DNA of 64,000 nt from Podarcis melisellensis (Eukaryota). This document shows positions 1-64,000 of this stretch, piece after piece (the first letter of the stretch is position 1; every line of letters begins with the position of its first letter). Position numbers and translations under genes: made by a program. The notes beneath the pieces were generated by a model that searched no databases, was not told the origin of the DNA, and worked only from the letters and a program-made list of their open reading frames with translations. The stretch lies in NCBI GenBank assembly GCA_964234715.1, contig OZ174280.1; one strand, 5' to 3'.

Positions 1-1072
1 AGCAAAGTTCAGCTCACAGATCATTCCTTTCACATATGCAAATGCTAGGTGCAGGTCATGATAGTGATGCTGAAATACAATATCAGATTGAATTTTGAGA
101 GCTCTAACTTAAGGAGTTACTTCAGAGATGCCCTATCCAATTTTCCAATTTGAATTATATTGTCAAATATGTCTGGGTCTTCCTAAAAAAGAAAAGAAAA
201 GAAAAGCTTAACAACTTTTTGATGGGCGGGTGGGAGTTTAACCAGAGGGCAACATAGGTTATCTTTGCTTTTGTGGATTTTTAATGCAGCCACAGAACCT
301 CCAAAGGTGTTGAAGAACATAAGTGTCCACACAATTGCATCCCTAGATATTTGCATGTGTTGTATAAGTGACTCACACAGCTGCACGGGACTCCTCTAGT
401 GCAGCAGCTCTCCAAATAGAGATGCAGCCGAAACACAAATCAAATACAGTTCAGGCACTGTAGAACTGTACAGTTCAGGTCAGTGGAAAGCTACAAAATC
501 TCCATTTACTGTTTCTAAGAGCCAGCATATTGCAGCATGTCGTTAACTTCAGATTAGCAGTCCCTTGAAATGTACACCATTTATTACCAATTGCAATAAA
601 TAAAACTGAAAATGTAAGTGCTCTGAAAACAGATTGAAAGATTCAAGAAGATTGAAAGGGGGAAATATAGCTTTCACAAATGCGTCCTATTACAAGAAAA
701 ATGGCTTGCCCTCAATTTAACATTGAACAATGTATAATTGCATATGTAAGGTTAATTCCAAGGCAGCAAACCAAGTCAATGGAAAGCTGAAAGCACTAAG
801 GAAAGAGAGATTAGAGACTATTTCCAATTAAATATTAAGGATAGGGAAGAATAAGCAAAACAGAAAACAAAACCCAGTTGCCTTATTCAGTAGCTCACTC
901 TCATAATTTCATGCACGTGAATGGAAAATGTATTCCCCAGTTGTATTTATTGTTTCTCAACCTAGTAGGTTTTTTAAAAGGACTAGGAAAATACTTCTCC
1001 ACTGAATAACTAGTGCCTTTTGCATGCATTGTTTGGACAGTTCTGAAACTAAATGAGCTAATGAGCTTGGAA

Positions 1073-1218
1073 GAATCATAGAATTGTAGAGTTGGAGGCG
1101 GCTACAAGGATAATCTAGTCCAACCCCCTACAATGCAGAAATCTTTCACCCAACATGGGTCTCAAACCCACATTCCTAAGATTAAGAGTCTCACGCTCTA
1201 CCAACCAAGTTATCCTAG
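1073..1218 (-). mobile_element. tRNA-Lys-derived SINE with CR1-type 3' tail
   Basis: Minus strand reads ...GGTAGAGCGTGAGACTCTTAATCTTAGG...GGGTTTGAGACCCATGTTGGGTG (decayed tRNA-Lys-CTT), then ...CCAACTCTACAATTCTATGATTC (CR1 end). Confidence 0.8.
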
Positions 1219-2183
1219 AGCCTTCGCTACGTAAGGTACATGTATAGAACTGGCAGGTAGGGCCCATGCATGAGTCAATTCACATGGCAATATGAATCAG
1301 ATATCATCTGTTAAAGAGGTACTGTTAGGAATGGTTTGGGATACATCGTTTTACCCATTCCTGTCATAGCATTCTGATGGCATGGCTCAGGTGGAAAGCG
1401 CAACACGCTGTTGTAAAATATGTACACCAGCTGCCACTGAAGTCATCGCACTGAATTAAGTATACAGGTTCTACAAAGATACGGATGAAAACTGAAAGAC
1501 ATCCATCAGTTTCTCCTTCTTCACCAGATTTTATGTTTGGATGGATATGTGTGAAGTGGGCTGGAGCATGTGCATCAGATATTACTTTAGCTGACAAGAA
1601 CAAGCATTCCACCGAAGCCTTGGATGGACTCAGAGCTGCTAAACCACTAGGTGTTTGGTTACCCAGGAATTTAGTACTTTGACACTGGTGGCTAAGAATT
1701 TGAAGTATTTGTCAAACCCTGTTTGAAGTGAGAGTATGTGTGCGCATGTGTGTTGTATCTGGATTTTTTCTTTTTCTTTTGTTAACTACAGCTCTGAAGA
1801 AACTCTGCAAACCCAGAAGCCTGGAAGTGATTTCTTTTGTGTGTGTGAACTGCCTTTTGTATTTCAGCTGCTGGAATTAAACCTAAGTGGCAGCTAATAA
1901 CATCATAAGAAAATAATATGATTGTTGATCGTTCCTTCTAGAGACTTATAAATTGGGTGAAAGGATGTGGAGGAGGAGAAATAACAGAGGCACAAAGTGT
2001 TGTGCTTGCCAAATATAAATACATTATTCTTGCTGCATATCATGCTAGGCCCTATTATTAATAGAAGGAAAAAATAACATTTATAATAACTTCTGTAATG
2101 AAGGGCTTCATGGGCCTCCATACATTAGTAATCGTTTGCCTTTTGCTGGGAACTCTAATGCTTATCACTGATGTAGTGCTTTG

Positions 2184-2274
2184 ACTACACAATCCTATGT
2201 GTGCCTACTCAAAAGTAAGCTCTGTTGAGTTCAGTGGAGCTTTCTCTCAGGTAGTATGTATAAGATTACAGCCT
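2184..2274. repeat. ~90-bp palindromic MITE-like repeat (related decayed copies near 32360-32447, 43870-43950, 46020-46120, 50570-50652, 50812-50900)
   Basis: CAATCCTATG...AGTAAG...GAGTTCAGTGGAGCTT...TAAGATTACAGCC imperfect hairpin recurring in the window. Confidence 0.6.
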
Positions 2275-2776
2275 AAACTCACAATCGTATGAATTCTCAC
2301 AACATCCCTGTGAATGAAGCAAGATGTTGGGTTTAGACCGAAGGTTGTTAAATTCAGATCAAAATATTTAGTTGTTGTTGAGACAAATAAGCTAAAATAA
2401 TGTAAGGCACCCTTACATGCTGTATTCTAGATACAGAAATAATAATTAAAAGAGGGCTGTGACATCCTTGAGTCTGCTTTATTTCTTTATTATAAGTATT
2501 TTTCTACCACCTCAGGGCAGTTTACAAAGGAATAACGCAATAAAAATGTAAATAGATTTTTAAAAACCATGCACAAAATTATAAAAGATTCATAAAACAG
2601 AATGATTATAATTGCATCTAAAAATAAATATAATAGGACTGAGACTCTTGTAGGTAAGAGCAAGGCTGGTGTCAAGACCAATATGCAGCATTTCAAAATG
2701 TGAGTCTGCCTAGTCTTACTGTTTAAACAAAGATATATCATTGACATCATGTCTGCACTTCAGCACTCTATTGGCT

Positions 2777-3750
2777 GAATTGTAGAGTTGGAAGGGAACC
2801 CAAGGGTCATCTAGTTTGACCCCAGCAATTCAGGAATCTCAACTAAAGCATCCATGACAGATGGCCATCCAACCTCTGCTTTAAAACTTCCAATGAAGGA
2901 GAGTCCACCACCTCCCGAGGAAGTCTGTTCACTGTCGAACAGCTCTCATTGTCAGAAAGTTCTTTCTGATGTTTAGTCAGAATCACTTTCTTGTAACTTT
3001 AAGCTATTGGTTCAGGTCATACCCTCCTGAGGGGGAGAAAACAAGGTTGCTCCGTCTTCCATTTGATAGCCCTTTAGATATTTAAAGATGACTATCATAG
3101 CTCCACTCAGTTTCCTCTTTACCAGGCTACACATGCCCAACTCCCTCAGCTGTTCCTCATAAGCATGGGTAAGCAAACTAAAGCCCAACTGCCTTCTAAA
3201 TCCAGCCCGCGGACGGTCCGGGAATCGGCATGCTTTTACATTAGAATGTGTCCTTTTATTTAAAATGCATCTCTGGGCTATTTGTGGGGCCTGCCTGGTG
3301 TTTTTACATGAGTAGAATGTGTCCTTTTATTTAAAATGCATCTCTGAGTTATTTGTGGGGCATAGGAATTCGTTCATTCTTTTTTTTCAAAATATAGTTC
3401 AGCCCCCTACAATGACTGAGGGACAGTGGACCAGCACCCTGCTGATAAAGTTTGCTGACCACTGATAAGCCTTGGTTTCCAAACCATCTTGGTTGCCCTC
3501 CCCTACACACATTCCAGCTTGTCAATATCCATCTTAAATTGTGGTGCCCCAAACTGGACACACCACTCCAGGTGGGGTCTGACCAAGGCAGGATAGAGTG
3601 ATACTATTACTTCCTTTGATCTGGAGACCATACTTCTATTGATGCAACCTAGAGCATTAGCTTTTTTTGCTGCTTGATCACACTGTTGAGTCATATTAAG
3701 CTTGTGGTCTACTAAGACCCCCTAGATCCTTTTCACATGTGCTGGCAAGC
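2777..3750 (-). mobile_element. CR1 LINE 3' fragment interrupted by a MITE
   Basis: CR1 3' terminus at the left end; minus ORF 3503-3694 gives [19 protein letters not shown]...[16 protein letters not shown], typical of the CR1 ORF2 C-terminus. Confidence 0.9.
3164..3464. mobile_element. hAT-type MITE nested in CR1
   Basis: TIR-like ends CATGGGTAAGCAAACT / AGTTTGCTGACCACTG; partial TSD (ATAAG); same family as 27644-27968. Confidence 0.8.
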
Positions 3751-4531
3751 CCGGTTGAGCACCTTCAAAATGAACAGCTTTTTAATGATTTAACACCAGC
3801 AGTGGGATGATTTGAAAGGGTATAGGCCCATCCAAACTCATATAAGACAGGCACAAGTCAAGAGAGCATTCCCAGTTTGAATAGCTTACCATTTAAATTC
3901 CCACAACTGTTCCACACTAGGAGGCTGTTAATACAAATCTCAGAGATGTAAAGGTCTGTTAATGAAGATAAGTTAAAAACTGTATGACTCTCAGATTTAT
4001 AGGGAGGGTAAAATTAAATGCTACCACTAAAACCTGCTATAACAAAATCTCGTTAGTGTTAATGTTCATTTATGGTTTGACTTCCCCAAATTTAATTCAC
4101 CCCTCCTTTTTGGTGCATTTGTGGGACTGACAATTTAAGATCTTGAAAGATGGTTTTATGACTTGTTCTGCTGTAAATCAAACTTTTAAAGTTCATAAAA
4201 ATGGTTAAAATAAAAAATGGTTTAATATGAATGTTTTATGGTCCATAACATTATTATAGCTGTTTTATTCCCAGTGCGTTATTGCTTTAATTAGGTTGCT
4301 ACAATTCTTGGGAATCTCAATTTTTATTGGAGTAAATGTAATCCTAAATCAAATGACCAAGAATGCCCTCAATATGTTTCCCCAGCTCCATTCTCAGTCA
4401 TTTTCTTCAGGGATAGAACAAACCAACAAGGGAAATATCTCCTTTGTTTTCTCATTGGTCCTCTGGCACCATGTGCCGTTCCTTATGTTTCTGCCAAACT
4501 TTCAGTGTTCTTAGCTAGTTGGACTCTGTGA

Positions 4532-4714
<183 letters not shown>

Positions 4715-5444
4715 TAAACTTTTCTTGAATTTCCAGATTAGTGGTCTAATCAGCTAATTGTGCCAGCAAGCTTATTAGAGTTCTTACCCCTGGCTCTGAG
4801 GCATGGGACATGCTATCTTTTTATTTTTTGTACACCAAAAAATCACTGGGCAATCACTGGGCGCAGTCCAAAGCTGTACAGTAGCTTTGATGCACACATA
4901 GATCACATCACATACCAGGACTGCCCCTTTCTGTCTTTGAGGGCTTGTCCACACCTTTGTTTGCCTTGCCACTGTCTCCCAGGAAAACCAGAGTTTACTG
5001 CTGAATCAGACCAAATGTCAATCGGATTTTCTATGGATTGCTGTTTGTTCTGATTCAGCTGTAAATAGCGTGTTTTGCAGGGGAAAGCTGCAGAGCAAAT
5101 GCAAAACTGCTGGGACCTGTGCTTTCTAGGCACGGGACAATGGAAGTGTGGGAGAGCCCTGAGTTATGAGTTGCTGTGCCTATGAAATGGGACTATCTGT
5201 GTGTATACCAGAACTAGAAGCATTCTCTTAAAGCAGTTACTCCTACAGAGCTGCTGTTTCTTCAATTCTCTATTTGAAGTTTGTTGGAATGGGTGCTAAT
5301 TTCAAATATCCAGGGTTCTCAGATGTCCCCACTGAAATTATCACAAAATTAACCAATTTGGTAAGAAATTAGGCCGGCCGGCAAAGGACCTATTCAGATG
5401 TTATCCTTTTGATGTGTGCATCAAAACTTGTGCAATTCAGCATT

Positions 5445-5557
5445 CCCGACCCTGCTGTCCTCTGGATGTTCTGAGCATCAACCCTGGCCATTTGCCATGG
5501 CCATGGGTTGGGCTGCTGGGAGATGTGGTCAAAAACATCTAGAGGGCACCAGGGTGG
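5445..5557. mobile_element. Decayed hAT-Charlie-like MITE
   Basis: CCTCTGGATGTT...AACATCTAGAGGG inverted arms; same family as the copies at 28068 and 52217. Confidence 0.55.
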
Positions 5558-6373
5558 TACTGTACACCTAAAATGTAATTTGTGACTAGACCGTGGCTGT
5601 TTGGAAAATGGCTGTGTCTATTATTCTCACGTTTTGGTTTGGGGAAGAAATCAGTGGGTAATTTTGACTCAGCCCTAAAGTGGAAACTTGTGTATCCTCA
5701 AAGAGCCGTATTGATTATAGTTTGCTCTCAAGTGTGCACTTAGTCATTAATCAAGATATGCTGCTGTTTTGTTTGCAAGATACCAAAGAACTACATATTG
5801 CAGTAAAATGAGCTGCATGCCTGTCCATTTTTAGAAAAGTTGAATAAATTATAATTGGTTATTGGTTATCTTTTTCTTGCAAGATAATTAATTGTAATTT
5901 GGGCTGTATTATATTGCTTTGTTATTTGCTATCATTTATTCTCCTAATTTCCTTATGGCAATTATAAAAGGAATGTTGGGAGGTGATCAAGTCCTGATTG
6001 TGGAGGGCACAACTGTTTTATCAAAGAATGTAACTGGGATTGAAATTAAATAACAAATTTGAGAATTTGGACATATTTATTTTTGCCATCTGTTTCTGGC
6101 AAAAGTTTGTGTTGAATGAAATAATTGCTGTACATTTTTTCTGTAACAAAAATGTTGAGATGTTTTGCTGAAGTTACAAGTGAAATGGATTTTCAGCTCT
6201 TTCATTCTGCTGGCTAGTTTGTGAGGAAAAGGTCTAAGTACCACCGATCTCTATTCATAAACATTTCAAAATATTTATTTCAAAACACCAAATCAAAACT
6301 ATGAAGGGAATACTTTGTAGAGACAGCACCATTACAACTATCTGCAACAACTTATCTCTGCTTGCAATTAACT

Positions 6374-6541
6374 GGGTTTGCATCCACACTATACCTGTAA
6401 GGCACATTCTTTCCCTCAAAGAATTCTGGGCCCTGTAGTTTACCCTCCACAGAGTTACAATTCCTAGCAACCCTTAACAGTGCCCAGAGTTCTTTGAGGG
6501 GGGAATGCTTTGAATATGCTTTAAAGTTATGGTGTGTAAAG
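6374..6541. mobile_element. Palindromic MITE
   Basis: Inverted arms CCCTCAAAGAATTCTGGG (6413-6430) / CCCAGAGTTCTTTGAGGG (6483-6500), 17/18 complementary. Confidence 0.6.
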
Positions 6542-6911
6542 GTAAAAGGTAGATAAAGGACCCCTGGATGGTTAAGTCCAGTCAAAGGCAACTATGGGGT
6601 TGCAGCGCTCATCTCGCTTTCAGGCCGAGGGAGCCGGCATTTGTCCACAGACAGCTTTCTGGGTCATGTGGCCAGCATGACTAAATCGCTTCTGGCGCAA
6701 CGGAACACTGTGATGGAAACCAGAGCGCACGGAAATGCCGTTTACCTTCCTGCCACAGCGGTACCTATTTATCTACTTGCACTGGCGTGCTTTCAAACTG
6801 CTAGGTTGGCAGGAGCTGGGACAGAGCAACAGGAGCTCACTCGGTTGTGGAGATTCGAACCGCCGACCTTCCAATCGGCAATCCCAAGAGGCTCAGTGGT
6901 TTAGACCACAG
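6538..6911 (-). mobile_element. Sauria-type SINE, near full length
   Basis: ACCTTT-type tail (AAAGGTAAAAGGT on +), B-box GGTTCGAATC on minus, characteristic body; homologous to 45515-45825. Confidence 0.88.
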
Positions 6912-7860
6912 TATAAAGCCCTTTTGAGAGTTCTTCTGGGCAAGGACCCCTGATTTGGAGGATAGAACTCAAGCTGTATTCAAGCAATATCAATATTGAA
7001 CTATTCAGAGTCAGAAGTTGCCATTAGAGCATTTGCACACTAAGTCTCCACAGTTGTTGCTAATATTGATATTGATATCTCTGATTGCGCAGATGGCATG
7101 CAAATGAAGCCCTATTTACTCTCTCTGCATTTGCATTATGTATTGGTGCAAAGCTAGATCTAAAAATAGAATGATTCAGTGCTCTCACCCCTTAATTACA
7201 TCCACAGGAATATTCATATTTATCTTAGCATTAATCAAGAGTGAAGCTTCAGAAAATTTTGTAATGATTCACTCACTCGCCTCCTAATTTATGGGGGTCC
7301 CTTTAATCCTACTGTCACCCAGAAGGGAAGAACAGCAAATTAAGAAACTAGCCTGAGCTGGTCATAGCAAAACAAGGATTTGCTTAAAAACAAGGCATAA
7401 GAAATATCAAACAGACGGACAGTGGCTAGTCTAGCTTTCATCTACTGCCAAAACAAAACAAAACCCTGTTCCAATCCCCTGGTGAATAATAGTAGACTCC
7501 TCACATGGCATGGGCAGATACTGCACAATTTGTCATCTTACATTAAGCTGCTACTGTATGTAGTAGCTATAGTAGCCAAGATTACTTAGGTTTAGAAGGT
7601 TTTGTTTTCAATTCTAACTGGATGGTGACTGTGTTTCACCTAATCAGTTCTTTTATCCAAGGTTGTGTGGTTGCACATAATGGTGCCCATATCCATCATA
7701 AAGTACAAAAAATATCTGGCGTATTTTGCAATAGAATGGCAGACTGTTTGTGAAAGACTGTGGTTTGATAGTGTGTTCACATTTTCACTGCTCCTTAAAT
7801 AAGCCACTAAACTTGCCTTCACTGTTAGAAAATTGTGGACGAAGTAAGACAGAGATATAA

Positions 7861-8163
<303 letters not shown>

Positions 8164-9006
8164 TAACCAGTAATGCTAACAAAGAAACATCAAAATCTGT
8201 TTGGGAAGCAGCATATTAACTGGCCACCTGTAGAGCTTTGTGAAAATGAGACCATTGTTCTCATTATGCCTTTGGGTTGCTGATGAACAGGTGAAAAAGC
8301 AACCCTCTTGCACCTTAAAGCTTCTTGCACCTTAAATGTCACCCCAGGGACCCATATTTTATTAATACTTGACTGGCTGGTCCAGCACCAGAGCTTTGAT
8401 CCTCTATCTCTTTTTCATCAGTGCATGAAGCAATGGTAAGACACAAGTGAGTTAATATTATTATTCTTCTGGGGCAGTCGCACGTGATCTCACTTCCAAT
8501 ACTTTTTGCAAAAGTTTTGGAATGATCACACTGCTTCATTTCCAATCAGTGTCTATCCTGTAACTTCATGCTGAAAACCTGTAACTTTTTATATTGCATA
8601 TATTCTGGTATGCTTTTATCCTGCTTTTGTTGCAGACAGCAATGGGGAAGCACCTAAAATGCCAAACCACATATATTGCACTATTATTGTATCAATAACA
8701 TGCTGTAGAATACACCTGCAATTAAACACCAGTTTGGATAATATATATAAAATTTTGTGCTTTCTTTTAATGTTTTTATTTGCCGCATTCTGGGATTGTT
8801 TGTGACAATGAAGACTGAGTGGCACATATATTTAAAATAACTATCAGTTAATAATAACCGGGGCAGCTTTACAGTCTGTAAATGAGTCTGTGAAGTTACT
8901 GAGGCTGGTTCAGCTCAGCCCTGCCTATCCTAATACTGTCCTGCAACTGCCTCTGCTGATGATTTGTGGCCAAATACCCTCACACTCTCGTCTCTGCTCC
9001 CATCAG

Positions 9007-9176
9007 GGTACGCTGCAAAAGTTTGTGGATGACTTGTTCGAGACCTTGTTCAGCACTGTGCACCGAGGCAGCGCTCTCCCACTGGCCATCAAATATATGT
9101 TTGATTTCTTGGACGAGCAAGCGGATAAGCACGGCATCCACGACACTGACGTGAGGCACACATGGAAAAGCAACTG
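9007..9176 (+). CDS. PLXNA2: Plexin-A2 coding exon (C-terminal GAP segment)
   Basis: CAG/GTGAG; 170 nt, [56 protein letters not shown]+TG. Confidence 0.97.
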
Positions 9177-9835
9177 GTGAGAGGGGTCAAAGTTTATGAG
9201 TGTGGACAAAAATTGCTGAGATACGGGAATGTGTAAGCCCTTGTGGTCAGAGCAGGGTTTGTCTCATTCAGTTGGAGCCTATTACAGAACTCTCTAGATC
9301 ATGTCCAGCTTGCTTTCTGAAGGCAAACACAGTTTCGGATTCTCCATATTGCTCTAAAAGCAGACGGAGCCATTTTTTTACTTGTGAACTAGCATGTTTT
9401 GTTGCATTTCGTGGGGCCTTAGGCATACATTTTTCACAAGGAGAAATCCTTCTGCCAGCAGATCTATTTAGTTGGATACCGACCATTGATTTGAGATGCC
9501 TGAAACACCCATGTAGGTTTAACAGTGTAGCTCTGCTCCTGACTCAGCCATTTCATGCTGCTTTGCTACCCTCCCTCAGACCTATCTATTCATTCCATTC
9601 AATCCATCATGCATATGTGTAAGCTCAGTCCTGATTTGAGTCACCGATGCTCTAGCCCAGCCATTTGAGTTCCAATGACCCAACAAAAGCTATGCCCGCA
9701 CAGCCCCACGGTGCCTTGCAGAAGCTTACATGGTGCCGCAGAAGAAGTCTATATAGCAGAGTCTTCCACAAAGCAGTCCCCTTCCTCCTTAATTTAAAAT
9801 CATAATCTCTTACTTTTTAAAATGGGAAACATCAG

Positions 9836-9940
9836 TAGGGCTGCCATACGTCTGGGTTTTCCTGGACACGTCCAGGAATTCGGCTGGAAAATGGCGTCCA
9901 GGCAGATTTTCAGCAAACCGGAAACCCAGATATATGGCAA
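9836..9940. mobile_element. hAT Blackjack-like MITE
   Basis: TAGGGCTGCCATACGTCTGGGTTT ... AAACCCAGATATATGGCAA inverted ends. Confidence 0.65.
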
Positions 9941-11502
9941 GATGGGATAATTTTTAAAAAATATATATATAATCCTTTAATCCAGGTGTGAAGCAGGGCC
10001 AGTGAGGGGTGTGGTCTGGGGACAGTTCTGAGGACCAGATAGAAAGGCCCAGAGACCCCAGGCCTGAGGTCTGCCCCCTCCCCCACTCTAGGAGAAGCAG
10101 GTAATATATGTGAGCAAGAGGAGTGTAGCTGTGCTTCTTGAAAGGAATGAGAAGGGGGGAAAGGAAAGGGAAAGGACTTTGTATCACAGGAAATAGCCAC
10201 CAGGGAAGCTGCAAACCACCTCTGGTATGAGTTGGAGACAATAAAAAGATAAAACCAAGGCAGAATATGCTCTCCTTGATATAGCTGGGCATTTCTGGGC
10301 AAACCTGAACTGTATTGAATTGCCTTGTTCAAATTCATAGAGCAGTAGAGCACGGGCAGCCAAGGGAAGGCAAATTCAGAGACTCAGATTAAAGTCTGTT
10401 CATTGTCTAAAAGCCTTTCAAGCTTGAAACAAACAAAAGAAATAGTTCTCCTGAAAATTCTTATTTGGTTACTCCTGAAAAAGAACGTGGATTTCATTGT
10501 TCTCAGATCCATTTCTAACTAGGTACTTATTCTTACTGGAAGTATTTAAGTAGAGTTGCTGATTCTTTTCCTGTTCAGCTCTTTTTTTCTAATATTTTAT
10601 GCAGCTTTATAGTTGTAGCACCATCTGCTTCCCTCGGACAACAATACAAATTACGTCCTTGGTGTCTTGTGCAGAATTTACTGTGTTTAAAACTATTTCT
10701 CTAGCACAGAATGATCAGATTTGCTTAAAGAGCAGTCACATAAAAACCTGCCAACCTCCCTATCAGATCAGCACCAAAGCTACCAAAAAGAAATACAATT
10801 TCAATTTGTGGTCTGCTGGCCTGTCAATACTCACATAGCCACAACCCATATTCTGGTTGATGGCCACACTGGCAGAAACCTAAGCTGATAGTAGCCTAGT
10901 TCATCTGAAGCTGTAGTGACCATTTGCTCAACAACCAATATGGAGAAGTAGCTGAATCAGGAATGATTTTCAATGTTTGAAGTAATGAAAATAGACTTCT
11001 GAGGCTTTCAGGACTAAAGGTACAATAAAGGACACACTTATTTCTACTCCATCCAGCAGAGGGCCCTGCTTCACCAGATTCACTATTTTGTTCTTGACAA
11101 TGATAAAACCCTAACACTTCAAAGAAAGCACAAGATTTGTATTAGGAAAGTGTGGAATAATTTGACCTCAACGTCGCTCAGTATATAGCCATTTATTTTC
11201 AGGACAGAGGCTTGGGATTGATTCCTACCTGTCTCTCTTTAATTATTCCAGCCTTATTAATTATTCCATTACTTGATAGTGTTATCACATCTAGAGCTGA
11301 TTGAGTGATGCTCTCTCAGTCAGCAGAGCCAGAAACACAATCCATGTTTGCTGAATTTGCAGAGAGGCGCCTAAAAGGCAAAGGCAGCATTCTCCACTTT
11401 ATCACTGAGAAGAGGTGACAGGTTTTGGAAAAGGCTGGACAGGAGCTGAGGAGGGGAAGCCAACATAAAGTCACCCTAAAAGTGCAGTTGTAGCTAAGAC
11501 CA

Positions 11503-11703
11503 GGGAAGGAACGGAGCTCAGTGGAAGAGCATCTGCTTTGCATGCAGGAGGTCTCAGGTTCAATCTCCAGGTAGGGTTAGGGGAGATCTGTATCTGAGAT
11601 CGCAGAGAGCCACTGCCAGTCAGTGTAGAGTAGACTATAGACAGAACTCAACTATATGGACCAAGGGTCTGAATCCATATAAGGCAGCTTCTTACGTTCC
11701 TAA
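11503..11703 (+). mobile_element. tRNA-derived SINE with L2-type tail (Squam3-like)
   Basis: AGCTCAGTGGAAGAGCATCTGCTTTGCATGCAGGAGGTCTCAGGTTCAATC head and ATAAGGCAGCTTCTTACGTTCCTA tail. Confidence 0.75.
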
Positions 11704-12076
11704 GACTCTGCCAAATGTTCATGAATTTCATGTCTCATTTTAAACCCTTATCACACCCCTGTACTTGTGGTAGGGTGGGGCAGGCTGTAACTATTTTGTA
11801 AATAATTTTTTATTGGTTTCCATAGATGCATTGCAAACTAAACATTAGCATAACAATTACTTGGTTGCTGGGGGATCCCAAGGGGGAAGATTGTTATTAT
11901 TAACATGCATGTTTGAGAGCTTCCCCACTCTGCAGTTTGTCTGTCCAAACCCCCAAAACCTTAAAAATGAACTTTTAGGAGATGAAAGAAAAGTCTCAAA
12001 GGGGCTATTGGAAGTAGAACAAAAACAACCTGAAAGGATAGTTGTTACTTACCTTAGTTGTAACAACTACTTAGTT

Positions 12077-12252
12077 CAGTGGTTTCCAAACCCTTTTATT
12101 GCACACGAACCACTTGAAAATTGCTGAGGGTCTTGGAGGGCCACTTAATAATTTTTTCTGCCTTTTGTAGCAATTGTAATGTGCAATCGTATTTTTCCAG
12201 ACGCACTACAGATCACCTGAATGTGGTCCATGGACCAGTTAGGGAACTCCCG
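12077..12252. mobile_element. hAT MITE with 8-bp TSD
   Basis: CAGTGGTTTCCAAAC ... GTTAGGGAACTCCCG flanked by ACTTAGTT at 12069-12076 and 12253-12260. Confidence 0.8.
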
Positions 12253-12939
12253 ACTTAGTTTGAGCATCTAACAGATGTGACTGGTCAAGTACCCACTTCC
12301 CAAGTGTGTTTGATGAGTTTCACCCAAAATCTTGCTTACGAGATAGGGTGTCTGAGAGGAGGTCATGCTTCAATCAAGTACAACTGATTCAAACAGCAGT
12401 TTATTCCACACTTTCAGAACAATTGCTGCTTTTACATCTTTCTCTTGGCTTTTATTTTAGGATTAAGAATTCCCTGTGTTAGAAATTTACCATTGGAAGG
12501 AGAATAAAAGCTCATACGTATACCAAGCATGAACCCCCAGACAATGTGTGTGTTGTGTGTGTGTTCTTCAATCCCTTGTGGTTTGAAAAGCCTCTAATCA
12601 TCCTGTCTGCCAAAGCCAGATTCCCTGCTAAGGCAGTAGGGAGCTAAAAACAATTTAACAGAAGCTTTAGAGGAATGAGTTATTAGGATAAAATGTTGGA
12701 ATCTGGAATAAAATGACACATCTTAATGCTACCAAGTGGTGCTGATGAGTAGAGATTTCCACCCCCTGTGGCTGCCAGACCCCATGAGCCTTTAGTACGG
12801 AGAGATCCTCAACCGTAGCTGATCTCTGCATACAGCAGCTGGGGGGGGGATCTTGAAAGGAGAGACAGACACTCCTGTGTCCAAATTCCAACCGGCATCC
12901 AAATCTTCCCCTTTCAACTGTGATCATGCAAACACACAA

Positions 12940-13052
12940 AGCTGCCTTACACTAAGTCAGATCATTGGTCCATTTAGCTCAGCAAAAGTGTCCACTCCCT
13001 CCCTGCCATCTGAGATATTTTAACTGGAAATACCAAGGATCGAACCTAGGGA
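12940..13052 (-). mobile_element. Decayed SINE, same family as 11503-11703
   Basis: GCTGCCTTACACTAAGTCAGATCATTGGTCCATTTAGCTCAG is the reverse of the tail; GGATCGAACC is the reverse of a B-box. Confidence 0.6.
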
Positions 13053-15745
13053 TAGATTAATCTCTTTCCAGCTCATGTCATTTTTGCATCTTTTTTAACC
13101 ATACAGTAGTCCCATTCCATCTCTGCATTAATCTGTGAATACATGTCTTAATTGTCTCAAAATGCATCTTGAAATACATATTTCAATATCTATTTAATTG
13201 TGCAATTTCTCTCAAAACACATTGTTTTGATTTATCTCAAAATTTTATTTTGGTTTTAAAAAAACAAAAAAACTTATTTTGGTATGCTCAAACTGCTAAG
13301 AACTGTCGCACAACATTTGGAGAAGTGTACAGTGTATTGCATAGCTAGGTTCCAATCCACACATTAGTCCAAGAGGTCATTTGGTCAGGGCAATTTGGCA
13401 CAGCAATTTGTGAAGACAGAATTCTTCAAATCATCTTAGTTGGGCCTTGGATTTTCTACATGCAAAGTTGGTATCCTGCGATTGACCTGTTGCCCTTTCC
13501 CGAGCACTCAGATCCTGCCACAGCTGGACTCAGGAAAAGGAAAGCAAGAACTTAATATTTATTTCATGGTTTTAATTTGTATGCCTGCCAGATTGCAGAG
13601 ACTTGCAGGAAGCATTTCTGGAGTGGGCAAGTTCCCCTTTTTGACCTGCTTTTTGGCAGCTGCTGAATGATAAATTGAGGGTGTTTTTTTTCCAATCCTC
13701 GCTGCCACCACACTGCCAGCAGCAACTTGCTTATGTTATTTCCAAATCTATCTAGTCCTTCCTATTATCACCCCCCCCCCAGTACATCTGCTACATTTGG
13801 AGCTGGCTAGTAATTACTGAAATCAAATAAATGTGCAGATTGAATTTAATGCAGAGGGTACCATAAGTGATCTAGAAAGAAAAGCATGTTGTCCCAGGCC
13901 TTCCAAGAAAAAAAACTTAAGATGCCTTGCACCTTTTCTATGGGATTCTCTTATGCCTCTTTTGGATTCATTCATTCCCACAGCACATATACAGCCTGGC
14001 AAATAGTGCTATCAGCCAGGGAGAAGCAGTGCTGTTTTTACAAATGGGGAATCAAACTCACTGAGATTTAGGACCATGCCCGCCATTAGCAGCAGATTTT
14101 GGCAGTTGACCCAAGCTGCCCAGACTATTTAGTGCTAGAGCAACATCTTTTTTCTTTCCTGGGTGTTGGCGCTCCACTGAAGGAGGGGTTACTCTTATCC
14201 CCTGATTTTCCCGAAGAAAGAAAGATTTAAGCATTATAGTGTTTTGTAGATTGAGGTGTTTTACTGGTGCTGTGAAGGTCAGTCAGGAGAAGTGTTGAGT
14301 GAAGTAACTGAAAGTTACTGAAAGAACAAGGTTGGCAATTTGTTGGGAATTACACTCTTTTGCAGACTGGGAAATGCTTATTGGACAGAATCCAAGTTGG
14401 AACAGCAGAGAAACAATCTAGCTTAGCATTGGGTGCACACAGTAGTTCATCTTTATTAAAGCAGGATTCCCTGTCACATGCTCAAAAGCTAGCAGGAAGT
14501 GGCAGCTTTGTTTTGATCCTGCCACAGAGGAAAGTGAATCATATATTGCAGATGCCTAGGATTTAGAAGGAAAGCCTCTAACTCGCTGTCCAAGAGGACA
14601 GGGCAACAGGCAGTCATCCTCTGCATTTTGTGGCAGGCATCTGGCAAAGCAGTAAGAAAATGGCTAAAAGTGCCCTATGACTTTGTAGTGTGAAACTGAC
14701 GCTGCAACTCTTGAGCTGCATGAACAATTGGGAGAAAGGGTTCTAGAGATTTGTCAGAAACATGTCTCGGTGTTGCACCTCATCATGAACACAGTCAAAA
14801 GAAACTTGCCTGTGGTCATGTTCCACTGCTGACACAATTTAAGGAAAGATGTAAGGAATTAGCCCCTGTGTATTAGTAAAATGCAATGTGCAGGAGTTTA
14901 GCAGCCAGTCAAGTTTCCTCAAGAACAGCAGTGCTGTTTGTGACTTATTCCTGGTTCAGCTCATGTATTTATTTCTTTAACACAACTGATCTATTCACTA
15001 TAGAACAGAAGCCCAGAGGCAAAATCTCCCTGGATAGGTATTCAGGAGGGAATCAAGCCCACAGTGGGCAGTAATTTCCCCTGGAGATTCATGATCCCTC
15101 TAGTACATTTTATGATTGTGTTTGTCAAACCGAACTCTTTTTAAAAACTGTAAAATAACACATTTTCAAGCCCAACTATGACCCAAAATTGGGCATATGC
15201 TCTTAAGTCTGCATTGATATTATCAGAAGCATGGCAGAATCTAGCCTGTCCCTAAACCTCTCATAGATACTCAGGATCACTACACTTCCCCCCCCCCGCC
15301 CAACCTTACCTTACCTGCTGACAGGTTTAGGCTTATTCAATTTATACTTCATTTCCCACTTTAAAAAATCTTGAAGTGATTTACAACCCAAGTAAAAAAA
15401 ATAAAAATTGCATAAACATTATTAAAAACAGATTTCACAGCATAATAGCATATAATTGCAGCCTAAATCTCCAGGAAAACATAAACATCTCTGCCTGACA
15501 TCTGAAATGATGACAAGTTTTGCACCAGGGGAATTCCCTGGGGAAAGCATTTCTTGTGGTCTGCTAGAGGGAAAGAAGCAACTCAGTTTTCCCTCCTGGC
15601 ATAGAAACATAGGAAATAGCCCAATCTATTCTGACTTGAAGTGGCTCTTCAGGATCTGAGGCCATGCCTCACTTAAGATTGAATCTGAGAGACTGAATAC
15701 TGAGCTAAATTAAAAACCCATTCCCTAGAAATACTCAGTGGTTAA

Positions 15746-15992
15746 GCAGTAGTGGGCAGCATGGTGAAATGAAGGTGCTTACCTGACCTCTCAGCGGGTG
15801 AGTCACTGCTGCTTACCAAGAGGGGCAAGACAGCAGAGAGGGTAGCATAGTGCAAACACACTGGCAGGAGCACAGGGTTGACTCAGCCAGTGCATTTGCA
15901 CTTCCCCACCACCTCACCTCTCCTGGTAAGCAGCAGCGACTCATCTGCCAGGAGATTGGTTGAGCACCTCTGCCCTACCACACCACCTGCAG
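15746..15992. repeat. Long imperfect inverted repeat (MITE-like)
   Basis: TGAGTCACTGCTGCTTACCA / TGGTAAGCAGCAGCGACTCA and AGTGCAAACACACTGGC / GCCAGTGCATTTGCACT arms. Confidence 0.65.
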
Positions 15993-16737
15993 CTGTATTT
16001 AAGGCAAGAATTATAAGTCACCAAGTTTACTTTCTAAACCAAGGAATTATCATGTATGGCAATATCACTAATTTTCTCCAGCAATGGATGAAAATAACTG
16101 TTGACATGCCTAGGACCAGCCATTATTCACAAACTTCTGTAAAGAACATTTAGGCAATCAAAATGTATAGTTCTCTTTCTGAGGATGGTTACCTGGAGTT
16201 TGAAACAGATACTCATTTTTAAAAAAAAATAGGAACACAGAGTTTTTGTTTTTTCTCAGAGAATAATGTTGGCCTTTATGAGCAAAAGAGACAAGCAAGT
16301 AAATGAACACAACACTGGCTCTCTTCTCTTCAGATTAATTAAAAAATTAAAGAGAAGGGCTGACACTCTCTTAAAAAAAACTTATTGTGAGTTGGCTCTA
16401 GGTACATAGCACGAGCCTATTGGCACAATATATGCAACAGGAACCTATTAACATATTAAATACAAACACATACCCATTTGGAGAGTAGCCATAGAACAGG
16501 ATTTGCACAGAACTGGCTAGACATAATCACTCTAGTGAGTGTTCAGCACAAAAAAAAAACAAAAACAGAGTTCAACAAGAAAATCGCTCAAATTTGATTT
16601 TGTGTACTTTTCCCAACATCTTACAGGAAAAAGATTTTGAATTTGGCTGCAGTTTAGTTCCCATCTGGTTCTGATTCTTTTTCTGTACTGCTTGGAGCTT
16701 TTCTTGCTAAACGTATACTCTTAATATTTTGTGGGCA

Positions 16738-16891
16738 NNNNNNNNNNNNNNNNNNNNNNNNNNNNNNNNNNNNNNNNNNNNNNNNNNNNNNNNNNNNNNN
16801 NNNNNNNNNNNNNNNNNNNNNNNNNNNNNNNNNNNNNNNNNNNNNNNNNNNNNNNNNNNNNNNNNNNNNNNNNNNNNNNNNNNNNNNNNNN
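16738..16891. other. Assembly gap (154 N)
   Basis: Run of N. Confidence 1.
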
Positions 16892-16911
16892 TAAGTTATT
16901 CTCTTCCTTGA

Positions 16912-17154
<243 letters not shown>

Positions 17155-17625
17155 TAAGTGGGGATCAATGAATGCCTACTATGTCGTGAGCTGCTTCCTC
17201 CAAATTTCTCCCAAGTATGCAGTTACTGTGGTACTGTCACTGAGAACTGCTGCATTGGGTTAGCACAGACAGAAAAGTGTTGTCTTCTTGTGTCATCAAA
17301 TATCTATTTGCACATACTGGAAGTGTTGTAGTATTAACCACAGTGTCCTCTCCCATTCATGTTCTTGTTTTGCTTCCTAATGTACTTTCCTCTTTTTCTT
17401 TCAATTCATTCTAGTGTTGTTTTAATTTTTGACTGAGCTTTCACTCTTTGATTATCAGTTGTTCTTCTCCCTTCTCAAGCTCCAAAAGTATTTCTACAAG
17501 TGGAGTTGCTTGTTTCCTTTTCCATTACTAAGTAATACAGGGTTGCTGTTTTTTCAGAAATAAGCAGTTGCTAGTTTTTATGTAATGCTGTTAACATGGC
17601 ATGTGGCAACATATCCATTATTTGA

Positions 17626-17979
<354 letters not shown>

Positions 17980-18505
17980 TGATGGATAAGACACACAAGG
18001 CCTATTCCGTTACTGTTCAGTGGGGGGGGGGGGCATAGTGGATTCATGTAGGGGGCACAAAGACATAAATGCTGTCCCTTCAACACACCCACTACAACCC
18101 CACCAGCATCATTCCTGGTCTTTCCATGCTGAGCAGAAAGGGCTTGAGGAAGGATATAAATACATTTGACTGAAGCTCTAAGGAGCCTGTTCACACTTCT
18201 ATGCTGCAGCACATAGGACTAAGCAGTTGAACCACCTTTGGATTTCACACACACACCAACACTGAAAAGAAAATATTTTGGATTGCAGCCTTAACAAATT
18301 ACAATATTAAATATTAGTAGTAACATTTCATAAACAGTGCATCACAGCTAAGAAGGCCCTCTCCCTAGTTGCTTTCAACTCAACTCAGCTGGTGAAGTCT
18401 ATGTGCACAGTCAGGCTTGTACCTTGTCCCAAGCCATGAAGGGCTTTAAAGGTTAGCACAAGCATATTGAATGATGCTCAGAAATGAGTCAGGGATCAGT
18501 GAAGA

Positions 18506-18686
18506 TAGGGTTGCGCTACGTCCAGAATTTCCCGGACATACTTGGAATACTGCAGTTGGAAGCAGTGTCCAGGTGGAAATCGTAAAAATGTCCAGGAAAA
18601 TCTGTCAATCTATGTCGGCAGTGTCATTTTTGCCGAGTTTCCTCAACAGTAGCTCCAAAAGTACTTTTTGAAATATGGGAACTCTA
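18506..18686. mobile_element. hAT Blackjack-like MITE
   Basis: TAGGGTTGCG ... GGGAACTCTA with duplicated GTGAAGA flanks; related to 9836-9940. Confidence 0.7.
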
Positions 18687-20011
18687 GTGAAGATACTTAA
18701 GAAAAGAAATTGGTCCCGGTCAAAAGCCCTTCAGCTGTATTTGAACAGCAGACACACACACCCTGTTATCCCATATCAAAAGATATGTTTGAAACACCCG
18801 AGTTTTAAAAACAGCTTGACATTGTGGCATTTTGTCTGTGAAGGTACATGTCCAGTTCTTGAGATTCTGGTCCCATATATCATAAACATATTCTTAGTGT
18901 AACTTGGAACCAAAAGAACCCAAACCATGAATGCTCCTAGTTTTTATGTATTGCATCCTAATGGTTTAAAAACTAAACCGTTAAAAGCCTGGGGAAATAA
19001 AATGAATGGTGTCAAAAAGAGAGAAAAGTAAAGGTCTCTTCCTGAATTCCATAAGCAGAATGCCACAGCCAAGAAGTCCCTAATATAACATGGGCTAGTT
19101 TTTAATCTTGAAATCTAAAAGCAGTCATCTCTAAATTTCTATAAATGAGTTTATAAATCCCTGTAGTATTGTAGATTTAAAATATGTGTTGTAAAATAGC
19201 TTTATTGTGAAATGTGGAGTAAAAACCCCCAAAACACCCTCTGAAGTGTTATTTGAGGCCTGTGATAATTTCTAGTTATCTTTGTCAGGTTGCCTCATTT
19301 GTGATTCTATCCACTATCTACCATTATCGAAATTTATTTCAAAAAGAATTGAATTAGTGACTACTCTTCATCATTATGTAATTACATCACAGTCGTCAGA
19401 GAAAGCAGAGTTGTGGTTTAAATGTTCATTTTAAAAAAGCTGCTTGAAAAGCCGAACTGCTCTCCAAATGCTTTCAAAAACGCATTCTGACCTACGGTGC
19501 TGTCCCACCATCCCTTTCCCCCCAGAAATGAATAGTATGGCACAACTCAAACACAATCTATTTTGCAAAGTGTTGCTGGCAGCATGGGCTCTTCTGATGG
19601 ATGCATCACTTGAAACCAAGTTCCCACCATCTGTTCAACCCTTTAATTTGCAGTGCAAGAAAAGCCTATTTTGCAATTACAACCATTAAAAGCAAGGCTT
19701 TTGTCATTTAATTGCATGTATAAGCGCGTGGTACTGTGCAGCAGCCATTTGCCGATTAGGGATGAGAACCTCATTACTTTCTTGTTAAATGATACAGGAA
19801 ATGTAGCATCCAGAATATGATTGTGTTTTTTGCTGGTAATGTGCACCACTGTGATAACACAAAAATGCGTATGGGCTGGTGAAGGCAGTGGCACTCTGCT
19901 TTGCAGTCATTTTACCCTTAACCTTTTTCTTGGGGGAAAATACAGCTAAAGGCTAGGATTCGGTTGGTCATCTACCCTCATGCATCTTCCAAGCTCTCTA
20001 AAAAAAGTAAC

Positions 20012-20013
<2 letters not shown>

Positions 20014-20047
<34 letters not shown>
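20014..20047. repeat. (GT)n microsatellite
   Basis: Direct reading. Confidence 0.95.
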
Positions 20048-20049
<2 letters not shown>

Positions 20050-20380
20050 CTCGTAACTACTAACAAAGCTAGACTGAAATGTCAGAACATCACACCTGTG
20101 GATGTATCTGGTTGGCCACTGTGAAAACAAGGTGCTGGACTTCTGGTCAAGCAGAACTCCACTTTTGGTTTTATGTGTAATTCACAGAATGGAATCAACG
20201 CAGTTTTCTTAGCAGAATATATATAGATACCAAAATCACCTAGATTTTCTAAAACCATTTCTTTGTTTCTATCTTTCCTTTTTCCCATCCCTCTCTCCAT
20301 TTAATCTGACTCACTATATTGGCTGTTTTTTATTATTAGTTCTGCTCTTTCTAACGCGCTGGCATTTATCTTGGTTCTAG

Positions 20381-20476
<96 letters not shown>

Positions 20477-22032
20477 AGAAAGGAGCAGGAACTCCTGGAA
20501 CAAAGAGATGGAAGTAGTTGCCTCAAAAACTTCTGGGAACTGAGTAAAACCAGCAAGGAGGCTGCTGGGAACACACCTAAAGTACTGTGACAACCTCCAC
20601 CGAGGAAGAGATGTTAGCCCAGATACGTAGCTCAAAATTCGATCATCAGATTTCAGTCAAAAGGACAGGAGAAAACCAGTAACAATGGCGCATCTTAAAA
20701 AGAAACCAGTTGGGTTTGCCAAGAAGTTCAGTTCCTCAAGTTGTACACCTAGAAAGGTTCTGGGAAGCCTAGATTCCTCCATGACTGCTGCTTTGCATGA
20801 AAGTTGTTTGATGTATATTAGGAGATAAAAAAAATGCTATTTAAAGTTTTGTTTTGTTTTTTAAAGAAAAAGGAAAGAGAGAAGAAAAAAATGAAATGTA
20901 ACAAAAACCACAGTGGCCACATCAAATATCCCATTGAAAAAATTCCGCTGCATACACTGCCCCTCCCATCTCATGAAATCCCTGTTGTCTGTGGCTCAGA
21001 TGGATGGTTCGCAAGTGGATTTTCACGCCTTTGGGAATGTTTGAAAAACTCCATTTATGCCTCTGCCTGGGAACTTACAGAAAGCCCCACAAGCACAAAT
21101 TTGCACCAAACCTTTCAAATAGTGCAGCTGGGGAAAGAAAGTCCAGCAGTCTGTATCTGCAAGAGGCACTTAGCAGAAATGTACCTGAGTGGAAAAGCCA
21201 TCCAGTCCTTCAGCCCATCTGTCTTGAAATTCATCTTCAGCTGTGTATTTATAGAGTACAGATATTTTTTTAATACTCCTTATTTACCGTTGGAGGGGCA
21301 TATGATTTTATGAAAGTCCTTCATTCCTCTTCTGCGTTGATACAAACCTTCTCCCTCTTGAAGAGATTCCTCCCTGTCTCTGTGTATTTGACAACTGTGT
21401 TCCTAAGGAATGTCCTGTCCGTTTTGAAGCTAAGGAAATTGTGAGTGGTTTAAACTGAAACTGGTGCATTGTGGGCTTCTGCAGGTGCAATTTGTGTAAA
21501 AACTAATTGGCTTTCTTAGTTGCTTGGGGTGTGGGTTGGTTAGCTTTTGGGTCGTTGTTTTCCTAGTCACTATGTGATTTCTTGCAGTAAAGGAAAAAAT
21601 GTTTACAGCAAGTAATACTTGAACAGCATAGACCTAGTGAGGCAACATATTTATTGCTTTCCCACATTGGATTCACTGATGCTTATGCAATCAGGACAAA
21701 TGGCATTTGCATTTTTTTTCCTCACACCATATGCAAGGTCATGCAAAGGTCGAGCATAAGATTTCTATGTCTAGTGGGAGGGGAGACAAAAGGAAATGGC
21801 ACACTCTACATGCCTGTTAATGGCTGTTGTCTTTGTCTTTGTCCATGTGTCCTGTCTTGGGTTAGGTTTCTTAGCTGACCCTAACAGCCCATTTCTTAGT
21901 GATCAGTTGAAGGCTGGTGTCTGTGAGTTGTTGTTGTTGTTCCTTTTTTTAAAAAAGAAAAAGACCAAAGCTTTCTTGTCCCTTTCGAGAGTGCCAAGTA
22001 GCAGGTGGGATGCTGTAAATATTTCTCTCTGT

Positions 22033-22038
22033 AATAAA
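22033..22038 (+). promoter_or_regulatory. Candidate proximal polyadenylation signal
   Basis: AATAAA preceded by TGTAAATA (22014-22021) and TGTA. Confidence 0.4.
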
Positions 22039-24030
22039 TATTGATATTTGTGCAGGCTGCAGCTAAGAAGGGTGACTGGGGCAAGACAATTAGGCCTAAT
22101 GGAAGGCAGGATTATCGACCACACTGTTTCAGATCCCGTGACTGGAATCTGAGTCGGATTTGAGAGAAGTAGAATGGTTCCCTCAAGCAAGGTCTAGGAA
22201 GAAGCTGGTTGTGACACCAGCTTGTATGACCATTCTGACTGGGCCACCACTTCCCAAACTGTATAGCATTTTCAGCATAAGACGATTAAATGTCTAGGTT
22301 TTAAAACAGCTGTTCTTGATGGATACAGTGGATACTATCGCCTGTCTGTTATAGGTTGCCAAGGCACCAGTACTGTACTGGAAAACCTAAAGGTGTTTGG
22401 GGAGGAGTTGTCATGAAGTAACCATTTAGTAACTTTGTATAGCTGTTTGATGAAGGGAATTCTCAGAATCAGGAAAAACAAGGGAGAAATTCAACATTGT
22501 GCTAAGGTGAAAATTTGCTCTCTTCCCCCTGCGCACTGTTCTGGGACACACACACACACACGAGTAAATCAATTTTGGGGAGGATAGTGGCAAGCATGGG
22601 GAGGAGAGGGTTAAAGCCATGTTGCACAAGTGGAAGTCATTGTGCAGTGCTTCCACTGACAGGAGGAGTCATTAGGTGAATCCCACCCCCACCCCAAAGG
22701 CTTTTGCTCCTAACTCACTTCTATAGCACCTATATATCTCAGCTATCTCCTGGGCCTATCCTTGCCACATCAGTCCAAAGCAGGATTTAGACTTCAGAAG
22801 CACTAGAAGGTAATATTATATGCATGAAGGGGGCTCCATGCAATTAGGAAGTGGGGTGGTGCTGGTGGCCCTACCCATGACATTGTGCACCTCTCTGCCC
22901 CCATGTTGAGCATGAACATCTAAATAGGGGGAGCCTATGTTTCTAGAGCTCAATGTGCATCGGCTTCCACAATATATGGAATTCTGCATGAATGGGTTTC
23001 CAAATTGCATGGAAGTGCACAGGCGTAGAGCTGTCTGTTTGTAGGCTTCCTCTCTTCAGTTGTCCATACTCACTGGGTCAGGGAGGCTTGCAGTATCAGG
23101 GGAGGGACCACCTCAGCCCTCTTTCCTGTTTATTGAGTGGAGTCCTTTCATGAGCAGGCTCATACATTATTAAGATCCTCTTAATATGAGGAAGGAACAA
23201 CTTCTCTGGTAGAGCAGACACTTCTTGCCACTAAATGGCTTGGGCAGCCATGTCACTACCCCTATCTCCTATAGTGAGAGATGGAGCTGCTTCCACAGAA
23301 GGCTGAGGGTGAGTGGGTTGCACGTTAAATTCCTTACTCTGTGAGAATCCCCAGTTTTTACTTTCTAATCATTATCCTGAATGCTGCCAGCAAAAGGATA
23401 AAGGAAAGGAGCAACTTGCTGCTTTAATTATAATTCATTAAAAGCTGTGCCAAGCCCACTTTCCCCCTGATAATTCACTTTCATAAGTTTCCCTGGGCCC
23501 TATTAATAGCCTGAAAGAAATACTAATGACTGACCTTGTGCAATAAGCCAAAGCCTTTGACATTCACAGCAGCCAAGGCTTTGCAGCCAGAAAGCTCTGA
23601 TTTACATTGACTTGGCAGGAACAGGGACCAGGAGCCAAATGAATGGAGGCATCTCAGAAGAAGGGCAGCTTGGTTTCCAGAGCGTTACCTCTGTACTGTC
23701 TGGTAGTGTGAGTTTGACTGCAAGAGCAGATTTGTCTCCTCTGTTCCTGAACTTAATTGTTAATGTTTAACAGCCAATTTTTGTTAAAAGAATTTCTACT
23801 TCACCCAATTACAGGTACTTCACAATTAGATCATGTTAGGTCTCCTTCAGTGCACTTTCATTTTTATTGGTTTTCACTTTTTACAGATGTTCTGTATGGG
23901 TGTACCTTCATCTTTCCAAACTGAGGCTGCAGTTTCTTGAGTATTTAGTCAAAAGTAGAGGAAGAGGTAACTCACCCAGAGGTACTATCTAGAAGGGGTG
24001 GGTAACACTAGAGTTGTTGGTTTAGGTTGT

Positions 24031-24049
24031 GTAGCCATCTAGTGGCAAA
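24031..24049 (-). promoter_or_regulatory. CTCF-motif match
   Basis: Minus strand TTGCCACTAGATGGCTAC contains the core CCACTAGATGGC. Confidence 0.5.
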
Positions 24050-25059
24050 ATGCACATCAATTGGCTGGATCCTTTTGTTGTTAGCAGGTGTCAGGCATGC
24101 TGATTGAGACACAGTCTGCAAGTGCCCCCTAACTATAAGCATTGCTTCCTACAGTTACACTTTTCCATTGTATACTGATGATCACCACACACAGTTTTTA
24201 AGGCTGGAAGGGATCTCCTGTGTGGTATCATTTCTTCTAGTATTTTCTGCCCTCTGGCTGGATGAAATTTATCTAAAGCTGAACTGGGAATACAAGTCGT
24301 TCTCGAATTTCTGCTCCACAATTAAATAAATATGGGAACCAAACGGCTACCAAACAGTCCAGTTGTGGCTGCTTCATAGCCTGATTCATGGATGGTTTAA
24401 GTATGGTGGGGTAAGATTCAAATAGTGTTTTCTTTGGGCAGCAGGGTTTGAGCATTTAAAAGCCGTTGCATTTGCCTTAGGTGACATTCCCTATCTGTGT
24501 CAGTGACTCCTTCCCCTGATGTTTGAGTCCCAGCCTGCTCTGTTTCAGGTGTTTTCACATCAAAGCCAGAGACGTCATTTCTGGAATTTCTGTGCCTAGC
24601 ACGGCCGTTTGAATAATTCCATTTAATCTTCCATTGATGAGTGCTATCCAGAGCCATCAAAGAGCCCACTGCAAGGGGTAGTGATGTGCTAATCAAATGC
24701 TTCTTTCCTTTGAAGGCCTTCATTTTTAAAAAATAAAATTCCATCTAGTTAGCACACTTGCCTGCCCCTGCTGTAGTGGGGTTCCCCCCCCTCCCAGCAC
24801 TAAAATTCTGCATCCGCTTCACTTGCCAAAGCAATGGACCCTTCTGTCAGTAATAGGTTCCATGATCATTTAGAGTGTGGTAGAAGGGGTAAACAGCTAA
24901 AGAGCTACAGCTGTTCTTAGAAGAGCCTCTGGATAAATTAACAATTTGTGTTGCAAAAATGTTTATAATCTTTAAAACAGGTTTAGGTCACCTTAAAAGA
25001 TGGAAACCCTCTCAAAGTGATAAAAACAAGGTAAAATCAAATACAAGGTAAAATCAAAT

Positions 25060-25560
25060 ACAGTACAGTCACAGTCTGAAAATACATAATAAAGGCCAGC
25101 AGTAGTTTAAAAACAACAACAATACCCATCTGACCCAAAATTACACATATTGAACCAGCTACTGAACCATGAAACAGCCAAAGGAAATATCTCATGTAAA
25201 AGCCAGGTCTTTAATGTGCTCCAAAAAGCCTGTAACAATTAAGTCTTCCCAGTGGCGATGTATACCAGCAGTGCGGGGCCACTGCAGAAGAGGCTCTCTC
25301 CTAAGAAGGGTGGTTGGTGATCATAACATGTATACTGTTATGAATGAAGGTGGTCCTTTGGTTGACTCAGCCCCAAACTTTTTTTAACGCTTTAAAAATT
25401 AAAAACAGCACTTTAAATTGGGATCAGAAATGCACAGGCAGCCAGTTCAGCTGTTGCCATGTGTCACCTGAATTGACCACCTGGCTTCCACCAGAACTTG
25501 AGTAGTTACATTTTGCAGTAGCTGAAGTTTCTGAACTCTCTGCAAATGCAATCCTACAAA
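25060..25560 (-). mobile_element. Decayed L2 LINE fragment
   Basis: CAGCACTTTAAATTGGGATCAGAAATGCACAGGCAGCCAGT...CATTTTGCAGTAGCTGAAGTTTCTGAAC resembles the antisense L2 ORF2 3' region. Boundaries approximate. Confidence 0.5.
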
Positions 25561-27643
25561 CAACACAGATGCAACTACTACACATATCTAGATGGGCTGC
25601 TGTGCCAACAGCTACCCTAAGCTGGCAAAGAGCATACCTACCCACTTCAGCCATCTAAGCTTCCCTATTTAGTGCCTATTTAGTGTGGACTTTGCTCTTA
25701 AAAGGGAGTGCAGCCCCATCTCCTTCCAAAATCTGTCGTACCTCCATGTTTTCTAGACTCAGTATCATTGTCATGGGCTGACATCATAAAGTAGGACTTT
25801 TTATCAAAGTGTTCTCCCATTCCTTGCTGTTAACAATATTTTGGATCACAAGAATGCCTGCCAGGGCAGCTCATTTCTGCCCTCTGCCAAAGTGGTAGAA
25901 GGGCTCCCAGACCCCTTTAGCAGCAGATACTTTGCTAGAATGGTCCCACTTACTCATTTGAGTTTACTTCAGTTTAAGTGAAATCATTTGTCATCATAGT
26001 CTAGATGAACTGCCCCAAAATTTCATCAGCCCAACAAAGGGGCCAAAGTTTTGATATATCATTTGTGCATCTCAGTGCAATGTCTCTTCTCTTAAACTTT
26101 TCCTCCCATCCAAACACAAGAGCTGCTGGTACTGTGCTTCAGTTCTTCTCCAAGTAGCCCTGTTTGTTCACCTAAGCTGTGTAGTGTGGGGATGAATGGA
26201 ACTCATCTGCAACCATTCCAGTTAGAGGTAGACAACGTCATAGGATGCCTCCAGTGTGCAAATGTTGCAGTAATGGAAAGGCATAGTGGCATGTGTTTTG
26301 TTGCTCTTGCTTGCCATGCTCTGCACCTGGATGAAGGATTGAGAACATCCCCAGAAGGCTCCAGTTTGAGAGAACTCTTATTTCAACTTGCGCAAGAATG
26401 AGAGCAGTTCCCATTAGCATCGCCAGGTGCTGTGACTTCCCCTTCAGCCCTCCTTTTAGGCTCCAGTATTACCTACAGTCACCTGTCAATGGGAGTCAGT
26501 TCAACAGGCAAAATGAAACAAAAATAGCCTGACCTGATTAAGCTTTGGGGGAGGAGAGAGAGGCTGAGTGGAGACTCAACCCTGGTGAAAAAGGACACAG
26601 CAGCAGGAGCAGTTGGAGAAGAATAAATACCCAACATGAAAGAGCCATTTAAACTCCAGCAGAGCTAGAGTTTATCAGATTTCAGCATTCCATTTGTACT
26701 ATAAACCACAAGCCAGTAACAATACACAGAGATGCTAACTGTATATGTTTACTTGCTAGTCAGCAGTCTGATCTTCTAAATAATAAATGTGTTTCCAGAG
26801 ATAACTTCTCTCTCTTCCCCCAGTTAGTTCTGGTTCCCATTAACTGTTACCCATCTGTCCAAGATCCCATCCAGTGAGCACAGCAGTGGGAGCTAAGTGA
26901 AAAATATTCAAGAGACATGCATCATTTTTCAAGATACTAACTGAATTTTCCAAAACTATCAACAATAAACAGATCTCCCTCCTTTTGTATCTGTGTGTGA
27001 TGACTACCAATCAACCTCATACCTTGCCAGTGTAATGCAGATAAGGCACCTTACCTTTGTAGACAGGGATATGTATCAAGGGATGTTAATTTGAGTTCGA
27101 TGCATTAGCCTACTCTTAGAGGAGCTTCTGAAAGAAATCATAGCCCATAAACCAATGTGCTGAGGAAAGGCCACAATCTAAATGCAGGTCATTCAGTTTT
27201 AGAAGATTTTTTTTTTAAAAAAATGGTTTAAAATTGAAACACCTTCTGAATGTATTTCCTTTTGAAAGACTTCATCGGAATTTAAAAAGTGGTTCTGTGG
27301 AATTCCAGTAAAATATGTCTCTGAAGGATTTTGTAGTGTTTTGAAATATTCTTGAGATCTTCTGTGAATTTCCTCCCCCCCCCTCCAAATGTACATCTTC
27401 ACTTAGTATATATAACTAGCAGTGTCTCACAATACTAGGAAATGAGAAGAAGCATGAGTCAGCCGTTCTTTCTCTTTTTGGACTTCTTATGTCACTTGCA
27501 AATGGGGACCTTTTCCCTCAGTTCTCTCAGAGTGAGAAGAATGAGCTGGGAATCAGGTATCTCACCAGAAGAGATTGCAAATTTTCTCTTGATACATTAC
27601 ATCAGAAGTGCAAAAAAAAGTGCACTCATTCTTCCTCCTAAAG

Positions 27644-27968
27644 CATGGGTAGGCAAACTAAGGCCCAGGGGCTGGATCCGGCCCAATTGCCTTCTAAATC
27701 CGGCCCACAGATGGTCTGGGAATCAACGTGTTTTTACATGAGTAGAATGTGTTGTTTTATTTAAAATGCATCTCTGAGTTATGTGTGGGGCCTGCCTGGT
27801 GTTTTTACATGAGTAGAATGTGTGTTTTTATTTAAAATGCATCTCTGGGTTATTTATGGGGCATAGGAATACATTCATTCCCCCCCACCAAAAAATACAC
27901 TCTGGCCCCCCACAAGGTCTGATGGACAGTGGACCGGCCCCCTGCTGAAAAAAGTTTTCTGACCCCTG
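27644..27968. mobile_element. hAT MITE with perfect 8-bp TSD and internal ~70-bp tandem duplication
   Basis: CATGGGTAGGCAAACT ... AGTTTTCTGACCCCTG; TCCTAAAG at 27636-27643 and 27969-27976. Confidence 0.9.
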
Positions 27969-28067
27969 TCCTAAAGCCATCCTGGGAACCAAAAGCAGTG
28001 TTTCCAGACAAATTGAGGATACAAATGAACTCCAGAACCCTGTGTAATCATTTACGCATCTGTAAGC

Positions 28068-28195
28068 CAGGGATGGTGAACAAGTGACCTCCTAGCAATT
28101 GTTGAACTTCAGCCACAGCCAGCATGGCTGATGGTCAGAGATGACGGGAGAGGTAGTTCAACAACCTCTGGAGGGCCACAGCTTCCACAGCCCTG
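28068..28195. mobile_element. hAT-Charlie-like MITE
   Basis: CAGGGATG...CAGCCCTG ends; TSD CTGTAAGC/CTGTAAAC. Confidence 0.75.
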
Positions 28196-29820
28196 CTGTA
28201 AACAATTTTCAGATCTGGTGACCATCTTGAAGGGATTTCATAAGGAATCAATGTAGAGAGCTCCCCCCATAACATTTCAAGGCTCTGTGGTACATCTGTA
28301 TCCTTACCTCAGATGCAGGCAGGGAGATAATCTGCTTAGATGCTGTGTTCAGCTCCTCTTAGCAACAAACACAGCATCAGGAAAATTTGAAGAACATAAC
28401 GTAATTCATCTCATCTAGTCATTTGAGACTGCCATTGTTTTTCAACATATGGAATCAATCAGGTCACATAACTGAAACACAGTTTGTTTTCAATGTGGTT
28501 AATGCTTAGGTGTCTGTGTTTGTCTATTGTTTTTGACCAGAATTTCTCTTTTATGTTGTCTGTGTTTTGCCTTCTTGTCTGTGTATTTCCCCCCTTCACA
28601 GATGAAACCTGATGAGGGTCTGAGTCTGAAAAATACATTTATACCAATAAACAAGCAGAAGTGTGGACACTTTAAACCTTCCATATCTTTTGTTTTGACT
28701 TGTTACAAGGCATGTGGTGCTTCAGAGAAGTCAGTAACGTTTTTAAACCAACTTTTCATATGGTTGTTTTTTTAAAACCATGTTGTTGGCCAAAAATGGA
28801 CGCTTTTTTAATAGGATACTATAAAATTGGGGAGGGGAAGATACCAAAATACACTTGACAACTTGTTCATAAGTAAAAAGGGAACTTTGGTACCTGACAG
28901 TTTTAATTCTCCAAAATTTAGTACCATTTCTGAAAAGTAAAAATAGTTGGCATTTCAAAATTTGCTGTCAACATTCTGCTTAGATAATGTCCCAGTGATC
29001 TTGGAACAAGATATTGGAAGGTTTACAGGGACCATACTTTGCACAAACAGTTTCTGAAATGGTGCTTTTGTTTTGAAATGTTCAAAACACTTTCTAGATT
29101 TATTGTGAGCATGATAAAGGTCTTGTCCATAAGATTTCATTGTGCCTGACAGGAGGATGGGGGTTATTTACAACCAAGTATGTTCAGACAGCACTGGCGG
29201 CCGAATCCACCGAGCGGCTCCTACCAAGCCTTGTTAAAATGGATGGGGGCCCTGACGATGCCATGCTCGGTGGATTCCTTTCCAGTGTTGTGCTACAAGG
29301 AATCTATATTCTCATTTGATGTTTCGTTCTGTAACTGCACTAATATCAAAAATAATAATAGAGAGGACCCAAATCTTGTGGAATTAATCTGGTGGGATTT
29401 CTAATAATGATCCAGTTGAGTACTGTAAGGAAGATTTGAGGTGGCATGAGAAAGGGCTTCTATTTAATTTGTCCCATTCCTGGAACTGAATTGCTGCAGC
29501 AGTCTGGTAAGGCTGTTGGACTGCATAGCCTACATGTACCCACTTTACACTACCCTAAACATTTTCTCATCCTCTTCCTCCTCCTTTATACTTGACACAC
29601 TGGAGTTCTGTATTATATTTTTTTTTAAGATGGTTGTCTGGTTTTTGTTGTTTTTACAAGTGTTGTGGGGGGGAATGTAAGAAAGCTGAAGTATTTAAAA
29701 AAATGTTCCAAGGGGAAAAAAGGTTTTTGTTATTCTAATATATTATTGTGTACCTATTGTAAATATGAAACACTCCTATTTTGCAATCCAAGGACTCACT
29801 TTGTACTGTTGTTATATATA

Positions 29821-29826
29821 AATAAA
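29821..29826 (+). promoter_or_regulatory. Candidate distal polyadenylation signal
   Basis: AATAAA preceded by several TGTA motifs and U-rich tracts, followed by a U/GU-rich stretch (TCTGTATCTTGTTCCT). Confidence 0.6.
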
Positions 29827-31544
29827 GTTTACTGGATAAAAATATCTGTATCTTGTTCCTGAGCGAGCTTGGCTTGGGATAGGTAGGATTTACTACTGCT
29901 TGCACTTGCTAAACCAGTGAGGGATATTTACTTGCTGTGTTGCACCAGTAATAAATCAGTAACGGGAGATGCGAAACGAAATATTTAATCTCCAATTTAT
30001 TTTTGCAACATGCCAAGCTCTTAAAACTCAAGAGGCTGAAGAAGAAGAAGGTTAAACACTGCCATCTAGCTACATGTACTGATTTTTTTTCCTTAACAAA
30101 GAAACATTTCCCCCAGCAATAACTGTTTTCTAAAAAAAAAAGTCATACTATTGAGAAATACTTGTGACTGTCAAATAATTAAGCGTGAGGAAATACTTGT
30201 TTAGGTTGTGGAATGATAATGGGGGAGATTTTGTTTTCTATGCTGACTCTCCATTTAGGATATGGGAATATTCATTTGTACCTGGCCTGCGGTATGATCC
30301 TGAGGACATTTCCACGATATCTCTCCTCCTATAGCCAAAGAATATGCACCTTCACATTTAGCCTTTTAATTCACAGCCTGATCAGATTCCCAATTCTCTA
30401 AGGTATATATACACATCCTTCTCTAAATGAGGAGCTGCATTCACAAATGGGTGTTGCATAGAAGGTTTATAGGCCTATGTAGGTGCAGAGCAGGTCAGAA
30501 AATCAGCAATAACCTGAACAGCTGGATAACATCACCAGTTATCTGGTGCAACATGTGAGCATCTGCAAGTATGCTCATATGATGCTGGGTGGTGTTGCTA
30601 GTGTGTTTGGTGATTTTCTTGGAAGCTATCCCCGTCCCCCTTACCGGTTCATCCAGAGAAATCTGATCCTGCATATAACTTGGCATCATGCATAATTGTC
30701 AAAGGCATAATCTTCAAGACAAGACATTGAATGAGCTGCTTGATTTTAAGCTGAGTACTTTAGATCAGGTTTCCAAGAGAAATTAGTATTCATTTGACCA
30801 TTTGTTGACCATTCCGTCAATCCTGTGCTTGTTCTAAACAAGATATGGGACTTCCAATTAGCATGGAAAATCCTCTTCATGTTGAAACAGTGAGTAATGC
30901 CACCTCAGTAACATATTACTTCTCTCCATGTGATACCAGTGCCTCTCATGGAGAGTACCCACAACCAAGCTCTCCAAGTCTACACAATAAGTCAGGATTG
31001 TACAGAGAGTGGTGTTACATGATGCATGTTATGGAAAAGACACCAAGCAGAGGCTGTTTCAAGTGACCTCTGAACAATAGTCATAACATGTACACAGATC
31101 CTTTAATTATAAATTCTGGCGTGTAAGATCGCCACCAAGACAGTTGTGAGCTTCCATTCTTCACTGAGCTGTTTCCCCCTGCTCACATTGTGTATTAGAT
31201 TCCATATATTTACTTTCTCTAAATTATTAAGCAGGAAGCAGTAATCAGAAGGAACTATTGATGGATGCTGGGGAGAGATTTTTTGTTTTCGTTTCTAGAA
31301 AATTGATAACATATCCATGTGTCTTGCCTGTTTTCTGTTGTACTCTGCTGCAATAGCCCTTTATTTGGACACCAGAGAAATCAAGCTTGTGTCCACCAAC
31401 AGCATAAAGTAATCTTAGATGAAGCTAGCAAACACAGTCAAATTACAACAAAAAGAAGAGTACCACACTCAGCAATGATGGGTCTTACCACAAAGTATGC
31501 CACAATTTTTAATGCTTTAAAAAACTTGTCACATGGATGCTTTA

Positions 31545-31605
31545 GTAGAAGTTGGACTGCATGACCCTAGGGGTCCCTTCTAACTGTACAATTCTATCAT
31601 TCTAT
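31545..31605 (+). mobile_element. CR1-type 3' terminal fragment
   Basis: GTTGGACTGCATGACCCTAGGGGTCCCTTCTAACTGTACAATTCTATCATTCTAT. Confidence 0.7.
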
Positions 31606-31827
31606 TGTTTTCCTCTCCTCACTTAACAAATACTGTGGCCCATTAGATATTCTCATTCATTTTGTCGTTGATCTACCAAGCAAGAAATGCTGGCTACAGC
31701 CCTGCTCTTGAATCACAGAGGACCTGGTACTCACCATGAAGTTGTTACTGTAAGTGTCACACTTTTTAACAACCAAAAAAAGAGGGGCTGGTACTCTGTA
31801 CCCTTGAGTACCCCATGGGGAAAAAGC

Positions 31828-31895
31828 TGTGTGTGTGTGTGTGCGTGCGCACGCGCGCGCGTGTGTGTGTGTACACACACACACACACACACACA
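31828..31895. repeat. Compound (GT)/(GC)/(AC) microsatellite
   Basis: 68 nt of uninterrupted purine-pyrimidine alternation. Confidence 0.95.
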
Positions 31896-31967
31896 ATTTT
31901 CTCATGAAAATTGAAAGGGTGGAGGGAGGAACTGTCAACCATAAGAGTTCGGGGGTGCCTTTAAATT

Positions 31968-32143
31968 AAGGTGGCCAAGTGCAAAAAAGGAGAGGGTTCC
32001 TGCACCTGTAATAGTTGTTTGGAAGAGGTAATTGCAGCAGGTGTTGCTTATTAATGATGCAAGCTACACCTGCTGAAAGTCCCTTCAACTCAGCTATTCT
32101 AGGTATAGGAGCCTCCTCCCCCCTCTTGTATCTGGCCACACTT
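31968..32143. mobile_element. hAT Blackjack-like palindromic MITE
   Basis: AAGGTGGCCA ... TGGCCACACTT ends; internal CAGCAGGTGT / ACACCTGCTG arms. Confidence 0.6.
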
Positions 32144-34039
32144 TTGAAAATACAATTGGAACTGAGCTGGTACAGCAACATTATTCTGCTCCCCTGTGAA
32201 AGAGGTGCCCGGTCCAAATCCTGTAGTGACAATTCAGTTAGATTTCCCCAGTTTTATAACTTTTAAAGACAGTGAACAAATACTTAGATCAGGAAACTTC
32301 CTGTGGTTGCTGAAACCCCTTTCAAAAAAAACCCGGCTTCCAGTGTGGATATTTAACTGTACAATCTCAGGCATGCCTGTTCAGAAGCCAGCCCTACTTA
32401 CTCAACGGGAATTGCTGCCAGGTGAATGTGCATGGGGTTGCAACGCCTAACCTAAAGCTTCAGATTAAAGGTGAGCAAACATTCATCTCAGTCTAGTCCT
32501 TGTGAGCTATTTTTGTGGTGGTGTGAACTGGTATATATTCCCATGATGTTGCAAAACAGGTTCATTCCTGAGCTGCAGGTTTCAAATCTGTGTCACTGCA
32601 AACAAGTGGAGGGGGGGGCTCAGCCTATCCATTTTCATATTATTAAATGGACAGAAGGAGCTAGGGAAAACAATCTCAACCAGGAACTGAGAACCTATGC
32701 ACAGTGTATGGTATTCCTGTTTTCCTAAAGATCCTGGGAGGTAAGCTGTTCTCTCAGCTGCAAGGATAAAGCATAATCTTTCAAAAATGCATTACCAACT
32801 TTGTACCATAAGAGAGAGCTCCAGGGGAATCTTTCGTTTGCTGACTAGTCTGGCTTGATTTAGCAAAGCTGCATGTGAACCTTGTTTACATATGAAGGCA
32901 TGAGTTCTGAGCACGTTCTCCCCCCAGAAACTATTGTTCCTTGAGGTAGAAAGAATGCACTGCCTTTCCCAGCTTGTCCTTTGAGCAGGCACTGGGAGCT
33001 GCTTCTGAGTGGCAGGAATCAATGAGCGACTTTCCCAGCAGCTGTCTGTCAACTTTAATGACCAATCTGGTTGCAATTACAGCAATGAACTTTCTCTAAC
33101 AGCCCCAAATTACTCTGGGTGATGAGAAGAGACAGAGAAATGGAGACCCTTTGGGGAGGGCAGAAAGGAAATATGCTAATCCAGGACAAAGGTGGAGGGG
33201 GGGGAGTTGTTCACTCATCTCAAAATGAAGCTCAGATTTTTTAATATATTTTGAGAGACTCTGCCAATAAAAGCTCCTCATCAAGTTCCAGTGTGGCGAA
33301 CAGCAGAGAGTTAATGGATCAGAACATTGCTTTATTAGGGGATACTGTCCAATTTTCAGAATGTAGAAATGACTTCATTTAGAAAATAAACTTACAGCCT
33401 CACAGCAGTCCAGCATAGTGATGGGTAAATTCTCCCAGACTGATTTGGATTGGAAGCAGTGATTTACAATTGAAAGTGCACCAAAAAAAAATTCTTTCTT
33501 TCTTTTGCTACAATTTGTAATTGTTAAACCCTTCAACACCCACTCACCCTGGCCTACTGCAGTGGCAACTGCCCCCCTCTGCCAGTGTAACAAGGAGAAG
33601 GGCTGGTGGGTGCCCAGAACCACCAGCATTGTTGCAATGTGCTTGGGGGGACAGTGGTGAAGTGATGAATTCTAAAGCGCTCTTTAGCTGCGGCCCTTTT
33701 AACACTCAACATAAAATGTTTTTTTGACTAATGGATTCACCATGTCTTAAAAACACCAAGCTAGCCTTTTCCTCACTCCTCTTTATTAGCAGTCAGCCTG
33801 AAGAAGCGCTCCGATGGATTTTGGAATTTTTAAAAAAGAAAATTGTACCTTAAACCCTAGCTATGTATGCTACTGCACCTTACCTATTCTTTAGCTTAGC
33901 TTATTTGTTGCTGCTATGAAATAAGTGGCAGTGTGTCAGCCCTTGCGCATCCCTGCTCCAACACACTGCCACTGGAGGGGATCTACCTGCTGTAACAGAA
34001 GGGTGGGAGACCTGATATTCCTTTCCTTCCATAACTACT

Positions 34040-34712
34040 AGACTGGGTAGGTCAGTCTGTACCAACTTGCCACCACACCCATTGTGCTTCCTCTAACCCC
34101 GGATGGAAGTGCTTCCCAAAGATCCGAGACAGTATCCACCCTCCCTTCCCCACATGTGGACGGGGTTTGCGGCACCGAGTGGGGCTCACCTGGGCAGGTG
34201 CCACTCACCTGCTTGGGCCGGCTTTTGACCCGCCCTCAGCCAGGGAGGACAATGGACGGCCGGCCAGGGGAAAAGAAAAGAGGCTATCTCAGTTGCCCAA
34301 GCCTTTTTTGCTGTTCTTCCTTCCAAGACCAGGATCATCAGGAGCGTGTCCAGGCAGCCGGACTGAGGTGAGTAACTGGCCTCTTTGTGTTTTGCCTGGA
34401 TGGGGGGGGGGGCTTGTCCCCTCCACCAGGCTAGGCTGCATTTTTGCGGCCTTCTTTCAGTAGGCCGCATTTTTGTGGCCTTTTCAGCTTTTGCCGGCTA
34501 GGCCGCAGGGGTGGCCTGCTTGTTTTTGCAGCAGGGGGGCATGGCTCCCCTGCCTCTGCCAGCCCGAGCGGGTGGCACAGCCCCTGACTAGGCCGCAAGG
34601 GCGGCCTGCTGGGTCCCTGGCTAGGCCGCAGGGGTAGCCTGCTTATTTTTGCGGCAGCGGATACAAGGAGAATACAAAGGGAAATACAAGGGGAATCAAG
34701 ATGGCATCCAGC
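34040..34712 (+). mobile_element. GC/CpG-rich element, possibly the 5' remnant of a DIRS/Ngaro-type or LTR retrotransposon
   Basis: Abrupt GC rise, splice-donor GAGGTGAGT, repeated hairpins, ends at AAGATGGC. Class assignment is tentative. Confidence 0.4.
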
Positions 34713-37043
34713 TTAATGTGTCCCTCCCCAGAGATCAAAGTAGCTTGCTTTTCTCTGTCAAGCGCCACTCATACATATGTACCATGAAACAATTGCCTAA
34801 GTATATGGAATAAGTGTATTAATAAGTATATGGAATAAGTGTATTAAGAATTTAAAAACAAAACAGGAGGACAAAGGTTAAAACAGAATGGTACATGAAA
34901 AAGAAACAACATGTTTCATTTTAAGGTCATACTGAATATTCTGTTACAGCTTCTTACAAACAGGCTTCTGGTCTCCTTACAAGGAGCCGTGTTGACAGTC
35001 ATTTAAGGGACAAAGGACTATGTTGAAACAGTCAATTTTTAAGAGTGTGTTGACCCAGATGGATCTTGACTGACAGCTGGCATTGTCCTGCCAATCACAA
35101 GGCAGTCAGTAGCCAGGAGAATGCTCAGTGTAGAAAAGTGGCAATAGGCTGGAGATGGGCTACAAACAGAGGCAGATTTAGGGGAGCATGATTGGTTTGG
35201 TTGTACTGGGTGTCAAGTCTCAGGGGTACCACAGAGAATGTCACAACTATTATTTAGAATGGAGCACAAGAAGTTGGAGAGAGGTGAATTTTGGAATCAC
35301 ACAAGGTGTTGCTGAAATTTGAGATCCCAAGGTCTGCCACTGCTCTGAAGGCACAAAATACCAGGCTTTCCTGAGCTCTTGGTGGTTTCTCCTCCATTGA
35401 TAGAGAATTAATGACAGGGAAGACTGAGCAATCTTAAATGGGTTGGGGAGAGCAGAACTGCACCACACCTGCTAGAGTCATTGAAGCAAGCTGCACAGCT
35501 GAGCAATTCATAAGGTGGAGAGGGAGGGATGGGCTTAAAATCCAAAGTGGATAAATTAGTCACAAAGGTTCATTCAAATGATGTGAAGAAGGAACCTAGG
35601 TGAATTAGCACCTTGTACTGTATGAAGAAGGAACTTGATTCACATTAAGCATGTCTGGAAGGTTTGTCAATCTCTAATTTGCAACCATACCATGTTTTCA
35701 GGAACCAGAAGCCTTTGCATTTAAACACTAGCATTTTCGGCAATTTCTGGGCTCTGTTATTGCCAAGGGGAACAATCGTACAGAGAATGCTCATGTGATA
35801 CTTAATATACAGTATCTTTTAGTCTTCCATTCATTACTTCTGAATGTTGTTAATGGTGAACTGTGGAAAGCTGAATATATATTTTTATCAAGGTAGTCTT
35901 TTCATTCTTCTTATGAACATATACCGTTCTAAGTACCTCTTTAGTGTGGTCGTTCCAATGACATTTCAGATGTGGAACAAAAAGTCATCTGGTGATGACA
36001 AATTAATTTTCTGAGAACTTTGTCAGATTTTACATTCATGCAGGATGCTTTTGGCCTGCCTCCACAGACACCACAGCAGGTGTGTACAATATATTGTTAC
36101 ACAAGGGGTATACTCTGTGCTGCTCGCTGTACCACGGCCAAAACAAATCAGGATATGAAGTGTCAAATAAGTGATGAGAAGGGAACAGAACAGAAGCTCC
36201 TGCAATTCAGTGCTCTGGAGAAACTAAGATATGGCTGTGAGTTTCAGGGGCATCTCAGTAGTGCAGGCAATCAGATACCAGAAGATGAAGAATTCCTTCT
36301 CCAAATCCTTCCTCAGGGAGGCCATTGTCTCTTTTGGCCTTGTGGGTTACAAAAGAAATTTTAATGGGAATAAGGAGGATTCCGTGGTGGCAGGGTCATT
36401 TGTATTCCATGCCACCTTGGCCGGATATAACTATACTTAATTAAAATTACATTTTGTCTAGTGTGCACTTCACAGGGCTTTATCTGCACTGACAAGGTCA
36501 AATGATGCTTAGGAAAGTTAATATAAAATGCAGATAGTGTGCTCTTCTCAAAGCCCTCACCCTATCAACCTCTCCTGTCGAACATGGCGAGCCCAGGACC
36601 TGCATCCAGAAGAGCTTCTGAAAGAACTTCAAAATGCAACATGTGGAAACTAGCCCTTTCCTCATATTTAAGGAGCATGTTTAATCCTGCCTGAACAGGA
36701 CCACGATGCTTGCTTTAATGTTTCACAGTTATCATATAGCTAGAAAGACAAGCTCACACAAGAACTCTGAGGAATCCAGCATTTAGAAAAGATGGTTTTA
36801 ATTGTCAGCTTTGCTTTTTCTTTCCCATCTTCTTCCTTCACTTTGTTTCTGATGAACCACCTAGATGAAAATCTAGGTGAGGATGGCATTTCAGAATTTG
36901 ATTTTGTAAACCTTTCATGAGAAACAGTCATCCAAAGAACAACTCCTTTGATTGCTGCCCTACCCCCTCTCCAAGCTCCCTCATCCCCAGTGCTGTCTGT
37001 CTCCCTCCTGGATTTTGTTTAGGTAAAGAAAGCACGGACTAAC

Positions 37044-37878
37044 TGCCACCAACTAATATGTAGCAGACCAACCACACAGTACGCCAATTAAACAAATTTC
37101 TACAATTTACCATAGACTATCTTGGGAGGGGGGTGTTCTTGTGCAAGGGAAACTTTGATTCAGGGAGTCTCTAGCAGGAGTTGAGCAAACAAGAAAAGTT
37201 TTATTTACCAAAGGGGTTCATGAAACAAAGTTGGGTCAGAAGATGCGTTCTTTTAGGTAGAAGTTATTATTTTAAATATAAAGTTGTCACATGCTTAAAC
37301 ACAATAGTATATGCTCAGCTTTTCATAAACTTCCCTTGCTAAAAATGAGTTGTTACACTTCAAGAAGATGTTCAGGTTTCTAGAATAGGTGGTAAAATGC
37401 TCGGCTCAGTTTCTGTTACTTCACTCTCATTGCTTTACTTAGTTCAACTCAAATCAGAACCAATTCTCCCTCGGACAAACCCTATCCTAATGATTATCTC
37501 CCATCTCAAATCAAGCCCTATCTCTCCAACTAAACCCTATTTCACTGCAGCTCTTTCACTTCTCTATTCCCTTCTCCAAACTCCCTCAGAAATTGTTCAT
37601 TTTATTCTCCCTCCCAAAGTGCTGCTCCACACACGAACCCTTCTAGCTAGCTGTCTTGGTAGCCAATCAGAGAGAGGCTCCAGCGCTCTGGTGGGATTCT
37701 GTGGGACTGCGTCAACAGACTCTGGTCTGGCTTTGCTGTTCATCACAAGTGGAAAATCCACAATGCTGCTATGCTTACCACATCACAATTCCCAAAGGCC
37801 TATTCTGGCAAACAGAAACCAAAATTTCTCCCCACCTCCTCTCTTCTCCTTGCAAATCAGCCGAAAGAGAAGGTGACA
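37044..37878 (-). mobile_element. Possible old solo LTR
   Basis: TGCCACC/GGTGACA near-inverted ends, TTTATT near 37200, CT-rich body and a GCCAATCAG box; no convincing TSD. Confidence 0.35.
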
Positions 37879-39639
37879 ACTGTAATGATCTTGCGGAAGA
37901 GGGAAAGAAAGCCCATACAGGGCAAATGGCAGCATTCTCTGGAGAGGAAGGTTCTGGAAATCTTCTCCACCACTTCTCATGAGCTCTGTCAACCATTATC
38001 AATCTTAGGCTACAGTGAAAGTGGTTGCAAGGTTTGTAATCTACATGTAACTATTTTTCTCTCCTATGCCTTTGAGCTCTTTCAAAAATATAGGTTCATG
38101 CATGCCTGGTAAAATATGAGTGTTTATAAGCATTAAAATGTCTGGTTGGCCATTTGGACACAGTGTTGACATGACAGCTCCACTGAAAGTCAATTGTTTG
38201 TTTTGGTGCAATGATCAGTGTGTGCATGGTGAGTACTGAGACCAAGACTCAGGATATCCTAGAACTGCCATCAGAAAGCCAGGAGCAGGGATGCTCAAAT
38301 TAATTGTTCTCCCTTTTACTTCATGTTATTGTAGAATTGTAGGATCCAGTGAAGAAAGCTCATGCCACAAAAACATGTTCTTCTTTAAGATGACACACAA
38401 CTCTGCTGTTTTCGCTACATTCGGTTTCACATGGCTACTCTTCTGGAATTTTCCCATAGGTATCTCCATTCTTCATTGCCAGTCACAGCTTTTGTTTAGC
38501 CTTTTCTCTGTCCTTTTAAGCTGCATCGTATCAGGAACATTTCTCAGTTTCTTCCTGCCTGCCTTTCAAGATAAGCTAATAGATGTGGCATTTTTAATCA
38601 TCAAACATAATCACTACATTAATTTTGACCTGCAGTTGTTGAAATCCCAACATCTTTCCATCTCTACAACACTTTGCTGGAGGGTGTCACGTAATTGGTT
38701 TTAATCACAGATGGTTGTTTTAAATTGACAATAATAAACCCCCAAAACCCAGCGCCTTTTATTCCAATAAGTATTCCTTTGAGTTAACACGTATAGATGG
38801 ATCATTTGAAATTTAAATTTACCAGTGGCATTTCTAGTGGCAGGCAGATCAATGTAGTCCATAGTACTCTGTACCACATAGATCTTCAGAGCTTTCTTTC
38901 TTCTGCTTGGAGAAAGATTCACAAGTTGAATATTTTATTCTCCTAATAATGAGTTTAGCTTTTGGGCCGGCATATAAGCCCCTCCTGAGGCCTAATGAGT
39001 GAACTCCCCAACCCAACCCAAAATGGCTTATTTATGGAATCTGATTATTTGCATTCCCTTGTGGGAAATTCCAGACTCATTCAGCAGCTAGGATGCACCG
39101 AGGACATCATTAGCAAGAGAGTAAGGTGATGGGAATGTGCTTTTGCTTATCCCACAGTGGTTCTAAAAGGAAAAAACCAGCTCTATTGTCATCATCTGAG
39201 TGCAGTATTCCACTAATTATGCACATCTTGCCAGTGGTGTACTAGGACCCAATGGTGAATTTAAGTATCAATAAGGTCAGCAAAAAATTGCTGCTCCCCA
39301 TTTCCAAATTGGGCCTTTATGACCTCCCATTTCCCACTGGAGGATGGGCCATTTGGAGCATTAAGTATTTCTGGCATGCTGACTTTCCCATGTGTTGACC
39401 TTTAATTCTGCCCTTGTAGGATGCTCCTACTGATAGAGGCTCCACTTCTCATCACCCTGATGAAATTCTAATTGCCTGTAACTAATTTTAAAGAATTTGC
39501 AATTGTATAATCTTTAGCCATCTCTGTAATCACACACGTAATTTTAGGGAAATTCAGATCACATATCTCATAGGCAGCAACTCTCATATAACGCATAGAG
39601 AAAGCTGGCTTTGAATATGGGAGACTTAAATTTAAGTCA

Positions 39640-39808
39640 GGGCCAGATCTCAGAAGCAGAGCAGATGCTTTGCCTGCAGAACTCCCTGGTTCAGTCTCTA
39701 GTTAAGAAGATCAGGTGGCAGAAAAGTTTTTTGCCTGAGATCTGCCTCAGTCGGAATAGACAATATTGGTCAAGATGAACAAATAGTGTGACTTTGTGTG
39801 TGGCATGC
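39640..39808 (+). mobile_element. Old tRNA-derived SINE (Squam3-like)
   Basis: AGAGCAGATGCTTTGCCTGCAGAACTCCCTGGTTCAGTCTC head, similar to the 11503 copy. Confidence 0.5.
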
Positions 39809-40031
39809 TAATAAGTAAGGTGCTAATGCAAGTAAGGTGATCAGGTATTCTCTCCCTGAAAAGTCAAATCAGAGTCCAGTTACCAGCACCAACCCAGAAT
39901 ACTTCAGCTTATATTGGACCTACTCTTGCTAGATAAGGACTACCACAATGAATCTCTCTAAATGTCCTTTTCTGGTCCCATAGAGGAGCACATGGAGAGA
40001 GGCGAGTGTTGCAGCACTAATAGAGAGCTGC

Positions 40032-40146
40032 TAATAATAATTTAATAATAATTTATTTCTACCCCACCCCTCTGACTGGGTTGCCCCAGCCACTCTGGGC
40101 AGCTTCCCCATACAGGGCTGCCTTCAGATGTTTCCTAAATGTTATA
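40032..40146 (-). mobile_element. L2-related 3' end fragment (second copy 50657-50742)
   Basis: (AAT)n tail and GGTTGCCCCAG(C/A)CACTCTGGGC(A/G)GCTT shared between both copies. Confidence 0.6.
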
Positions 40147-43100
40147 TGAGATAATAAAAATAATTTATTATTTGAGCCACTTGCTCCAACAAGAGATAAA
40201 AGTGAACTTTTGAGCCTCTGCCTCCAGTCAACCTCTTATGCTGCACCCTCTTTGTTGGACAGTCCTTAAAGGGTCAGCCCTCTAGCTTGAAGGTGGTGAC
40301 TTTTGCTGTGCTTCAGGGCCTTCCACTATGCCGTTGGACTGGCATAGTAGTATGGTAGGCCATTGCCCTTGAGAGTCCCTGGTGTGGTTCTGTGGGTTGT
40401 CACATCTGATTCACTGGGCTCCTACCAGCCAGCCTCAGGCTCACATGACCCCTGATCACCGGCTGAAGAGGCAATGTGGCCCAGCTCATCAGATAATGGC
40501 ACTCTGATTCTGTGTCCTGATCATTGCCAAACTCCATGATCATAGCACTCATTAAACTCAGCTCCTACACTTTGAGTAGATTCTCAGACAGGCCTATTCT
40601 TCATCAGTTTAAGGTTATGATCTTAAGTGAAATCAATTTCATTGAAATCAGCAAATACTACATAAATATGTTATGGCTGTGGTGAAAGGGTTAAAGACTA
40701 CACAATCTTCAGTACCCAGAAGCAACTTTGAGGGCATGTATACCAGGAGCTTCTTTGAGAATTGCACATTGGTGTGCCACAAATTTTCAGTGTGGTATCA
40801 GAAATATGAATGATACTCATATAAATGGAACAAGCACTTTCATTCACCTATAAAAGTTAACTCCTCTTCAGTGACCATTGATATGTATTTCAGGTGCCAA
40901 ACTGTGAAATTCAGCACATTCTTCTCATTGATAAAGTTTTCATTTGGATCTAAGAAGGACCTATTGTAATCTTTTTGTCTCAGGGTCCTGCTCATGTATC
41001 AGGCATGGTGTGGATGGTGTGGATGTTCCCACTTTCCTGGGCACCATCAAGGGGCCTTGCATTGACAGAACTTTAGTGGCAGAAGATTATGGTGTTTGGT
41101 TGCTTAATGTGAAATCTGTCACCCAGGAAACACTGTGCTCTAAGACAATATCAATAGAAATACTTCCTCAGAATTTGAAGGGATTATTTTGCAATAAAAG
41201 AGGAAAAGCCTACTTACTCTGCATGAATTCCCTTTCACTCTTGCTAGTCTCTTTTCAGGAGTTAGGGAAGGGGAGGTAGTGTGCATATGCAGGTCTGCCT
41301 AGCAGGAAGACCAGAATGATTATTTTCTGAATAATGTGTTTGCATGGTCGGGGCCAGTGTAATGGAGGAGTGTTCCTCTCCAGTGCTGGGAGTAGTAAAG
41401 TTCCAGCTGTGTTCTAAGTGAAGGTTGCTTCTCTCTTTATTTTATTCATTAGAAATATGAAGGGGGGTTATTCTTTACAGCACTCCCCTGTGTCAGTCAG
41501 GGTGATGTCCTGACGCATTAACCAGACATTGAAAACGAATGCTACAGACATGGAATTAAAATTGCAGAGGAGGTGTTACAAATTTGTAATATCTTGAGTG
41601 TAATGCATTCAGTGATCTCTGGTAACTCTGAACAGAAAATGTGTGAGTGAAAATTGGTGGCTATGTTTGAAATGAGTGGTTAATAGAATGTTGCTTAATG
41701 TATTGCTCTTTTGTATTTGAAAAAGTATTCAAATAAAGTGGTTTCACCCCCCAAAAAAATGCAGAGTTGTAAATCTGGACAGAATTCAGTGTAGTACATT
41801 GATGTGAAACTTAAACGGGAAACAGTGTGTTTAAGAGAGCTGCCTGCAAGTGGATTCACATCTCATGGTGCATGCACACATTTCTTTTGTTCCACTGTCA
41901 CATCTGATCAAAAAGATTGGGAATTTGTTTTGAAGCAATACAAGACCTGCCAAACTTGTTATCAGAGGCATAAGGGAGATGACTGTACTTACCACGAGCA
42001 GCAATCCCTCTTTCAAATTGCCTCCAGCTCTCTGAAAAAACCCACTATTATTTGACTTTCCTTTCAGGACTGGTTCGTGACATTTTGCTGCCTAAGGTTA
42101 AAGACAGGAGAGCACCTTCTCCCCAACCAGGCTGGCAGCTAAACCTTACTTCAACACTGATGACACTGCATTACACTGAACCTGAGCCCTTGCTGCCTCA
42201 ACATGGCCTTCACCCTGCACCATTCAGGTAAGTGGCAGGGATGCTTGTGTCAGGAGGGTATCTCTGTGGCACCACCACATGCACTGATTATTTCTGCAGC
42301 AAACTTGTTTAAGTGACTCAGGTCAAGCTGTGTGGCATACATAGCTCTGTCCTCCAATACAGAGGAATGGTTGGGGATGATCAGAAGGAACAGCCAGGGA
42401 TATGTCATCTGCTGCCTGAGGCAGCTGTCTCATTCTGATCCTGTCTCTTTGGGAACAGCAATGGAATTGCTGCCTAATATGCCCCTAGAGTTGTGAGAAG
42501 GCATTGATTTCTATTTCAACTCATGTTCAGCACATGCAGTGCTGTTTCTTTTCCACTGCAATTTGACTTCTGACAAAATTTCATTCATCAGCTTGTGCTA
42601 TGCAATCAATTACATTGTAATTATGTTATTCCACACCGTTCATTTCAGTGCAAAGGAAACACAATGCAAATGGGTAGGACCATCAATTATGTGTCAGTTG
42701 TATGAATTGTATTCACTGGATTGATTTCCATTTCTGGCATAGGACAAATAAGCAAATTTCAGCAAATTCTGCCGGAAATCACTGACATCCCTAAATATTA
42801 CCTAACAGTTCTGTCATTAAAATATCTTGATATGTTTATTTGTTTCTCCAAATGATGCAGTGCACAGGTTGTGTGCCAAATCATTCACCTCTCTCTCCTT
42901 TCCCCCCTTGTGCATATTCCTGTACTTTATTCTTTACACTTACGGGTTGAAATGCACAGTTGTCAGTGGAGGGGGAGTTGCAATACCTTCTCCATAGCCA
43001 TTCTCCTCCCCAGATCCACAAACCAAAACCCCCTCACAGCTCTATTCAGCCCACGCACACTACTAAGTCCTCCATCATCACTCATACACAGGCTACAATG

Positions 43101-45514
43101 AGCAATTTCTTCCCTTTTCCTTTTCTTTCCATCATTACTTCTCTTGAAATGACATTTCAGATAAGATATATGAGCTTATATTTGAGCTGCAGCAGACAGC
43201 ATTAAGGAGAGGTTAAGCGCAACATCCTTTGTTAGCGCCTGGCTCCCTAGTCTAGTTCCTTGCTTCTGCAGCAGCTCTTGCAGCCTTTTTTTCTGAAGCA
43301 GCTTAACCTCTTGCCTGTTTCATCCTTAGGTCTGTCCAACCCTGGCTGACTATATCCCTGGAACAGTCCTCCTCTATCCAACAGAACCACATTTTTATAG
43401 GTCTCCCCATTTGCATTGTGGGTTCTCCTTCTGAGCAGAGCCAAGCATCATTTTTTAGTGTGGCTAGGTGGAACTGATGACAAAATGCACCACTCTACAT
43501 GTGGCTCTTTCATGTACTTCTATGGATCTGGGGCTTAATATACTTCCGGCAACAAATACTAGGTCAGTCTAGGGCCAGAATGCTTATTTGAAGTCATGCA
43601 CCTAGTGTTTCGGAGCTGAGAATTGCACATTGGGTTCTCGCTTTGGGAAGCAGAGCTGAAGGTCGTTCATTAAGTAACGAAGCTAGATCCTTAATGAATG
43701 GAAGAGTAGGCTGAATAAGCCAGAGTAGCTACCATGATTTGTTGTCGTGTTGGACTCCTGAATCATGAAAGGTTAGGAAGAGCCACTTTTTTCCAAACTA
43801 CTCTTCTCAAGAGCACTGCAGCCTACTATAATTGAATTGTGGCAAGAGATAGCTCTCCTACAGTGAAGCAGAAAACACATACCTGGGAGTAAGTCCCATT
43901 GAAGGGAGTGGGACTTCCTTCCAAGTACTGTAAATATGTAATGGGTTGCTGTAAGTGTGCCCTCTTTGTACAAGCATATATGAAAACTGGGAACATTCAC
44001 AAAGGTGATGTGGTTTTGTTTTGTTTTTTAAAAGTTCCTTATCCCTTTTCATGCAGTAATGAAAATTATTATTATCTAATAAAACAGAAGTCCATCAACA
44101 TTTGCTGTGCCCTTATACTTATTTCCAGTGGTGGAATCTAGTCTTAGTTGTTCACCAAGTCAATTTGAAGCAAAATATCTGTAACTAAGAAGGGATGGGA
44201 CACCTACCCAAGCTTGAACAATTACATTAGAATTAAATTCATGGCTCCATTTGATAATTAAGACAGACATCTCCTTTAGTTTGTCATTGTATTGATGAAT
44301 TGAGCTATTGCTTTTACATTTGATTACTGAAGTCTTATGGCTACCATTTCACCCTTACTGCTCTTGAAAATTGTCTTCCCTAACTACATGGGCAAGCCCA
44401 GAGGGTTAATGTTGGGGGAGATCATAATTGTTATTTTTGTAAGCTTCTTATACAACATTTGCTATTTTGGTCAACCATATGTATTAAATGAGTCTGTTCA
44501 GAATCATGTAATTATATACACATGGTAAGCAGGGCCTTTTGTTTTGTTTGTTTTGAATTTCAGTGTTTCCTGAATTACAGCATATCATTTCTGTTTTAAT
44601 GGGAATAAAGTCAAATGTAAGTTCCACTATCTGGATGTGAAACATGGATTTTAAAAAAATCAATGGCAGGTTTTTCTTGGTATTTTCATGGTTGCGTCAG
44701 CTGATTTTAATTCATAGATTAATTGGGTAAAGTTTTAATTGCTCTTGTCTGCTCTTATTGAAGTCAATGAGGCCTCTGCTTGCTTGTTTGCTTGTTTAGA
44801 GCTCTTTTATCCTCTCAGTTTGCTAACATTCCTAAAGCAGCAGTATCATTCATACCACATAGAATTCATGCACGAAATAAAACAATAAATAGCAGAAGAC
44901 AGCACAAGAGATATAGAGCAGCAATATAATTTAAAAGCCACCAAAAGTCACCACCCCCTTTAACTGGGCATTGAAAGATTAATAAGGCTGTATTCCAGAT
45001 TCTCAAGTCTATGGGGGAAAACATTGCCATGAGCTTTTCCTTTACATTTTTAAGGTATCTTACATAAGGAACGAGTCCTTCCCTTCACTATCCTCAAAAG
45101 GGTCCCTTGCAACTCTACAGTTCTATGATCAGTGAACCCTGTTCTGCCATCACAGGCAGCTGCCTCCGAATACTTGTTGCTGAGAATAACAAGTGGGGGT
45201 GATGCTGTTTCACTCATGTCCTGCTTGTGGGCTTCCCAAGGCAGCTGGTTGGCCCCTATGAAAATAGGGTGCTGGACAAGAAGACTTTTTAAGCTTTTTG
45301 TGAAACAAGTGTCTGACTGGGTGCTGCACTGTAAAATAGGAGACTTAAACCACTTTGAAAAATAGTAATTTTGGTCCAGTTTTGTAGTAGAGGGGTTACA
45401 TGTAGATATGGGAACATATTTTTTTCAGAGCAGTATGCCAGAGTGCCAGAGTAATTGACAAACTCTTCCTGCTCTGGCAAGTGAATGAGGTGATAATGAG
45501 GCTTTCATGGTTGT

Positions 45515-45825
45515 TTCGAATCTGTGAGCTCTGTTGCTCTGCTCCAGCTTCTGCCAACCTAGCAGTTCAAAAGCATGCCAGTGCAAGTAGATAAATAGGT
45601 ACGGCTGAGGCGGGAAGGTAAACAGTGTTTCCATGTACTCTGGCTTCCATCACGGTGCCCCGTTGCACCAGAAGCAGTTTAGTCATGCTGGCCACATGGC
45701 CCGGAAAGCTGTCTGTGGACAAACACCGGCTCCCTTGGCCTGAAAGTGAGATGAGCGCCACACCCCATAGTCGCCTTTGACTGGACTTAACTGACTAGGG
45801 GTCCTTTTCTCTTTTTTTACCTTTT
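45515..45825 (+). mobile_element. Sauria-type SINE, 5'-truncated
   Basis: Reverse-complement homolog of 6538-6911 with a TTTACCTTT tail. Confidence 0.88.
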
Positions 45826-48800
45826 AAGGCAGCTTAGCATACAGAAAATCAAACAAGCAGGAAAATGTTCAAGCACAGGCTAGATACAACTATCCTTTTC
45901 TTTGATGGGGTTCCTACATCATGCTAGCAGTTTGCATAGTAACACTTATTTGCAAGATTGTTTTTTTAATTCAAATCTAAAGTTGCATTTCAGCTGGTTG
46001 ATGTTACCGTATTTCCTTAAAGCCCAATGTGTTTTACAAGCTAAACCTCTGCAATCAGAAGTAAGTGTCATTGAGTTAAATTCAGCTTACTTCCAGGAAA
46101 CTATGCAGAGCATTTCAGTCATGCTGATCCTAATAAATTGAGTATTGAGCTATATACTGCTGCTGGGGGGGTGTTGCACGCACAGCTATATGGCTATGGA
46201 CATCCCTTTAGGGGTGTGGCTGTAGGGACTACCACTATGACCCCTTGCACTTCAAAATTTATCAAAATTGCTCCATGTATTAGAATTACAAAGGTCTCTA
46301 TTAGGCATTCACATTAAAAAAAAATCCACACACCTCAAAGGCTATTTAAGCTGCCTGTAAGAAACCACCTTCCCTTTTTCAGGTGAGGCTGTTGCTTAAT
46401 GCTCTCCAAATTGCAATTCCAGTCCAGCTCCTGGTTTCTGAAAGAAAGAGGAAAGCATTTTCTCCCTTTTTAGATCTCAATTAGATTTGGCTTTGAAGGG
46501 AACATATAAAATGCTTAGGTTCACTTTTTTCTTTTTTAAGCCATGTTCAGCTTCTCCAAAGGGATGTTTGGGGAGGGGGCACTGAGTGGGGAGTGCTCCT
46601 GAATGAGGTTTTTAAACATCCCTTTGACAGAGTCATTTGATTTTTACAGCAAGAACCCACAGTCGGCCTGAGCTCACCACAGAGGCATTGCCTCAGGCAG
46701 TACAGGAGTTTATAGCCTAGGTCAGGGATCCCAATGCATATTTTACAAGTACTCTCAAATGGCACTTTAGCCTTTGGCAGGCAGGTGTAAGTCGGAAAAG
46801 GCTGCTGCACACAGAAGAGAAAGAGCATCATCCCTGTTATCTGCAAGGGCAAATGAGCAGCAGATAGAAACCCAGGAAGGAAATGTGAGAGGACTTTAGG
46901 CTGGGGGTGTGGAAACACAGCACTCCTCACGGCTAAAGAAAGTGCACAAAATATTGCTGTCAAAGAATTTGTTCAGCAGTCTTCCCTTTCATATGAATAA
47001 TCTCTTTCATATGAATATTAGCTAAAATAGTGTACTGCCTAAAATAATATCGTTTGTATCCAGTTGGTGTTGATATCAGTTTTGGTTGGTTTGACTTAGT
47101 TCCCCAAATGCTTTCCTAAGGATAAGGAGCCAAAACTGCATTCCTTTCTCATTCCTGCTCCTTGTTTTAATACCAGCAAGGATCTTTCCACACCACACAT
47201 TTTCCACAGTTGCACTATGCTCACTCAATTTTAAGAGGTCTTCGTGATACTGTCATAGGTGCCCTCCTGTTCTTCCATCTTTTGTCGAACCACAGAAAAT
47301 CCAACTTTTTAATTAAAAGTGTGTAAATAACTGATGATGTGCTTTTGACTTGTAGAGTGATGTAAAAGGTGGATGAGCCTATCACCTGCATCCATGTTTT
47401 CAGGCACCTTCTGGTTACCTTTTCAGTTAAAAATACAGGTTTTTTTATTCAATCTTGTGGTTTGGGGGGGCAATTTTATATTTAGAAACTATTAAAAAGT
47501 TCACAGAATAATGTAAGATGAAGATATGTTAGTGCCATTTTATTCAAATTTATAACATTATTGAAGTAATCACATCATTCATGCTGTGCTTTTAAGAAAT
47601 GTTTTAGCACACTTCTTTTCTTAATGATTTAAAATTTTGATGGGGGGGCAGAAAAATTATTAAAATGAGGTGCTCAGGTGAATTCTCTTTCCCCGTCTAT
47701 AGAGCCATGCCATGCCCTGTATAAGAAACACAGGAGGATGAATTCCACACAAAATGCAGTATTTTTCAATTTGTACAACTACAATTCTGCATGTAAGTTA
47801 CAGTGGGAGAGAAGGACTTGGATAGCATTAGGAGCCATCAGGATGGAAGCACCCTATAATTCTGAAGTAAGGAAGAAGAATAATTACTGGGCAGGCTGGT
47901 GATGGATCCCAAGTACAAACAGCACTGAACTAGCTGTGTTAGCTCCAAGTTGCTGGATAGATCTAGGATCCAGTGGATCCTTGGCTGGCCCATCTCTGCC
48001 CTGCCCTCATATAGGGGCCTTAGTCTTCCAGTCTGAAAACTGCTGGCAATAGTCTGGCAACAGCCCATTTTGTTGGCAGGCAATGCAGGGCACTCTGTGA
48101 TAGCTGAGCCTTGCTCCTCACTAGCAGGTATGGGGAAAACGTCCAACACACAGCAGCACCAGCTGGGGGGGGGGGGTGTCAGTATTGCTCTGCCCGTTGT
48201 CAAAAGTCATACAACTTTCTGTTACTAAGTTTTCTACCTGTAAAACTGAATAACAGCATAAAGGAATGATATTAAAGCAGTGAGTACATCTACTACTAGA
48301 TTTATAGCTACCTATACAGAAAGCTGTACTAAAATGATTTCATGTTCTAAAGACTTATTAATCACCCAGTTAATAAGTAAGGAGAAGCACCCTGATGGAA
48401 CTGTCTCCATCCACTCTCTGTTGGTTATGCTACAACGTTATTCTGTTTAGAAATGGAGGAATCCAGGCAGAACCTGCCAGGTAACAGTTGAGATCTCCCC
48501 AACCTGGTGATGGTAGGTGGCCATTGTTGCCCAAGACCCAGAAACCATGAAGTTATGTCAGTAAAAGCAGTTGGCATATCTTCACTCAAAGCAGAAGAAA
48601 ACTCATGGCCGAACAAGGGCTGCTTCAAGGGGATAAGCCCCAGGTAAATCTTGTCCTGCTTTGGTCTGGCTCATGCCAAGAGGCTGAGAAACCAAGTTTA
48701 AATCACAGGAAATCCTCACAAAGCCGCCTTCAGTAAGCTGTGTGCGCTCCCAGAGTTTCATGTTCCGACACACCTCCTCTCCCTGTTTGTAAAACAATCT

Positions 48801-49662
48801 TTTTAATTTTCTGGTTGGCTTGGCAAATCACAGCTGCTCGTTCCCCAGAGCTGCCGAGTGCATTTGCTCAGGTTCCTATTTACATACAGTTGGGCTTTTA
48901 ATTTCCTTCTCACCACACATTTTATAAAGAAACCATCTGAAATGCTGCAGATGGCTGAGAGGGGGGAACCATCTACAGGTCTCAGATCTGAAAGCCCAGC
49001 GTGAAAAAGGCGAATTTCACTTAACAACAGAGCCCCTGGTTTGTTGTGGATGCCCCATGGCGAGGGTTGGCTTTCCACTCATTATTTCTTTAACTCAATA
49101 GCTTTTACAGTTACCCAGTCTGAGCCAAGGTACTTGAGTAATAATTGATACATGCCACTGAGAGAGGCTTATTAAACACTAGCTTTTGAAGGGTGAAAGT
49201 GGCTGTCCTCACAGGTGGTAACAAGCAGAGAGAAACCCGGGACTGGAGGGAAAATTAGCTCTCCTTCAGCATCTGTTATCACAATTACAATACGAAAAGG
49301 GCTGCCACAAGAAGACTCCTCCTGCAAACGCCCCCATTCTAGAAAATGATAGGGATTTTCTCAGCTTGCTGCATAATGCAGCTGAGTTAATTACTGCCAT
49401 TTTGCAGAGCACTGCCCAATCCCACTACCAAACAAATCCTGAATAGAAACAGAGGGTAGCGAACAGGAATTGCTAATTCACTAGCAATGGGGTTGATTGG
49501 CAATAGGGATTCTCCTTTGCAGGTTGGAGGGGGGAACTAATTGGCGCACTGTAGTGATTAATACACTACAATTTGTACACATGGTGATTATGGAGATAAT
49601 TTATGCATTCCACCAATGATTATTTCTGCACTATTAAAATCAGTAGCACTATTAAAAGCAGT

Positions 49663-49710
<48 letters not shown>

Positions 49711-49712
<2 letters not shown>

Positions 49713-49893
49713 TTTCGTAGATTTTCACGGGTACAGGAATGCAGGTTTTGGTGTCCTCGGGTGTCTTCCCGTGTAAAAGTTGGGGTGTCTAGGCGACGTT
49801 TCGACGAGGAAACCTCGTCGAGTGAGACCTCGTCGAAACGTCGCCTAGACACCCCAACTTTTACACGGGAAGACACCCGAGGACACCAAAACC

Positions 49894-49898
<5 letters not shown>
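49711..49898 (-). mobile_element. Penelope-like element remnant: 3' pLTR plus 28-nt tail, and an inverted pLTR copy
   Basis: Perfect 71-bp inverted repeat 49739-49809 / 49828-49898. Only the left copy has an extension. Contains CTCGTC-GAAACGTC, the 3' half of a minimal hammerhead. Flanked by (AT)22. Confidence 0.75.
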
Positions 49899-49943
<45 letters not shown>

Positions 49944-52216
49944 GAGTTCATCTCCTTAATACGGATATTTGAATTTCACACACCACATTAGAAGTGCCGT
50001 ATAGATGATCATTGCCTGAAACAGGGGGGGAAAAGTATCTTGGCTATTCTGTTTTATGAAAGCGTTCTTGAACCTTTTTAACACTGTTAATTAACAGCAA
50101 TAGAGCTCAAACTCTCAAGAACTGAAGCCATACTAGGCTTAGGACAAGTCAAAGAAGAGGCAAAAATCTGGTAAGCAAAGCTCTTAAAATATTCACCTGT
50201 TGCCTCTCAAGTCATATACAGGCATAAAGCATTTCTCAGCGTGTTTATAAAATCATTATTTGTTTTGCCTCCATGTACCCCTGCTTTATATTTAAGAGCA
50301 AAGTAGGTTAGAGATCCATAGTGGCATCTGTTTGTGTGTAATTTCATTTTGGCTTAAGAGCTTCGACAAGTCCCACTGGAAGTGGTTGGAATTTAGCACA
50401 CATGGATAAGATTGAGCTACACAAGTATGTGCTCTCAAAATGTGTTTGGACAGAACATCTGTTTTTAAAAGGATATCTTAAGTAGTTCACAAGGCAGAAT
50501 TAGCCTATTGAAAAGATAAGGTGGATGCCTGGAAAAGCACAGGTTGCTTATCACATGCTTGATTCAGACCTGATCCACACATACTCAGTCAGAAGTAAAT
50601 TCCATTGAATTCAGTGAGATTTACTGCCAAGTAAGTGTGTGTAGGATTCAGACGTTAACAACAACAACAACAATAATAAATAAGTTTATTATTTATATGC
50701 TGCCCATCTAACTAGGTTGCCCCAGACACTCTGGGCGGCTTTAGAAGTGTGGTTGTTGTGCAAACTGATTCTATGTATTTTCGGTTGGAAGTAAGTCCTC
50801 CTACCTAAGTTTGAAATCCTGTGCACACTTACTTGTGATGGGAATAAGCCCTATAGACACAGTGGGACTCACCTTTGAGTAAACATGCAGTTGACTGAGC
50901 TATTAATAAAGGTGTGAGCCTAAGCTGTTCAATGGTATTTACTCACTGGTAAGTCATAGGTTTGGGAGAGAACTAAATAAACAGTTTGGATCTAAACTTA
51001 CCTATTTAAAAATATATTATTGACTCAGCATGCACAGTTTAGTTATACTCAGATGCACCGTATTCTTTTGTCAGTTTCCTCATTTAAACAGGACCTGTGT
51101 TAAGCGTTGTGATAATTGGTTCATTAAAAACAGACACCCATTAATGAGAAAGGGATAATAGCTTTAATACACAGGGGGAGTGATAGTGTAAGGCACATGT
51201 CTTTATTCTGAAACCTTAACAGCTTATTCCTTTTACTAATAAGATTGGTTTATTGTGACTCTGCATGTTTACAAATCCCATGCATAAGTTATTGACAGGC
51301 TCTGAAATGCCATTAGGAAGGCACACTGCTCTCAAAACATTGGAGCCTGGCCTTATATTTGCCCAGATACTCTGGGCACAACCAAATGTCATTCTGCTGT
51401 GGTATCAATATTTGAGCAGATCTGCTTGTAAATGGCCAGTTCTAGGCATAAATGTTTCACAATTGTGACAGATAAACTCAGCCCTGCACCCAGTGAAAGC
51501 TTCTCTGGATGTTAGCCATGACTTTACAAGAAGCCTCTGCTGAGACAGCAGGAGGAGGAATAAATGTTCATTTTGGCAAAGTTAGCAACTACTTCTGTGG
51601 TGCTGGGGCAACCCACAAGACCTCCTCTCCCTTGGAAATTGTAGCCATCCTTCCTCATAATGCAAGCTAAGCAAGCTTGATCCAAGTTCAGAATTTGGAC
51701 AAAAGATTGACAACGACTCAGGTTTGTTGGTTTGTTTGAGAAAAACTGTGTGACTTGTTTTTTAACATCGCCTGAGATGAATGTAGGATTGATTTTGGTA
51801 AAAAATAGAAACTGGAAAACCACACAGGTGCAGAACAAAAAATAGCTGAACAAATAAGGAATGAAATGTGATAAACTTGACACGTGTTTTGAGTATCATT
51901 CTTCATCATTCCTTATTTGTTCAGCTACTGTATTTTATGCTCGGGAACCTGAGTCAGGCCATTAGTGCATGTAGCTCAGTATTATCTACACTGGCTAGCA
52001 GCAGCTTATCTGAATTTCAGATGGCGTCTCTCCCAGCCCTACATGGAGATGCCATGTTTTTACATTTTTTGTTGCAAATGGACTTGTAATGGAAAATTTC
52101 TGTGGTGCCTCACTTCCCTTGATGCCCTAAGCACATGCTTATTTTGCTTAATCCAAGCCTGGGTAGATACCCTAAAGGTAGATTATCTGATGTTGATCCA
52201 TGGCCCTGAATTAGGG

Positions 52217-52322
52217 CAGGGTGGGGAACCTGTGGCCGTCCAGATCTTGTTGGACTCCAACTCTCACCAGCCGCAACCAGCATGGCCAATGGTCAGATAG
52301 GATGGGAGCTGTATTCCAGCAA
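52217..52322. mobile_element. hAT-Charlie-like MITE, truncated
   Basis: CAGGGTGGGGAACCTGTGGCCGTCCAGAT...GGATGGGAGCTGTATTCCAGC. Confidence 0.7.
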
Positions 52323-53540
52323 GTGTACCAGCTCAAAGTGTACCAGCTCAAAGGGACTGAGCCCTTTTGGCCCTCCCTATATTTTTGGGGTTGGGGCTGC
52401 CCTCGCTCCATGTTCCAGAGGTGAAGCATGGAGCCAACTGTGGTGCGGCTCCAATGGCTGGTTCCTTCTCCTTTTCCTACTATGGAGGGGAAGGAGGGTT
52501 GAAGCAGTCTCCTGCTGGAGGGGGCATCAGGAGGAAGTGAAGAAGGAGCCACCAGCCAATGAAGGCACACAGCCACCAATGAAGGCACACAGCCACCATG
52601 CGTGTGACATTGGGATGTCACAACATGACGTGCATGGCATTCCCCCCTCCCCCTGACAAATTGCCTTCATAAGCTGGCACCTCTGATCTGGAAAACCATG
52701 TTCCCCTCTCCTGGCCTAAATTGTTGTAGAGTAATACTGTTTGTTTCTGTATTTATTACATTGTGTAAGGGGCTTTGCAGTTTTTTGACAGGATGAACCA
52801 AATATAAGAACCTTGCACTCATAATAGGGCAATATTGCAGCATGAAGTATGCAAGAAAGAAGGTGTATGTCTTAAGCAGAGGTAGGAAGGCAAAAAGCAT
52901 TAAGGTGAAAAACATTCCAATGATGTTAGGAAGAACCTGCAATAATATTTCACACAGAATGGGAAAGTATCTAATGGATGGATATCACTTTTAAAAGAGT
53001 GAACAATGGGAAAGGCTTACAATAATATTTCACAAATTGGAAAGAAAAGGTCTCTTAAAAGTGGTAACATTTGAGATGAGTGGCACAGTCATTTATGAAG
53101 CACTTAGAGCTTAAATTTCCCCCAGACAAAAGTTCTGTCATTCTTGCAAAGTGCCTCATGATGACATATAATGTGGGCAAAGTGGCATGCACACATACCC
53201 AAAGGAGAGCAGGAACAGCATCATAAAAAGGTTTTCTATTGACACAAGATAATAAGGGATGATAACTCTAACTCTGCTTGCAAATCTATTGTCCTCTAAG
53301 AGGCTTGCTCCTTTCCCATCATTAAAAAAGAAACCTGCAAAAAGGTGCAACATTTGTGATTCATGCTATTATTCCTAAAGTTTGATATAATATCATCTTA
53401 GCTAGATTAATGATATATTCCTGTGAAAAGCATAGTTAGGTTTATGACTCTTGTTAACCTCATCTGGTGTAGTTGGATCCTGTTCACTGTAAATAAAGAA
53501 ATTGCAACACTGGAGTTTACTAATGGTGTGGGTGTGGGTG

Positions 53541-53542
<2 letters not shown>

Positions 53543-53581
<39 letters not shown>
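53543..53581. repeat. (CA)n microsatellite
   Basis: Direct reading. Confidence 0.95.
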
Positions 53582-53583
<2 letters not shown>

Positions 53584-54375
53584 AATCAACCAAAGCCCTC
53601 TTGAAGTATTCTTCATCCATGTTAAATACATGCACAGGGAGCCCCCAAGAGCAAACATGCTAACTCCACTCCAGCGCCCTGCACAAGTTGGAGGGTGGCC
53701 TTCTGAAATGGAGAGCTTCCTATAATTGTATAGACTCCCCGTGCATTTTAGAACCTTGGTTTTTCCACAAGTACAGGAGGCGCCACCAGCACAATAAGTT
53801 TGCCCTCCCATTTGTGGAGGGCAACTGGAATGGTGCCAGTAAGTGGAGACACTAAACTTTTCCCCACATCCCCTCTCAGATGTTTACTTCTATCAGAAAA
53901 TGAACATGTGGAAAGGGCTTGGGAACCATAGTGGATAGCACATCTGCGGCTTCTATTTATATGTAACCTGGGAATGGTCACCAGGTCACACCTTCCCATT
54001 TCCCATCTGCAAAATATGAACAATATTTCATTGATCTTTCTTTATAGGTTGCTTTTCTTATATATGACCCAGTTCTCTATTCATGTTGATCACTCACTCA
54101 TACAATGAACAATCAATGCTGTATCTTCATTATGTGCTAAACAATTTTCAGGCACAGGAATATATAATATGTGTTGCAATAATTTAAGTTTCAAGGCTTA
54201 AACAGCACAGATAGATGACTTTTGGTCCCTATTAGACAAAAGATTCCCCTCAAAACTATTAATTAGATTGGTCATTAGATAATCTAATTGCTAGATAATA
54301 TTCCTTCTTATCAAAAGGCAAGCTATGATACACTATGCCTTATAACCACAGTGACTTTAGAATAGCTTTGTCAAG

Positions 54376-54642
54376 TGTGGACAAAAAGGATGCTGGTATT
54401 TGGGTATGGTGTGCGGACCAGGCCAGCGGGAGTGTAGGGTTAGAGCCAATGGCCCAGCCTGAAGCAGGTTCAGTTGCAGCTCAAATGTTTCAGGTATAAG
54501 GGCGGTATGTGGAGTCAGGGGCAGAGAGCAGCAGTCAAGAGATTAGTGTAAGCGTTTGAGGGAATAAACTATCTGAGTAGTAATGATTACACAGAGTTTT
54601 TCACCTGGGTAAAACCCGAATTAAAAGGGCATAGCCCCCACA
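54376..54642 (+). mobile_element. Short solo LTR
   Basis: TGTGG...CCACA ends; CAAG/AAAG flanks; CCAAT 54446, TATAA 54495 and AATAAA 54563 in U3-R order. Confidence 0.55.
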
Positions 54643-57635
54643 AAAGGTTTGTGCAATATGTGCTTACAGGAAGTCCCTGGTTACCCCTGCCACCAAGCAG
54701 CACATCTGTACATGATAGAAGTCCAACACAGTTCTGCTTAACACAATCCAGATTCCAATTGTGCCATATGCACAAAGCAAATAGTTGAAAGTCTGTAACT
54801 CAGACAAGTTTATTTGGATCATTTGGCAAAAGGAGTTTTGTCTGTTGGCTGGATGTTAATTGTATGTTTTCAGTGTGTACTTCTGTGAATATATCATCTT
54901 ACTTGTAAAAAGGTAGGCGAGTGTTCAACCAGCACAGGTTTGATGTTGTTGGGGTTTGTTGCTTTTACAGAGCGTTGGAAGTATTTTATTTTCTCTGTGA
55001 TGGCTTTCATATTCAACAACAGAGTCAAGTGTTTTTAATCAATATTAAAGGAAGATTTTAGCAATTCCCTCCAGAAACTATTTGGAACCAACGTTAGGTA
55101 ACTGTGTTGCCAGACCCAACTTCTGTTACAGCATGGAAATAGGCTCAGTTGGGGAAAGAACAAAAACAAGTCTTCATACTTGCAACAAAGATTTATTACT
55201 TTGTAATACAAGAGGGGAAGAACCATCAAAAACCTGGGTGGCTATCAAAGTGCTTAACTTTATGGTACCCGATCAAGATAAAATAATTGTTCTACCTAAC
55301 ACCATTACACTGACATTTTTCTACACTCATGCCACTTAATGAAAATAAAGGGTCACTTCTCCCTTTATAATGAACTACATCTTCAATATTTCAGAAAGAT
55401 TTTTATGTCTCATCGCCACCTCTGGGTTGTAAAATTCATGCCACTCCTCTGAGAGTCGCTGGGCAGTGGGCAGAAAGACAGAAACGGCAGGCAATATTTG
55501 GACTGCAGTATGTGTTCTGTTGCTTGACTGGTGGTCCTCATGCAGAACGAGAACTGGTGAAAGGACCTTTTTGGTGGTAACTCCACATCTGTTGAACACT
55601 GTGCCCAATGAAGTGTACCTAGCCACACCATTGTTTTCATCTAGAAAGTAAGTAAAATGCACTGCTTCTGGTAGATAGGCACTGTGATGGCAGGGACTGT
55701 GACTATAACAATTTATTAGTAGTTTGATTTTGATACTTGTATTATGAGATTCATTGAGATAATTGTTTTTAAGTTCTTATGTTGTAAACTGCCCCATGGC
55801 CTTTGGGTGAAGCCCAGTTCATTTCTTAATGAATAAATTGCAACTTGATCATGTATGCAAAGCATTTTGATTGAGCATTTCAAAACAAAATGAAAGTAGG
55901 CAAACACCAAGCAGGAGGAGGAGGATGGGTGCTCTGGTACATTTGAAAGAAATGCAAATGGTAGCTTCAAATGGTCCCAACACTCCCAACATGGGAGGCA
56001 TGAGCCTCAGGTTCCACCTGAGGGCACAATGCCAAGCACCCCCTCAAACCTAGAGCCAGTCCTGAATATAAGGCAGCATACTATGTTCCTATGCTACATC
56101 AACTGTCAGTACCCCACTGGAAGCAGCTGGTAATTGTCTGGGGCTTTTTTTCAGCTAGAACTCACCGGGATTCAGTTAGGACATCTCTCAGGTGGGTGCC
56201 ATTACCATTCTAATGGAATGAAGGAGGTGTTCATGATGAGTTCCGAACCTCTTTTTCCACTGCTAAAAAATGTTAAGACAACAGTAGCCTGTAAATAATA
56301 ATGTTTTCTCTAATAACTGTATTGATGAGGGGATGCTATTGGGACGCTCTTGTTTTTTACTGCACAGCATAGAGAACATGGGAAAGAGTGTTTCGAAACC
56401 CTGAAACACTCTATCTTCCCAGGTTGTGAACATCTGCACTAGAGTATCCTCGGGCTAAAAGTGGCATTAACATTTGTGTTTCACCCAAAGAATGGGACTA
56501 TTTAAATTCATGGGTTTGGGGGGGCTGGCGGCTTGTTTTTGACTCAGACACCTCAAGCTAATACACCCAGTCTGAACTGTGAGTCTTAAACAGATGACAG
56601 AAAATGAATTATTTCTTTGGACCCTGGGGGACCGTCTGTAATAGAACAAGGTTTGCACAATTTATTCCTGGATAAAGAAATACCTCCTTTTATCTTCCTT
56701 TCTATTTTTCCGGATCGCTGCCAAAATTGCCTCTATAATATATAATTTTTTTTAATTTAAAAATTCATTTTCATTTTTCAAGACATAGGGAGCTCACCAC
56801 CAGATAAGGAGCTCCATCTGTCTTGAAGAAAAAGGATACAGGATTTTTGTGTCACTAATCCGGTAACGTCTTAAATGATTGTGCCACTTAGAAATGCTTT
56901 CTTCATATTTATGAAATGATTATTTGACAGAGAGAGACATTTAATATTGTTAAAATAATTACTGTGCCTGTTTAATACATCAGTTTGAATTGTTATCAGG
57001 CAAACTATGAAATGTGGGATAATTTCATAAATAATTATAAAGCCTTTTACGAAATGGCACCTTAATGCAAAGCATTGTTGCTAATCCTTTTTTTTTATTC
57101 ACAAACACAGAAATAACAATTAGATTTATGAAATGAAGAAGGGCTGTATGTGGCACAAGAGAGAGTAGGCAAGAGTACAAGGCTGGAGTCCATCTTCTAC
57201 TGCATGTAAATCTCACCACTGGGAGAAAGGAAGCATCAGACCTTAAACTAATGTCCGTCACCTTGTTTTTCAATACATAGATTTTTATATCACAGTTTGC
57301 CTGCAGCTTTACTGAGATCCAGCTGAGGTTCTGTTTCTCTAGAAGTTAAAAACAAAACAAAAAGCCATTCTCAAGTTTTTTATGGATGGCTGCTCTGACT
57401 TCAACAGATATGTGACATTATCCAGTGCACTCTCATTCATAGTGACCTTTTACTAGCTATTTTTAGGGGAAACTACACAACACTTTATAGTAGCTCGAAG
57501 GGAGTGGTTAGAATGCTGCCTTGATATGAAACCATATACAAATATTTTATAATGAAATGTTGACCACTCCAAGTAGTTTGTCCATATATTTAAACACCAT
57601 ATATTGTAAAACAATAAAACCCATATAACTGATAT

Positions 57636-58437
57636 TGTCAGAGCTGCCCAAGGTCCCAGCTCACAGAGGACCAACGCCAGTTCTTGTTATATACAAAAGT
57701 CTTTATTAAGGTTCAGTTTCGATTCCAAAGCCGCGGCGCGCAGCTCTACGTCGCAACCCTAGACCGCTGAAGCTCCGTCTGAATCTCCTCCCCCCAGACA
57801 CCAGTTCAAGACCCTAGCCTTGCTCCACCTCCTCCTTTGCTCCTTTCTCCTCTGGGTCCTTCTGCCCGCTGGGGTGTTACCCTTTCTGGACTCTTCTGAT
57901 GCTGATGCTGACGAGTCCCCGGATTCTTCCCCCTGCCTCCGGCGTGCTTTAGGACCTGGCTCCCAGTCTGTGCTCCCGGCTGTCCCGCGCGCCTGTGCAT
58001 TTGAACTTGGCGCGCGCGCCCAGCCAGTAACCTTCCTCCTGACCGTTACACTGCTCCTTTCACTGCTTCCTCCTTCGGGGGGGGGGGCTAACTGGATCTG
58101 ACTTCCCCTCTATTCCCTCACTCAGCGACAGGGGCGTGGTCAGCCCTGACTCATCTTCTCTTTCCCCTGGAGTGGAAACCGGTCCTGACACCTGGGACTC
58201 TTCCCCCCCGCTACGCTCTGGTGGGGGTCACCGCTGGTTCCTTGCTTCTGGTGCCTCCCTCCCGGGAACCCCCTTGCTATGGCTATCGGTGCCCCCTTCT
58301 GGGAATCTTCCGAATCACTGGACAGACTCGTGGAATCTCTTGCCCCACTGTCATCCTCACCTACGCTGCCCTCGGATTGTTCCCCTTCGCTCTCCGCTTC
58401 CTCTTTCCCCTGTGCCTCTGCTCCTGAACCCCTGACA
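57636..58437 (-). mobile_element. Young solo LTR (Gypsy-like), 802 bp
   Basis: TGTCAG...CTGACA termini; perfect 5-bp TSD GATAT (57631-57635, 58438-58442); AATAAA on minus at 57702-57707; CpG-rich. Confidence 0.88.
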
Positions 58438-58685
58438 GATATAAACAGACTTACAACATAACAAAATAAATGAAGATGGCTCAGCACATGCAAATGTAAT
58501 ACCAATAAGAACTATCCTAAATAAAAGGGTTTTCAAAGCATGCTTTAAATGCATAGCCTGCATCCTAAGCACACTTAACTGAAGTTCAAGGAAGTAGAGT
58601 TTGCTATCCATTTCTCCACTCTATAACTATCTGCAACCTTGGGGGGGGGGTCAGAGGGAATGTATGGGAAGGAAGGAACAGGAAA

Positions 58686-58823
58686 CAGGAGTGCCAAGTT
58701 GGCTCCACAACCATGAATTGTGTCCAGAATTGTGGGTGCCCTGGCACCAAAAATTTATAGACACTTCATGGGGAATTGTGTGGGTGCTTGGGCACCCAGG
58801 GCCCCAGGGAGTTGGTGCCTATG
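58686..58823. mobile_element. hAT Tip100-like MITE
   Basis: CAGGAGTGCCAA ... AGTTGGTGCCTATG; TSD ACAGGAAA/ACAGGGAA; homologous to 63571-63686. Confidence 0.7.
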
Positions 58824-60619
58824 ACAGGGAATGTTCCTTCTGTAAATGCCCTTATCTTGGGATCCTAGACATAGAGAACAATGAAGCCTTCAGAACCAAG
58901 CAGCACCCTAACTTGAAACTAATCAAATTGATATTGTAACTGGCAAAGGATAACTATTTTATCTTACCAACTTTTACCATCCTGGCAGATGCATTTTGAA
59001 CCAATTGAAACTTCTGAGTTGTCTTTAAGAGTAGCCTCAAGTAGAGATCATTGCTGTCCAATCTGGATGTCACCAGAACATGCAAAACTGAAGCCAGGTC
59101 TCCTTTCTCCAGATAGGGAGAAAATCAGCCAAAGTGAATAGAAGGCACTACTGGTCACCAGTGCCCATTGAGCATATAAAGTTATCACTGGGTTCTGCAG
59201 AGTCCCCAAACCACAAACCTGGTCCTTTAAGGAGTGACTGTATCTTCTTCCAGAATGGCTTGTATATCCCCATCTTGTTTTGCATAATTTCCCACTAACC
59301 ATATTTCCATCGTGGCTGGATTAGGTTTAAGCTTTCTTTGCCCTCACCACACATTCAGTACTGTCTTCGGACAATGGTTCAAGCTTTCCACCCCTCCCTG
59401 GGATGGTATTGGAGGTGGGAGATGAGTGATTTCAGCATATTGGGTGGCCCTTCGGACCAATGGCTTCATGTAGATTACAAAAAGCATGGGTGACAAAATG
59501 GAACCCTGCAGTACCCCATAGGCAAAAGGTCATAGGGGCAGAGTACCATTCTCTCAGTATAAACTTCATGGGTCAATGCTTCAGGAAGTGCCAGAGACAC
59601 CAGAGCTGATTTCATTTGCTGCCCGGAAGTAAGAGCAGAGAAGCTCTCTTGACCTCCTTTCTCCATTTTTACTTTTGTTTTTCAAAAACTATTTCTCTCC
59701 CATTGGAAACAGTAGGAGGGAAATGAATGGGATTTATTTATGAGAGCACCTGGGATGATGTACTTTTTTTCTGGGTTTGGGGGCATGTTGGAGGACCAGG
59801 AAGGTATTGGATCCTTCAGATCAAGCCTTCCTCTAGTTCTCTGCCTACATGCGCCCAAACCTCCTCTGACAGGCCCCCTTTCTGGTGCTACTGACATCAG
59901 TGCTACAGTGTCAGTAGGGCCAGGGGCATGAAAGTTTCCACAATGGAGGAGAGGGGAAAGTTGACATTAAATCTTCCTCTCCTACATCAGAGCTCTCTCT
60001 CCTGTCTGTCTTGTCTGTCTGTCTGTCTAGCTAGCTAGCTACTTTACTAATATTTTGACATAGCCTGTGATTATTATACTTGCGTTTTGATGCTCTTATA
60101 AATTCCTTATGTGTCCCAGACTGCTGTCCTATCCATTTTGTTTATTGCCAGAGCCTGAAACTGCTAGTAAGGACTGATTCAGTACTTATTTGGGAGAAAA
60201 TGTACCACGAAAGGGTTAGATTTCTTGTCTAGTGTAAATCTCCTTGTTGATTATATACAAGCTTCTACTAGTCTGAAAATAACTCAGCAGGTTCTGATGA
60301 TGTTAACTTGTAATTTGGTGTCTGTCTTCAAAGTAACATTTAGTGACTGCTTTCACAGTTAGTTCTTCTGTTCTATACGTTGTGAATGTGAATTTTATTA
60401 TTTCAGTCACAGACCGTTCCAGCCCTCATACAATATCAAGAAAGTCATAAAACACAATAGGGATACATTTGAATTTGCAATTAGGTATAACAGGGACAAT
60501 ACAGATATAGCAACAGTTAAAAAATATATAAATTATAACTTAGCATTCTATACGTTTTAAAGTTGATACTTGCTTAATATGACACCAAGTAGTTAGGACA
60601 GGTGAGACAACCCTGGGAA

Positions 60620-60798
60620 CTGAGGTGCCAACTTGAATAAAATATTGGGGGGTAGCAGGTGAGCATCACCCTGCATGCTGTGATGCATGCACACAATTTG
60701 AATGGCAATACCCATCAACTTTGGGGAGGCCTGGCCCCCTGAAATATTTTATTGTGAGGGGCCAAAGACCCCTTGACCCCTAGGAGTTGGCTTCTATG
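60620..60798. mobile_element. hAT Tip100-like MITE
   Basis: AGGTGCCAACT ... AGTTGGCTTCTATG; duplicated CTGGGAA flanks. Confidence 0.7.
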
Positions 60799-63570
60799 CT
60801 GGGAATATGGCTGCAGGGTTTTCAAAAAAAATCCCTCATAAATGGAAATCATTAGTGCCCCACAAACAGTCCTCACTCCAAGATTGCCTGACACTTCCCA
60901 TAAGTCTCATATCTGGCCCAAAAGTTCTAATGCTTCCTTACCGCCTACACTACTGCTGCTGCTGCTACTAACCACCCCACTGTGGACAAAGGCTGTGAGT
61001 GAGCAAGTAACCCTATGAATCAGCCAAGTTCCTTCCTCTCCTTGCTTTTAGGAAATGGAATCCTAGCCATAAGGTGACTAGTTTAAATTGTGTACACACT
61101 GGGAAATCAATGCAGAAGATAATCCAGTGAACCTTGTCTGGCAATCAACCCAGAAGTTCAAAACTGGCCAGGCCAGCCACAAACCAGTAAGCTGGTGATC
61201 CTAGTGCCTTCCAAGTGGTGTTGTCCAACTACCATCAGCCTCAGCCATCATAGTAATCAGAAGTGTATTGCAGGGTGCTGTAGAATTTGCATTAGTAGGA
61301 CTATTTTCTTTCACACTAAATACCAAAGGAGGGAATGATGAGGGCTAGAAACATTTGGTTTTTTAAGACTGCTGAGATTCTCAGGTTGCCAAACTTCTGC
61401 AGCAGACACCATTTTTCTCCCCCAATAATGGTCACAGGTTCTGTAAATGAAACCCAGGAGGAATTGCATATTTTGAAAGAAATTTAGATGCTGTGCTTAA
61501 CATTATTCATGGGTTTTTCATGGAGGAAGCAAATGTTAATTCTTGTGTTAAAGAAATGTGTAAGTTTTTTTTTAGTTTTATTATTTTAGTAATGGTTTTC
61601 TCCTGATTTGCAAGAGAGCATCTGGAACTGTCAGCTGAGCAGTACATCACATCTTGGTGACGCTGTCACTGAGAGACATGGTGGAACGAAAACAAAAGAG
61701 GTGACAAATTGTGCCCCCCCTTCTCATAATTAGCCAAAATATCTCAGTATGAAGCAAAGCATGGCTCTTAATTAAGAGGCAGGCGGGAAGTTATTTTTCA
61801 AAAAATTGCCGTTCTCTCCCCCCAACCCTCAAATAATTATATTTGCAAGGGAGAATTATATTTCAGTTAGATGCACAGACTGAACGCCCAGTCCCCAGTG
61901 TAGCAATTAATATTTCACACCTGCTAAGCAGAGCGGTGGCAGAAGGAGAGAGGGGAATAGCATTGAAAAGGGAAGGTTGAAATGTGAGGGTCCAAGGTTT
62001 TTTAAGTGTGAAGTAGCAAAAAACTAAATGCCTTTTGTCACACAGCGAACTGTGAGGTGATACCATTGTTACTGAAGCCTGGACAGTGGGAAGAGGCTTT
62101 GTAAAAAAGAATGTCTGTGAAATAACGATTTGGGAGGAAATAGCCTCTGAGCTGGAGCATCTATAAGGATCAGATGGAACATCAGCTCTGAAATGAAAGG
62201 AAAAGCTTTCTGAAGATAGGTTTTATGATCAGCAAAAAGTACTGTGTGTGGTATCCTGAAGCCCTCATAGTCACTTGCTTCATTTTACCACATTGTTTGA
62301 GTGCTTTGAGATTTAAATACCACTTTCTTCCCAGACAACCCCCTCCATGCACATGCTTCATCACCCCATGATATAGGATGTGCTGTAAGCCTCATTAAAT
62401 GGCAATTTGCACAAGCAATAGGGGAGCTTGTATTCCAAGCAGAGTGATAGTGGGGGAAGGCCCCACATGGCCCATGTTAACAGTCCCACAGACAGCCGTC
62501 AAACTCAATGTCTGCACCTCAGACATGTTACCTCGCAAGTATCTTGTGTACTTCTGGTTCACGTTTCTTGTTTCTCCCATAACCGCAGCCTTGGACTCAA
62601 ACAGAAACCATACATTGCTCTCAAACATTGCTCTGTCTCTCTCTGTCTGTCTCCTATGCTGCTTTACCTCTAGGTCACATCACTGCCACTTTCAACTCTA
62701 AACTCAAGCTTTGTCCTAACTATCTCTGAGTTTTGGGAGGGATCTCACACTGAACCCATTTCCTTTGTTTCCCAACAGCCAGGCTATCACCTCAACACAG
62801 GAAACTAGCCTGGCTTATCTTTTAACACTTGCTGGATCCAGGGGCTTGAACGATCTCGCCTACAGCCTACTTCCCAACACAGCACCCCAACTCATAACAA
62901 TATAGACCTTTTGCAGCTTCCACTTCTAATTTGGCACATGCCATTTTCTTTTGGATTTCTCTGTAGAGAAGTCTTCAAGGTTCCTCTAGACTTCGGTCCA
63001 ACAAAAATGTATTGAATCTCAGTTAACAGGGGAAGAGTGAATGCCTTTATACTGTAATCTGTATATAATGCCCAGAGCATGCAGATACCTAGACAAATAG
63101 ATAGTGTGTGTGTATACAGTATGTGTGTGTGTGTGTGTGTACGCGCGCACTCAACAGGCATATATTGTGGACATAATTTAAGGAACTTCTAAATTTCACT
63201 ATGAGATATTGTAAATTTTACCTTCTGGTAGCATTTGCTAATGTGAAAATCACCAGAATTATATTTAACCACTTTCTAATATATTTCCATCTTACTGATG
63301 CAGACACTGATTTACACCTTAGTTAATGTTTATCACTGTGCTAAGCTCAAATGCATCAGAGATGTTACACATTTTGTGGACTGGTTAAGTCAATAAGATT
63401 AAGCTAGTTTAGACACAGAAGTGGGAATGTGTTTATTTGCTCGGTTTATTTTTCTGTCAAGTGCCTACATTGCATCACTCTGAAAACTTGATATTATCAT
63501 TTTCACAGATACCACATGTCCTTAGCACTATTCAAGTATTATTGCTTCCTTGTAGAGCAAGGGTGGGTGG

Positions 63571-63686
63571 CAAGAGTGCCAACTTGGCCCCTTGAGCATG
63601 CATGGCCTTGGCATCAAAATTTGTGGGTGCCTGGCCCCTTCGTGGGGAATTTTGTGGGTGCGGGTCCCAGGGAGTTGGCACCGATG
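63571..63686. mobile_element. hAT Tip100-like MITE
   Basis: CAAGAGTGCCAACT ... AGTTGGCACCGATG; GTGGG flanks; internal similarity to 58686-58823. Confidence 0.65.
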
Positions 63687-64000
63687 GTGGGAAGCCTCTG
63701 ATCCATGGGCCACATCTGGCACAGCACAGGCCCGAATTTGGTTGGTTAGACCACTTTATTCCAACATGTATTTATTTCAACAATTTGTATTCCACTTAAT
63801 CATAGTCATCTCTAAATATGTGATGTCGGTTGTAGGACAGGGAGAGATATGGCTAGATCAGCTGTGCAACCAGTTCCCCATGGGGACAGGATTACAAAGT
63901 TGATCCCTGCAGAAAGCAGATTGGCCAGTTCAATGCTTGGTGCCGGCAACCATAGTTTTGGCAAAGCCCCTTGCGCTGTGGTTCTCAAGTGCCCAACAAC

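Follow-up and report, generated by a model that had tools for sequence, protein, structure and literature searches.

Within 3' untranslated regions (UTRs), intramolecular duplexes serve as binding sites for Staufen or as editing substrates of ADAR, and hairpins in mRNAs are cleaved by Drosha. It takes binding or cleavage experiments to define sites of these kinds; to our knowledge, no sequence motif tells which sites belong to them. Hairpins of other origins have also been described. Replication template switching makes perfect stems in a single step (Monttinen and Loytynoja, PMC8794818; PMC10710096) and can give rise to de novo miRNA hairpins (PMC10710096). CR1 elements, for their part, terminate in a hairpin followed by an octamer microsatellite (PMC8665684, PMC4316615). 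Finally, there are the MITE-type fold-back transposons, which are about 100 nt long and in which the whole element is a hairpin.

The locus that we compared with these systems is a 104-nt hairpin on the + strand, at positions 29188-29291 of the window (i.e., the whole 64-kb stretch of lizard DNA that was analysed). We read it as a probably young, lineage-specific and neutral GC-rich imperfect inverted repeat that came about via insertion or a template switch, and we give this reading a probability of about 0.5. It is best read in this way and not as a proven regulatory RNA, given that conservation, transcription and selection were all unsupported by the tests made.

The hairpin had been drawn in an earlier, sequence-only reading as a nest of paired arms, and this architecture proved exact in both letters and coordinates: the MFE fold of the + strand gave the same drawing. 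The predicted RNA comprises 34 bp in three nested helices (20 G-C, 11 A-U and 3 G-U pairs; all positions below refer to the + strand). The outer stem pairs 29188-29197 with 29282-29291 over 10 bp, including one G-U at 29191/29288, and its 3' strand was found in the MFE fold and in the context folds alike. It is followed by a 5x4 internal loop, whose 5-nt side CGGCC (29198-29202) contains one complete CpG plus half of a second, and whose 4-nt side is CTTT (29278-29281). Next comes a perfect 13-bp stem, formed by 29203-29215 and 29265-29277 with a pair probability of 1.0, and then an inner stem of 8+3 bp between 29216-29226 and 29240-29251, in which there are G-U pairs at 29219/29248 and 29222/29245 and A29243 is bulged. 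The terminal loop is AT-rich and 13 nt long (29227-29239). A one-sided bulge of 13 nt, CTGACGATGCCAT (29252-29264), interrupts the 3' arm between the two inner helices, and on the 5' strand the 13-bp stem is stacked on the 8-bp stem, so that the predicted fold has 21 nt continuously paired on that strand. The 3' strand of the inner stem also contains the 9-mer GGATGGGGG (29241-29249), of which a second direct copy was seen at 29155-29163, i.e., 86 nt upstream and just outside the hairpin. This second copy could be an alternative pairing partner or the trace of a local duplication.

The + strand fold had an MFE of -52.5 kcal/mol, for a z of -5.57, and this stability was not matched by any of 200 dinucleotide shuffles (0/200). 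Embedding the hairpin in 204, 304, 504 or 904 nt of its surroundings left the fold as it was, the pair probabilities averaging 0.96-1.0. The minus strand reached -48.2 kcal/mol (z = -4.53), meaning that the sense strand was better by 4.3 kcal/mol; this gap is due to the three wobble pairs. A strand bias of the wobbles had been claimed beforehand and is borne out, as 3 of 3 read G-U on the + strand and C-A on its complement, an outcome with a chance of 1/8 under a neutral DNA palindrome.

We then considered how rare such a fold is in the window. By absolute energy in 104-nt windows just three other places in the 64 kb exceeded the hairpin, and all three are repeats: a Penelope-type near-perfect palindrome between two (AT)n tracts at ~49.7 kb (49700-49890), which is the window maximum at -85 kcal/mol per 104 nt; a long microsatellite palindrome at ~31.8 kb (31828-31897), made up of (TG)n, a GC-rich centre and (CA)n, which is the second strongest; and, at ~34.4 kb (34390-34650), short hairpin units in a GC-rich array, which folds very strongly on both strands. 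When MFE was regressed on GC across the + strand loci of the 64-kb window, the hairpin lay 3.5 SD below the window mean, a deviation equalled or exceeded at 12 distinct loci on that strand. Given these 12 loci, strong local hairpins are common here, at about one per 5 kb after GC correction, though the fold itself is real and non-random. Because strong hairpins are this frequent, a striking fold is no proof of function, and in this repeat-rich lizard genome such a fold together with retained CpGs is by itself no sign of function.

The CpG content of the hairpin is the sole basis for considering it young. The sequence-only reading had reported CpG retention in an AT-rich, CpG-poor setting, and we found 6 CpGs in the 104 nt (o/e 0.69; GC 0.58), set in 1-kb flanks with CpG o/e of 0.09 and 0.22 and GC of 0.37 and 0.36. 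From the stop codon of the neighbouring plexin gene to 29.8 kb as a whole the CpG o/e was 0.14, and the hairpin had the highest CpG density of any 104-nt piece from 20.5 to 31 kb. Three of the six CpGs lie wholly in helices, two are wholly unpaired (one in the internal loop and one in the bulge), and one spans a loop-stem boundary, with an unpaired C next to the 13-bp stem. By our own rough estimate about 0.3 unpaired CpG would be expected at background depletion, as against the 2 to 3 observed. The CpGs kept in unpaired parts fit youth better than they fit selection on pairing, and, taken with the sharp compositional edges of the hairpin, they make a recent arrival the simplest explanation: the hairpin would be too recent for its CpGs to have decayed. 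The same signature of youth would result if the CpGs were locally hypomethylated or if the loops were under selection.

A perfect 13-bp stem set against a wholly mismatched 5x4 loop points to one copy event followed by local change, and not to the gradual decay of a palindrome. Most likely, the hairpin came in or formed in one piece, whether as a portion of a structured element that was mobile or retroposed, or through an inverted duplication by replication template switching that was then slightly remodelled. The hairpin resembles template-switch repeats, which have a perfect stem of 10-30 bp beside unrelated sequence, may later take on an RNA role and require neither a TSD nor a TIR. However, template switching copies neighbouring sequence, and the hairpin is far GC-richer than its neighbours. 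Since template switching leaves this GC richness unexplained, insertion is the slightly better of the two sub-hypotheses.

Traces of an insertion were sought in the flanks. There is no target-site duplication (TSD) adjacent to the arms beyond chance, as the sequence-only reading had also stated; over all boundaries and lengths at the arm ends the search returned just two 5-mers, fewer than at random loci. Farther out, a direct repeat matching at 14 of 16 positions (left copy 29109-29124, right copy 29444-29459, + strand) is a weak candidate TSD, and the 319-bp segment between its copies (29125-29443) contains the hairpin. Repeats of such quality were found at 4% of random places (empirical p ~0.04). 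We regard this repeat as a marginal lead: its 16 bp fits no common transposon class, and an adjacent A-rich tail is absent. As in MITE-type fold-back transposons, the whole unit is a hairpin of about 100 nt, with terminal arms that are complementary at 23 of 28 positions, but a TSD of any standard length is absent from the ends of the arms, and the 64 kb of the window hold no further copy. Indeed, neither a second copy of the 104-nt unit nor a further copy of the 13-nt stem arms was found in the 64-kb window.

The young-repeat reading also gains from a repeat copy already present in the same putative UTR (27681-27968; see below), from the 12 loci that are at least as strong after GC correction, from the bracketing 14/16 direct repeat and from the negative searches for a known RNA family. 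Against it stand the searches for a source element (no second copy in the window, no adjacent TSD and no significant similarity to the CR1 3' end in the window) and the sense-strand wobbles, a 1/8 event for a DNA-level palindrome. Taken singly, no argument weighed here is strong.

The sequence-only reading had also assigned the hairpin to the distal 3' UTR of PLXNA2. Of this claim, the gene stands, in the sense that a plexin-A2-type gene lies on the + strand, and membership of its distal UTR is plausible only. Sequence comparison located exons of the plexin cytoplasmic domain on the + strand at ~4589-4691, 8997-9178, 16935-17159 and 17748-17906, and the last coding exon of the plexin-A2-type gene ends with a TGA stop at 20474-20476, 8,712 nt upstream of the start of the hairpin. 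(A run of 154 Ns at 16738-16891 was noted immediately upstream of a plexin exon.) Across the last three exons, a carp sequence carrying the name plexin-A2 was a better match in its residues than a turtle one carrying the name plexin-A4, which supports a plexin-A2-type gene in a comparison that falls short of a full orthology test.

An AATAAA some 530 nt past the hairpin, likewise given by the earlier reading, was located at 29821-29826 on the + strand; UGUA words precede it, and a stretch rich in U/GU follows it. It is a candidate distal poly(A) site, judged from sequence only, and six more AATAAA hexamers occur from 24.7 to 28.7 kb. A distal 3' end at 29821 is thus plausible for the plexin transcript. 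If the transcript does extend to this AATAAA, its sense RNA would be expected to form a very stable, interrupted 34-bp hairpin, whose helix length should suffice for passive binding by double-stranded-RNA-binding proteins; any role would probably be passive at most.

Closer to the stop codon, three proximal blocks (20776-20909, 21594-21655 and 23416-23576) aligned with contigs of two distant species at 71-89% identity; the exons of the same two species are ~84% identical to those of the window, and the alignable contigs stop at 23576. Given these blocks, the first 3 kb past the stop behave like conserved UTR, and the three may each mark a conserved UTR element. One copy of a repeat pair, 27681-27968, also falls within the putative 3' UTR of the plexin gene, situated 1.2 kb upstream of the hairpin. 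Its partner at 3183-3464 has the same orientation, is 83% identical and adjoins a CR1-like element, and each copy of the pair has an internal 64-nt tandem duplication (27728-27791 vs 27799-27862, 92% identical).

Among the alternatives to a young neutral repeat, the one that survives best is that the hairpin is a selected cis-regulatory RNA of the long PLXNA2 3' UTR isoform, serving as a Staufen/ADAR dock or as a Drosha-type destabilising hairpin. Such a hairpin would alter the stability, localisation or translation of the mRNA. We consider this explanation unlikely. It would account for a very stable fold that is unaffected by context, for non-Watson-Crick pairs that are all G-U on the more stable sense strand, and for a GC content that is higher in paired positions (0.63) than in unpaired ones (0.47); it also draws on the well-formed poly(A) site downstream and on the conserved proximal blocks, which indicate that this UTR does carry constrained sequence. 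Against it, CpG retention is equal in loops and stems, equally strong hairpins are frequent in the 64-kb window, the strand asymmetry of the wobbles is a mere 1-in-8 event, and the repeat insertion at 27681-27968 in the same putative UTR shows that the region tolerates junk. On this intrinsic evidence, an inverted repeat that is neutral and lineage-specific is the likelier reading, ahead of a selected UTR structure.

Like the duplexes recognised by Staufen, ADAR or Drosha, the hairpin offers a long interrupted helix, in the putative 3' UTR of a neuronal gene, with 21 nt paired on one strand; unlike them, it is a predicted fold. In the event of both conservation and transcription, it would offer a clean, compact candidate for the isoform-specific post-transcriptional control of a semaphorin receptor. 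The narrower proposal that it is a squamate-specific element, newly acquired and now under selection on the longest plexin isoform, where it would recruit a double-stranded-RNA-binding protein for localisation or decay, seems to us decidedly doubtful.

We searched for relatives of the locus at both the protein and the nucleotide level. The plexin exon at 16921-17154 matched 365 exon ORFs from distant species (~84% exon identity), on contigs of at most 19 kb that end less than 4 kb downstream of the exon and so stop short of the hairpin. Between the window and a plexin transcript contig of 8.2 kb, from a distant species, the coding sequence alone was shared, and no UTR. An exhaustive protein search recovered plexin representatives, with sauropsid plexin-A2 absent among them, and in a word search seeded with carp plexin-A2 all of the matches listed (120 of 120) were fish proteins. 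Exact look-up of 20 ORFs from the window in an ORF-called collection returned no match, which implies that this species is absent from that collection. No candidate emerged when the 74-aa ORF running across the hairpin (29180-29401), a weakly informative query, was used for a protein word search.

The sequence-only reading did not recognise the hairpin as a described element, and the search of Rfam agrees: at gathering scores the whole window gave 0 matches, and with E up to 10 in 28900-29600 there were none overlapping the hairpin. ARAGORN found no tRNA or tRNA-like cloverleaf in the window, and we accordingly rejected a tRNA-derived SINE head.

A further explanation is that the hairpin came from a stringent-type LINE, or from its SINE partner (CR1/L2 type), as a truncated 3' end inserted in the sense orientation, in which case the hairpin would be the structure recognised by the reverse transcriptase. 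There is a CR1-like element in the window, on the minus strand at ~2770-3700. It is a LINE remnant with ORF fragments resembling reverse transcriptase and a C-terminal frame ...LPREVVDSPSLEVLKQRLDGHLS, and its tail end reads CCCTTCCAACTCTACAATTC. An origin as an RNA structure would account for the G-U asymmetry, CR1 insertions do not require a clear TSD, and there are weak word matches in the correct order between the hairpin and the CR1 tail (TGGATTCCTTTCCA vs TGGGTTCCCTTCCA, then CTACAA). Nevertheless, local alignment of the hairpin to the CR1 tail of the window (~2770-2960, minus strand) was no better than to shuffles (p 0.13-0.20), and neither an (ATTCTRTG)n-type microsatellite nor another tandem repeat follows the hairpin. 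Its stem is also far longer than those of described CR1 hairpins, and the window holds no second copy. Like the 3' hairpin of a CR1/L2 LINE, the locus would fold at the level of RNA and in the sense orientation, and CR1-like elements occur in its genome; it differs in sequence (no significant match), in lacking the octamer microsatellite and in the length of the stem. We regard descent from such an element as rather improbable.

Still less credit is due to the idea that the hairpin formed by chance in unconstrained sequence. This idea finds some encouragement in the GC-corrected ranking, where the hairpin lies only ~3.5 SD from the window mean and 12 loci are as extreme, but it sits poorly with the dinucleotide shuffles (0/200 as stable), with the exact match between the three nested helices and the GC/CpG island, and with 13-bp arms that are unique in the window. 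We consider it very improbable.

The faintest prospects are those of a small-RNA gene (i.e., a lineage-specific pre-miRNA or another processed hairpin, possibly born of a template switch), which would suit the size of ~100 nt, the ~34 bp, the 13-nt terminal loop and the known origin of some de novo miRNA hairpins by template switching (PMC10710096), but is opposed by the 13-nt one-sided bulge (29252-29264), which sits in the 3' arm exactly at the would-be Dicer duplex, by the 5x4 loop that breaks the lower stem, and by the lack of any Rfam family, miRNA or other, at E up to 10. Thus, judged as a pre-miRNA, which calls for a stem of ~33-35 bp and no large asymmetric bulge in the duplex, the hairpin departs from the expected form.

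Two other candidates were tried and rejected. The bulge contains the word CUGACGA, an instance of the CUGANGA motif, which brings to mind a hammerhead ribozyme, but neither a GAAA core nor a helix II follows it, the hammerhead architecture is absent, and there is no Rfam match; across the window, CUGANGA...GAAA word pairs occur at chance level. Kinship with the Penelope palindrome at 49.7 kb was dismissed as well, its sequence being unrelated to that of the hairpin. As to the GC-rich array at 34390-34650, its GC content rises to 0.75, and it contains at least 4 copies of a ~22-nt self-complementary CTAGGCCGCAGGGGTGGCCTGC-like unit with T-rich spacers between them; it may represent an array of SINEs or MITEs, or else a piece of a CpG island.
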